A stretch of DNA of 64,000 nt from an uncultured cyanobacterium. Its GTDB lineage: Bacteria; Cyanobacteriota; Cyanobacteriia; PCC-6307; Cyanobiaceae. The stretch's first letter is position 1. Every line of letters begins with the position of its first letter. The notes under the pieces were generated by a model. That model was not told where the DNA came from. It saw only the letters and a list, made by a program, of their open reading frames with translations, and searched no databases. The DNA lies in assembly GCA_963765575.1 (NCBI GenBank), contig CAVXWZ010000002.1, positions 635,216-699,215 of the forward strand, in the 5' to 3' direction. A program made the position numbers and the translations under genes. Shown here piece after piece: positions 1 through 64,000 of the stretch.

Positions 1-314
1 GCGTGCAGCACCGTGAGCACCGTCTCCAGGGCGCTGCGGCCGGTGCGCGGGTGGACGTCGGTGGGGATGCCGCGGCCGTTGTCGGTGACGGAACAGGAGC
101 CGTCCTCGTGCAGCACCACGAGGATCTGGTCGCAGTGGCCCGCCAGGGCCTCGTCCACCGAGTTGTCCACCACCTCGTACACCAGGTGGTGCAGACCCCG
201 GGGGCCCGTGGTGCCGATGTACATGCCGGGGCGCTTGCGCACCGGCTCCAGGCCCTCGAGGACCTGGATCTGCTCGGCTCCGTAGTCGTTCTGAACCTTT
301 GTTGCTTCGCTCAT
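1..314 (-). CDS. gyrB: DNA gyrase subunit B, N-terminal part (continues beyond window start)
   Basis: Manual minus-strand translation from ATG at 314: [34 protein letters not shown]...[15 protein letters not shown]...DNGRGIP, the GyrB GHKL ATPase motifs. Absent from the ORF track because it is truncated. Confidence 0.97.
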
Positions 315-445
315 GCGGGAGGGGTTCCCCGGGGATCTGGCATGGAACCGGCAGCCGTTCTCGGCGAAATCCCTTCTTGGAGAGGCAATCTACCACCGCT
401 CCCCGGGGCCGACGGTGGCGGCGGCGGGCCTGGCAGGGTGGGGGG

Positions 446-1405
446 ATGGGCAGCCACCAACCGCTGGTGATCGTGCTGCTGGGCCCCACGGCCAGCGGCA
501 AGACGGAGCTGGCCATCGCCCTGGCCAGGGCCCTCGATCTGGCGGTGCTGAACGTGGACTCGCGCCAGCTCTACCGGGGCATGGACGTCGGCACCGCCAA
601 GCCCAACCGGGCCCAGCGCGCCGCCGCCCGCCACGAGCTGCTGGATCTGCGCGAGCCCGACCGGCCCATCAACCTGCAGGAGTTCTGCGATCTGGCCCGC
701 TCGGCGCTCGCCACGGAGTTCGCCCGCCCCCGCAGCGGGCCGCCGCTGGCCCTGCTGGCGGGGGGCAGCGGCCTCTATCTCAAGGCCCTCAGCCAGGGCC
801 TGCAGCCGCCGGCGGTGCCGCCCCAGCCCGAGCTGCGCCGCCAGCTTGAGGCGTTGGGCCAGCCGCTCTGCCACCAGCTGCTGCAGGGCAGCGACCCCGC
901 CGCCGCCGCCCGCATCGCCCCCGCCGACGCGGTGCGCACCCAGCGAGCCCTCGAGGTGCTGTATGCCACCGGCCAGCCCCTCTCCAGCCAGCAGCGCGCC
1001 ACCCCACCGCCCTGGCAGGTGCTGGAGCTGGGACTGGATCCGGCCGACCTCAAGGAGCGCATCGAGCGGCGCAGCCAGGCCCTCTACGACGGCGGCCTGG
1101 TGGCGGAAACCGAGGCCCTGATGGCGCGCTACGGGGCCGACCTGCCCCTGCTGGAGACGATCGGCTACGGCGAGGCCCGGCGCCTGCTGGCCGGGGAGTT
1201 GGAGCGCAGCGCGGCGGTGGCCCTCACCAGCAGGCGCACCCGCCAGTTCGCCAAGCGCCAGCGCACCTGGTTCCGCCGCCAACACCGGCCGCTGTGGCTC
1301 AGCGCCACCGACGTGGCCGGGCAACTGCAACAGGCATTGCAGGAGATCGAAGGGCGTCTAGGGTGCTGGCAGAGACCCAATCGTCCGACTCCAACCAGCG
1401 ACTGA
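446..1405 (+). CDS. miaA: tRNA dimethylallyltransferase
   Basis: GPTASGKT P-loop, [29 protein letters not shown]; start moved to ATG 446. Confidence 0.95.
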
Positions 1406-2125
1406 ATGCCACCACGTCCCCGTTTTGACCGTCGTGCTCCCGTGCGGGAGCTGCCCAACATCAACGAACGCATCAACTATCCCCAGTTGCGGGTGGTTGA
1501 TTTCGACGGCTCCCAACTCGGCGTGATCTCGCGAGCGGATGCGCTGACTGTGGCCAGCGACCGCGATCTGGATCTGGTGCTGGTGAGCGAGAAGGCTGAT
1601 CCGCCGGTGTGCCGGATCATGGACTACGGCAAATACAAGTTCGAACAGGAAAAGAAGGCCAAGGAAGCGAAGAAGAAATCGCATCAGACCGAAGTCAAGG
1701 AGGTCAAGATGCGCTACAAGATCGATCAGCACGATTACGACGTGCGTATCGGTCAGGCCAACCGTTTCCTCAAGGCCGGGGACAAGGTGAAGTGCACCGT
1801 GATCTTCCGCGGGCGTGAGATCCAACACACAGCCCTGGCCGAGGTGCTGCTCAAGCGCATGGCCAAGGACCTGGAGGCGGCGGCCGAGGTCCAGCAGCCG
1901 CCCAAGCGCGAGGGCCGCAACATGATCATGTTTCTGAGCCCGCGCAAGACCGCTGCCGCCAAGGCCGCCGCCAGTGGCGGCTCCGGCGGCGGCTCCAGTG
2001 CAGCTGGTGCCGCTGGCAAAGGCATCATCCGCAGCAAGCCGCAGGTGACCAGGTCGGAGAGCGCCGCTCCAGCTGCCGCACCAAGTGCCGCACCAACAGC
2101 GCCCCCCAGCCCCACCGAAGCCTGA
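1406..2125 (+). CDS. infC: Translation initiation factor IF-3 with low-complexity C-terminal tail
   Basis: INERI...[25 protein letters not shown]...[14 protein letters not shown]. Confidence 0.97.
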
Positions 2126-2139
2126 GAGCCAAGCCTGAA

Positions 2140-2946
2140 TCACAGGCGGCGGGCGAACAGCTCCAGCATCTGCTGCCAACCCTGGGCTGCGGCCTGGGGG
2201 TGGAAGTCGGCGCGCTGATCGCAGAGGAAACCGTGGCCGGCGCCGGCCGCCACGACCAAGCGGCGCTCCAGCTCGGGCCGGCGGGCCCGGTCGCCGGCCA
2301 GGGCCGCCTCGATGGCGGCCAGCTCTGCAGCGGGCATCAGCGGGTCCTGATCGCCCACCAGGCAAAGCAGGTGACCGGGGAGGCGCGGCAGCACCGCCAG
2401 GGTGGGCTCACCGCCGCCGGGGCGGAAGCTGGAGACCCGCGCTCCGTAGGCCGCGCAGGTGGCGGCCACCTCCGGCAAGGTGGCCGCGAGCATCGCCAGA
2501 TGGCCGCCGAAGCAGAAGCCCACACAGCCCACGGGCCTGTCCAGGCCAGGCTGACGCTGCAGCCAGGTGATGGCGGCACGGGCATCGGCGAGAAACGCAT
2601 CGGCGCTCACCCGGTCGCGGTGCTCCCGGCCGGCGGCCAGGCCCGCCGCGTCGTAGCCGACATCGAGATCGGGGGCGCTGCGCGCGAAGATCGGCATCGC
2701 CAGGGCGGCGTAGCCGGCGGCGGCCAGGCGCTCGGCCACGCCGCGCACCCAGGCGTTGAGGCCGAACACCTCCGGCAGCACCAGCAGGGCGGCCCGGGCC
2801 TGCCGCTGCGTGGGCCGGGCCCACCAGCAGCGCAGGCTGAGCCCGTCCGGACCCGCCAGCTCCTGCCAGCCGGCCTCGACCCCAGCGGTGGCTGCGGCAG
2901 ACGCGGTGGCCGGGAGATCGTTGCTGGAGGGCGGGCTGGAGGTCAT
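2140..2946 (-). CDS. Dienelactone hydrolase family protein
   Basis: LPEVFGLN, GFCFGG nucleophile elbow, AGHGF; start uncertain (ATG 2946 chosen). Confidence 0.9.
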   Translation of the reverse strand: MTSSPPSSNDLPATASAAATAGVEAGWQELAGPDGLSLRCWWARPTQRQARAALLVLPEVFGLNAWVRGVAERLAAAGYAALAMPIFARSAPDLDVGYDAAGLAAGREHRDRVSADAFLADARAAITWLQRQPGLDRPVGCVGFCFGGHLAMLAATLPEVAATCAAYGARVSSFRPGGGEPTLAVLPRLPGHLLCLVGDQDPLMPAAELAAIEAALAGDRARRPELERRLVVAAGAGHGFLCDQRADFHPQAAAQGWQQMLELFARRL

Positions 2947-3098
2947 GGCGGGGGCAGCGGGGCTGGAGCAGTCTGAAATCGGCTGGCCGGGGCCGGGCTT
3001 CTGGCCCTGAACCGGCACACACTCCTATGCCAACGGGGGGATTGTCCCCGCCGGGGATGCTCCGTATGGTGAGCCCCAAACCCAAGGCCCGGCGCGGC

Positions 3099-4088
3099 GT
3101 GCGATTTCACATCCAGCAGGAGAGCGACATCCCCGCCTCGACCCAGCTGTACAACCAGATCTGCTTCGCGATCGCGGCCCGGCACTACCCGCCTGGGCAC
3201 CGCCTGCCCAGCACCCGTCAGCTGGCGATGCAGACGGGACTGCACCGCAACACGATCAGCAAGGTCTACCGCCAGCTGGAAACCGACGGCGTGGTGGAGG
3301 CCATGGCCGGCTCCGGCATCTACGTACGCGATCAGCAGAAGCCGCGCCAGATCAAGCCACCGCCGGGTCCCCGCAACCGGGTGCTGCCCGACATCGACCG
3401 GGAGGTGCGTCAGAGCGTGGACGGCCTGCTGCAGTCCGGCTGCACCCTGCAGCAGACCCGCGACCTGCTCACCCGCGAGATCGACTGGCGGCTGCGCTGC
3501 GGCGCCCGGGTGCTGGTGAGTACGCCGCGGGAGGACCTGGGCGCCTCGCTGCTGATCGCCGAGGAACTCACCCCCAACCTGGAGGTGCCGGTGGAGGTGG
3601 TGCCGATGGAGGAGCTGGAGGGTGTGCTGGAGCAGTCGAACAACGGCACGGTGGTGACCAGCCGCTACTTCCTGCAGCCGGTGGAGGAGATCGCTCGCCG
3701 CCATGGCGTGCGGGCGGTGCCGGTGGACCTCAACGACTTCCGCCACGAACTCGACCTGCTCAAGGAGCTGCGCAGCGGCAGCTGCGTGGGGCTGGTGAGC
3801 ATCAGCCCGGGAATCCTGCGGGCCGCCGAGGTGATCCTGCACAGCCTGCGGGGCAACGAGCTGCTGGTGATGACGGCCACCCCCGACACCGGCAGCCGGC
3901 TGCTGGCGCTGCTACGGGCCGCCAGCCATGTGCTCTGCGACCGTCCCAGCCTGCCGCTGGTGGAGCAGAGCCTGCGCCAGAACCGGGGCCAGCTGATGCG
4001 CATGCCGGTGGTGCACTGCGCCCAGAGCTACCTGGGCACCGCCACCATCGACGAACTGCGCAAGGAGATTGGGCTGCTGGCGGCCTGA
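3099..4088 (+). CDS. plmA: GntR-family transcriptional regulator, cyanobacterial PlmA type
   Basis: VRFHIQQESDIPASTQLYNQICFAIAARHYPPGHRLPSTRQLA..LHRNTISKVY wHTH; GTG start 3099. Confidence 0.88.
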   Translation: MRFHIQQESDIPASTQLYNQICFAIAARHYPPGHRLPSTRQLAMQTGLHRNTISKVYRQLETDGVVEAMAGSGIYVRDQQKPRQIKPPPGPRNRVLPDIDREVRQSVDGLLQSGCTLQQTRDLLTREIDWRLRCGARVLVSTPREDLGASLLIAEELTPNLEVPVEVVPMEELEGVLEQSNNGTVVTSRYFLQPVEEIARRHGVRAVPVDLNDFRHELDLLKELRSGSCVGLVSISPGILRAAEVILHSLRGNELLVMTATPDTGSRLLALLRAASHVLCDRPSLPLVEQSLRQNRGQLMRMPVVHCAQSYLGTATIDELRKEIGLLAA

Positions 4089-4111
4089 ATCAGGCCCGGT
4101 TCAAACAGGAA

Positions 4112-4183
4112 AGCGGATGAAGAGATTCGAACTCTCGACCCTCTCCTTGGCAAGGAGATGCTCTACCACTGAGCTACATCCGC
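4112..4183 (-). tRNA. tRNA-Gly (GCC)
   Basis: Reverse complement GCGGATGTAGCTCAGTGGTAGAGCATCTCCTTGCCAAGGAGAGGGTCGAGAGTTCGAATCTCTTCATCCGCT folds as a cloverleaf with anticodon GCC. Confidence 0.97.
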
Positions 4184-4296
4184 GAGTCCGGCGGTCTCGG
4201 CCGGGCACGCCTGGCGGTTTGATGCGCCGGCCAAGCGATCATGCCTGACGGCCTGCCCCCAGGTCAAACCCGCGGCCGCTCCGCCAGGATGCCTCC

Positions 4297-5046
4297 ATGT
4301 TCAAGGCCATCCGCTCCGACCTGGCGATCATCCGGGAGCGGGATCCCGCCGCGCGCGGACCGCTGGAGATCCTGCTCTGCTACCCGGGTCTGCACGCCCT
4401 GGCGCTGCACCGCCTCAGCCACCGCCTCTGGGGGTTGAGGCTGCCGCTGCTGCCGCGGCTGCTGAGCCAGGTGGGCCGCCTGCTCACCGGCATCGAGATC
4501 CACCCGGGGGCCCGCATCGGCCACGGCGTGTTCATCGACCACGGCATGGGGGTGGTGATCGGCGAGACGGCCGAGATCGGCGACCAGTGCCTGCTCTACC
4601 AGGGGGTGACGCTGGGCGGCACCGGCAAGGCCCACGGCAAGCGCCACCCCACCCTGCGCCGCAACGTGGTGGTGGGCGCCGGCGCCAAGGTGCTGGGGGC
4701 GATCACGGTGGGCACCAACACCCGCATCGGCGCCGGCTCGGTGGTGCTGCACAACGTGGAGCCGGACTGCACGGTGGTGGGCATCCCGGGCCGGGTGGTG
4801 CACCAGAGCGGCGTGCGGGTGGACCCCCTGGCCCACTCCGCGCTGCCGGACACCGAAGCCCGGGTGATCCGCAACCTGATGGAGCGAATCGACGCCCTCG
4901 AAAGCGAGCTGGCCCGCACCCAGGGCTGCCTGCAGGAACTGGCCGCCGGCCGCCCCCTGCGCGAGCCCTGCGGTGGTCTGGCCCAGAGCCTGCGCGACCG
5001 GGAGATCCTGGAATTCCTGGGCGACAACCCGGGCTCCACCAACTAA
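4297..5046 (+). CDS. cysE: Serine O-acetyltransferase
   Basis: [31 protein letters not shown] hexapeptide repeats, KRHPT. Confidence 0.97.
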
Positions 5047-5079
5047 CTGATCGCCTGAATCGCGTGGCCCAGAAGCCAA

Positions 5080-7951
<2,872 letters not shown>

Positions 7952-8016
7952 GGTGAGAACGGCTACCGAGTCGTTGCTGGCAGCCTACCGAGGCTGGTCC
8001 CGGGTCCCTGGGGGAG

Positions 8017-9138
8017 TTACCCCACCAGCCCCAGCCGCCCGCCGGTGTAGCCGCCGCGCTCGCGCACGGCTGTGCACCAGCCCTGCTGCTCCAGATACCA
8101 GCGCACCGTGGCCTCCAGGCCCTGCTCGAAGCTGTGGCGCGGCTGCCAGCCCAGCTCGCTGCTGATGCGGGCCGGGTCGATGGCGTAGCGGCGGTCGTGG
8201 CCGGGGCGGTCGGTGACCGGCGTGATCAGGCGGGCGTGGGGGGCGCCGGCCGGGCGCAGCTGATCGAGCAGGGCGCAGATCGCCTCCACCACCTGCTTGT
8301 TGGTGCGCTCACCATGGCCGCCCACGCAGTAGCTGCGGCCCAGCTCGCCGCGGGTGGCCGCCAGCAGCAGGGCGTCCACGTGGTCGTCCACATAGAGCCA
8401 GTCGCGCACGTTGGCGCCGTCGCCGTAGAGGGGGATCGGCTCGCCGGCGGCGGCCTTGAGGATCACCACCGGGATCAGCTTCTCGGGGAACTGCCAGGGG
8501 CCGTAGTTGTTGGAGCAGTTGGTGAGCACCACCGGCAGGCCGTAGGTGTGGTGCCAGGCGCTCACCAGGTGGTCGCTGGCGGCCTTGCTGGCCGAGTAGG
8601 GGGAGCGGGGGTCGTAGGGGGTGGTCTCCGAGAAGCGGCCCGTGGGCCCCAGCGAGCCGAACACCTCATCGGTGCTGATGTGGTGCAGCCGGAAGGCGGC
8701 GCGCCGCTCCTCGGCCAGACCCTCGTAGTGGCCCCGCAGGGCCTGCAGCAGGTGGAAGGTGCCGCTCACGTTGCTGGCGATGAAGGCCTCCGGACCCTCG
8801 ATCGAGCGGTCCACGTGGCTCTCGGCGGCCAGGTGCATGACCAGATCCGGATCGGCCTGGCGCACCGCCGCGGCCGTGGCCTCGGCATCGGTGAGGTCCA
8901 CCCGCAGCAGCTGGTGGCGGGCCCCGGCGCCGTCACCGAGCTCATCCAGCACGTCCTCCACGCTGGTGAGATCGCTGGCGTAGCCGCACTTGTCGAGGTT
9001 GAACACCGTGGCCTCGCTGTCGCGCAGCAGACGCCGCACCACGGCGCCGCCGATGAAGCCGGCGCCACCGGTCACCAGCACGCGGCGGCGCTCACCCAGC
9101 AGGGCGGCGGCGGTGGAGATCACGGGTGAGGCAGGCAT
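8017..9138 (-). CDS. rfbB: dTDP-glucose 4,6-dehydratase
   Basis: VTGGAGFIG, HLAAESHVDRSI, HISTDEV, YSASKA, DRPGHDRRYA. Confidence 0.96.
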   Translation of the reverse strand: MPASPVISTAAALLGERRRVLVTGGAGFIGGAVVRRLLRDSEATVFNLDKCGYASDLTSVEDVLDELGDGAGARHQLLRVDLTDAEATAAAVRQADPDLVMHLAAESHVDRSIEGPEAFIASNVSGTFHLLQALRGHYEGLAEERRAAFRLHHISTDEVFGSLGPTGRFSETTPYDPRSPYSASKAASDHLVSAWHHTYGLPVVLTNCSNNYGPWQFPEKLIPVVILKAAAGEPIPLYGDGANVRDWLYVDDHVDALLLAATRGELGRSYCVGGHGERTNKQVVEAICALLDQLRPAGAPHARLITPVTDRPGHDRRYAIDPARISSELGWQPRHSFEQGLEATVRWYLEQQGWCTAVRERGGYTGGRLGLVG

Positions 9139-9184
9139 CGAGAACTGTGGGGGGATGGAGGCCGGTGGACAGCAGAAGGATGGA

Positions 9185-10114
9185 CTAGCTCACCGCCGCC
9201 GTTGCCGCCAGCACCTGCCGCAGGGCGCTGCGCCAGTGCAGGGGCTCCAGCTCCAGCTGGCGGCGGCTGTCGCTGCAGTCGAGCAGCGAATAGCTGGGGC
9301 GCCGCGCCGGGGTGGGGTACTCGGCGGTGGTGAGCGGATGCACCGGGGCCGCCCGCTCCAGCAGGCCCAGCTCCAGCCCCAGCTCGCCCACCGCCACGGC
9401 CACGTCGTACCAGCTGGCGGCGCCGGCGTCGCTCCAGTGCAGCACGGGCGGCAGGGCCTCGGCGCGCGGGATCACAGCCCAGCAGGCCGCCGCCAGGGTG
9501 AGGGTGCTGGTGGGGCAGCCCACCTGGTCGGCCACCACAGCCAGGGGCTGGCCGCTGGCCCCCCGCTGCCGGTGCAGCCGCAGCATCGTCAGGGCGAAAT
9601 TCTTGCCCGCCGGACCCATCACCCAGCTGGTGCGCAGGATCACGCCCCGTGCTGTGCCGTCGGCAGCGGCCCTGCCACCCAGCAGCTGCTCCACCGCCTC
9701 CTCGCCCGCCGCCTTGGTGGCCCCATAGACCCCCAGCGGATCGCGGGGCTGCTCGGGCCGGTAGGGGCTGCCCTGCTGGCCGTTGAACACGAAATCGGTG
9801 CTCAGCTGCAGCAGCCGGCCGCCGCTGTCGGCGAGGGCTGCGGCGAAGGCCCGCGGCGCGCCGGCGTTCACCGCCATCGCCAGCTCCGGCTCGCTCTCCG
9901 CCTTGTCCACCGCCGTGTAGGCGCCGGCGTTGCACACCCAGTCGGGCCGATGCACCGCCACCGCCCGCTGGCAGGCGTCGGCATCGGCCAGATCCAGCGG
10001 CAGCAGCCCCTCGCCGCCGGCCCGGCTGGTGGCGATCAGCTCCACCCCCTCCGGCCTGGCCGCCACCAGGGCCTGGCCCAGCTGGCCGGCGGCGCCGCTG
10101 AGCAGCACCTTCAC
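9185..10114 (-). CDS. rfbD: dTDP-4-dehydrorhamnose reductase
   Basis: GAAGQLG, AYTAVDKAESE, STDFVF, YGATK, DQVGCPT; GTG start 10114. Confidence 0.95.
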   Translation of the reverse strand: MKVLLSGAAGQLGQALVAARPEGVELIATSRAGGEGLLPLDLADADACQRAVAVHRPDWVCNAGAYTAVDKAESEPELAMAVNAGAPRAFAAALADSGGRLLQLSTDFVFNGQQGSPYRPEQPRDPLGVYGATKAAGEEAVEQLLGGRAAADGTARGVILRTSWVMGPAGKNFALTMLRLHRQRGASGQPLAVVADQVGCPTSTLTLAAACWAVIPRAEALPPVLHWSDAGAASWYDVAVAVGELGLELGLLERAAPVHPLTTAEYPTPARRPSYSLLDCSDSRRQLELEPLHWRSALRQVLAATAAVS

Positions 10115-10136
10115 AGCCGGCACCCCAGCCAACCCG

Positions 10137-10739
10137 TCACGCGAACACCTCGCCCGCGGCCACGGCCTGCTCGAGGCTGGGCGCGGCCGCATCCTTGGCG
10201 CTCAGCTGGGGGCCGCCCAGCTCGGGGGCCGCCGCCGCCAGTGCCGCCAGGGGCCAGGCGATCGCCAGCTGGGGGTCGTCCCAGCGGATTCCCCGCTCGC
10301 ACTCCCGGCTCCAGGTGTCGGTGGTCTTGTAGAGCACCTCGGCGTGCGCGCTGAGGGTGAGGAAGCCGTGGGCGAAACCTGCCGGCACCCACAGCTGGCG
10401 CTTGTCGTCGGCGCTCAGCTCAGAACCGACCCACTGACCAAAGGTGGGGGAAGCGCGGCGGATGTCCACCGCCACGTCAAAGATCGAGCCCAGCACGCAG
10501 CGCACCAGCTTGCCCTGGGGGTGGGGCGGCAGCTGGTAATGGAGGCCGCGCAGCACCCCGACCGTCGAGCGCGAGTGGTTGTCCTGCACGAAGCGGGTCT
10601 CGCCCGCCGCCGCATCGAACGTGCGCTGGTTCCAGCTCTCGAAGAAGAAGCCGCGCGCATCGCCGAACACCCTGGGGCTCAGCAGCAGCGGCCCCTCGAT
10701 CTCCACGCCGGCGGCGCTGGTGAGCCGTTCAACCTCCAT
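10137..10739 (-). CDS. rfbC: dTDP-4-dehydrorhamnose 3,5-epimerase
   Basis: [34 protein letters not shown]. Confidence 0.96.
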
Positions 10740-11661
10740 GGCTCTCCTCCAGGCTCGCCTGCAGCGCCCGATGGTCGCTGGTGGCCTCACTCTGACAGCG
10801 CAGCAGGTAGTCGCCATAGCCGCTCTTGCGCAGGGGCTGGGCCAACCGCTGCAGCTGGGCCCCATCGATCCAGCCCATGCGCCAGGCCACCTCCTCCGGA
10901 CAGCCCACCTTCAGGCCCTGGCGGTGCTCCAGGGTGCGGATGTAGCTGCCCGCCTCGTGCAGGGAGTCGCAGGTGCCGGTGTCCAGCCAGGCCATGCCCC
11001 GGCCCATCAGCTCCACCCGCAGCAAGCCCTCCTGCAGATACTGACGGTTGAGATCGGTGATCTCCAGCTCACCCCGGGCCGAGGGCCGCACCCGCCGCGC
11101 CCGCTCCACCACCGAGGCGTCATAGAAATAGAGGCCGGTGACGGCATAGCGCGAGCGGGGCCGGGCCGGCTTCTCCTCCAGGCTCAGCACCCTGCCGTCG
11201 GGCGCGAACTCCACCACCCCGTAGCGCTCCGGGTCCCGCACCGGGTAGGCGAACACGGTGGCGGCGCTGCCGGCGCCATTGCTGCCCTGCAGCTGGGGCA
11301 CCAGGTCGTGGCCGTGGAAGAGGTTGTCCCCGAGCACCAGGGCCGCCGGGGCGCCAGCGAGGAAGTCGGCACCGATCAGAAAGGCCTGGGCCAATCCGTC
11401 GGGGCTGGGCTGCACCGCATAGCGGATCGTCATCCCCCAGGCACTGCCGTCGCCCAGCAACCGCTCGAAGGCCGGCCGATCGAGCGGCGTGGTGATGATC
11501 AACACCTCACGGATCCCGGCCAGCATCAGCGTGCTGAGCGGGTAATAGATCATCGGCTTGTCGTACACCGGCAGCAGTTGCTTGCTCACCCCCACCGTGA
11601 TCGGGTGCAGGCGCGTGCCGCTGCCGCCGGCCAGGATGATTCCCCTGCGTTGCTGTGCCAA
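10729..11661 (-). CDS. rfbA: Glucose-1-phosphate thymidylyltransferase
   Basis: [41 protein letters not shown]. Confidence 0.97.
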
Positions 11662-11704
11662 TACGCCGCTGTGGCTGGGAGGATGCTGCCATGAGCCGCG
11701 TCTG

Positions 11705-12169
11705 ATGGTCGCGATCCGCCTGCTGCGTCACGCCCCAGGGGCCCCCGGCCTGCGCTGGCTGGGTCTTGGCCCCGGGCTGCGGCCCACCCGGGGTCTGCTC
11801 AAGCTCCGGCGCCTGTTCAATCACCACGCCTTCTGGGCCCGGGAGCGCAGCGACCGCCAGCTGCGCCGGCTGCTGGGGGGCTCGCCGGTGGTGGTGAGCC
11901 TGTGGCGGGGCAAGCGGCTGGTGGGCTTCGGGCGGGCCAGCAGCGACGGTGAGTGCCGCGCCGTGCTCTGGGATGTGGTGGTGGCCGGCGACCTGCAGGG
12001 CCGCGGCCTCGGCCGCCAGGTGGTGGAGGGCCTGCTCAGCCACCCACGGCTCTGCGCTGTGGAGCGGGTGTATCTGATGACCACCAACAGCGCCGGCTTC
12101 TACGAGCAGCTCGGCTTCCGCCGCGTCGGCAGCCAGCAGCTGCTGGTCAGGCAGGCAGGGCGGCCATGA
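11705..12169 (+). CDS. GNAT family N-acetyltransferase
   Basis: [16 protein letters not shown] acetyl-CoA motif, FYEQLGF. Confidence 0.85.
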
Positions 12170-12632
12170 GCGAGCCCATTTCGATCGCCTGCAGGGCGTA
12201 GCTCCAGCCCAGGTTGCTCTTGATGCCGGCCCGCTCCAGGGCCTGCTGCATCGTGTCGGTGGTCAGCACCCCGAAGATCACCGGCACGCCGGTGGTGCGG
12301 CTCACGGCCGCCACCCCCTTGCTCACCTCGGCCACCACGACGTCGAAGTGGGGGGTGTCGCCGCGGATCACCGCCCCCAGGGCGACCACCACCTGGTAGT
12401 GGCCGCTGGCCGCCAGCTTCTGGGCCACCAGTGGGATCTCAAAGCTGCCCGGCACCCAGGCCAGGTCCAGCTGGGGGCTGCTGGCCGTGGTGTCGATGCC
12501 ATGGCGGTGCAGGCAGTCGAGGCAACCGCTCAGCAGCTTGCCGGTGACCAGGTCGTTGAAGCGGGCCACCACCACGGCCAGGCGCAGCCCGCTGGCACCG
12601 GTGAACGTTCCCTCGAAAGTGGCCACGGGCAA
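12147..12632 (-). CDS. ribH: 6,7-dimethyl-8-ribityllumazine synthase
   Basis: [41 protein letters not shown]. Confidence 0.96.
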
Positions 12633-12696
12633 CCGCCACTGCCGTGGCGCTGATCTGGTGGGCCGAGCCTAGAAGCCGCTGGCGTTGGGGTCGGCG

Positions 12697-12885
12697 TCAG
12701 ACCACGAAGAAGCTCATGCCCCAGTTGACCAGCACCAGGGCGACCCAGGCGATGCCACCGAGCAGGATCAGACGGTTGGAGCGGCCGCTGTCTTCGCTGC
12801 TGGCGTAGAGCACCGGCACCGCCACGATCAGGGCGAACGACATCACCACCAGGGCCAGAACGGTGAGGGTGTTGAGGATCTGCAT
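12697..12885 (-). CDS. psbZ: Photosystem II protein Z
   Basis: 62 aa, two TM helices, [14 protein letters not shown]. Confidence 0.93.
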
Positions 12886-13079
12886 GGATCAGCGCGATGG
12901 AGCAGCGGGCAGGCCGGCTGGTCGGTTTGGGGATTCTCACACGCTGCTCCCGGCCCACCGGTGGGGTCAGGGATGTTCCTTCACAAGTTGTCGGAGCCCC
13001 AGGCCCTCCATCCCCGCCCGCGGCACCGGGAGGCGGCGGGTTGCCAGCCTTACGATCAACTCCAGGATCTGGGTGGGCC

Positions 13080-16040
13080 GTGGCCTCGCAAGCCGAGCAG
13101 CAGCTGTCGCTCGTGCCCGAGGCCGCCGTGCAGGGCAGCCTGTTCAGCGCGCCCGCCCCGGCATCGCCCGCCTCGGCTGCCGCTGAGCCCGGTCCCCCCA
13201 CCCTTGCCGCCCAGGTCCTCGATGCCCAGGCGCTCGCCGCCGACGCCAGCGCTCGCCCTCGCCGCCGGCGCCAGCCCCCCCCGGCCGCCGCCACCACGCC
13301 AGCGGCGGCTGCAACGCCACCCCTGAACGGGTCCTGCAGCCCACGCGACGCCGAGCCCGCCGCCGACGCCGACGCCAGCGCCGACTCCGACCTGCCCCCC
13401 TGGCACCACCACGGCCTGGTGGATCCCGAGCAGCTGACGCCGATGCTGCGCCACTACGTGCAGCTCAAGCGTGCCCACCCCGAGCGGCTGCTGCTCTACC
13501 GCCTGGGCGACTTCTTCGAGTGCTTCTTCGAGGACGCCCTGACCGTGTCGCGCCTGCTGGAGCTCACCCTCACCGGCAAGGAGGGCGGCAAGGCGATCGG
13601 CCGGGTGCCGATGGCCGGCATCCCCCACCACGCCGCTGAGCGCTACTGCGCCGAGCTGGTGCGCCGCGGCCTCAGCGTCGCCCTCTGTGACCAGCTCGAG
13701 GAGGCCAGCGCCCGCAGCCAGGGCCGCGGCGAGCTGCTGCGCCGCGACATCACCCGCGTGCTCACCCCTGGCACGGTGCTGGAGGAGGGCCTGCTCGCGG
13801 CCCGCCGCAACAACTGGCTCTGCGCCGTGGTCCTCGACGACGGGGCCGGCAGCGACGGCTCGGCCGCCCGCTGGGGCCTGGCGGTGGCCGATGTCAGCAC
13901 CGGCGAATTCCGTGTCAGCGAGCGGCTTGGCAGCGACGCCCTGCACCAGGAGCTGCTGCGGCTGGAGGCCGCCGAGGTGCTCTGGCCCGGCGCCACGGCC
14001 GCAGCCCCGGGCTGGTGTCCCGCCGGCCTGGGCCTCACCCCCCGGCCCCGCACCCCCTTTGAGGCCCCGGAAGCCGCCGCCAGCCTGCGCCAGCGCTTCG
14101 GCCTGGCCAGCCTCGATGGCCTGGGGCTGGGGGAGATGCCCCTGGCCCTGCGCGCCGCCGGCGGCCTGGTGCACTACCTCGATGGCACCCTGGGCGCCCC
14201 CCGGATCGGCGCCGGGGAGGCTGGGCTCGATCAGCGCGTACCGCTGGATCCGCCCACCTGCTGGCACGCCGGCGATGCCCTGGTGCTCGATGCCGCCACC
14301 CGCCGCAACCTCGAGCTCACCCGCACCCAGCTGGGCGGCAGCCTGCAGGGCTCCCTGCTCTGGGCCATCGACCGCACCCACACCGCCATGGGCGGCCGCT
14401 GCCTGCGCCGCTGGCTGGAGGCGCCACTGGTGGAGCACCGAGCGATCCTGGCCCGCCAGGACGGGGTGAGCGAGCTGGTGGGGCAGCGGCCGCTGCGCCT
14501 GGCCCTGCGGCGCCTGTTGCGGCCCATGGGCGACCTGGAGCGGCTGGCGGGCCGGGCCGGGGCCGGCAGCGCCTCGGCCCGCGACCTGGTGGCCCTCGCC
14601 GACGGCCTTGAGCGCCTGCCCCAGCTGGCGGCCCTGCTCGGCGGCGCCAGCAGCGCACCGCTGCGCGAGCTGGCCCGCCCCTGGCCGGAGCTGGCCGCCG
14701 TGGCGGCCGAGCTGCGCCACACCCTGGTCGAGTCCCCGCCGCTGGCCCTCAGCGAGGGCGGGCTGATCCACGACGGCGTCGACGCCCAGCTCGATGGCCT
14801 GCGCAACCAGCTCGACGACCAGGACCGCTGGCTGGCACAACAGGAGGCCAGTGAGCGCAGCCGCAGTGGCATCAGCACCCTGAAGCTTCAGTACCACCGC
14901 ACCTTCGGCTATTTCCTGGCGGTGAGCCGGGCCAAGGCCGCAGCGGTGCCGGAGCACTGGATCCGCCGCCAGACCCTGGCCAACGAGGAGCGCTTCGTCA
15001 CCCCGGAGCTGAAGGCCCGCGAGGGCCGCATCCAGCAGCTGCGGGCCCGGGCCGCCCAGCGCGAATACGAGCTGTTCGGCGCCCTGCGCAGCCGCGTGGG
15101 CCACCAGGCCGCGGCGATCCGCACGGCTGCCCGGCTGGTGGCCGAGCTCGATGCCATCGCCGGGCTGGCGGAGGTGGCCGGCACCGGCGGCTACTGCCGC
15201 CCACAGATCACCGACCCCGACGGCGCCGATGCCCGGGTGGTGCAGATCGAAGCCGGCCGCCATCCGGTGGTGGAACAGCTGCTGGTGGAGCAGGGCTTCA
15301 CCGCCAACGGCATCGCCCTGGGCCGATCGGCGGCACCGGGCAGCGGCAGCGCCGGCGACGCCGACGGCCCCCCCGACCTGCTGATCCTCACCGGCCCCAA
15401 CGCCAGCGGCAAGAGCTGCTATCTGCGCCAGACGGGGCTGCTGCAGCTGATGGCCCAGATGGGCAGCTGGATCCCGGCCCGCTCCGCACGCCTCGGCATC
15501 GCCGACCGCATCTTCACCCGCGTCGGCGCCGGCGACGACCTGGCCGCCGGCCAGTCCACCTTCATGGTGGAGATGGCCGAAACCGCCAACATCCTTCACC
15601 ACGCCACGCCGCGCTCGCTGGTGCTGCTCGATGAGATCGGCCGCGGCACCGCCACCTTCGACGGCCTCTCGATCGCCTGGGCGGTGGCCGAACACCTGGC
15701 CACCGCCATTGGCGCCCGCAGCGTCTTCGCCACCCACTACCACGAGCTCAACGAGCTGGCGGCCCTGCTGCCCAACGTGGCCAACGCCCGGGTGCTGGTG
15801 GAGGAAACCGGCCACGACCTGCGCTTCCTGCACCGGGTGGTGCCCGGCGGCGCCAGCCGCAGCTACGGCATCGAGGCCGCGCGCCTGGCCGGCGTGCCGG
15901 CGCCGGTGGTGCTGCGTGCCCGCCAGGTGCTCGGCCGCATCGAGGCCAACAGCCAGATCAGCCTCGCTCAGCCCGCTTCCGGCGAGACGGGCGCAGACGG
16001 GGACACGGACGGGGACACAGAACGAGGGCTCGCCGCCTGA
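13080..16040 (+). CDS. mutS: DNA mismatch repair protein MutS
   Basis: [59 protein letters not shown]; start uncertain (Pro/Ala-rich N-terminus). Confidence 0.95.
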
Positions 16041-16705
16041 AGCCAGCCGGCCCGCAGCAGGGCGTTGCAGGCCGCGGCCACCAGGGCGGCACCGCCCTTC
16101 GCCCCCTCCAGCCGGATCTGGGCCAGGCCACTGGCGGCCAGGTGTCGCTTGCTGGCCGCCACCCCCACAAACCCCACCGGCATGCCGATCACCAGGGCCG
16201 GGGCCGGCAGCGCCGCCGCGGCCACCAGCCGCAGCAGCTCCTCGAGGGCCGTGGGCGCACTGCCGATCAGCACCACCGGGGCCTGCCCACAGGAGTCCGG
16301 CCCAGGGCCCTGCAACGCCGCCAGGGCGGCGGCAAGCCCGGCGGCCGCGCGCGTGGAGCCCGCCGGCGCCTGCGGCGGTGCCCAGTCGAGCCCGCAGACC
16401 ACCCGGTTCGCGAAGGTGCGGCCCGCCATCGGCGCCACCGCCGCCGCCGCCATGGCGGTATCGGTGACGATCGGCGCCCCCGATGCCAGCGCCGCCAGGC
16501 CGGCGACACAGGCCCGGGGACTGAAGCGCAGCAGCCAGGCCACCTCCGGGTCGCCGCTGCTGTGGATGCAGCGCTCCAGCACATCGCGCTCGGGGCCGTT
16601 CAGACCCGCCAGCAGCCGCGCCAGCTGGGCATCGCCGCGGGCCTGCTCGGCCAGCAGATCGCGGATCAGCCCAATGCTCTCGGTGAAGATCGGATGGTCG
16701 AGCAC
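15968..16705 (-). CDS. cobH: Precorrin-8X methylmutase
   Basis: [43 protein letters not shown] start 16705. Confidence 0.92.
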
Positions 16706-16760
16706 GCCGCCGATTTCTACAGTCCGGCCAGCACCATGGCAGCCCGAGCGTCCTGAGCTG

Positions 16761-17810
16761 ATGCCCATCCACCTGCTCTGGGGCGACGACGAGGCGGCCC
16801 GCACCCGGGCGCTGGATGCCCTGATCGCCGAGCTGGTGGATCCGGCCTGGGCCGCGATCAACCTCAGCCGCCTCGACGGCCAGGAGCCGCTGCAGGCTGC
16901 CCGGGCCCTGGAGGAGGCGCGCACACCCCCATTCGGCGGCGGGGCCCGGGTGGTGGTGCTGCAGCGCAGTCCCTTCTGCAACCAGTGCCCCGCCGAGCTG
17001 GCCGATCAGCTGGAGGCGACCCTGGAGCTGATCCCGCCGAGCTGCCATCTGCTGCTGCTCAACCCGGCCAAGCCCGACGGCCGCCTGCGCACGACCAAGG
17101 CCCTGCAGAAGCGGGCCCGCGCCGGCGCCGACGGGACTGCCACGGCAACAACCACCGCGGTGCAGGAGCGCAGCTTCGCCCTGCCGGCGGTGTGGGATGG
17201 GGCCGGCCAGGTGGAGCTGGTGGCCCGCACGGCCCGGGAGCTGGGGTTGCAGCTGGAGCCGGCGGCCGCCGAGGCCCTGGCGGCCGCCATCGGCAGCGAC
17301 AGCGGCCGCCTGGCCGGCGAACTGGAGAAACTGCGCCTGTTCGCCGCCGGTCCAGGGACCAGTGCCGGGGCCAGCGGCGGCGCAGCGATCAAGCTGGGAG
17401 CGGTGCAGGCCCTGGTGGGCGGCCACAGCACCACCGCCCTGGCGGTGGGCGATGCCCTGCTGGCCGGCCCGCCGGCCGAGGCCATCGCCCTGCTCGACGA
17501 CCTGCTGGCGGCCGGCGAGCCGGCGCTGCGCATCGTGGCCGCCCTCAGCAGCCAGATCCGCGGCTGGCTGTGGGTGGCCCTGCTCGATCGCCAGGGCGAG
17601 CAGGACGTGGCCGCGATCGCCAAAGCGGCGGGCATCGGCAACCCCAGGCGCATCTACGTGCTGCGCCGCCAGATCCGCGGCCGCAGCCCCGAGCGCTTCC
17701 TGCGGCTGCTGGGCCAGCTGCTGGAGGTGGAGGCCGACCTCAAACGGGGCGCCGAAGCGGGCGCCGCTTTCCGCGATGGCTTCCTGCTGGGCACCGCCGC
17801 AGCGGGCTGA
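16761..17810 (+). CDS. holA: DNA polymerase III delta subunit
   Basis: MPIHLLWGDD, ARTPPFGGG, ELEKL, EPALRIVA, GNPRRIY. Confidence 0.9.
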   Translation: MPIHLLWGDDEAARTRALDALIAELVDPAWAAINLSRLDGQEPLQAARALEEARTPPFGGGARVVVLQRSPFCNQCPAELADQLEATLELIPPSCHLLLLNPAKPDGRLRTTKALQKRARAGADGTATATTTAVQERSFALPAVWDGAGQVELVARTARELGLQLEPAAAEALAAAIGSDSGRLAGELEKLRLFAAGPGTSAGASGGAAIKLGAVQALVGGHSTTALAVGDALLAGPPAEAIALLDDLLAAGEPALRIVAALSSQIRGWLWVALLDRQGEQDVAAIAKAAGIGNPRRIYVLRRQIRGRSPERFLRLLGQLLEVEADLKRGAEAGAAFRDGFLLGTAAAG

Positions 17811-17864
17811 GGGCAGATAATCGGGCCGATCGATGTGCAGACCGTGTTGGGCGGCTGCGGTGCC

Positions 17865-19718
17865 ATGGCCCTGCTGGTTCAGAAGTTCGGCGGCACCTCG
17901 GTGGCCGACGTGGAGCGCATCCAGGCGGTGGCCAGGCGCGTCGCCCGCTGCCGGGAGGACGGCCACGAGCTGGTGGTCGTGGTCTCGGCGATGGGTCACA
18001 CCACCGACCAGCTCAGCGGCCTGGCGCGGGCGATCTGCAGCGACCCGCCCCAGCGCGAGCTGGACATGCTGCTCTCCACCGGTGAGCAGGTCTCGATCGC
18101 CCTGCTGTCGATGGCCCTGCACTCCCAGGGGGTGCCGGCCGTGTCGATGACCGGCACCCAGGCCGGCATCGTCACCGAATCGGCCCACGGCCGCGCCCGC
18201 ATCCTGGAGATCCGCACCGAGCGGCTGCGGCGGCTGCTCGACGACGGCCAGGTGGTGGTGGTGGCGGGCTTCCAGGGCACCAGCAGCGGCCAGGCCGGCA
18301 CGCCCGAGATCACCACCCTGGGCCGGGGCGGCTCCGACACCTCGGCGGTGGCCCTGGCGGCGGCCCTGGGCGCCGAGGCCTGCGAGATCTACACCGACGT
18401 GCCGGGGGTGCTCACGACCGATCCGCGGCGGGTGGCCGACGCCCAGTTCCTGGACACGGTGACCTGCGACGAGATGCTGGAGCTGGCCAGCCTGGGGGCC
18501 GCGGTGCTGCATCCCCGCGCCGTGGAGATCGCCCGCAACTACGGCGTGCCGCTGGTGGTGCGCTCCAGCTGGAGCGAGGCCCCGGGCACCAGGCTCACCA
18601 GCGGCGCCCCCCAGCCGATCGGCAGCGGCGGGCTGGAACTGGGCAAGCCCGTGGACGGCGCCCAGCTGGAGACCCGGCAGGCCGTGGTGGCCCTCTCCCA
18701 TGTGCCCGACTGCCCCGGGGTGGCCGCCCAGCTGTTTGAGGCCCTCGGCGCCGCCGACCTCAACGTCGACCTGATCGTGCAGGCCACCCATGAGGGCGGT
18801 GCCAACGGCGGCTTCACCAACGACATTGCCTTCACCCTGCCGGAGCACCACCTCGAGCGGGCTGCCCTGGTGTGCCGGAAGGTACTCGGCGCCCTCGGGG
18901 CCGTGCTGGAGGAGAGCCCCGCCGGCGGCGGCGCCCGCCTGCGCGGTGAAGGGGGGCTGGCCAAGCTGAGCATCTCCGGCGCCGGGATCATGGGCCGGCC
19001 TGGCGTGGCCGCCCGCCTCTTCGACACCCTGGCCCGCTGCGGCATCAACCTGCGCCTGATCGCCACCAGCGAGGTCAAGGTGAGCTGCCTGGTGGCCGGC
19101 GAGCAGGGCCAGCGCGCCCTGCGGGCCGCCGCCGAGGCCTTCGAGCTGCACGAGGACCAGCTGCAGCACAACCCCGAGCTCTGCCGCCTGGAGGCCCCGG
19201 CGGTGCGCGGGGTGGCCCTCGATCGCGACCAGGCCCAGGTGGCCGTGCGGCGGCTGCCGGACCGCCCCGGCACCGCCGCCGCTGTCTGCCGCGCCTTGGC
19301 CGATGCGGGCATCAGTCTGGATGCCATCGTGCAGTCGGAGCGCACCCACGGCGAGGGCAGCCAGCTCAGCCGCGACATGAGCTTCACCCTGCGCCGCGAT
19401 GAGCGCGTCCGGGCCGAGCAGGCCCTGGCGCCCCTGTTGCGCCAGTGGCCTGGCTCCCGATTCGAGGAGGGTCCGGCCATTGCCCGGGTCAGCGCCGTGG
19501 GGGCAGGCATGCCCTGCATCCCGGGCACGGCGGCGCGCATGTTCCGCAGCCTGGCGGAAGCGGCGATCAACATCGAGATGATCGCCACCAGCGAGATCCG
19601 CACCAGCTGTGTGGTGGCCGCCGCCGACGGCGTGCGCGCCCTGCAGACGGTTCACAGCGCCTTCGAGCTCGGCGGCGCTGTGGTGCACCGGGTCGAGGGC
19701 AGTGAGGCGCCCGCCTGA
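17865..19718 (+). CDS. lysC: Aspartate kinase with C-terminal ACT domains
   Basis: [26 protein letters not shown], two ATSE(V/I) ACT motifs. Confidence 0.96.
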
Positions 19719-19723
19719 TCAGC

Positions 19724-21733
<2,010 letters not shown>

Positions 21734-21817
21734 GCCCACCATTGTCGGCGACCGGGGCAACCTCCGCGGTGCGCCAGACGGCGCAATGGCCGCCCCGAAC
21801 GCCAATGGGCGGACGGA

Positions 21818-22246
21818 TCAGGCCGCCGCGGCCTGGCTCATCAGCGCCGAGACGCGGGTGAAGCCCACGTCAAGGCCGAGCATGCGCAGGATGATCGCCG
21901 ACAGCACCGCGTAGACCACCCCGCCGAGCAGGGCGCTGAGCAGACCGCGCTTGAGCCGGAAGCCCTGGATCAGGGCCGCCGCCAGGCCAAACAGGATCAC
22001 CGTGATCAGCCAGTTGAACAGCAGGCTCACCGGGCTGATCAGCCCCCCCAGACTGGTCACCGCCCAGACCGGCCCGAGCAGAAGCTTCAGGGGCCAGATC
22101 AGCAGGGTGCCGAGCAGGCCGATCACCGCGGCGGAGAGCAGGGCGATGGGGAAGCTGCTCACTTCCACGCCCAGGGGCAACCAGGCCACGATCAGCAGAA
22201 CCAACGCGCGAATCGGCCACTGCAGCAGCCACACCAGGGAACCCAT
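21818..22246 (-). CDS. Four-TM membrane protein (phage-holin 4_2/YvlD-like)
   Basis: Hydrophobic 142-aa ORF with ALLSAAVIGLL..LIWP and GFRL..LSALLG pattern. Confidence 0.7.
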   Translation of the reverse strand: MGSLVWLLQWPIRALVLLIVAWLPLGVEVSSFPIALLSAAVIGLLGTLLIWPLKLLLGPVWAVTSLGGLISPVSLLFNWLITVILFGLAAALIQGFRLKRGLLSALLGGVVYAVLSAIILRMLGLDVGFTRVSALMSQAAAA

Positions 22247-22319
22247 GGGGGGGAGGGGAGTCAGGCGGCGTCAACCTAGACGCGGATCCAGCCCCCGCAA
22301 CCCCAGGCGCGGATGGCCG

Positions 22320-23108
22320 TTACAGGCGCGAGGCCGCAGCGGCGGCAAGCGGCAGCGTGGCTTGAAGCGTCTCGCGCAGGCCGCGCACCACGGCCACCAT
22401 CGCCAGCTCGTCGTCGAGGCGGTTCACGGCCGAGCCCACACCCACACCGGCGGCGCCGGCGGCGATCGCCATCGGCACCGTGACAGCCGAGAGCCCCGAC
22501 GCGCAGAGCACGGGCACCTCCAGGCCAGCGGCGGCCAGGGCCCGGGCAATGCCGTGGGTGGCGGCCAGGGTGGGGGCGGCCTTTTCGATCAGGCCCAGGC
22601 TGCCGGGGCTGCAGGGGCGGGCACTGGTGCCGCCCTCGGTCTGGATCAGGTCGGCGCCGGCGGCCACCAGCTCCAGCGCCAGCTGGTCCTGCTGATCCAA
22701 CGGCAGCACGTGCGGCACGGTGACGCTCAGCACCACCTCCCCCAGCAGCGCGCGGCTGCGGCGCGTGAGCTCCAGCACCTCGGCGGCATCGAACAGCCGG
22801 CCGAGGGGATAGAAGGCGTCGTAGTTGCCGATCTCCACCAGGGCGGCGCCGGCCGCCACCGCCGCCGGGAAGAGTTCGGGATCCACCGCCGACACGCAGA
22901 TGGGCAGGCCGCTGGCGGCGGCGGCGGCACGCACCAGCTCGGGATCACAGGCGATGTCGATCAGGTCGGCGCCGCCCTGGCCAGCGGCGCGGGCGATGCG
23001 GGTCACACGGGCGGCATCAAAGTTGGTGAGCCCGGCGATCACCTTGAGCAGACGGCGCTGGGCGAGGGCGGAGCGCAGCGGAGCGGGCAGGCGATCGAGA
23101 CGCGACAT
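22320..23108 (-). CDS. ycf23: DUF561 / Ycf23 family protein
   Basis: LKVIAGLTNFD, EIGNYDAFY, IQTEGG, SGLSAVT, GVGVGSAVN. Confidence 0.85.
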   Translation of the reverse strand: MSRLDRLPAPLRSALAQRRLLKVIAGLTNFDAARVTRIARAAGQGGADLIDIACDPELVRAAAAASGLPICVSAVDPELFPAAVAAGAALVEIGNYDAFYPLGRLFDAAEVLELTRRSRALLGEVVLSVTVPHVLPLDQQDQLALELVAAGADLIQTEGGTSARPCSPGSLGLIEKAAPTLAATHGIARALAAAGLEVPVLCASGLSAVTVPMAIAAGAAGVGVGSAVNRLDDELAMVAVVRGLRETLQATLPLAAAAASRL

Positions 23109-23130
23109 GCCGGGGGAAGCACAGTGGAGG

Positions 23131-24168
23131 GTGATTCTCCCACCCCAAGCCACGGCCTCCTGGAGCGGCGACCACCACCGCCTGCATCGCCTGCTGCGGC
23201 GCCACCCCGCTCTGCTGCCGGCCGGTGCCCCCCTGCTGCTGGCGGTGTCAGGCGGGCAAGACTCCATGGCCCTGCTGGGGCTGCTGCTGGATCTGCGGGC
23301 CCGCCACGGTTGGCGGCTGACCCTCTGGCACGGCGATCACCGCTGGCGGCCCGAGGCGGCGGCCCAGGCCACCGAGCTGCTGGGCTGGGCGCAGCAGCGG
23401 GGCCTGCCGGCACTGCTGGACCGCTGGCAGCGACCACCCGAGCAGCGGCCCACGGAGGCCGCGGCACGGCACTGGCGCTACGAACAGCTGGCCCAGCGGG
23501 CCCGGGAGCTGGACTGCACCCGCGTGCTCACCGGCCACACCGCCAGTGACCGGGCCGAGACGCTGCTGCTCAACCTGGCTCGGGGCAGCCACCGCCGCGG
23601 CCTGGCCAGCCTGAGGCTGCGGCGGCCCCTGCAGGGCCCCATCGAGCTGGTGCGGCCGCTGCTGGAGTTCGACCGGCGCGACACGGGGCGGATCTGCCAG
23701 GCGCTGCAGCTGCCGCTCTGGGTCGATGCCAGCAACGCCGACGGGCGCTTCAGCCGCAACCGCCTGCGCCTGGAGGTGGGGCCGGCGCTCGATGCCCTGC
23801 ACCCGGGCGCCGATCGGCGCATCGCCCGGGTGGCCGAACAGCTGGCCCAGGCAGAGGACGCCGCCGCAGAACTGCTGCAGCTGGCCCTGCAACCCCTGCT
23901 GACGCCGGCAGCGGCGGGCGCGACCGGCATGGCGCTGCTACGCCGGCCCCTGGCGGAGCTGCAGCGCTGCAATCAGGCCCAGCTGCTGCAGCACTGGCTG
24001 GAGCAGATCAGCGGCCGGCGCTGGCCGGCCCGCAGCCTGGACGCGCTGCTCGACCGGCTGTCGCCCGAACTCGGGCCGGGCCGCGCCGAGCTCGGCGATG
24101 GATGGCAGCTGCGCTGGCAGGGACCCACACTGTGGCTCTGCCGAGCTCCCACCCCCGCAGAGCCATGA
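23131..24168 (+). CDS. tilS: tRNA(Ile)-lysidine synthase
   Basis: AVSGGQDS PP-loop, EAAARHWRY, TGHTASDRAET, RNRLR. Confidence 0.94.
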   Translation: MILPPQATASWSGDHHRLHRLLRRHPALLPAGAPLLLAVSGGQDSMALLGLLLDLRARHGWRLTLWHGDHRWRPEAAAQATELLGWAQQRGLPALLDRWQRPPEQRPTEAAARHWRYEQLAQRARELDCTRVLTGHTASDRAETLLLNLARGSHRRGLASLRLRRPLQGPIELVRPLLEFDRRDTGRICQALQLPLWVDASNADGRFSRNRLRLEVGPALDALHPGADRRIARVAEQLAQAEDAAAELLQLALQPLLTPAAAGATGMALLRRPLAELQRCNQAQLLQHWLEQISGRRWPARSLDALLDRLSPELGPGRAELGDGWQLRWQGPTLWLCRAPTPAEP

Positions 24169-24785
24169 GCCTCACACCCGAGATCCTGCAGCAGCGCTAC
24201 GCCACCATCGAACGCCTGTACAGCGAGCGGCAGTGGCCCCAGGTGGAGGCCCTCAGCGAAGCGCTGCTGCGCGAGCTGCCGTCCGGATCGGACGACCCGG
24301 TGCGGCTGCGGCTGCAGCTGCTGCTGGGCCACACGCGCCTCTACGGCATGGGCGCGGTGGTGGATGCCCGCAACCACTACCAGAGCGTGCTGGACCACTG
24401 CAGCGAAACCACCCTGCGCGAGATCGCCCAGCAGGGCCTGCAGCAGTGCCGGCAGGTGGAGGAGGGCCGGGGCCTGCAGGACATCGCTGAACCGGCAGCC
24501 ATCACCGGGGCGGCAGCTGTGGCCGGCGGAGCTGCGGCCATGCCCTGGATGGACGAGCTGGAGGTGGACGTGGTGGAGGAGCCGGAGCAACTGGAGGTGG
24601 CTCAGGCCAATCCCGGGCGCGCCCAGGACCTGGAACTGGAGGATGTGGCTGTGCTGAACGCTGCCAGCGCAAGCGGGCGACCCGCCCGTCGCCAGATCGA
24701 TCGTCTCGCCTTCGACCCCACCCGCCTCAGCGCCCGGGAGCTGGAGGAGCTCAGCCGGGGACTGCTGCGGGTGAGGCTGACCTGA
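24165..24785 (+). CDS. Hypothetical protein, TPR-like N-terminus
   Basis: ATGA overlap with tilS stop; helical N-terminus; C-terminal ELSRGLLRVRL. Confidence 0.7.
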   Translation: MSLTPEILQQRYATIERLYSERQWPQVEALSEALLRELPSGSDDPVRLRLQLLLGHTRLYGMGAVVDARNHYQSVLDHCSETTLREIAQQGLQQCRQVEEGRGLQDIAEPAAITGAAAVAGGAAAMPWMDELEVDVVEEPEQLEVAQANPGRAQDLELEDVAVLNAASASGRPARRQIDRLAFDPTRLSARELEELSRGLLRVRLT

Positions 24786-24810
24786 GGCCCGACGGCCTCA
24801 GCGGGCGCCC

Positions 24811-26829
24811 TCAGCTGGCGCCGGCGGCTGAGCGACGCCGGCGGGTGCGGCCGGCGAATTCCGGCTCCTGAACGGGCGCCGGGGCACTGCTGGCGACGGG
24901 AGCTGCCGGAGCGGCAGCCGCAGCACCGACGGTCGCCAGCTGGCGCTCCGGCTGGGGCCGGGGGGCGCGATCCTGACGGGCGGTGGGCCGCTCCGCGGGA
25001 CGATCGGAACGGGTTGGGCGACCAGCGTCGCGACCGCCCCGACCCCGCGGAGCCGGGCGGGAGTCGGGTTCGGCGTCGGCCCGGCCCTTGTACACCGGGG
25101 TGCCGGCGGGGGCGGGCTGCACCAGGCAGAGGATCAGCGGCTCCACCTGCAGCTCCCGGCGCAGGCGGCGCTGCAGGCCGAGTTCCACCTCGCGCTGCAC
25201 GCCCACCCAGTCCACATCGGGAGCCTGGCCGTCACTGGTGCGGCAGAGCTGCTTCCAGCGGTTCTCCAGCACCCAGGTGATCTCCCGCTCGGCCCAGAGG
25301 CTGAGCTTGCGGGGGTCGGCACTGGTCACCACCCCGCGCAGGGTCACCCGCGGCGGTGCCGCCATCGCGCCATCGGTGCTGATCGCCGCCAGCAGGGTGA
25401 TCACGCCGTCCTCAGCCAGTTGCTGGCGCTCCTTCAGCACGCGCCCATCGACGATGCCGTTGCGGGAGGCATCAAGCAGTTCGATACCGGCCTTCACCGG
25501 CTCGCCGCGGCGGATCGAATCCGGGGTGAGCTCCACCACGTCACCGTTATCGATGATCAGCATGTTGTCGGCCGGCACGCCCATCGACTGGGCCGTGCGG
25601 CTGTGGCACACGAGCATGCGGTGCTCACCGTGCACCGGCACAAAGAACTTCGGCTTGGCGAGGGCAAGCATCAGCTTGTGGTCCTCCTGGAAGCCGTGGC
25701 CCGAGACGTGGATGCCCTCACCCTTGCCATAGACAACCTTGGCGCCCAGCATCATCAGGCGGTCGATGGTGTTGACCACCGAGATGGTGTTGCCGGGAAT
25801 GGGGTTGGCGGAAAAGATGATGGTGTCGCTGGACTTGACCTGCACCTGGGGGTGGTCACCGCGGGAGATGCGGCTCAGGGCTGCCAGCGGCTCACCCTGA
25901 CTGCCGGTCATCAGCAGCAGGGTTTCACGATCCGGCAGGTCGCGGATCTGCTTGATCGGCACGAACAGATCGTCGGGGGCACGCATGTAGCCAAGCTCCC
26001 GGGCCTTGGCAATCACGTTGAGCATCGAACGGCCCAGCAGACCCACCTTGCGGCCGTTCTTGATGGCCAGCTCCAGGATCATCGACACCCGGTGAATCGA
26101 GCTGGCAAAGGTGGTGATGATCACCCGGCCCTGGGCCTGGGAGATTTGCCGGTCCAGGTTGGGGAACACCGAACGCTCGGACGGGCAGAAGCCCGGAACC
26201 TCCGCATTGGTGGAATCGCTGAACAGGCACAGCACCCCCTGTTCGCCGTAGTGGGCCAGGCGCGCCATGTCAAAGGTCTCGCCATCAACCGGCGTATGGT
26301 CAAACTTGAAGTCACCGGTGAAGATCACCGTGCCCACCGGGGTGGTGATGGCCAGCGAGAAGCTGTCCGCCATCGAGTGGGTGTTGCGGATGAATTCCAC
26401 CGAGAAGTGCTGGCCCACCTTCACCACGTCTCGTGGCGCCACGGTCTTGAGGATGGTGCGGTCCATCACACCGGCCTCCTCCATCTTGCCGGTGAGCAGG
26501 GACAGGGCCAGACGCGGCCCATGGATCACGGGAATGTTGAAGTTCTTGAGGTGGTGGGCAATACCACCGATGTGGTCTTCGTGACCGTGGGTCACGATCA
26601 TGCCGCGGATGCGCTTCTGGTTCTCTTTCAGATAGCTGGTATCCGGCATGACAACGTTGACACCGTGCATGCCATCGCTGGGGAAGGACAGGCCGGCATC
26701 CACCAGCATGATGTCGTCGCCGTACTCAAAAACGCAGGTGTTCTTGCCGATCTCGTGCAGGCCGCCGAGGGGAATCACCCGCAGGGCCGGCTGCTTGGAA
26801 CCTTGATTGCTGCCGTTGGAACTGGACAT
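24811..26829 (-). CDS. rnj: Ribonuclease J
   Basis: PLGGLHEIGKN, THGHEDHIG, GDFKFD, HVSGH, PVHGE. Confidence 0.97.
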   Translation of the reverse strand: MSSSNGSNQGSKQPALRVIPLGGLHEIGKNTCVFEYGDDIMLVDAGLSFPSDGMHGVNVVMPDTSYLKENQKRIRGMIVTHGHEDHIGGIAHHLKNFNIPVIHGPRLALSLLTGKMEEAGVMDRTILKTVAPRDVVKVGQHFSVEFIRNTHSMADSFSLAITTPVGTVIFTGDFKFDHTPVDGETFDMARLAHYGEQGVLCLFSDSTNAEVPGFCPSERSVFPNLDRQISQAQGRVIITTFASSIHRVSMILELAIKNGRKVGLLGRSMLNVIAKARELGYMRAPDDLFVPIKQIRDLPDRETLLLMTGSQGEPLAALSRISRGDHPQVQVKSSDTIIFSANPIPGNTISVVNTIDRLMMLGAKVVYGKGEGIHVSGHGFQEDHKLMLALAKPKFFVPVHGEHRMLVCHSRTAQSMGVPADNMLIIDNGDVVELTPDSIRRGEPVKAGIELLDASRNGIVDGRVLKERQQLAEDGVITLLAAISTDGAMAAPPRVTLRGVVTSADPRKLSLWAEREITWVLENRWKQLCRTSDGQAPDVDWVGVQREVELGLQRRLRRELQVEPLILCLVQPAPAGTPVYKGRADAEPDSRPAPRGRGGRDAGRPTRSDRPAERPTARQDRAPRPQPERQLATVGAAAAAPAAPVASSAPAPVQEPEFAGRTRRRRSAAGAS

Positions 26830-26914
26830 GTAGGAATGGCTTGAAAAGGATTGGTTGAAAAGGCTCCGATGCGCTGTCTCGATGACAGGCCCTGAGCGGG
26901 GATCAGCCTTGGCG

Positions 26915-27805
26915 TCAGGTGGGACGCAGGGCGGCCAGGGTTTCGGAAAGGCGTTGTCTCACGGTGTCATCAGCGGGGAGAAGGGGAAGTCTTGGGGCAC
27001 CCACGGGCCAGCCGCTCAGCTCCAGCGCGGCCTTGACGGGGATCGGGTTGGTGGTGCAGAACAGCGCCTTGCAGAGGGGGAGCAGCTGTTCGTGCAGACG
27101 CAGCGCCGTGGCCAGGTCACCGGCGAAGAAGGCCTGCACCATCGCACTGATGCGCTCACCGGCCAGGTGACTGGCCACGCTCACCACACCCACGGCACCC
27201 ACGGCGAGCATGGGCAGGGTGAGGGCGTCGTCACCGGAATAGATGGCCAGGCGATCGCCACACACGCTGCGCAGGGCGCTCACCTCTTCGGTGCTGCCGC
27301 TGGCGGCCTTGAAACTCACCACGTTGGGAAGGTCCAGCAGCCGGGACACGGTGGCGGGGGCCAGGCTGGTGCCGGTGCGGCCGGGAATGTTGTAGAGCAT
27401 CAGCGGCAGCTCCAGCGCCGCCTCGGCGACCGCCCGGAAATGGGCTTCAAGCCCGTCCTGCGGCGGTTTGTTGTAGTAGGGCACCACCACCAGGGCCCCG
27501 TCAGCGCCAAGAGCGGCGGCCTGGCGGGTGGCCTCCACCGCCTCGGCCGTGCAGTTGCTGCCGCAGCCGGCCAGCACGGTGGCCCGGTCGCCCACGGCGT
27601 CGCGCACGGCAGCGAACAGGCGGTGCTCCTCGTCCCAGCTCAGGGTGGGTGACTCACCGGTGGTGCCGCAGAGCACCAGCCCGTCGGAGCCGTGGCAGAC
27701 CAGATGATCGGCGAGGCGTGCCGCCAGCTCCAGATCAAGGCCACCGCCAGCCCCGAAGGGGGTGACCATGGCGGTGAGCACCCGGCCGAAGGGAGCGCGA
27801 CTCAA
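26915..27805 (-). CDS. dapA: 4-hydroxy-tetrahydrodipicolinate synthase
   Basis: [40 protein letters not shown] start overlapping the asd stop. Confidence 0.96.
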
Positions 27806-28878
27806 ACGGCACCTCCCCCGCCAGCCGCGGGGCTCTGCAGCAGCTCGGCGATCTGCACGGCGTTGAGGGCCGCCCCCTTGCGGATCTGGTCCCCGCAGAG
27901 CCACAGCTCCAGGGCATGGGGGTCGCTGAGGTCCTGGCGGATCCGGCCCACGGCCACCGGATCCCGGCCGGTGACATCGGTGGGCATGGGGAAGCGGTTG
28001 TGCTCGAAATTCTCCAGCAGCTCCACCCCGGCGGCGGTGGACAGCAGCTCGCGGGCCTCATCCACGGGGAAGGGCTCGTGGAACTCGATGTTGACGGCCT
28101 CGGAATGGGCCCGCAGCACCGGCACGCGCACGCAGGTGGCGGTGAGGCGCAGATCGGGGATGCCCATGATCTTGCGCGTCTCGTTGAGCATCTTCAGCTC
28201 CTCTTCGCAGTAGCCGTTGGGCTGGAGGGGGGAGTTGTGCAGAAACAGGTTGAAGGCCAGCGAGTGGGGCAGCACCTCGCTGCGGGCCTCGCCCCCATCC
28301 AGCACGGTGCGGCTGAGCTGGCGCAGCTCCTCCATGGCCCGCGCCCCGGCGCCGCTGGCGCTCTGGTAGGTGCTCACCACCACGCGCCGGATCGGCCGCC
28401 GCCGATGCAGGGGGGCCAGGGCCAGGGTGAGCAGGATCGTGGTGCAGTTGGGATTGGCGATCACGCCGCGGTGCTCGAAAGCCGCCTCGGGATTCACCTC
28501 CGGCACCACCAGCGGCACCCCGGGATCCATGCGGAAGGCGCTGGAGTTGTCGATCACCACGGCACCGGCCGCCATCGCCGCCGGCGCCCACTGCCGCGAG
28601 GCCGCGCCTCCGGCGGAGGCCAGCACCAGGTCCACCCCTTCAAAAGCCTCGGCGCTGACCGCGGTGATCGGCAGCTCCTGCTGCTGCCAGCGCAGGCTGC
28701 GACCGGCGGAGCGGGGCGACGCCAGGGGCCGCAGCTCCGCCACCGGGAAGCGGCGCTCATCGAGGAGCTGCAGCAGCTCCTGTCCCACCGCACCGGTGGC
28801 GCCGAGAATGGCCACCCGCAGCGGGCGGCGGGGCAGGGTGGTGGGAGCGGACGAGGGGGCGGTGGTGGCGCTGATCAA
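27802..28878 (-). CDS. asd: Aspartate-semialdehyde dehydrogenase
   Basis: [47 protein letters not shown]; start uncertain (TTG 28878 or ATG 28935). Confidence 0.95.
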
Positions 28879-29451
28879 TGGAGCTGGGTGAATTGGGGTA
28901 TGGCCGGATCGGACTGGGTGGCTCAGGGCTGGCATCTGCCGGAGCCTCTGGTGGCGGCAACGCTGCGCGGCAGCGGGACCTCAAGGGCAGGAGCGCGGTG
29001 ATCTGGAGCGCGTTGGACTGATGGTGGTCAGATGTTGTGGTGTCGGGGCGTCGGGGTCGCTCAGGTCTGGCGAAGTCTGGGTAGCGGCTGCGGTGCCACA
29101 GGTGGCGGCCGCAACGGGTGGCAGCAGCGGGTGGCAGCAGCGGGATGCAGATCCGGTGAATGGAACCGGTCCGTGGGAACCGGTGTGACATCAGTTGATT
29201 CGGAGTCTGGAGACTGCGGCGGACGAGATCCAGGACGGATCAGTCGAGGACAGATGGGATCTCAAAGCAGGGTCACGGACTGGGTCCGAGACAATGAGAA
29301 AGGAGGGCCTGGAGAGCGTTGGGGCTGAGAGGAATGGCGGCTGAGACGGGCTGTGAAACCGGCTCCACCACGTGTTTGCTATGGCTGCACAATACCGCTC
29401 CTGGGAAGGGGCCGGCCTCTTTCTTAGGATCAGTGGCTGCGTTTCCCTGCC

Positions 29452-30867
29452 ATGAGTCCCGCCGCCAAAGCCTCCCCATCGGATCCGGCCACCAGCGGGG
29501 CACCGACCCTGCAGGTGACCTCCAGCCCCCGCCCCGGTAGCCGGGTGGCGCTGGAGGTGGCCATCCCCGGCACTCGCAGCCGGGCCAGCTACGAGGCGGC
29601 CGTGGCCAAACTCAGCCGCAGCATCAAGCTGCCGGGATTCCGGCAGGGCAAGGTGCCGCGGCCGGTGCTGCTGCAGCAGATCGGCCCCCAGCGCATCCGT
29701 GCCACCGCCCTCGAAGACCTGGTGGACGCCGCCTTCCGGGACGCCCTGGACATCGAGAAGGTGGCCGCCATTGGGCGTCCGGAACTCAGCGAGGGCTTCG
29801 AGCTGGTGCTGGAGCGCTTTGAGCCCGGCAGCGATCTGACGATCACCCTGGAGCTGGATGTGCAGCCCACACCCACCCTGCGGCAGACCCGGGGGCTGAC
29901 GGCGGAAGCGGAGGAGATCTCCTACGACCCGGCCCGGGTGGACGAGCTGATCGAGCAGTCCCGGCGGCAGCTGGCCACCCTGGTGCCGGTGGAGGACCGA
30001 CCAGCCGAGAGCGGCGATGTGGCCGTGCTGAGCTTCCGCGGGGTGTTCGTCGACAGCGGCGAGGAGATTGAGGGCGGCAGCAGCGACGCCAGCGAGGTGG
30101 AGCTGGAGGAGGGGCGCATGATCCCCGGCTTCGTGGAGGGGGTGATCGGCATGGCCGTGGGCGACACCCGAACCATCGAGTGTCAGTTTCCCGAGAGCTA
30201 TCCCCAGGAGGATGCCGCCGGCCGCGGCGCCCGTTTCGAGATCACCCTCAAGGACCTCAAAACCCGCGAGCTGCCACCCCTCGACGATGCCTTCGCCCAG
30301 CAGGCCAGCGACAAGCAGACCCTGGCCGAGCTGCGGGAGGACCTTGAAGTCCGGCTCAAGGAGGACAGCGACCGGCGCGCCGCCGCCGCCCGCCACGACG
30401 CCCTGATCCAATCCCTGGTGGAGCAACTGGAGGTGGAACTTCCCGAAACCCTCGTCCAGCAGGAAGTGCGCACGCTGATTGAGCAGACCGCCGGCCAGAT
30501 CGCCCAGCAGGGCATGGACGTGAAGAAGCTGTTCACCCCTGATCTGGTGCGCTCCCTGATGGACAGCTCGCGGCCGGAGGCCGAACAGCGCCTGCGCCGC
30601 AGCCTGGCCCTGCAGGCCCTGGCGGCCGCCGAGGCGATCGAGGTGGCCGCCGAGGAGCTGGAGGCCAAGGTGACCGAGGTGCGCCGCAGTCTCAACCAGG
30701 AGCAGGGGCCGGTGGATCCGGAGCGCCTGCGCGGGGTGGTGGCCGACGATCTGCTGCGCGAGAAGCTGCTCGCCTGGCTGGAGGAGAACAGCACCGTCAG
30801 CGCCAAAGCCAAGGCCGATGGGCCGCCCGAGGAGGGCCTGGCAAGCGAGGGGGAGGCTGCGACCTGA
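29452..30867 (+). CDS. tig: Trigger factor
   Basis: PGFRQGKVP ribosome-binding motif, FKBP domain [20 protein letters not shown]. Confidence 0.96.
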
Positions 30868-30909
30868 GCCCTCTCCCCATAGATTGACAGACCCTGCCCA
30901 ACGCCTCGC

Positions 30910-31683
30910 ATGAGCGCCGCCCACCCGCTGATGCCCGATCCCACGGCCCTGCCCGATCCCACGGCCCTGATCGATCCAGAGTCCCTGCGGCCCCATCGGG
31001 TCGAGAGTCGCTGGACAGGGCCGGCACCTCAGGCAATCAGCGGCCGACCGGTGGCCGCACCGGGCGTGCTGCCCACGGTGGTGGAGCAGTCGGGCAAGGG
31101 TGATCGGGCCTTCGACATCTACTCACGGCTGTTGCGCGAGCGCATCATCTTTCTGGGCACCGGCATCGACGATGCCGTGGCCGATGCGGTGGTGGCCCAA
31201 CTGCTCTTCCTGGAGGCGGAAGACCCGGAGAAGGACATCCAGATCTACGTGAATTCCCCGGGCGGATCCGTCACCTCCGGCCTCGCCATCTACGACACCA
31301 TGCAGCAGGTGGCGCCCGATGTGGTCACCATCTGCTATGGCGTTGCCGCGTCGATGGGGGCCTTCCTGCTCTCCGGCGGCACCAAGGGCAAGCGCCTGGC
31401 CCTGCCCAACGCCCGGATCATGATTCACCAGCCCCTCGGCGGTGCCCAGGGACAGGCCGTGGACATCGAGATCCAGGCCAGGGAGATCCTGTTCCTCAAA
31501 GACACCCTCAACGGCCTGATGGCGGAGCACACCGGCCAACCCCTGGAGAAAATCACCGAAGACACCGACCGCGACTACTTCCTTTCTCCGGCGGAGGCGG
31601 TTGAATACGGCCTCATCGATCGGGTGGTCAGCGACAGCTTCGTCGGCGCCGGGGTCACCACTCCAGCGGCGACACCGGCCTGA
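30910..31683 (+). CDS. clpP: Clp protease proteolytic subunit
   Basis: [34 protein letters not shown]; start may be 30931. Confidence 0.96.
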
Positions 31684-31941
31684 AACTCCAGCGCTCTGCC
31701 GGCTCGCTGCCTTGTCCACCCTGGTTCGATCCTTCACGACAGCTGACGAAACCGGCGATGGGGGCAATGCTGGTTCCTGTGCTGCGTGGAGGATGCACGG
31801 CACCCCTCGGGCTCCGAGGTTCCCAGCGCACCCTCCCCGCTCCAGGGACACCCCACCACTCTCTCTTTCCCCCTCCTCCGTTTCGGTCCCTGCTCTCGTC
31901 CCTCCGTCCCGCCCGGACCCTTCCTCCGGCTGACTCACCCG

Positions 31942-33303
<1,362 letters not shown>

Positions 33304-33309
33304 TCTGCC

Positions 33310-34041
33310 TTGGCCGCCGCCGACCATCTTCAGGTTTCCCGCCGGCACGGCCTGTTCAACCACCACGGCATCGATCTGGGCGACGGCAGCGTGGCCCATT
33401 ACCTGGAGGGGCGGGAAATTCTGCGCAACTCCCGCGAGGAGTTCAGCCGCAGTGAACCGATCAGCGTTGTCGACTACGGCGAGGGCGACTGCTCCCCCGC
33501 CGGCGTCACCCTGCGGCGAGCCATGGGCCGGCTGGGGGAGCAGAACTACAACCTGCTGTTCAACAACTGCGAGCACTTCGCCCACTGGTGCAAGACGGGC
33601 CGCCATCGCAGCGGCCAGGTGGAGAACTGGATTCACACCGGCAGCCTCGGCGCCCTGGCCATCGGCCAGTGGCTGCCGGCCGCGGCCCTGGCCGGCGCCC
33701 GCCTGCTGCTGCGGCAGGGGGTGCCGCTGGAGGGGGGGCTGGAGCTGGCCCGCCGCAGCCTGCGCCAGCTCGAGGAGCTGCGTCAGACGCTGCAGGCGCG
33801 GCTGGATGAGGAGCTGAGCAAGGCCGAGTCCATCTGGGGGCAGAGCCAGTTCGAGAGCCTGCGCCGCGCCGCCCTGCGGCTCGCCGACCAGCTGGCGGAG
33901 GTGGAGGATCTGGAGACGGCCCTGGAGCATCGCCTGCAGGGGCTGCTCGAGGGCCAGGACCCACCCCACGGCCTGCTGCAGCCGGGCCCGGCCGAGCCGT
34001 CGTCCCCATCCCCACAGCCCAGCCTGCCGAACCGGCCATAA
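33310..34041 (+). CDS. LRAT / NlpC-P60 (NC domain) protein
   Basis: HHGI..GDG..HY and YNLLFNNCEHF catalytic motifs. Confidence 0.85.
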   Translation: MAAADHLQVSRRHGLFNHHGIDLGDGSVAHYLEGREILRNSREEFSRSEPISVVDYGEGDCSPAGVTLRRAMGRLGEQNYNLLFNNCEHFAHWCKTGRHRSGQVENWIHTGSLGALAIGQWLPAAALAGARLLLRQGVPLEGGLELARRSLRQLEELRQTLQARLDEELSKAESIWGQSQFESLRRAALRLADQLAEVEDLETALEHRLQGLLEGQDPPHGLLQPGPAEPSSPSPQPSLPNRP

Positions 34042-34067
34042 CCGGCCCCAGCGCTCAGCAGCCCCGC

Positions 34068-35933
<1,866 letters not shown>

Positions 35934-35935
35934 GC

Positions 35936-37282
35936 TCAGGCGGTGGCCGGATCCTCCCCGAGGTGGAGGGTCTTGGCCCAGACCAGCCGCTTGGGCAGCA
36001 CGGCCATGCGCAGGGTGGTCCAGGGGATCACCAGGAACCAGTGCCCCAGGTAGAGAATCCCGAGGGACAGGTTGAGCGGTCCCACGGCCGGCAACGGCGG
36101 CCCCTCGCTCAGGCGGCGGCAGCCGCTGACGATCGACACGCCGGAGAGGCCGAAGGCCACGAACGACAACGGCCAGATGGCGGGCAGGGTGCGGGTGATG
36201 GCGGCTCCCAGCAGATCGGCCGCCGCCACCATCGGCAACACGTACTGGAGCAGGAAGAAGCAGGTGAGGTCGAGCTTGGGGCGGGCGCCCACCCGGTGGG
36301 AAAGCAGACCTGGGGAGTAGTCGAAGAAGCGCTGCAGGCCGCCCTCGGCCCAGCGCTGCCGTTGGCGGAAGAGCGCCCTCAGGCTGAGCACGGCCTCCTC
36401 CTGTACGGGGGGATCCCAGGCGATCGCCACCGGCTGGCGACCCAGCAGCAGGCGGATGCTGAGGTCCAGGTCGTCGGTGACCGTGGCCTCGTTGAAGCCA
36501 CCGACGTCGAGCAGGGCATCCCGGCGCAGCAGCTGACCGTTGCCGCGCAGCTCCACGACGCCGCCGTGGCTCATGCGCCCCTGCTGGACCACCGCATCGA
36601 GCACCATCTCCATGGCCTGGGCGCGGGTGAGCCAGTTGGCCTCGGGGTTGGCCACCGCCTTGCGCAGTTGCACCGCCCCCCAGGCCCCGGCCTCGGCCAT
36701 GGGGATCAGCCGCTCGAGGGTGTCCGGTTGCAGATCGGCGTCGGCGTCGAGCACCAGCATCCAGGGGGCCCGCAGCTGATGCAGGGCCAGGTTCAGGGCC
36801 CCCGACTTGCCGCCACCGGCGTCCGGCTCACGCCGCAGCACCTGCAGAAAGCTGTGCTGACCCTGCAGCTCCGCCAGCACCTGGGGCGTGCGGTCGCTGC
36901 TGCCGTCATCCACCACCCACAGCCGCAACTGCGAGGCCGGATAGCGCAGGGCGGCCATGCGCTCCACCAGGCGGCCGATCACGGCCTGTTCATCGCGGGC
37001 GGCCACAACCACATCCACCGCCGGCAGCACCTGGCCAGCCAGGGCGGCCGCGGCACTGGGATCTGGGCGCTCAGCGCCGCGACCGCCCCTGGGGCCGGTG
37101 AGGGCCGGCACCAGCACGGTGCGGATGCTGTAGCCCCCCAGGACCAGGGCCATGGCGATGGCCGGAAACAGCCGTACGGCGGGATCCAGCCAGTGGGGAC
37201 CGAGGCCGGCGCAGCCGCACACCAGCACGAACAGGGCCGACTTGCCGCGACGGTGATCGGAGGCACTGGCGTCGGCAGCCAT
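35936..37282 (-). CDS. mgdA: GT2 glycosyltransferase, monoglucosyldiacylglycerol synthase type
   Basis: DDGSSD, GKSGALN, DAD, TDDLD, QRQRWAEGG, WAKT C-terminus; gene symbol by family resemblance. Confidence 0.8.
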   Translation of the reverse strand: MAADASASDHRRGKSALFVLVCGCAGLGPHWLDPAVRLFPAIAMALVLGGYSIRTVLVPALTGPRGGRGAERPDPSAAAALAGQVLPAVDVVVAARDEQAVIGRLVERMAALRYPASQLRLWVVDDGSSDRTPQVLAELQGQHSFLQVLRREPDAGGGKSGALNLALHQLRAPWMLVLDADADLQPDTLERLIPMAEAGAWGAVQLRKAVANPEANWLTRAQAMEMVLDAVVQQGRMSHGGVVELRGNGQLLRRDALLDVGGFNEATVTDDLDLSIRLLLGRQPVAIAWDPPVQEEAVLSLRALFRQRQRWAEGGLQRFFDYSPGLLSHRVGARPKLDLTCFFLLQYVLPMVAAADLLGAAITRTLPAIWPLSFVAFGLSGVSIVSGCRRLSEGPPLPAVGPLNLSLGILYLGHWFLVIPWTTLRMAVLPKRLVWAKTLHLGEDPATA

Positions 37283-37306
37283 GGCGATCACGCAGAGGCC
37301 TGGACT

Positions 37307-38923
37307 CTAGGGGGCTTGCCCGGGGACAAGGGCAGCGGCGCCGAGGGCCGACAGGGGCTGGAGCTGGGTGCCGGGGTAGTAGTGATCGAGAATCCGCTGC
37401 AGACCCCAGCCCCGGCGGGCCAGGTCGATGGCGCCGGCCTGGGAGAGGCCGACGCCATGGCCGAAGCCTCCGCCCACGAAGCGCCAGCGACCCGGGCCCT
37501 GGGGCTCGACCACGAACAGCGTGCTGGGCAGCTGCCGGAGGGTGCGGCGGATGGCATCCAACCGCAACACCACACTGGGGCCACCGGCCTCAGCGCTGCC
37601 GGCGATCTCCAGCGCCAGCACCCGCCCGCTCGCCCCCCGCTCCAGCACCCGCACCTGCTCGGGGCTGCCGAGCTGGGGCGCCTGGGACTGGAGGGCCTGG
37701 CGCAACTGAGCCGCGTCCAGCGAACGGGTCCAGCGGAAGCGCGGGTGATCGGCGCCATAGAAGCCGCTGTTGGCCAGCAGGGGACCCACCTGGGCGGCCG
37801 CCAGGGGCAACACGAAGCGCTGCTGCAGGGCAGCACCACCATCCACCCGGGGGCGCAGATAGGGCAGCGGCGCGCCGCTCCACCCCTCCTCAAAGCCGGC
37901 CGACACGCCGCCGTTGGTGGCGTGATACACCCCGTGGATCGGCTGCCCCTGCCAGGCCAGCACCTGGTGGCGGGTGCTGTTGATGGCCTGGCGCACCGCC
38001 GGGCCGGCCGTGCGCGGGTCGGCATACACCTGGCACTGCACGGTGGCGCAGAGGTGATAACCATCAACGGCGAAGCGCTGCAGGTTGCGCAGGGCCCAGG
38101 TGCGGGCCAGCACCGCCTGGGCGGCCAGGGCCACCGGCGGCGAGCCGGCACCGATCTCATGGGGCACCACCCCCTGGAGGTAGCGCTCCAGGGGCACGGT
38201 TTCCACCAGGCTCCAGCCACCGTGGGCGTCAGGCAGGAGCCGGAACGGTCCGGCGAACACCCCCTGGCCCCAACGCAGCCCGCCGGGGGTCTCCAGGGTG
38301 AGGGCGGAGCTGAGGGGCACCGGGCCGCTATCGCGGCGCAGCTCCAGCACGGCGCGGCGGTCCAGGGTCTGCTCCACCAGCCGGACAGGGCCCAGGTCGG
38401 CCGGCACGGGGGCATCCGCCGCCGCCCACACCTCCCAGTCCCTGGGATAGCCGATCACCGGCTCGGCACCGGCCTGACGCCAGCGGTCGGCCGCCGCGGC
38501 CGCACTCTCGTAGCTGGCGAAGGGGCCCAGCACCTGGCGGCGAATGCGCTGGGGCGGCTGCAGCGGCTCCTGGCGCCAGTGCAGCACCAAGCTGGGCGAC
38601 TGGTAGCGGGCGCCATCGGGGGCCACCAGGGTGATCAGCCCCTGGGCGCTGCGCAGCTCAATCGGCTGGGACGGGCGCAGACGGGAGGCCAGGGCCACCC
38701 AGATCACCGGCGTGGCCGCATCCACCGCGGGCGCGCTGGGCACGGGCCAGTGCAGCGCCGCGGCAGCGGCTGGGGGCGGCGTCAAGGGCGACTCGGCTCG
38801 GCATCCGCCCGCCAACAGCACCGGCAGCGCCAGGGCGATGGGCCCCAGCCGCGGCAGAGCCGCACGCAGGGCAAGGGCGGCGAAGGCGGCGGTGGGCAGC
38901 GGGACGATGCGCGGCAGCGGCAT
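37307..38923 (-). CDS. SpoIID/LytB domain protein (putative lipoprotein)
   Basis: [43 protein letters not shown]; lipobox-like LAGGC. Confidence 0.9.
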
Positions 38924-39051
38924 GGGGATCGGGCGCAGCGGGGCTGGCTGCACGGAGAAGCGGCTCCAATCCTGAAGGACGACAGCAGCCCAGAGCAGGA
39001 CCTGGTGACGATCGCGTCGTAAGCTGGCCGACTGCGCCCGTGCCAGGAGAC

Positions 39052-39249
39052 ATGCCGAAGCTCAAGACCCGCCGAGCGGCCGCCAAGCGGTTCCAGGTCA
39101 CCGGCAGCGGCAAGTTCATGCGTCGTCATGCCTTCCGCAACCACCTGCTCGATCACAAGAGCTCGAAGCGCAAGCGCTTTCTGGGCACCAAGTCCGTCGT
39201 CGATGAGCGCGACGCCGACAACGTGAGCGCCATGCTCCCCTACAGCTGA
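39052..39249 (+). CDS. rpmI: 50S ribosomal protein L35
   Basis: [19 protein letters not shown]. Confidence 0.97.
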
Positions 39250-39287
39250 CCCTTCCCTCCGTCCTGCCGACCCCCTGAGTCCCTGCC

Positions 39288-39635
39288 ATGGCCCGCGTCA
39301 AGAGAGGCAACGTCGCCCGCAAACGCCGTCAGAAAATCCTGCGCCTGGCGCGGGGGTTCCGCGGCAGCAACGGCAGCCTGTTTCGCACCGCCAACCAGCG
39401 GGTGATGAAGGCCCTGTGCAATGCCTACCGTGACCGGCGTCGGCGCAAGCGTGACTTCCGCCGTCTGTGGATCGCCCGGATCAACGCCGCGGCCCGCCTC
39501 AACGGCCTCAGCTACAGCCGCCTGATCGGTGGCCTCAAAAAGGCCGATGTGCGCATCAACCGCAAGATGCTGGCCCAGCTGGCTGTGGTTGATCCCGGCA
39601 GCTTCGCCGCCGTGGCCGGCGCTGCTAAGAACTGA
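39288..39635 (+). CDS. rplT: 50S ribosomal protein L20
   Basis: [27 protein letters not shown]. Confidence 0.98.
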
Positions 39636-39656
39636 CCTTTCTGCATCGGGTGGTCC

Positions 39657-40250
39657 TTGGACTCTCTCCTGCCTCAGGCCTACCTGATCGGTCTCGTCGT
39701 CCTGCTGGGGGTGGCGGCGATCGTCGTCGCCCGCCAGATCTGGATGGTGCGCCGTGACGAAGTCACCCTGGCGAAGCTCGAGCAGGGCAGCCCTGCCGAC
39801 CGGGACAGCGAGTCGGCCAGCCTCTATGAGCTGGCCTCGGTGCAGCTGCGCAAGCGGCTCTTCGGCCAGGCGGTGGACAACCTGCGCAAGGCCCTCAAGC
39901 TGGCCCGGGCGGGCGACGATCCCCCGGAAGCCCTGGCGCTGATCGAAAACGCCCTGGGCTTTGCCCTGGCTGCCCAGAACAATTACAAGAGCGCCATTCG
40001 CCACTACCGCTCGGCCCTCGAGGCCAGGCCCGACTACCCGGTGGCGCTCAACAACCTGGCCTACGCCCTCGAGAAGCAGCGCAACCTCGAGGAGGCCAGC
40101 GACACCTATCTCCAGGTGCTTGAGCTGGACGCCGGCAACAGCACAGCCCGCAAGCGACTGGCCCGATTGCAGCGCACCTTGGCGACGCCCCCCCCAGCCC
40201 CCCAGTCCAAGGGCACTGGCTCCGGACCCGCCTCCAAGGCCAGTCCCTAG
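39657..40250 (+). CDS. ycf37: Membrane-anchored TPR protein (Ycf37-like)
   Basis: N-terminal TM helix, TPRs NALGFA and YPVALNNLAY; directly after rplT. Confidence 0.75.
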   Translation: MDSLLPQAYLIGLVVLLGVAAIVVARQIWMVRRDEVTLAKLEQGSPADRDSESASLYELASVQLRKRLFGQAVDNLRKALKLARAGDDPPEALALIENALGFALAAQNNYKSAIRHYRSALEARPDYPVALNNLAYALEKQRNLEEASDTYLQVLELDAGNSTARKRLARLQRTLATPPPAPQSKGTGSGPASKASP

Positions 40251-40254
40251 GCCA

Positions 40255-40923
40255 TCACCAGAGCCCCCGGATCGGGGCTGTGGGGCTGCCGCCGGCAGGC
40301 GTGAGTGGCTCCTGAATCTGCTGTGGGCTCAGCACCAGGCGGCCACCGGGGTTGGTGAGACGGGAGGCCTGCCATCCCGCCAGGCTGAGGCCCTGCAGCC
40401 CGGTGAAGACGCCGCCGGGCTCGAGACTGGCCAGACCCACCGGGCGCAGCAACAGCAGATCGAGCTGGTCGCTGCGGGCATTGAGATTGCCTTGCACAGG
40501 ACTCACCACCTCGCCGATCCGCATCTCCCCGCGCAGATCCACCTGCTGGCCCATGGGGCGGGGCCTGACCAGCAGCATCTGCACCGGCACGGTCTCGGTC
40601 GAGCCGAAGGGCTGGTAGCTGCCGATCCAGATCAGGGGCATGTCCCGGGCCAACAGCCGGGCCCTGGCCACCGGATCGAAGGTCTCCACCGAATCGAAGC
40701 GCGGCATGCCGCCGGCGGGGTCCATGCCACTGGCGGGGTCCATGCCGGCCGGCGGGGTGAAGGGCAGAAAGCCGCCGAAGGCGTCACTGCCTAGCGGCAC
40801 CTGCGCCAGGGCGCCCCCCCCGGCGAGCAGGACTGCCGCTGCGAGCAGGGGTGGGACGGCGCGCCGCCGCCGGCTGGCCGCGCAGCGCTGAGCGGCAGGG
40901 GTGTTGGGCTCAGGGGTGCGCAC
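40255..40923 (-). CDS. Hypothetical exported protein
   Basis: Signal-like RRRRAVPPLLAAAVLLAGGGALAQ, QGNLNARSDQLDL; start uncertain. Confidence 0.65.
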   Translation of the reverse strand: MRTPEPNTPAAQRCAASRRRRAVPPLLAAAVLLAGGGALAQVPLGSDAFGGFLPFTPPAGMDPASGMDPAGGMPRFDSVETFDPVARARLLARDMPLIWIGSYQPFGSTETVPVQMLLVRPRPMGQQVDLRGEMRIGEVVSPVQGNLNARSDQLDLLLLRPVGLASLEPGGVFTGLQGLSLAGWQASRLTNPGGRLVLSPQQIQEPLTPAGGSPTAPIRGLW

Positions 40924-40992
40924 GGCGGCAGGCGGAACGACAGCTGTGGTGGGAGGCTAGATCCATTCGGCAGTGCAGCGTCCGTCCTCCGC

Positions 40993-41826
40993 GTGGTTCA
41001 GTCCGCCCCCAACCCCAACCCCACGAGCCCGGTGACCGATGCCCTGGTGATCGGTGGTCGCCGCTTCCGCAGCCGGCTGATGACCGGCACCGGCAAGTAC
41101 CCCAGCCTCGCCGCCATGCAGGCCAGCGTCGCCGCCAGCGCCTGCGAGATCGTCACGGTGGCCGTCCGTCGCCTGCAGAGCAGGGCCGCCGGCCATGAGG
41201 GCCTGATGGAGGCCATCGACTGGTCGCAGATCTGGATGCTGCCCAACACCGCCGGCTGCGCCACCGCCGAGGAGGCCGTGCGGGTGGCCCGTCTGGGCCG
41301 GGAGCTGGCCAAGCTGGCGGGACAGGAGGACAACACCTTCATCAAGCTGGAGGTGATCCCCGACAGCCGCCACCTGCTGCCGGATCCATTCGGCACCCTG
41401 GAGGCCGCCGAGCAGCTGGTGCGGGAGGGGTTCACCGTGCTGCCCTACATCAACGCCGACCCCCTGCTGGCCAGGCGTCTGGAGGAAGCCGGCTGCGCCA
41501 CGGTGATGCCCCTGGGCTCGCCGATCGGCTCCGGCCAGGGCATCCGCAACGCCGCCAACATCGCCCTGATCATCGAGAACGCGCGCGTACCGGTGGTGGT
41601 GGACGCGGGCCTGGGCGTGCCCAGCGAAGCCGCCCGGGCGATGGAGATGGGCGCCGATGCGCTGCTGATCAACAGCGCCATCGCCCTGGCCGGCGATCCG
41701 CCGGCGATGGCCCGGGCGATGGCGATGGCCACCGAGGCCGGCCGCACCGCCTTCCACGCCGGCCGGCTGCCCGTGCGGGGGGAGGCCAGTGCCAGCTCCC
41801 CCAGCAGCGGCCGCGTGGGCGCCTGA
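40993..41826 (+). CDS. thiG: Thiazole synthase
   Basis: SRLMTGTGKY, LPNTAGC, IKLEV, MPLGSPIGSGQG, VDAG. Confidence 0.96.
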   Translation: MVQSAPNPNPTSPVTDALVIGGRRFRSRLMTGTGKYPSLAAMQASVAASACEIVTVAVRRLQSRAAGHEGLMEAIDWSQIWMLPNTAGCATAEEAVRVARLGRELAKLAGQEDNTFIKLEVIPDSRHLLPDPFGTLEAAEQLVREGFTVLPYINADPLLARRLEEAGCATVMPLGSPIGSGQGIRNAANIALIIENARVPVVVDAGLGVPSEAARAMEMGADALLINSAIALAGDPPAMARAMAMATEAGRTAFHAGRLPVRGEASASSPSSGRVGA

Positions 41827-41909
41827 GGGCCACCATGAAGAAGCGTGCCGAGCCCCTGGGGGCAGCCGGCTGGCCTCCATAGGCTGAGTTGAAGTACTCA
41901 GTGCCGGTC

Positions 41910-42080
41910 ATGCAGGTCACCGAAGAAGACGGCGGCAAACTCAACGCCTTCGCCCGCGAGCCGCGCATGGTGGTGATGGAGAAGGGGGAGAGCAGCGGGG
42001 CAGGCAACCGGGGGCTGCTGATCGGTGGTGCCCTGCTGGTGCTGCTGCTGGTGGCACTGGCGGCGGGGATCAGCCAGTAG
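41910..42080 (+). CDS. psb34: Psb34 (ssl1498-like) PSII assembly factor
   Basis: EDGGKLNAFAREP motif plus single C-terminal TM helix. Confidence 0.8.
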   Translation: MQVTEEDGGKLNAFAREPRMVVMEKGESSGAGNRGLLIGGALLVLLLVALAAGISQ

Positions 42081-42166
42081 CCAGGCCGCCATCCCACGGC
42101 AGCGGCGGGATCTCCGCGTAGCAAGATGGTGCGCAATACAGGATGGGCAGACCTGGGGATGCGGCA

Positions 42167-43369
42167 ATGAAGATCTTGGTTCTCGGCGGCGACGGCTTCT
42201 GCGGTTGGCCCTGCGCCGTCAACCTCGCCGATGCCGGCCACGACGTGCTGATCGTCGACAACCTCAGCCGGCGCAAGATCGACATCGACCTGGAGGTGGA
42301 GTCGCTGACGCCCATCGCCACCATCGGTGAGCGGCTGCGGGCCTGGGAGCAGGTGGGCGGCAAGCCGATGGACTTCGAGCAGCTCGACATCGCCACGGAA
42401 TACGACCGCCTGCTGGAGCTGCTGCGCCGGGAGCGCCCCGACGCCGTGGTGCACTTCGCCGAACAACGGGCGGCCCCCTATTCGATGAAGAGCAGCGCCA
42501 CCAAGCGCTACACCGTGGACAACAACGTCAACGGCACCCACAACCTGCTGGCCGCGATCGTGGAGAGCGGCCTCGACATTCACATCGTGCACCTGGGCAC
42601 GATGGGGGTGTACGGCTACGGCTCCCACCGCGGCGCCACGATTCCCGAGGGCTACCTCACGGTGGAGGTGCCCCAGCCGGATGGCAGCCGCTTCACCGAG
42701 AAGATCCTGCACCCTGCCAGCCCCGGCAGTGTGTATCACATGACCAAGACCCTGGATCAGTTGTTGTTTCTCTACTACAACAAAAACGACCAGATCCGCA
42801 TCACCGACCTCCACCAGGGCATCGTCTGGGGCACCAATACGGCCCTCACCGAAAAGGATCCGCGCCTCACCAATCGCTTCGACTACGACGGCGACTACGG
42901 CACGGTGCTCAACCGTTTTCTGATGCAGGCGGCCATCGGCTACCCGCTCACCGTGCACGGCACCGGCGGCCAGACCCGCGCCTTCATCCACATCCGCGAT
43001 TCGGTGCGCTGCGTGCAGCTGGCCCTGGAGCACCCGCCTGCCCACGGCGAGAAGGTGAAGATCTTCAACCAGATGACCGAAAGCCACCAGGTGGGCGAGC
43101 TGGCCCGCAAAGTGGCTGACCTCAGCGGCGCCGAGATCACCTACCTGCCCAACCCCCGCAACGAGGCCGTGGAGAACGACCTGATCGTGGACAACCGCTG
43201 CTTCATCGAGCTCGGTCTCAACCCCACCACCCTCGATGACGGCCTGATGGCCGAGGTGGTGGACGTGGCCCGGCGCTGGGCCGACCGTTGCGACCGCAGC
43301 CGCATCCCCTGCCAGTCGGCCTGGACCAGCACCCAGGCCCAGGCCATCGCGGCCGTTCCGGCCGCCTGA
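42167..43369 (+). CDS. sqdB: UDP-sulfoquinovose synthase
   Basis: LGGDGFCGWP, FAEQRAAPYSM, GTMGVYG, YHMTK, RFDYDG. Confidence 0.96.
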   Translation: MKILVLGGDGFCGWPCAVNLADAGHDVLIVDNLSRRKIDIDLEVESLTPIATIGERLRAWEQVGGKPMDFEQLDIATEYDRLLELLRRERPDAVVHFAEQRAAPYSMKSSATKRYTVDNNVNGTHNLLAAIVESGLDIHIVHLGTMGVYGYGSHRGATIPEGYLTVEVPQPDGSRFTEKILHPASPGSVYHMTKTLDQLLFLYYNKNDQIRITDLHQGIVWGTNTALTEKDPRLTNRFDYDGDYGTVLNRFLMQAAIGYPLTVHGTGGQTRAFIHIRDSVRCVQLALEHPPAHGEKVKIFNQMTESHQVGELARKVADLSGAEITYLPNPRNEAVENDLIVDNRCFIELGLNPTTLDDGLMAEVVDVARRWADRCDRSRIPCQSAWTSTQAQAIAAVPAA

Positions 43370-43395
43370 CCGCCGCCATCCCCGGCCCTCCCCCC

Positions 43396-44544
43396 TTGAA
43401 GATCGCCTTCTTCACCGAAACCTTCCTGCCCAAGGTGGACGGGATCGTCACCCGCCTCACCAAGACCGTGGAGCATCTGGTGGCGGCGGGCGATGAGGTG
43501 CTCATCGTCTGCCCTGAAGGCGCGCCTGCCGCCTACATGGGTGCCCGGGTGGTGGGGGTGCCGGCCATGCCGCTGCCCCTCTACCCCGAGCTGAAGCTGG
43601 CCCTGCCGCGACCAGCGGTGTCGGAGGCCCTGGACGCCTTCGACCCCGACCTGGTGCATGTGGTGAATCCGGCCGTGCTCGGCCTGGGCGGCATCTGGCT
43701 GGCCAAGACCAAGGGCTATCCGCTGGTGGCCAGCTACCACACCCACCTGCCCAAATACCTGGAGCACTACGGCATGGGCATGCTTGAGCCCCTGCTCTGG
43801 GAGCTGCTCAAGGCCGCCCACAACCAGGCCAGCCTCAACCTCTGCACCTCCACCGCCATGGTGCAGGAGCTGAGCGAGAAGGGCATCCAGCACACCGACC
43901 TCTGGCAGCGGGGGGTGGACACGGAGCTGTTCCGGCCCGAGCTGCGCAACGAGGCCAGCCGCCGCCGACTGCTCGGTGGCCACAGCGACACCGGCAAACT
44001 GCTGCTCTACATCGGTCGCCTGTCGGCGGAGAAGCAGATCGAGCGCATCCGGCCGGTGCTCGAGGCCCTGCCCGACGCCCGCCTGGCCCTGGTGGGCGAT
44101 GGTCCCCACCGCCAGCAGCTCGAGGCCCACTTCAGCGGTCTTCCCGTCACCTTCGTGGGTTACCTGGCGGGCGAGGAGCTGGCGGCCGCCTACGCCAGCG
44201 GCGATGCCTTCCTCTTCCCCTCCAGCACCGAAACCCTGGGGCTGGTGCTGCTGGAGGCGATGGCGGCCGGCTGCCCGGTGGTGGGGGCCAACCGCGGCGG
44301 CATTCCCGACATCGTCACCGACGGGGTGAATGGCTGCCTCTACGAGCCCGATGGGCCCGATGGCGGTGCCACCAGCCTGACGGCGGGGGTGCAGCGCCTG
44401 CTGGGCCAGGGGGCCGAGCGCCAGGGCCTACGCCAGGCCGCCCGGGCGGAAGCCGAGCGCTGGGGCTGGGCCGGGGCCACCGACCAGCTGCGTGGCTACT
44501 ACAGGCGTCTGCTGGAGGGCAAAGCGCTCAGCCTGGTGGCCTGA
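43396..44544 (+). CDS. sqdX: Sulfoquinovosyl transferase (GT4)
   Basis: FTETFLPKVDG, SYHTH, ETLGLVLLEAMA; follows sqdB. Confidence 0.92.
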   Translation: MKIAFFTETFLPKVDGIVTRLTKTVEHLVAAGDEVLIVCPEGAPAAYMGARVVGVPAMPLPLYPELKLALPRPAVSEALDAFDPDLVHVVNPAVLGLGGIWLAKTKGYPLVASYHTHLPKYLEHYGMGMLEPLLWELLKAAHNQASLNLCTSTAMVQELSEKGIQHTDLWQRGVDTELFRPELRNEASRRRLLGGHSDTGKLLLYIGRLSAEKQIERIRPVLEALPDARLALVGDGPHRQQLEAHFSGLPVTFVGYLAGEELAAAYASGDAFLFPSSTETLGLVLLEAMAAGCPVVGANRGGIPDIVTDGVNGCLYEPDGPDGGATSLTAGVQRLLGQGAERQGLRQAARAEAERWGWAGATDQLRGYYRRLLEGKALSLVA

Positions 44545-44558
44545 TCCGTTCCTTTGCT

Positions 44559-44609
44559 TGACCAGGCCAGCTGTGTGATCAGGCCAGCTGTGTGATCAAG
44601 CCAGCTGCC
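44559..44609. repeat. 17-bp tandem repeat, about 3 copies
   Basis: TGACCAGGCCAGCTGTG / TGATCAGGCCAGCTGTG / TGATCAAGCCAGCTGCC between convergent sqdX and mrdA. Confidence 0.9.
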
Positions 44610-44612
44610 GGA

Positions 44613-46382
44613 TCACTCCAGTCGGGCGCCAGGCGGCGGCGCGGCGGCGGGCCGGCCGTTCTGGAACCAGGCGCTGAACAGGGCCTGGGCCATGGGGACC
44701 GCCACGGTGCCGCCGTAGCCCCCCGAGTTCTCCCCGAAGGCGATCACCACCAGATCAGCGCCGACGGCCGGCGCGTAGCCGCCGAACCAGGCATGCACGG
44801 GCCTGGGCGGATCCTCGGCGGTGCCCGTCTTCCCCGCCACGGGGGGCAGATTGGGCTGGTTGAGCGCCCGGGCCGTGCCCTGCTCCACCGCCAGACGCAG
44901 GCCCCGGCTCACCGTGCTGAAGGTGTCCGGCTGGAAGCCGATCCACTGCCGCTGCGGCTCCTGCTCCACCAGGTGGGGGGTCACCAGCCAGCCACCGTTG
45001 GCCACAGCGGCAAACACGCGGGCCATCTGCAGGGGGGTGACCAGCACAGCCCCCTGGCCGATGGAGGCGGTGATCGTGTCCACATCGGTCCAGGGCTCGG
45101 CCAGCACCTCTTTCTTCCAGGCCTTGTCGCCCAACAGGCCCTTGCCCTCCTCCTCCTTCAGCTCCACACCGGTGCGCGACCCGAGCCCCAGCCGCCGGGC
45201 CGTCGCGAAAATGGCGTCGGCACCGGTGGCGATGCCCGCCCGGTAGAAAAAGCTGTTGCTGCTCAGGGCCAGGGCCATCGGGAAGCCCAGCTGCCCCATG
45301 CTCACGTGGTCGCGATAGCAGAGGCCAGCGCGGCAGTAGGAGGCGGTGGTGAGCTCGGTGGAGGTGGGGCTGTAGCGGTCGGACTCCAGGGCCGCCATGG
45401 CGGTGACAATCTTGAAGGTGCTGGCGGGCGGAAATCCCTGCAGCGTCCGGTTCAGCAGGGGCGCCTCGGGGCTGTTGAGCGCCGACCACTGGCTGATGCT
45501 GGGGGCCGGGGAAAAGATGTTGGGATCAAATGTGGGCCGGCTGGCCATGGCGCGGATCGCACCGGTGTTGGGATCCATGGCCACGATCGCCCCCTTGGCG
45601 ACACCATCGAGGGCCTTTTCAGCGGCCTGCTGCAGGGGCAGGTCCAGGGTCAGGCGCAGGTCCTTGCCGGCGCTGGCGGGCTTCTCACCCAGCACCCGCT
45701 GCACCTGGCCGGCGGCGTTCACCTCCACCTGCTGGCCACCCCACTCGCCGCGCAGGTGGGCTTCGAACACCTTCTCCACGCCACTGCGGCCGACACGGTC
45801 GCGGATGCGGTAGCCCTGATCCCGCAGGCGCAGGTATTCCTCTTCGGTGATGCCGCTGGTGTAGCCCAGCAGATGGGCGCCGAGACGGCCGTTGGGATAG
45901 CTGCGCAGCACGTCCACATCCACCTCGGCCCCCGGCAGCTCGCTGGCGCGCTCGCGGAAGCGCAGCACCTGATCGGGCTGGAGGCCCTCGGCCAGCAGGA
46001 TGCGGAAACCCTCGCCGTTGGTGCCGGAGCGGCGCTGCTCGTCGAGGTTGGCGGGCGGCAGGTTCAGCAGGGCAGCGAGGCGATCGCGCAGATCCGGCCA
46101 GTCCGCCTCGCTGGCCTCCCGGGGCTGCACGTAGAGGTTGTAGGTGAGCCGGCTCGTGGCCAGCACCCGGCCATGGCGATCCAGCAGCCGGCCGCGGATG
46201 GGATTGCGCGGCAGCAGGCGGATGCGGTTTTCGTCGGCCCGCTGCCGGTTCTCAGCCCCATGCAGAAGCTGCAGCCAGGCCAGGCGCGTGACCATGGCCG
46301 AGCTGAACAGCACCACCACCAGCAGCAGCCACACCGGCTGGCGGCCCAGGCCGCTGTGGCGGCCGCCCGAGACGAACGCCAT
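44613..46382 (-). CDS. mrdA: Penicillin-binding protein 2
   Basis: N-terminal TM, RGRLLDR, STFK (SxxK), SSN (SxN), KTGT. Confidence 0.94.
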   Translation of the reverse strand: MAFVSGGRHSGLGRQPVWLLLVVVLFSSAMVTRLAWLQLLHGAENRQRADENRIRLLPRNPIRGRLLDRHGRVLATSRLTYNLYVQPREASEADWPDLRDRLAALLNLPPANLDEQRRSGTNGEGFRILLAEGLQPDQVLRFRERASELPGAEVDVDVLRSYPNGRLGAHLLGYTSGITEEEYLRLRDQGYRIRDRVGRSGVEKVFEAHLRGEWGGQQVEVNAAGQVQRVLGEKPASAGKDLRLTLDLPLQQAAEKALDGVAKGAIVAMDPNTGAIRAMASRPTFDPNIFSPAPSISQWSALNSPEAPLLNRTLQGFPPASTFKIVTAMAALESDRYSPTSTELTTASYCRAGLCYRDHVSMGQLGFPMALALSSNSFFYRAGIATGADAIFATARRLGLGSRTGVELKEEEGKGLLGDKAWKKEVLAEPWTDVDTITASIGQGAVLVTPLQMARVFAAVANGGWLVTPHLVEQEPQRQWIGFQPDTFSTVSRGLRLAVEQGTARALNQPNLPPVAGKTGTAEDPPRPVHAWFGGYAPAVGADLVVIAFGENSGGYGGTVAVPMAQALFSAWFQNGRPAAAPPPGARLE

Positions 46383-46385
46383 CAG

Positions 46386-46793
46386 CTAGCGAGGGTCGGC
46401 GGAGGCCTCGGGCGCTGGCGGGGCCAGCAAGGTGTGCTCGAGGTGCTGCAGACGGGTGGCGATCGCCGCCAGGCGCTGCTGCAGCTCGGCCGGATCGCCG
46501 GAATCGCTGCCGTCCTCGCTGGTAGCGGCCCTCTCATCCACATCGCGCACCTCCACCTCCATCACCGGATTGCCAAGGCCGGGACTCACCTGATCGAGCT
46601 GGGCGCGCACACGGCTGGCCGCCGGCTCCCCCTCCTGGCGCAGCTGACCAAGGGGATCCTCGCTGCTGCCATCAAAGGCTGCCATCACCTGACGCGGGCC
46701 GCCCTTGCGGGCGCGGTCGACCACGGCCATGCCCACGGGCAACAGGTCCTGCATCAGGGTGAGCCGCAGGGCGTCAAGGGGGTCGGCGGCCAT
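46386..46793 (-). CDS. Hypothetical protein
   Basis: MAADPLDALRLTLMQD..LDQVSPGLGNPVM; host-like codon usage, directly upstream of mrdA. Confidence 0.7.
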   Translation of the reverse strand: MAADPLDALRLTLMQDLLPVGMAVVDRARKGGPRQVMAAFDGSSEDPLGQLRQEGEPAASRVRAQLDQVSPGLGNPVMEVEVRDVDERAATSEDGSDSGDPAELQQRLAAIATRLQHLEHTLLAPPAPEASADPR

Positions 46794-46876
46794 CACCGGA
46801 CGGGCAGGGTCTTCCAGTCTGCCTTGAGCGCCCCGGGGGCAGGGCGGGCTGACCCATTCAGGGCAGGCTGACTGGT

Positions 46877-47530
46877 TCAGGGCAGGGTGTCCATGAGCGG
46901 CGCCGGTGCCAGGGGGGCCCGGCAGGCCTGCTGGCTGGCCAACCACCAGCCACCAACCCCAGCCACCACCAGCAGGGCGGCCATCGGCAGCAGGGCCTGC
47001 CGGGTGATGTCGAGGCTGATCCACTCGCCCCAGGCGCGCAGGGTGCGGTCGCGGTCGAAGCGACGGCGCTCCCGGACCTCCTCCCGCTGGCGGCGCTGCA
47101 GGGAGCGGCTCACCCAGCGCTCGAAGGCCCGCTTCTTGGTGACGGCCATCTTGCGCTCCACCTCCAGCAGGTGGCCGGCGCCGAGCTCGGGGTTGAAGGT
47201 GGTGATCAGCTCCAGGCTCTTGAGGAACATCTCCACCGCCCCGTCCTTGGCGCGGCGCTCCTCCTCCTCGAGCAGATCCCAGTCGAGTTCCGGGTAGAAG
47301 CGGCGGCGGTTGGCCGCGATCTGCTCCTCTGGCAGCTGGCCGGGCTCGCGCAACCAGCGGTCGGTGTTGGCGTCGAAGCGCCGCCAGTAAAGGAAAGGGT
47401 TGAGGTAGATGGTCTTGCCGCCCAGCTGGATGCTGTCCTGCTGGAGCCGACGCTGCAGCTCAGACTCGCTGGATGGGGCAGGGGCGGCGCTCACGGCACG
47501 GCAAACCGGGGACCCGAAGGTAACGGACAC
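46877..47530 (-). CDS. Hypothetical membrane protein
   Basis: YLNPFLYWRRFD..DRWLREPGQ, C-terminal TM helix; start uncertain. Confidence 0.7.
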   Translation of the reverse strand: MSVTFGSPVCRAVSAAPAPSSESELQRRLQQDSIQLGGKTIYLNPFLYWRRFDANTDRWLREPGQLPEEQIAANRRRFYPELDWDLLEEEERRAKDGAVEMFLKSLELITTFNPELGAGHLLEVERKMAVTKKRAFERWVSRSLQRRQREEVRERRRFDRDRTLRAWGEWISLDITRQALLPMAALLVVAGVGGWWLASQQACRAPLAPAPLMDTLP

Positions 47531-47557
47531 CCCCCGAGCTCGCCACGGGGTGGGGGG

Positions 47558-49147
47558 TCACTCCCACTCGATCGTGCCGGGCGGCTTGCTGGTGATGTCG
47601 AGCACCACCCGGTTCACCCCCTGCACCTCATTGACGATGCGGTTGGAGATGGTCTCCAGCAGGTCGTAGGGCAAGCGCGACCAGTCCGCTGTCATGCCGT
47701 CCTCCGAGGACACGCAGCGCAGCACCACCGGGAAGGCATAGGTGCGCTTGTCGCCCATCACGCCGACGCTGCGCACGGGCAGGAGCACCGCGAAGGCCTG
47801 CCAGATCTCGTGGTAGAGGCCAGCGTTGCTGACCTCTTCGCGCACCACCAGATCGGCGTCGCGGAGGATGTTGAGCTTGTCGTCGGTGACCTCACCGAGG
47901 ATGCGGATCGCCAGACCCGGGCCCGGGAAGGGATGGCGGCCCACGATCTCTTCCGGCAGGCCCAGGGAGCGGCCCACCTTGCGCACCTCGTCCTTGAACA
48001 GGCGGCGCAGGGGCTCCACCAGCTTGAACTGCAGATCCTTGGGCAGACCGCCGACGTTGTGGTGGCTCTTGATCTTCACCGCCACCCGCTCGCCGGTGCG
48101 GGGATCGACGTTGGTGTCGGCGCTCTCGATCACATCGGGATAGAGGGTGCCCTGGGCCAGGTAGTCGAAGGGGCCAAGTCGCTTGCTCTCCTGCTCGAAC
48201 ACGCGAATGAATTCGGCGCCGATCAACTTGCGTTTCTCCTCCGGATCAGTGATGCCGGCCAGTTTGCTGATGAAGCGCTGGCGGGCATTGATGTACTCCA
48301 CTTTGATGTGGAACTTGCGGTCGAAGAAGTCCATCAGAAACTCAGGCTCACCCTTGCGCATGAAGCCCTGGTCAATGAACATGCAAGTGAGTCGATCGCC
48401 AATCGCCCGGTGCAGCAGGAAGGCCAGGGTTGAGGAGTCGACGCCGCCGGAGAGCGCCAGCAGCACCCGTTTCTCACCCACCTGGCTGCGCACCTCGCCG
48501 ATGGCTTCGTCGATGAAGGCGGCGGTGGTCCAGTCGGCTTCGCAGCCGCAGATGTGATACACGAAGTTGCGCAGCATCGCCATGCCGCAACTGGAGTGGA
48601 CCACCTCGGGATGGAACTGCACGCCGTAATGGCGATTGCCGTGATCGGCCACCGCCGCCTCCGGCGTGTTGTCGGTGTGGGCCAGGCGCACGAAACCCGG
48701 CGGCAGCCGCTCCACCGAATCGCCATGGCTCATCCACATCGTCGAGCCCTCGTCGACGTTGGTGAGCAGGTCGGTGGGGTCGTCGACATGCAGCGCCGCC
48801 TTGCCGTATTCCGCCCGCCCCGCCGCCACCACCGAACCGCCCCGTTGCTGCACCATCAGCTGCATGCCGTAGCAGACCCCCAGCACCGGGATGCCCAGCT
48901 CCCAGATGCCCGGATCACACACCGGCGCCCCGTCCTCGTAGACCGAACTGGGGCCGCCGCTGAGGATGATGCCCCGGGGGGCGAGCTGGCGCAGCTGCTC
49001 GGCGCTCGTGGTGTAGCTGATCACCAGCGAGAACACCTCGGTTTCGCGCACCCGCCGGGCGATCAGCTCGGAGTACTGGGAGCCGAAGTCCAGGATCACG
49101 ATCGCCGGATGGCGGGACGATTGCGAGGCGGCGTCGATCACGGGCAT
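47558..49147 (-). CDS. guaA: GMP synthase (glutamine-hydrolysing)
   Basis: [42 protein letters not shown]. Confidence 0.98.
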
Positions 49148-49174
49148 GGGCGCTGGGCGGGCCGGCGTTGAAGC

Positions 49175-50314
49175 CTAGGGGGGGCCCTCGGGGGGCTCGA
49201 CTGCCGCGCCGCTGAGGGCTGCCAGCAACCGCTCACCCTCAGGTCCGCAGGCCCGCACCCGGCGCTGGCGATCGAACAGCACCGCCCCCACCGCCAGCGG
49301 GCCCGGCTGGCCGTGGCTGCGCAGGTAGGCCTGGCTGCGGTGCTCGATCGCCGTGGCGATCCGGGTCCGCAACCGCTCCGCCAGCGCGGGCTGCTGCTGC
49401 TCCAGCGCGCTGAGGGCCGTGTCGACGCTGGTGGCGGCATGCAGCCGGGCCAGCTCCACCCCGCCCAGGCCCTCCAGCGCCGCCAGGGCGGTGAGCACCT
49501 CGGCGCGGCCATCGGCCAGGTGGTGGTGGGTGTGGAAGATGCCACCGGCCAGCTTGATCAGCTTGCCCTGGACGCCGAACAGCAGCAGCCGCCGCACCCC
49601 GGCCTCGGCGGCCGCCACCAGCAGGGGCCCGAGCCAGTTGCCGGCCTTGAGCAGCAGGGCGGCCGGCAGACCCAGTCGCGGCGCCAGGTCGAGGCCGTTC
49701 TCGCCGATCACCAGCACCAGATCACCGCCGAAGTCGGCCGCGGCGGCGCGCTGGCGCAGGCTGGCCAGGGCCGCCTGCAGCTGCTCGGGGGCGGCGCTGC
49801 GCTGCACCTCGGCCTGGGTGCCGATCAGGGCCAGCCCCTCCACCACGCCGAAGGCGGCGTTGCTGGTGCGTTCCGCCAGGCGGCGGCCCTCCGGAATCGT
49901 GAGCTCCAGCCCCAGCCGCCGCCCGGGCGGCACCAAGGGCCGCAGGTTCCACTCCAGCAGCTGGCGCGCGTAGCCCGACAGGCAGGCCTCACCGCTGGCC
50001 TCGATCACCCCCACACCGGCGCCGGCCCGCAGCTCCAGCCAGGGGCCGTCACCTTCAAGCCAGCGCGCCTGCACCCACAGGAGCAGATCCCGGGTGAGGT
50101 CGAGCACCCCTGCGCCGGGGTCGCAGCGGGCCATGGCCAGGGCGCTGCCATCGCCCAGGGGAGCCGCCGCCTCGATCGGGATCAAGCGGGGCTCGGCGCC
50201 GGTATCCAGCCGCAGGGGCTGCTCCCGCGCCACCGGCTCCCGCAGCAGCCCCTGCAGGGCCGCCCGCGCCGCTGCGGCGCACCACACCGGCAGGGTGTAG
50301 CCGCCCTCAGCCAT
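49175..50314 (-). CDS. cbiD: Cobalt-precorrin-5B C1-methyltransferase
   Basis: GYTLPV, LDLTR, AERTSNAAFGVVEGLALIGT, GKLIKLAGGIFHTH. Confidence 0.93.
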   Translation of the reverse strand: MAEGGYTLPVWCAAAARAALQGLLREPVAREQPLRLDTGAEPRLIPIEAAAPLGDGSALAMARCDPGAGVLDLTRDLLLWVQARWLEGDGPWLELRAGAGVGVIEASGEACLSGYARQLLEWNLRPLVPPGRRLGLELTIPEGRRLAERTSNAAFGVVEGLALIGTQAEVQRSAAPEQLQAALASLRQRAAAADFGGDLVLVIGENGLDLAPRLGLPAALLLKAGNWLGPLLVAAAEAGVRRLLLFGVQGKLIKLAGGIFHTHHHLADGRAEVLTALAALEGLGGVELARLHAATSVDTALSALEQQQPALAERLRTRIATAIEHRSQAYLRSHGQPGPLAVGAVLFDRQRRVRACGPEGERLLAALSGAAVEPPEGPP

Positions 50315-50430
50315 CGATGCGGTGTGCGCTGGTCATTGGGGGGGCTGGGTGGACTGTTTTTTATGGTGGTCGACTGTGGCGCCGCCGGGCGCACCCTCCA
50401 ACACTCCGCCTCGCCCCCGCCACTCCCGCC

Positions 50431-51582
50431 ATGCAGGACAAGCTCGCCCTGATGATCCCCGGCCCCACCCCGGTGCCGGAGACCATCCTGCAGGCCATGG
50501 GCCGCCACCCGATCGGCCACCGCAGCGCCGACTTCCAGGCGATCGTGCGGCGCACCAGCGAGCAGCTCAAGTGGCTGCATCAGACCAGCGGCGATGTGCT
50601 GGTGATCACCGGCAGCGGCACCGCCGCCATGGAGGCGGGGATCATCAACGTGCTGAGCCGGGGTGAGCGGGTGCTCTGCGGCGACAACGGCAAGTTTGGT
50701 GAGCGCTGGGTGAAGGTGGCGCGGGCCTACGGGCTGGACGTGCAGGTGATCCAGGCGGAGTGGGGCCAGCCGCTCGATCCCGAGGCCTTCCGCGCCGCCC
50801 TGGAGGCCGACACGGCCAAGGCGATCAAGGCCGTGATCCTCACCCACTCGGAAACCTCCACGGGCGTGATCAACGACCTGGAGACCATCGCCCGCCATGT
50901 GCGGGCCCACGGCACGGCCCTGGCGATCGCCGACTGCGTCACCAGCCTGGGAGCCTGCAACGTGCCCATGGACGCCTGGGGCCTCGACGTGGTGGGCTCG
51001 GGCTCCCAGAAGGGGTACATGATGCCGCCGGGCCTGGCCTTCGTGGCCATGAGCGAGCGGGCCTGGCAGGCCGCCAAGGGCTCCGACCTGCCGAAGTTCT
51101 ATCTCGACCTGGCCAAGTACCGCAAATCCGCCAAGGCCGACAGCAACCCCTTCACGCCGGCCGTGAACCTCTACTTCGCCCTGGAGGCGGCGCTGACGAT
51201 GATGCAGGCGGAGGGGCTGGAGGCGATCTTCAGCCGCCATGCCCGCCACCGCGGCGCCGTCCAGGCCGGCATGACGGCCATGGGCCTGCCGCTCTATGCC
51301 GCCGCCGGCCACGGCAGCCCGGCGATCACGGCGGTGGCCCCGCAGGGCGTCGACGCCGAGACCCTGCGCAAGCGGGTGAAGGAGCGCTTCGACATCCTGC
51401 TGGCCGGGGGCCAGGACCACCTCAAGGGCAAGGTTTTCCGCATCGGCCACCTGGGCTTCGTGTGCGACCGGGATGTGCTCACCGCCGTGGCCGCCATCGA
51501 GGCCGTCGTGCAGGAGCTGGGGCTGCACAGGGCAACCCCTGGTGCCGGGGTCGCCGCCTGCGCCGCCGCCCTCGCGGGCTAG
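50431..51582 (+). CDS. Class V PLP aminotransferase (alanine/serine-glyoxylate type)
   Basis: MIPGPTPVP, HSETSTG, GSQK, PFTP, FRIGHLG. Confidence 0.92.
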   Translation: MQDKLALMIPGPTPVPETILQAMGRHPIGHRSADFQAIVRRTSEQLKWLHQTSGDVLVITGSGTAAMEAGIINVLSRGERVLCGDNGKFGERWVKVARAYGLDVQVIQAEWGQPLDPEAFRAALEADTAKAIKAVILTHSETSTGVINDLETIARHVRAHGTALAIADCVTSLGACNVPMDAWGLDVVGSGSQKGYMMPPGLAFVAMSERAWQAAKGSDLPKFYLDLAKYRKSAKADSNPFTPAVNLYFALEAALTMMQAEGLEAIFSRHARHRGAVQAGMTAMGLPLYAAAGHGSPAITAVAPQGVDAETLRKRVKERFDILLAGGQDHLKGKVFRIGHLGFVCDRDVLTAVAAIEAVVQELGLHRATPGAGVAACAAALAG

Positions 51583-51593
51583 GGTTCAACAAC

Positions 51594-51627
51594 TAAGGAA
51601 CCGCAGACGCGCAGTTCCTTATGTTTT
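51594..51627 (+). terminator. Hairpin with T-rich tail between the aminotransferase and tRNA-Gly
   Basis: TAAGGAAC (51594-51601) pairs with GTTCCTTA (51614-51621), followed by TGTTTT. Confidence 0.4.
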
Positions 51628-51699
51628 GCGGGTGTAATTCAGTGGTAGAATGTCAGCTTCCCAAGCTGAACGTCGCCGGTTCGAGTCCGGTCACCCGCT
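51628..51699 (+). tRNA. tRNA-Gly (CCC)
   Basis: GCGGGTGTAATTCAGTGGTAGAATGTCAGCTTCCCAAGCTGAACGTCGCCGGTTCGAGTCCGGTCACCCGCT; cloverleaf, anticodon CCC. Confidence 0.97.
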
Positions 51700-51957
51700 T
51701 TTAGTCCAGGCCTAAAATCTGTTGTTCTTCAAGCGATCATCTCTCTTGGCACGCGCTGGCAGCATGCCAGAGGCTGACTGTGGATAACAGGTCATGCCCG
51801 CGATTGGTGCAACCTTCTCACAGGGCTTCTCACTGCTGGGTCGTTTCATGGCCTGATTTGACCGTCCTTGATCGGTCCGGATCGCCGCAGTGGATCGATC
51901 GAATCCGAGACCTGAAACGCGACCTCTGATGCGGTCCTGAGCTGGCCTGACCCCCAG

Positions 51958-52206
51958 GTGGCGTACCGCGTGCTGACCGAGACCGCCGTAAGCATCTCGG
52001 AACACAAAAAGAACCCGATGGCCACCGTGGCGGCCGGTGAGGGGACGGCGGTCGCGGTGCTCAACCGCAATGAGCCGGCCTTCTACTGCGTTCCGGCCAA
52101 GGCCTACGAGGAGCTGATGGATCTCGTGGAAGACCTGGAGCTAGGCCGCATTGCCGATGCCCGCCTGGCGGCCGGCCAGGAGGGCTGCAGGTCAGCCTCG
52201 ATCTAA
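51958..52206 (+). CDS. Phd/YefM (StbD-like) antitoxin with altered C-terminus; cognate toxin absent
   Basis: SISEHKKNPM..GEG.AVAVLNRNEPAFYCVPAKAYEELMDLVEDLEL; apparent frameshift near 52185. Confidence 0.88.
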   Translation: MAYRVLTETAVSISEHKKNPMATVAAGEGTAVAVLNRNEPAFYCVPAKAYEELMDLVEDLELGRIADARLAAGQEGCRSASI

Positions 52207-52208
52207 GT

Positions 52209-53094
52209 GGGGCCTCCTGAGAAAGACCAAACCGCTTGCACCGCAGTGGATCTGAGCAATTTTAGGCGGTAGAATGCACGCAAATCGGCTCATTTCTGCC
52301 GAAAAGCTGCCCAGAGTTTTCCACATGTACCGACGCGAGCCTCGTCATCAGCTCTCGTTTGAAGACTTCTTCCTGCCATTTGGCGGCAAGCTCTCCGGTG
52401 ATAATCGCTGGATCAAGCTGGCAGAACTCATCCCCTGGGAAGACCTGGAAGATGACTACGCGTCGCAGTTCTGCAAGGGCTTTGGTGCGCCCGCCAAGCC
52501 ATTCCGAATGGCACTCGGCGCTTTGATCATCAAGGCTCGCCTGGGCCTCACCGACGAAGAACTGGTGGAGCAGATCAAGGAAAATCCCTATCTCCAATTC
52601 TTCATCGGTCTGGAGGCCTTCCAGTATTCGGCCCCGTTTGATCCATCGATGATGGTCTATTTTCGCAAGCGGTTGCCGGAATCAATCGTAAACGACTGCA
52701 ACGAAAGGATTGTCCATCATGGCCTGAACGTCATTCGATCCGCAGAGTCAGAGGCCGACGAGGATGATGATAACGACAGTGGGTTGCACAGCAGTGATCA
52801 GCCCGCGCAGCCTGGCTCTGACAAAGCATCTTCCAACCAGGGCACCCTGTTGATTGACGCCACCTGCGTCCCCGCCGATATCCGATACCCAACGGACCTC
52901 TCGCTGCTCAATGAGGCCAGGGAGGTCACGGAGAAGCTGATTGATGCGATGCATCCTCAGATCAGAGCATCCTTTGGCGATAAGCCGCGAACACATCGCA
53001 AGAAAGCCAGGCAGCAATTTCTCGCCGTGGCTAAGAAGAAGCGACCCCGCATTGCCAAGATCCGCAAGGCCATTCAGCAGCAGCTGGGCCATCT
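52209..53094 (+). mobile_element. Truncated IS5-family element; transposase from ATG 52325
   Basis: MYRREPRHQLSFEDFFLPFGGKLSGDNRWIKLAELIPW..ENPYLQFFIG..LLIDATCVPADIRYPTDL; ends before the remaining DDE residues. Left boundary approximate. Confidence 0.88.
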
Positions 53095-53203
53095 TGAGGT
53101 GGTCTGGTTTTTCTGGACAGTCCCGATCGGCAGCCTCCGAGACGGGGTCTGCCCCAGAAAGAGGCTCCCACCGATGAGCAAGCGCCGTACCCACAGTCCC
53201 GAG
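53095..53203 (+). mobile_element. IS3-family left-end remnant
   Basis: TG-initiated end TGAGGTGGTCTGGTTTTTCTGGACAG, then an orfA-like start MSKRRTHSPE at ATG 53174 that diverges immediately. Confidence 0.65.
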
Positions 53204-53309
53204 CTTGAGGGCAGCCAGAACTTGGGCTCTGCACAGTGCTGATAGGCGGGCATCAAAGCGCGCCCTTTTTGCACCAAAATCAGACTTGCGGCGCAACGGG
53301 AGTGGTTGG

Positions 53310-53603
53310 ATGCTGCCTGACTACCTGGGCACACGCCTCAGGCACGGCGACATCGTTGGGGTCATGGCCACCAGCTACTGTCCAGCCTTCGTCGGCAGGA
53401 TCGACAGGATTCACTGGGACATCGATCCGGTCTGGCTCAGCCTGATTGATGTGGACACCGGCGAATGGCGCTCAGCTCAGCTCCAGCACGTTGTTGGGCG
53501 GCTGGAGAACAACGACCCTGCTCCAAGGGCTACGCCAGAGCCCACACCAGCTCCTCGACCCCATGAGGATCCGCAGGGCATGGGAGTGGTGTTTGCGGAC
53601 TGA
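53310..53603 (+). CDS. Small hypothetical protein, possibly DUF3104-like
   Basis: 97 aa, GDIVGV..FVGRI..LIDVDTGEWR; the DVDTG motif recalls DUF3104. Confidence 0.5.
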   Translation: MLPDYLGTRLRHGDIVGVMATSYCPAFVGRIDRIHWDIDPVWLSLIDVDTGEWRSAQLQHVVGRLENNDPAPRATPEPTPAPRPHEDPQGMGVVFAD

Positions 53604-53969
53604 GGGGTTCCATTGAGGAAAGCCGGCGCCACCGCCAGCAGGATCCGCCGGGCCGCCTACCGCGAGATGGATCCTCGCTCTCGCCGTCGCCCTGCACCGT
53701 CGGGTGCAGAGGTGAGCGGGCCGCTGGCGGTGCTGCTGCTCCTGGGCCTGGTGGGCACCACATCCGCGGTCTCCCGTGGGTCCATCTGGGAACTGGAGCA
53801 GATCCAACGGGCCGTGGAGCTGAATCTGGGGGGTCGACCGCGCGGAGAAGATCAAAATCGTCACGGCCGATGCGCCGGGCCGGGCGATGGCTGACCAGAT
53901 CCGCCGGCTCATGACGGCTGGATCCGCATAGCTTCGGAACCCATCCAGTCTCCGCGACAGATCCTTGCC

Positions 53970-55760
53970 ATGCCCCTCCGCAGTTGCTGGAAACGGAGAG
54001 CAAACCGGTGGATCCCACGTCTGCTCAGCCTCTTTCTTGCAGTGGGATTCTGCGTAGGGTTCAGTCCTTTGCTCGCCGCACCTGGCGTCGGCGGCGGATC
54101 CATCGGAACGTCTTCTGCGGTCGGTGCGCCACGGCCCGCTGCAGCCGGCCCGACCCCTCCCTCGGACTTCCCCACCCGGATCGATGTGGGGAGTTTCACG
54201 CTGGCGCCGGTGCGAGTCCTGGGCGTGCCTGTGATTCAGGTCACCTCCCGCACCGTGGGGGCAGGAGCGCAGACCATCGATGCGCAACAGCGGGCCCGGG
54301 TGATCGAGGGGAATCTCACCCTGCTTTACCAGCCTGTCCAGGTGTGCAGCTTCGGCGAACGGCTGGCCGATGCTCTCTTCCGCCGCTGGAGCAGGAGTGG
54401 GCGGAGCGACCTGTGTTCTCTGAAGGGGTGGAAGCTGAACGATCCGGAGGCCCTCGTTCTGCGCAGCCGAACGCTGCCGTCGGGGCTGGCGGTGATCGAA
54501 GCCCAGCTGCCCGGGCGCCGCTCTCCCTTCCCGCTGCTCACGGTCACCCATGCGGATGCCCAGTTCTTCGGCAGCACGCCCGGCGAGCTGGCCGAATCCT
54601 GGCGCTCGCTCCTCCAGGCCAGGCTGCGCCATGCCCGAACGGTCACGAGCCCCTCGGCCCTGCTCAGCCGTGTGGCTTTCACCGCGCTGCTGATTCTCAT
54701 GGTGGTGCTGGCGGAAGCGGGGATCATCTGGCTCTGGCAACGCGTCCGCAGGCGCACGGTGCGCCTGCACCGCCAGGCCCGGGAGAATCCCTGCACCACC
54801 AGCCTGTTGCTTGTCCAGGTGAACTTCGGGCTCTCCCGGCTGCTGCTTGTGCTCGTGTTGATCGGCCTCGTGCTGATCGTGAGCCTCGTGGTGATGGCCG
54901 TGCCCGGGCGGATCCCCCTGGGCCTTGAACTGCTGGCGGTTCCGGCCGAGGCGGCCGTCAAGGTCATCGTGATCGGGGTGCTGGCGATCGTGTTGCGTTC
55001 CCTCGCCAGCTTCCTGCTCTTCCAGTGGTCCGCGAATCTGGCCGTCGCTGCGGAGGAACAGTGCCGGCGGGAGCAGCGCTTCCGCAGCCTGCTGAAGGGC
55101 AGCCACCGATTGATCAATTTCTTCTGTCTGGCGGTGGTCGGCCTCTGGATCCTGATCGGGATTCCCGGGGTTCGCAGCTTTTCGGCGGAGGTTCTCCTGG
55201 TGGGGGGCGCTCTGCTGGGCGCGCTGGCCCTGGCGTTTCAGAGTGTGCTGCGTGATTTCCTGGCCGGAATCGTGGTCGCCATGGAGGATCACTACGCCAT
55301 CGGTGACTGGGTGGAGATCGATGCCGATCAGGGTGTAGTGGAAGACGTGGGAATGCTGAACACCACCGTGCGCTGTCTTGATCAGCGCCTGCTGGTGGTA
55401 GCGAATAGCTCCTTCTCGCGAGTGGTCAATCACACCAAGCTGCGCTCCGGTGTGGAGGTCACCTGGGTGATTGCCCCGAACAGTGCCCCGATTGAGCAGG
55501 TGCTTGCGGTGGCCAACCGGGTGATCTTGGGCTTCTCCGCTGATCCCGAATGGAAGCCCCTGCTGATGCAGCCCCCATTACTGCGGGGTGTCACCCAGGT
55601 GTCGCCCCTGGGAATCACCGTCAGCGCCCTGCTCGTTACGCGAACCATGGATCAGTGGAGGGCAGAGCGGGAGCTGCTGCGTCGCCTCGTGCAGGGTCTC
55701 CAGGAGGAACAGATCCGGCTTGCCTACATCCCGGAGCTCAAGGCTCTTCAGAAGCCATGA
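53970..55760 (+). CDS. MscS-family mechanosensitive channel with large N-terminal extracytoplasmic domain
   Basis: GALALAFQSVLRDFLAG, DHYAIGDWV, GVVEDVG..TTVR, VVNHT. Confidence 0.9.
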   Translation: MPLRSCWKRRANRWIPRLLSLFLAVGFCVGFSPLLAAPGVGGGSIGTSSAVGAPRPAAAGPTPPSDFPTRIDVGSFTLAPVRVLGVPVIQVTSRTVGAGAQTIDAQQRARVIEGNLTLLYQPVQVCSFGERLADALFRRWSRSGRSDLCSLKGWKLNDPEALVLRSRTLPSGLAVIEAQLPGRRSPFPLLTVTHADAQFFGSTPGELAESWRSLLQARLRHARTVTSPSALLSRVAFTALLILMVVLAEAGIIWLWQRVRRRTVRLHRQARENPCTTSLLLVQVNFGLSRLLLVLVLIGLVLIVSLVVMAVPGRIPLGLELLAVPAEAAVKVIVIGVLAIVLRSLASFLLFQWSANLAVAAEEQCRREQRFRSLLKGSHRLINFFCLAVVGLWILIGIPGVRSFSAEVLLVGGALLGALALAFQSVLRDFLAGIVVAMEDHYAIGDWVEIDADQGVVEDVGMLNTTVRCLDQRLLVVANSSFSRVVNHTKLRSGVEVTWVIAPNSAPIEQVLAVANRVILGFSADPEWKPLLMQPPLLRGVTQVSPLGITVSALLVTRTMDQWRAERELLRRLVQGLQEEQIRLAYIPELKALQKP

Positions 55761-55887
55761 TCGGATGGATTGATCGGACCACCCAGGGCACCACCCAGCG
55801 GAAGGCGCAGAAGCCGAATACCGCTACCAGCAGCACCCGTCCCGCCAGCGCGAAGATCACCACCAGATCGAGCAGCAGACTCTGCAT
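55738..55887 (-). pseudogene. 49-codon hydrophobic ORF, probable internally deleted Kef-type cation/H+ antiporter remnant
   Basis: Manual translation MQSLLLDLVVIFALAGRVLLVAVFGFCAFRWVVPWVVRSIHPIMASEEP; below the ORF-track length cutoff. Confidence 0.45.
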
Positions 55888-55976
55888 TCCGCCGATCTGC
55901 CTCCCGCCGGGTGTGACCTCGCCACGCTAGTCAGGTGGGGAAGGTGTTCCTAGCCTGAGGCCCCTGGGAGGCCCCG

Positions 55977-56216
55977 ATGTGCACCGACTGCGGATGCGCG
56001 CTGCAGGTGCCAAACACCCGCCACCTGGAGCTGGGCGCGGCCCTGCTCTCCCGCAACGACGCCCATGCGGCGGCCCTGCGTCAGCGCTTCGCCGCGGCGC
56101 AGCTGCCGGTGCTCAACCTGCTCTCCTCCCCCGGCTCCGGCAAGACGGCCCTGCTGGAGCGGCTGGGGCGGGAGTGGAGCGGCCCCGGCCGCGGTCCCGA
56201 AACGTTCACGAGGTGA
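55977..56216 (+). pseudogene. hypB: N-terminal fragment of a HypB-type Ni-insertion GTPase
   Basis: MCTDCGC metal motif, LLSRND, VLNLLSSPGSGKTALLE P-loop; stops at 79 aa. Confidence 0.85.
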
Positions 56217-56221
56217 GCAGC

Positions 56222-56611
56222 ATGAGCACCACCGCCCATGAGCTGGTTGAACGGGCCCGGGCCCGCATCGAGGCCGTGCCGCCGCAGCAGGCCTTCGAGG
56301 AGCTGTCCAGCGGCAAGGCCGTGGCCCTCGATGTGCGTGAGGCCTCCGAGTGGGAGGAGCACATCGAGGGCGCGGTGCAGGTGCCTCGGGGTTTGCTCGA
56401 ATTTGCCGCCGATCCCACCAGTGCGCGGCATCACAATGCGCTGGATCCCGGCGCTCGGGTGATCGTCTACTGCCGCTCCGGCACGCGCGCGGCACTTGCC
56501 GCACTCACACTCCAGACCCTTGGCTTTGCGCACGTCGCCAACCTCGAAGGCGGTTTTGTGGCATGGAAGGAAGCAGGCCTGCCCTGGATCGAGCACCACG
56601 CTGATCTCTGA
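56222..56611 (+). CDS. Single-domain rhodanese-like sulfurtransferase
   Basis: LDVREASEW..HIEGA..VPRGLLEF, YCRSGTR active-site loop, LEGGFVAW; RBS GAGGTG upstream. Confidence 0.9.
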   Translation: MSTTAHELVERARARIEAVPPQQAFEELSSGKAVALDVREASEWEEHIEGAVQVPRGLLEFAADPTSARHHNALDPGARVIVYCRSGTRAALAALTLQTLGFAHVANLEGGFVAWKEAGLPWIEHHADL

Positions 56612-56689
56612 CGCCCGGTCGGAGACCCTTCTTCCAAAGCCAGACCACAACACACTCAGGCTGCCCGCGGCGATTCTTGAAGAGCGAAG

Positions 56690-57030
56690 GGTTGCGGGCG
56701 GGATTCAGCAGGTCCTCGCAGGATTGGCTCAGCAGGGTGGCGCTGGGCCTGACACCGGCCAGCTGCAAGACGGTGGTGGCTCCCCAGGACTGCCCCATGG
56801 CCACAACCTGCTCTGGGCGCACTGGGCCCGGCAGACCCAGCTTGCCCGCGGCCGCGGCATCGATGGCCAAAGACACATCCAGCGGCCGAAGCTTGAGGTC
56901 TTCAGGATCGGGCGGCGGCACCCGGCCGGAGAGCATGGCTTGCCAGGTGGGCGCCCCAGCCCTCGAAGTTCACCGGGTCATCCCAGAGCCCATGGGAGAT
57001 CACCACGAGGCGGCCGTACCGCTGCTGCCG
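56690..57030 (-). pseudogene. Alpha/beta hydrolase remnant in two frames
   Basis: Frame 1 RLVVISHGLWDDPVNFEGWGAHLASH; frame 2 MLSGRVPPPDPEDLKLRPLDVS..GQSWGATTVLQLAG. Confidence 0.75.
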
Positions 57031-57778
57031 GGGGCCACAGGCTGACCCAAACCCCTGTGGCACCCCTTTAGGCAGTCGCCTCCTGCGGATGCCTCTTGCC
57101 ACCTCCGACATCTCGATCTCCTTGCTCGTGGACACCACCGCTGCCTTGGAGGAGATCCAGTCCCGCATCAATGCCAGGGCCTTCGCTGCTGTTACGGAGC
57201 CGACGAGGGGACCAGCCGTCCGGCACACTCATTGGCCTGGGCTGGTGTCTGCATCGAGCAAAGCAAACACGCGGCGATTCCGTAGGTGGCTGCAAGGCGA
57301 CGGACTTGGTACATGCTGAAGGAATTGTGCGTTACCAGTATCGCATTGGCATGCGTATTAGCAACGCCTGTCACCGGGTCTTGCGTTGGTCGACATGTGG
57401 CGAGTGTCTGTTGCCTGCTGTTATCAGCCAGTGGGCCGAAGATAGGGGTGCTAGGCAAACATCGCAAGAGTCGCGATTCACAACTCTCGTTGCAGTGGAC
57501 GAAAGATTCGTAGGTGGCTGGGTGCTGTAACCTAACCGGCGTTTGGCTCGCTTCCTGAACAACGGTCCAGCGATCCCCATAGCGGCGCCGGCTCCGACCA
57601 GTAGGAAACCGATCGGGGCGGGATCAAAGGGAAGGCCTCCTGGAGCGTGCCATCGGCCTCCACCCAGCCCCCGATCAGCCGGTAGGCTTTGTGATTCCAC
57701 ACTTGGGCTGGTGTTCAATGCCGAAGCTTCTGTTTTTATTCTAATTTAGGGGTTATTCTGGCGCTTCATGGGTATCCA

Positions 57779-58846
57779 TCATTCAAAACCAAATTCATCC
57801 ATTCTTATGGAATCAGCATCGGTATCGAATGGGGCAAATTGGATGCGTTGGTGTTGCAAAAAAGCATCGCTCACCCAATCATAAGTCTGGGCGGCGCGAT
57901 GCTTGCCCATGTCAAAGAGTGCGGGAATGTGTTCGACTTCATCAAGCCCCCATTCTCGATCCATATGGAAGTTGACGTGTCGATAACGGTCACCCAGTAA
58001 ATACTTAAGTGGCAAATGAAGGCCCTGGACCTGCGAAGTTCCCATCACATCAGCGACTCTAGGCGCCCAGTAAAGAATTCCAGCATCATCTCCTGGAGGT
58101 CTAAGAGAGAACTGTGCCCTCCCAGTTCCTACCGAAAGAAGATGAACTTCTTTAGTGCTATAGGTAGGGTCAATGCCTTCACGCGTACAAAACTGTTGTA
58201 TTCGCATCGCCTCACAAAACGCCAGCATGCTCGGATCAGCGGCCCATATCCCACCATCCACGTACGCATCGTCATGAATCAGCTGATGAGGGAAATATGT
58301 TGGTGCAGCCGTGGCAGCAGTGACAACATCAGAAATCCTTAGAGCCTGATCTCGTACTCCTTCAGGTAGGTGCCGCGACCTGAAAACATGTGGATGCCCA
58401 CGGCTGAGATTTACAGAGGGTATTATCAGCCGCGTGGTCTTAACCGAACCCAGTGTATACTCGGCGAAGGCATCACTGAATGCTGCTTGCAATGAGTTGG
58501 AACAGAAGCGAGAGCGGAATGCATAATCCAGGCTGATCCCTGTGCGCCACTTAATAAACCAGTCTGCCAGAGGAAAAACAATTTTGAGCGGACCCTTCGG
58601 TTTGTATGGTGGTCGTGGTGCAAATATCTGACGACCATAACGTACATAAAACTGATGCATATTTTCAGCGCTCAGTCCCAGTGCCAAGCCAGCTGCGATG
58701 ATCCCGCCGGTTGAGGTTCCTGCGATTAGATCAAAGCTTTCTACAACTGGGCGCCCTAGGCGCTGCTCCAACTCGCAAAGATAAGACGTAATAAAAGCAC
58801 CACGAATGCCGCCGCCGGCGAGAGAAAGGATCTGAAACCGTGCCAT
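57779..58846 (-). CDS. Patatin-like phospholipase, CBASS CapV-like
   Basis: ILSLAGGGIRG oxyanion loop, FDLIAGTSTGG catalytic Ser, IPSVNLSRGHPHVF..H, AAPTYFP, YVDGG catalytic Asp, LLSVGTG. Confidence 0.9.
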   Translation of the reverse strand: MARFQILSLAGGGIRGAFITSYLCELEQRLGRPVVESFDLIAGTSTGGIIAAGLALGLSAENMHQFYVRYGRQIFAPRPPYKPKGPLKIVFPLADWFIKWRTGISLDYAFRSRFCSNSLQAAFSDAFAEYTLGSVKTTRLIIPSVNLSRGHPHVFRSRHLPEGVRDQALRISDVVTAATAAPTYFPHQLIHDDAYVDGGIWAADPSMLAFCEAMRIQQFCTREGIDPTYSTKEVHLLSVGTGRAQFSLRPPGDDAGILYWAPRVADVMGTSQVQGLHLPLKYLLGDRYRHVNFHMDREWGLDEVEHIPALFDMGKHRAAQTYDWVSDAFLQHQRIQFAPFDTDADSIRMDEFGFE

Positions 58847-59210
58847 TAGCCGCAATCGCTGTAAAAGTCATAGCTTATGCGCACATCTAAATGCTCAAGC
58901 CACTGGCTGGCATGCGCGCGACTCGCAAAGATGACCAGTGTATTCGTAAATGATTGCATCATGCTTTAGGCAAGTCTTTTGATTCTATGCGATCGATGGA
59001 CGCATACTCTTTAATCGGAAGCCAGAACGGTGGGTCTCAGTTGATCTCCTGCGGTTCACCAGCCAAGTTAAAGTTACACAATGACGCAGCAAGGGGTCTT
59101 ATAGGGTTATGTATCACAGGCTCCAGGCTCCCTGACAGCTCCTTAATTACCACATGATAGCGAGGAATGGTAGATACGGGCTCAGGCTTCCTATTTTCAG
59201 AGGACAGGAG

Positions 59211-60077
59211 TCATATCGTCAGCCAATCATGAACGGAGAGAAAAGTCCGGAGACGTGAAACCGGCTCAGAGGCCTGCCGAGAGCGAGACCTCAGCCCAAC
59301 AGTGCGGCATAGGTACTGATCAGAGAATTCGACGTAGGCAATTCCAGCTAGCCCATTCCAAACAGGCATAATACTGACTCCCATCCCAACAGAGATTAAG
59401 TTAATCACCCATTCTTCGTGGTCTGCCCGATACACTACGTGGGGATGAGTTCCTGCCGCTGCGAACAGGTCCGGATATTCACGCCACACTTCACAAGCAA
59501 GCCTCTCTATGTAGGGCTCATCATCTAGATCACATAATCGAATGCTGGCAAGGTGGGTGAAACTATGGGAATGAGGCACAGCAAGCATTAATTGTTGCTG
59601 GAATAATAGTTCAGAATGCTTTTCTGGATCGGGCCCACTGACGGCGGTCAGAAGCAAATCCAATTGACCATCCTCCAGTAGATCTTGGAGCTGCTCAGGC
59701 AAACCATCGCACAATTCAAGGGTGACATCAGGGCATTCAGCTTGGAAAGCAGCGATTACGCGGGACAGGATAGAAATAGGAATAGTTCGTGTAGTACCAA
59801 GTCTAAGAATGGGATTATTGTGAAATGCTGTTAAGCCACGTAGAGCTGAATCATATTCTTTCAAGATCAGTCTGGCACGCTCTTCAAAAAACCGGCCTTC
59901 AGGGGTCTGAGCAGCACGCCGACCACCTCTCTCTAATAGCTTTACCTTTAACTCCTGCTCCAGTTTCTTGATGCCGGTTGACAGAGATGGCTGGGAGATG
60001 AACAAGTTCTCAGCCGCTTTGGTGAAGCTCCCAGTCTCCACGACTGCCAAGTAGTAACGAAGTTGATATATCTCCAT
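59211..60077 (-). CDS. LysR-family transcriptional regulator
   Basis: MEIYQLRYYLAVVETGSFTKAAENLFISQPSLSTGIKKLEQEL HTH plus effector domain; 288 aa. Confidence 0.96.
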   Translation of the reverse strand: MEIYQLRYYLAVVETGSFTKAAENLFISQPSLSTGIKKLEQELKVKLLERGGRRAAQTPEGRFFEERARLILKEYDSALRGLTAFHNNPILRLGTTRTIPISILSRVIAAFQAECPDVTLELCDGLPEQLQDLLEDGQLDLLLTAVSGPDPEKHSELLFQQQLMLAVPHSHSFTHLASIRLCDLDDEPYIERLACEVWREYPDLFAAAGTHPHVVYRADHEEWVINLISVGMGVSIMPVWNGLAGIAYVEFSDQYLCRTVGLRSRSRQASEPVSRLRTFLSVHDWLTI

Positions 60078-60081
60078 GAAG

Positions 60082-60147
60082 ATAGGCAGTATCTATGGAA
60101 CCTATCAAGAATATCGTATTGGCCTATGGAGTCAATGCCAGTATGCT
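60082..60147 (+). promoter_or_regulatory. LysR T-N11-A operator and sigma70-like promoter of the YHS gene
   Basis: ATAG-N7-CTAT at 60082-60096; TTGGCC (60119-60124), 17 bp, TATGCT (60142-60147). Confidence 0.65.
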
Positions 60148-60179
60148 ATTCAGGCAATCCATTGGGAGCACTTCCTGCC

Positions 60180-60593
60180 GTGCCACAGTTGCTGAACCTG
60201 AACGAACAAGGCTTGGGTTTGCATGGATATGATCCAGTGTCTTACTGGGAAGGCCAACCAACCCCAGGAGATGAGAACATCACGTCTAGCTACGAAGGCG
60301 CTATTTATCAATTTGCCAACAGAGAGCACAAGACAGCTTTTGATTCCAATCCCCAACGATTTACTCCTGAGTATGGTGGATTTTGTGCAGTAGCAGTGTC
60401 TGAGGGAAAGACTTTTCCGATTGACCCATTGAATTACTGCATTTCAGACGAAAGACTCTACCTATTCTACAACGGAAAACTTGGAAATACCAAGCCACAA
60501 TGGGAGCAGGATCCTCAGGCCCGGAAAGCCAGCGCTGACGAGCACTGGAACGCCAACGATCTTCTTATTGTTTATCCTAGCGCTGCCTACTAG
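60180..60593 (+). CDS. YHS-domain protein
   Basis: HGYDPVSYW, YEGAIYQFAN, F..NP..FTPEYGGFCAVAV, IDP, RLYLFYN; GTG start 60180 with GGGAG upstream. Confidence 0.88.
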   Translation: MPQLLNLNEQGLGLHGYDPVSYWEGQPTPGDENITSSYEGAIYQFANREHKTAFDSNPQRFTPEYGGFCAVAVSEGKTFPIDPLNYCISDERLYLFYNGKLGNTKPQWEQDPQARKASADEHWNANDLLIVYPSAAY

Positions 60594-61206
60594 ACCAAGG
60601 CTTTCTGATCCACGAAGCGTGCATATTGATCCGGTTTTCTGAGGGCTGAGTTTACTAGTCAGACTGAATCTGGATCATAGTAGCCCTCATGTTTCACTCT
60701 AGTATCCACCATGCCGTTGAAATATCTTTACCCTTTTGCGGCTTGATGGGTAATTCGCCATTTTCTTGCAATTGAAGTTAGTATCCAAGCCATTTAAACT
60801 TAGATTGGCGCTAGGCCTTGGGCTCATTCATCTGGTTTTCAAGTTAGTTGATCAACCGTAGTGCGACGGCCTCCATGCCAGCCATCACCCAAGCAATTGC
60901 TCTACCACTAGGGCTGTACTGTCTGGTCCTCATTTGTAGAGGCAAGAGACACGGCTTCTGCTCTCGCACGCCCTCGCCAAATTCTCTTGTCACTGAGAGT
61001 CTGTGAGACGACTAGGCCTAGTGATTACACCCCATGCATGGATATAAGCTAGTATAACTAGTTATCTGTGCAGGCTGGATCTGATAAGTCTGCCAACTCA
61101 ACTGAATATCAAATACTTACTTTCAGTGATAGGGCGTCCACAAGTCCCATGAGGCACCTCTTTGCATTGGGCGAACGGTTCGGAAGGGGCTGGGTGCTGT
61201 GCCTCA

Positions 61207-61415
61207 TCAACATCTGGCTGGCTTCCTCCACAAGAGGCCGGCGGTCCCACTCACTTTACCTGCTCCTCCCAGGCGGTGGCTGATCGGGATCAGCGTGAAA
61301 GCCTCCCGGAGCGTGTCATCGGCCTCCACCTGCGGCCCGACCAGTCGGTAAGCCACGGCGTATCCACCACGCAGGCAAGCAGCAGCAGCGAGAGGCGGAT
61401 GAGCGTGCGTTTCAA
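61207..61415 (-). pseudogene. Frameshifted DUF3955-like small membrane protein
   Basis: TTG-start MKRTLIRLSLLLLAC, then in another frame YAVAYRLVGPQVEADDTLREAFTLIPISHRLGG. Confidence 0.55.
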
Positions 61416-61457
61416 TGCCGCAGCTGCTGGCATGAACAAAATGTTGGCAAGCCAGGC

Positions 61458-62267
61458 TCAGGCGGCTAGAACCAGCAATGTAAATAAGCCACATCCGAAC
61501 AGGAACGAGCGGTAGCAGGTCTGGTTGGCGTCGGGTAATTCCCGTCTCAGCACATTGAGGATGATGCTGCCGGCAAGGAATGACCAGATCACGGCCAAGG
61601 CGGTGGCATCCACCTCGATCACAAGGCCCAGGGCTGTACCCAGAAGCACTGCGGCCGCCAGAATCCAGCGACCATAACATTGATACAGCACCGCAAAGTG
61701 CTCATGAAAAGACGTATCAATAATAAAGAAATGCAATCCAACCGCCATGAAAAACAACAGGCAACCAAGCACCGTGTGATGGCTGAGGTCTTGCAGCAGA
61801 TACCCGAAGATCACATTCAGAGCGGCGAATGCTACCAGGCGGATCCAGAAGATGGCCTGGGGCGGCGAGGAGACGCTGTAGTTATTGCTGCGCTGCGAAG
61901 TCCCCATGCGCCTACTTCTCATGATATCCAGTGAGTAGAAGGCCACCAGACCAGCCAGAGCCATCAGATAGATATGGTTCTCGATGAAGACCAGGGGTGT
62001 GCCGATCGCGTTCTGGTGGGCCTGATGTTCCGCGAGCTCCGGGAAGACCTCCATGAATACATAGGTGATCGACACTCCCCCGGCAAAGGAGGTCCAACGG
62101 AACAGGGGGATGATCTGAAAAAGGGGCAGCCTGGTGCCGATGATGTGCAGCAGTGCCAGAGCGCTGCCAAGCAGCACGGCTGGCAGCCAGGCCATGCCCT
62201 CATCACCGGTGGATGCCATCAGATGGGGGGCGGAAGCCATCCAATCGGTCATCGCTGATTGGTTCAT
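61458..62267 (-). CDS. Uncharacterised multi-pass membrane protein (ZIP-like fold suspected)
   Basis: About 7-8 hydrophobic segments; WTSFAGGVSITYVF..FPEL, GLHFFIID, FLAGSIILNVLRRELP; ATGA overlap with upstream gene. Confidence 0.75.
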   Translation of the reverse strand: MNQSAMTDWMASAPHLMASTGDEGMAWLPAVLLGSALALLHIIGTRLPLFQIIPLFRWTSFAGGVSITYVFMEVFPELAEHQAHQNAIGTPLVFIENHIYLMALAGLVAFYSLDIMRSRRMGTSQRSNNYSVSSPPQAIFWIRLVAFAALNVIFGYLLQDLSHHTVLGCLLFFMAVGLHFFIIDTSFHEHFAVLYQCYGRWILAAAVLLGTALGLVIEVDATALAVIWSFLAGSIILNVLRRELPDANQTCYRSFLFGCGLFTLLVLAA

Positions 62268-63025
62268 GCCCGATGTTCAGGATTGCCGCGCTCCTTGTGG
62301 CATCCCGCCTCCCACTGGGCAGGAACGTTGCCGTGGGCCGGCACGCCTCCCCCGTCTTTCAACAGGCGGGCCAGGTGCAGACAGTTCCAGGCAAGAACAA
62401 CGGTGTTCCGATTGGTGAAATCATTCTCAGGCCCACCCGAGCCCGGATCACGGTAGGAAGGCCCCGGACCGGCCTCGCCCACCCAGCCAGCATCCGCCTG
62501 GGGGGGGATCGTGTACCCGATATGCGAGAGCGAAAAGAGGATGTTCATGGCGCAATGCTTGATGCCATCTTCATTACCGGTGATCAACGTGGCTCCCACC
62601 TTGCCATAGTCGCGATACTGCCCCTTCTCGTTCACGAGGTGGGTATAGCCGTACATGCGCTCCAGCACCCGGTTGCACACGGAGGTCTTCTCCCCCAGCC
62701 ACACGGAGGTGCAGAGCAGCAGGATGTCGCATTGGTCGACCTTGGCCTGGATCTGGGGCCAGTCGTCGCGGTCCCATTCCGGCGTCTGGCTCATGTCGGT
62801 GCCGAGACCTGCGGCGAGGTCATAGTCGACAGGGCGGATCAGCTCATAGCTGACACTCACCGAATCGAACACATCACAAGCGATAGAGATCACCCCTTCA
62901 GTATGAGATAGAACGGGCGTGCGATTAAGGGTGCAATTAAGAATCAGCGCCTTCAGATCCGAATAACGAGCCGAAGTAGATTCGCCGAGACTGGCAATAA
63001 TCTTCGAACACTGTCTACTGGTCAT
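62264..63025 (-). CDS. Flavodoxin-like / NADPH-dependent FMN reductase family protein
   Basis: LILNCTL..SHT, DDWP, DILLLCTSVWLG, GKVG..ITGNEDG, GPGPSY. Confidence 0.85.
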   Translation of the reverse strand: MTSRQCSKIIASLGESTSARYSDLKALILNCTLNRTPVLSHTEGVISIACDVFDSVSVSYELIRPVDYDLAAGLGTDMSQTPEWDRDDWPQIQAKVDQCDILLLCTSVWLGEKTSVCNRVLERMYGYTHLVNEKGQYRDYGKVGATLITGNEDGIKHCAMNILFSLSHIGYTIPPQADAGWVGEAGPGPSYRDPGSGGPENDFTNRNTVVLAWNCLHLARLLKDGGGVPAHGNVPAQWEAGCHKERGNPEHRA

Positions 63026-63108
63026 TTCACCACGACTGCAAGAGTTTTACGCTACTTCAGGAGGGGCACTAAGGCGACCAGCCGCAGCGGAAGTTGATCA
63101 GTGGCATC

Positions 63109-63454
63109 TCAAGGCCGCAGCTGCTCCAGCATGGTTCGGGTGAGCGCCAGCTCACAGCGTGTCGTGACGATGCCGTAGCCCGTGCCCTGGAAGCTCACCG
63201 ACTTGGCATAAGCGCACACCTTGCGGCGTTCGGCGCGGAAGGCTTTCGCCTGCTCTTTCGGGTCGGCACTCGTTTGGTAAAAGCCGGTGAGGTTGTCGCG
63301 CCAGAGTGTCTGGAAGGTCTCGCTGGGCACCTGCCCGGCCTCGCTGGCCACACGTACCAGGGCCTTCTCCAGCTCCCGGTCCACGGCCTCGAGGGCTTCC
63401 ATCAAGCAGCGGGTCCAGGGTGGCCGCCAACAGCAGGGGGAGACAGGAGCGCAT
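63109..63454 (-). pseudogene. LprI/DUF1311-like secreted protein remnant
   Basis: Signal-like MRSCLPLLLAATL out of frame with RRKVCAYAKS..GTGYGI..RCELALT. Confidence 0.5.
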
Positions 63455-63585
63455 CGTGGGCCGTTTCGCCAGACAGAGGTTCATGCTGGATTCTGCTCCG
63501 GCGAGCCGCCGCCACTCTTCATCATGTCCAGCTTGTTCTCCCGCCACCTCCCGCTGGTGCTCGCCTGCATTCCCGGCGCCCCTAG

Positions 63586-64000
63586 AAGTTTGTTGCTCGT
63601 AGAGAATCGGTCCTCCGATCTCAGCGAGTTCGGGCTGGCTGACGCTGACGGCTCCGGGCTGTAGCTTTCTGCACCGAGCTTCATGGAAGTGGAGGTGATG
63701 CAGGAGCCCCTCATCCCGTCGCTTCCATCAGCATCTGCTGCTGTGATCGCCTGTGTCTGAACAGCTTCAGCAGGTTGTGCGTGGCAGCGATCAGGTGCCA
63801 TTCACCGTCGACCTTCTCCAGGCCCCGCAACAGAAAGCGCCGCAGGCCTCGGCCTTCCTTGATCTGGCCGTTAACCGGCTCCACGATCGCCTTGCGCTGG
63901 GCGTAGATCGCCGATCCCTTCTTGCTTCTGAGCTTGCGGGCCATGCGGGTTTTGGCATCGGCATCTCTGGGCAACGGCCCCCGTTTCGGCGGCAGTGGCT
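63586..64000 (-). mobile_element. IS1182-family element, right part (transposase C-terminus 63711 to beyond 64000)
   Basis: MARKLRSKKGSAIYAQRKAIVEPVNGQIKEGRGLRRFLLRGLEKVDGEW..ATHNLLK; CTAG at 63582-63585 is the likely target site. Confidence 0.85.

Follow-up and report, generated by a model that had tools for sequence, protein, structure and literature searches.

The window, that is the whole stretch of 64,000 nucleotides analysed from a contig of an uncultured picocyanobacterium, carries a three-gene cassette encoding a patatin phospholipase, a LysR regulator and a YHS-domain protein. The features are listed by their positions in the window.

51628..51699, plus strand: tRNA-Gly(CCC), start of the wider island
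57486..57731, minus strand: small DUF3955 gene, broken copy marking the left cassette boundary
57779..58846, minus strand: CapV-clade patatin phospholipase of 355 aa, assigned to a cyclase-free lineage by profiles and trees
58004-58006, minus strand: predicted pocket residue K281, mapped by helix register and less certain
58211-58213, minus strand: predicted pocket residue E212
58256-58258, minus strand: catalytic partner D197
58349..58387, minus strand: CapV-specific nucleotide-binding loop V154-D166 (AbCapV F147, K149, D159), predicted by mapping to 8ZR9 and PMC12480259
58712..58714, minus strand: catalytic serine S45 (AbCapV S58), by alignment to 8ZR9; kept in 53/53 core-clade sequences
58847..59210, no strand: lysR-lipase spacer, 364 nt; its best box match has two mismatches
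59211..60077, minus strand: LysR regulator of a cyanobacterial subfamily facing peroxiredoxin-like, YHS or ferritin-like genes
60082..60096, no strand: putative LysR-type box ATAG-N7-CTAT; a second copy with one mismatch lies at 60113-60127
60126..60593, plus strand: YHS-domain protein, encoded divergently to lysR; the start codon may be at 60126 or 60135
61158..61428, minus strand: right broken copy of DUF3955, right cassette boundary
62264..63025, minus strand: flavodoxin/FMN-reductase-like gene, outside the cassette

The first-pass annotation had described an intact patatin beside an intact co-oriented lysR and an intact YHS gene within a GC-poor block, and these observations were confirmed. 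The lipase carries GGGIRG at residues 11-16, GTSTG with S45 and DGG with D197, and the cassette has a GC content of about 49% (patatin 0.50, lysR 0.49, YHS 0.48; GC3 0.44-0.46) compared with 0.67-0.71 for the contigs overall; the backbone gene at 49175-50314 reaches 0.76 (GC3 0.93). In the cassette-free allele the junctions correspond to positions 57687 (left) and 61380 (right), and the three-gene cassette recurs in diverged relatives. Judged by sequence, the lipase gene is of foreign origin in this picocyanobacterium. The flanking genes had been called decayed, which holds only in part, since the rhodanese, MscS, 269-aa membrane protein and flavodoxin genes are intact reading frames. The window ends with the contig, inside a transposase, so any further part of the island is unseen. 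An integron cassette was rejected as no attC core-site pair occurs at the cassette ends; the intI of the genome lies ~370 kb away. The flavodoxin gene was likewise rejected as a dedicated lipase partner. Its 57-60% homologues adjoin the lipase in 4 of 42 lineage loci, but the gene is widespread in picocyanobacteria (35-member cluster), has a higher GC and lies outside the cassette, and is therefore read as part of a shared stress-gene pool. In genome G099, a TIR effector-like gene occupies the same DUF3955 site.

Profile scores, structure matches and two trees place the enzyme in the CapV clade and not among ordinary patatins, in line with the affinity proposed earlier. It matches Pfam Patatin (E 8e-22), the PADLOC CBASS phospholipase (E 2e-75) and NCBIfam CBASS_lipase (NF041079; 211.3 bits, cut-off 200), the last cut-off being passed by 7/7 other lineage members and failed by the other patatin of the genome. 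Its top sequence and fold matches are solved CapV-type structures; an AlphaFold model (mean pLDDT 75.7, residues 242-275 below 50) served for fold confirmation only and pocket geometry was not taken from it. In FastTree, from which sequences shorter than 270 aa were excluded, the lipase falls in a clade of 67 sequences, none with a cyclase neighbour (support 0.998). A quick IQ-TREE search of 60 rows, run without bootstrap and with an outgroup picked by us, gave the lineage an SH-aLRT of 100, grouped it with cyclase-linked lipases (93) and split it from ordinary patatins (99). Most members belong to Planctomycetota, pairwise identity falls as low as 37% and the lineage is nested among CBASS lipases, its nearest outside relatives in both trees being those of planctomycete cyclase-E2-lipase operons (L020, L243, L244, L246). 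As far as sequences can tell, this is a deep lineage of long standing that occurs without a CD-NTase. About 22 extra residues near positions 80-105 are common to the lipase and the cyclase-linked planctomycete relatives; an amphipathic membrane helix in this insertion was rejected (hydrophobic moment 0.28). The motif WAADP had been remarked on as replacing the usual ANNP. An NDP after DGG is also present in the solved lipase 9KH6/9KH7 (FANDP); what marks the cyclase-free lineage is the loss of the first N, which is shared by all cyclase-free groups. The lipase was found in none of 300 genomes of the host's order or 400 of its family (overlapping samples), the lipase-region DNA had no match among 31 genomes of the host's genus, plasmid records held no relative at E 1e-30 and 34 viral loci with patatins yielded distant patatins only. 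A 50%-cluster search added no context.

We compared the predicted nucleotide pocket with that of AbCapV, whose cGAMP-binding residues include F147, K149, D159, E207 and R279 according to PMC12480259. The charged positions are retained in the lipase as R156, D166, E212 and K281, so that four of the five essential contacts are preserved in kind, while F147 is replaced by V; cyclase-linked lipases, too, normally have I, V or L at this position. Within the core clade R156 and E212 are kept in 53/53 sequences, D166 in 50/53 and K/R281 in 52/53; only 19 of 82 charged positions reach this level, all four pocket positions among them. The pocket residues are also unchanged in a relative that differs at 37 of 355 residues, and the nucleotide loop is missing from most of the 26 outgroup patatins. 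In the outer lineage the pocket is partly lost, with G for R in 4/14 and D in only 5/14 sequences, which implies that such lipases can persist without it and that the residues could be structural. The lineage presents a graded series, from cyclase-linked lipases through cyclase-free ones with a pocket to cyclase-free ones with a decayed pocket. The host genome encodes one diadenylate cyclase, on another contig than the lipase, and one GGDEF protein. Diadenylate cyclases occur in 5/5 carriers tested and in 11/14 control genomes, and being near-universal their presence in carriers does not discriminate. For AbCapV, PMC12480259 reports that c-di-GMP gave no activation.

The absence of a CD-NTase near the lipase, noted from the reading frames alone, extends to the window and the whole genome. 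None was detected with SMODS, with two purpose-built profiles or with a 57-sequence CD-NTase profile, which gave matches in both positive-control genomes; the DncV-like Pfam (PF21654) gave no match in the controls and is not counted as evidence. NF041117 gave a single weak match in the genome (E 1.4e-4) to a 122-aa reading frame, which we take to resemble a minimal nucleotidyltransferase antitoxin. A CD-NTase adjoins the lipase in 0/42 lineage loci, 28 of which are flanked by 2.5 kb or more in each direction, compared with 85/120 more distant loci (140-240 bits). In these counts the frameshifted L013 and L014 and the fragment L015 were added by assignment, and L242, which duplicates L031, was left out. 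No CD-NTase was detected in 35 of 39 carrier genomes, most of them incomplete assemblies but including the single-contig G547 and G302; in the other four it lies elsewhere, each time adjoined by its own effector-like or Cap-like reading frame, as judged from translations. The fragment G375 and the cyclase-free G722, which falls outside the lineage, were not counted among the carriers.

The neighbourhoods do not resemble those of defence systems either. PADLOC matched none of the five window neighbours, where no Cap2, Cap3, E2, HORMA or defence-island context was found, and only 1 of 109 lineage neighbours compared with 6/6 controls. Restriction or CapP/CapH-type genes stand beside 31/91 cyclase-linked loci and 0/42 lineage loci. 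A redox gene is found within 5 kb at 8/17 core and 6/25 outer lineage loci compared with 0/9 and 0/91 cyclase-linked loci, counts in which the redox seeds, taken from these very loci, include themselves and which leave 28/42 loci without any. No single partner gene is conserved across the 42 neighbourhoods. The suggestion of a stress module does fit the frequent redox or stress genes of the relatives.

Control of the lipase by LysR, also suggested by the first-pass annotation, was not supported, and the retained pocket residues point toward a nucleotide where that annotation had placed LysR in its stead. The ATAG-N7-CTAT box, one of two perfect copies in the genome, lies between lysR and the YHS gene, and 7/13 homologous loci likewise have a perfect copy upstream of their lysR, whereas the lysR-lipase spacer (58847..59210) contains no LysR box. 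The motif equals the E. coli OxyR box as given in PMC12754779, and the divergent redox-type targets are likewise those of OxyR-type pairs, but the LysR scores 101 bits with the OxyR profile (cut-off 329) and is not OxyR. A patatin occurs within 1.5 kb at 0/13 homologous lysR loci and at 0/22 other YHS loci; L306 has the same divergent lysR-YHS pair at 60% identity without a patatin. Among the 42 lineage loci YHS is absent and LysR occurs once, as a distant protein (27% identity) beside a catalase-peroxidase. The linkage of the lipase to LysR and YHS was seen in close relatives of this cassette only. Furthermore, the lipase has planctomycete affinity and the LysR cyanobacterial affinity, with no viral relative of the latter found, and in a diverged relative the spacer is replaced by 326 other letters. 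Thus LysR likely serves YHS and not the lipase, and the two genes probably form a cyanobacterial module of their own that travels in the same cassette. A joint module, with the lipase under LysR control together with YHS, is accordingly very unlikely, even though a diverged contig of run X4 again has the lipase next to lysR and another has lysR with YHS, the contigs that carry relatives at 90% and 89% identity have the same length (298,059 nt), and the spacer holds no terminator-like site, which makes read-through possible. A promoter scan stayed at chance level (4 found, 4.3 expected). In the metatranscriptome run X14, two identical 151-nt contigs cover 58736-58886 and 59066-59216; these were not taken as transcription.

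The sequence data show that the lipase belongs to the CapV clade, that it lacks a cyclase, that its catalytic and pocket residues are intact, that its neighbours are not those of a defence system and that it is foreign to this picocyanobacterium. The predicted signal-binding residues are kept, so the lipase has likely been taken over for stress functions, in which a host nucleotide would control it. Our leading explanation, to which we give somewhat less than an even chance, is that a CBASS effector now serves on its own as a stress lipase and is probably still switched by a host nucleotide, for instance c-di-AMP or c-di-GMP. The lipase would stay latent until such a nucleotide, most plausibly one of these two, occupies the retained pocket; by analogy with AbCapV, ligand bound between dimers would lead to oligomer formation, whereupon the lipid pocket would open and S45 and D197 would cut membrane phospholipids. 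Its role, as the neighbourhoods suggest, may be to remodel membranes during redox or general stress and not to bring about abortive infection. More doubtful is the fuller scenario of a domesticated CBASS killer, in which a CapV lineage lost its dedicated cyclase, kept the pocket and came to link a housekeeping messenger, c-di-AMP or c-di-GMP, with regulated hydrolysis of phospholipids under stress in Planctomycetota, and spread by transfer to Oligoflexales and picocyanobacteria. An always-present housekeeping nucleotide could make such a lipase toxic.

A stand-alone lipase with a vestigial or structural pocket, whose activity depends on expression level, redox state or substrate and on no nucleotide, is possible but unlikely. 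In its favour, the outer lineage is just as free of a cyclase and has a decayed pocket, no cyclase-free group retains the first N of the NNP motif, and a CapV point variant has DncV-independent physiological effects (PMC9095652); what weighs on the other side is the rank of the four pocket positions among the best conserved charged residues of the core clade and their identity in the relative with 37 substitutions. Continued service as an anti-phage effector, alone or in trans, fired either by a cyclic nucleotide whose cyclase lies far away or escaped detection, or by a host nucleotide that changes upon phage infection, appears improbable. The passed CBASS_lipase cut-off, the retained pocket, the CD-NTases elsewhere in four carriers, the truncated island and the TIR effector-like gene of G099 are consistent with it, but the lack of a detected CD-NTase in 35/39 carriers, the single defence-like neighbour in 109 and the contrast in restriction or CapP/CapH-type neighbours argue against it, and activation in trans by a CD-NTase, as put forward earlier, was not borne out. 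The other earlier proposal, a CBASS operon remnant left by deletion of the cyclase, is hardly credible. The island that holds the gene is indeed decaying, and the closest relatives of the lipase outside its lineage do belong to cyclase-E2-lipase operons, but a recent deletion is disfavoured by a whole lineage lacking the cyclase: all closest relatives with DNA available are without one, none of the 42 loci places the lipase beside a CD-NTase, and the lineage is deep with invariant catalytic residues.

Among known systems, the lipase shares with CapV (AbCapV, PDB 8ZR9/9JEH, PMC12480259; also 9KH6/9KH7/9WN0/9WN1) a single patatin domain, the catalytic S/D and the oxyanion motif. The K-x-x-H...D nucleotide loop is present as well, as are counterparts of E207, R279 and W255. 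It differs in lacking a CD-NTase or Cap2/3, adjoining or genome-wide, in its non-defence neighbours, in the insertion, in AADP for ANNP and in V for F147. The planctomycete CBASS operons share the insertion and the pocket but keep the cyclase and the E2 gene. In CBASS-DAC (Liu-DS2), PMC13069673 reports an anti-phage patatin effector dependent on a diadenylate cyclase and not on a cGAS-like enzyme; that cyclase lies in the operon, whereas the lipase here has no linked synthase and scores 76 bits with NCBIfam DS2_1_antiphage (cut-off 400). Ordinary stand-alone patatins, of the host (L004) or viral, have the fold, the catalytic motifs and the absence of a cyclase in common with the lipase but no nucleotide loop, and form a separate branch (support 99).

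A full-text search, with most subscription journals outside its coverage, found no paper on a cyclase-free CapV lineage. CapV is described as rarely seen outside CBASS in PMC12480259, and the present data show a coherent deep CapV lineage that lives there. If its pocket answers a housekeeping nucleotide, an immune effector would have been rewired to ordinary physiology and would represent a new receptor type for such a messenger. Members of the lineage carry the NCBI label 'CBASS cGAMP-activated phospholipase', and as they are cyclase-free, this annotation over-calls CBASS in their genomes.

The lipase gene lies in a cassette with a LysR regulator gene and a YHS gene, and all three reading frames proved intact, as the first-pass annotation had reported:

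57779-58846, minus strand, patatin of 355 aa, intact
59211-60077, minus strand, lysR, intact
60126-60593, plus strand, YHS gene, intact

Their GC content of 48-50%, against 69% in the host genome (2.71 Mb, completeness 99.97%), bears out the low-GC block described there, and the three genes are bracketed by two broken DUF3955 copies, 70% alike across 202 nt. When contigs of sequencing runs were aligned to the window at 85% likeness, a 987-nt contig of run X3 revealed a cassette-free allele, fusing 57687 directly to 61380. A contig of run X4, differing from the window by about 10%, links the lipase 5' end with the lysR 3' end, and a further contig spans lysR and the YHS gene with 187 differences over about 1280 nt. 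A second assembly holds relatives of the lipase (90% identical) and of LysR (89% identical) on equal-sized contigs; searches for the lipase in 300 genomes from the same order and 400 from the same family gave no hit. Together, the cassette-free allele, the diverged relatives and this absence mark the cassette as rare and mobile, and the lipase was likely gained from outside the cyanobacteria.

The lprI-DUF3955 junction (57486-57731, 61158-61428, 63104-63125) resembles an insertion hot spot, and run X3 contigs omit either the lipase cassette or a two-gene segment at 61.4-63.1 kb. In genomes G099 and G1108, lprI is directly joined to an intact DUF3955 gene; a CAP12/Pycsar-type TIR effector gene adjoins the DUF3955 site in G099 (L299:7424-8209), and an integron-type integrase (L300:9677-10651), with a 72% homologue in the window's genome at C2:324869, lies about 1.1 kb away from the DUF3955 gene in G1108.

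The CapV-like identity proposed for the patatin held, since it scores above the NCBIfam CBASS_lipase cut-off and its closest solved relatives are CapV-type lipases; it is a member of the CapV protein family and is predicted to work like CapV in structure. The 119 nearest other proteins share 59-79% identity and are nearly all 354-357 aa long, and the three with a named organism are all from Planctomycetota. Genomes, metagenomes and viruses supplied the neighbourhood loci, as did 25 of 401 Pirellulales genomes. A tree of 223 sequences placed the query inside a clade of 67 (support 0.998) without cyclase neighbours, adjacent to cyclase-linked lipases, largely planctomycete; a 60-row IQ-TREE quick tree gave the same picture (supports 100, 93, 99). 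The phylogeny suggested earlier thus sets the lipase apart from ordinary patatins, yet places it in a cyclase-free clade of its own whose nearest outside relatives are cyclase-linked. The gene is real and unusual, and the novelty is this lipase lineage, not the link with LysR.

No CD-NTase was found across the window's genome, the annotation having seen none at the locus. None of the 42 lineage loci has a CD-NTase beside the lipase, 28 of these loci having at least 2.5 kb of DNA on each side, whereas 85 of 120 distant loci do, and the closest relatives outside the lineage lie in cyclase-E2-lipase operons. Four of 39 carriers encode a CD-NTase elsewhere, each adjoining its own effector-like gene (a canonical CapV in genome G563), which is about the frequency of CBASS across genomes at large (>10% of genomes; PMC12480259). 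With identity inside the lineage down to 37%, these counts indicate that the cyclase was lost long ago and that the enzyme has been retained ever since; the lipase does not belong to a CBASS system. Recent decay of CBASS, with the lipase left by deletion as the annotation had allowed, is very improbable, the whole lineage being cyclase-free. One complete planctomycete genome (G302) carries two lineage lipases (L019, L235), both cyclase-free, and its CD-NTase search gave none. A second, distinct cyclase-free CapV group, with DGS for DGG and with ARNP (L037, L038, L048, L051, L095, L102, L103, L143), occurs in Alphaproteobacteria and soil contigs, often adjoining ABC-transporter genes.

Control of the lipase by LysR, one of the alternatives put forward in the annotation, fared poorly. 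The regulator falls in a cyanobacterial subfamily; a survey of 300 other cyanobacterial genomes gave 13 homologous loci in 11 of them, and lysR faces a peroxiredoxin-like gene at seven of these loci, a YHS gene 60% identical to that of the window at one and a ferritin-like gene at one. LysR proteins typically control the divergent gene plus their own gene. A perfect ATAG-N7-CTAT box, one of two in the genome, lies directly upstream of the window's lysR; a perfect copy also precedes lysR at 7 of the 13 homologous loci, and none lies ahead of the lipase; judging from this arrangement the likely target is YHS. The motif is quoted as the OxyR half-site in PMC12754779. No patatin occurs within 1.5 kb of lysR at any of the 13 loci. 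Transcription may read through from lysR to the lipase, and even so a LysR-controlled module appears quite improbable. The subfamily (L303-L315), with its conserved box, mostly faces an AhpC/TSA-family gene.

Tentatively, and at somewhat less than even chances, we favour a reused stress lipase: a CapV-derived enzyme, its cyclase long lost, would serve a stress role and be gated by a host nucleotide through a predicted retained pocket. Lineage neighbours include pyridine nucleotide-disulphide oxidoreductases, OsmC-hydrolase fusions, flavodoxins, cNMP-domain thioredoxin reductases, malic enzyme, isochorismatases and VTT proteins, none being a constant partner throughout. Redox genes lie within 5 kb of the lipase at 14 of 42 lineage loci versus 0 of 100 cyclase-linked loci, counts that contain self-hits because the redox seeds came from these same loci. 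A solo or trans defence role is improbable, as the neighbours are rarely defence-like: PADLOC matched 1 of 109 (a subtilase), and restriction or CapP/CapH-type genes occur at 0 of 42 lineage versus 31 of 91 cyclase-linked loci. In four loci of the outer lineage (L021, L233, L234, L240) the lipase adjoins a protein that resembles thioredoxin reductase and carries a cyclic-nucleotide-binding domain.

The essential cGAMP contacts of AbCapV, F147, K149, D159, E207 and R279 (PMC12480259), map to V154, R156, D166, E212 and K281. In the core clade (n=53) R156 is kept in 53, D166 in 50, E212 in 53 and K/R281 in 52 sequences, a near-invariance reached by only 19 of 82 charged positions, and the nucleotide loop is absent from most ordinary patatins. 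Against a retained pocket, V154 lacks the aromatic ring of F147, E212 is common in the outgroup too (17 of 26), and the pocket is partly decayed in the outer 14 lineage sequences; a vestigial pocket, which this decay favours and the core-clade conservation opposes, is unlikely, though the strongest competitor of the gated stress lipase. Since the host encodes a single diadenylate cyclase and a single GGDEF protein, and PMC13069673 describes a CBASS phospholipase that depends on a diadenylate cyclase, we infer that a host nucleotide would be the simplest candidate ligand for the putative pocket.

The window's flavodoxin groups at 90% with proteins of Synechococcus and Cyanobium, which points to a picocyanobacterial host. 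Contig C2 terminates within a transposase gene, in the window's last bases, and the far island end therefore lies beyond the visible sequence. On another contig, C5:1-4594 is a second copy of window 47113-51709 (99.3% identity, 4.6 kb) that stops at tRNA-Gly(CCC), with backbone genes beyond; the assembly therefore seems to contain an island-free allele, which suggests that island-bearing and island-free alleles coexist in it. An intact rhodanese gene is flanked by fragments of hypB (55977-56216) and of a hydrolase gene (56505-56936), both full-length on contig C11. A 269-aa membrane protein (61458-62267), matched by none of Pfam, NCBIfam and PADLOC, resembles ZIP-type transporters, and L315 contains a comparable ORF facing the gene of a related LysR.
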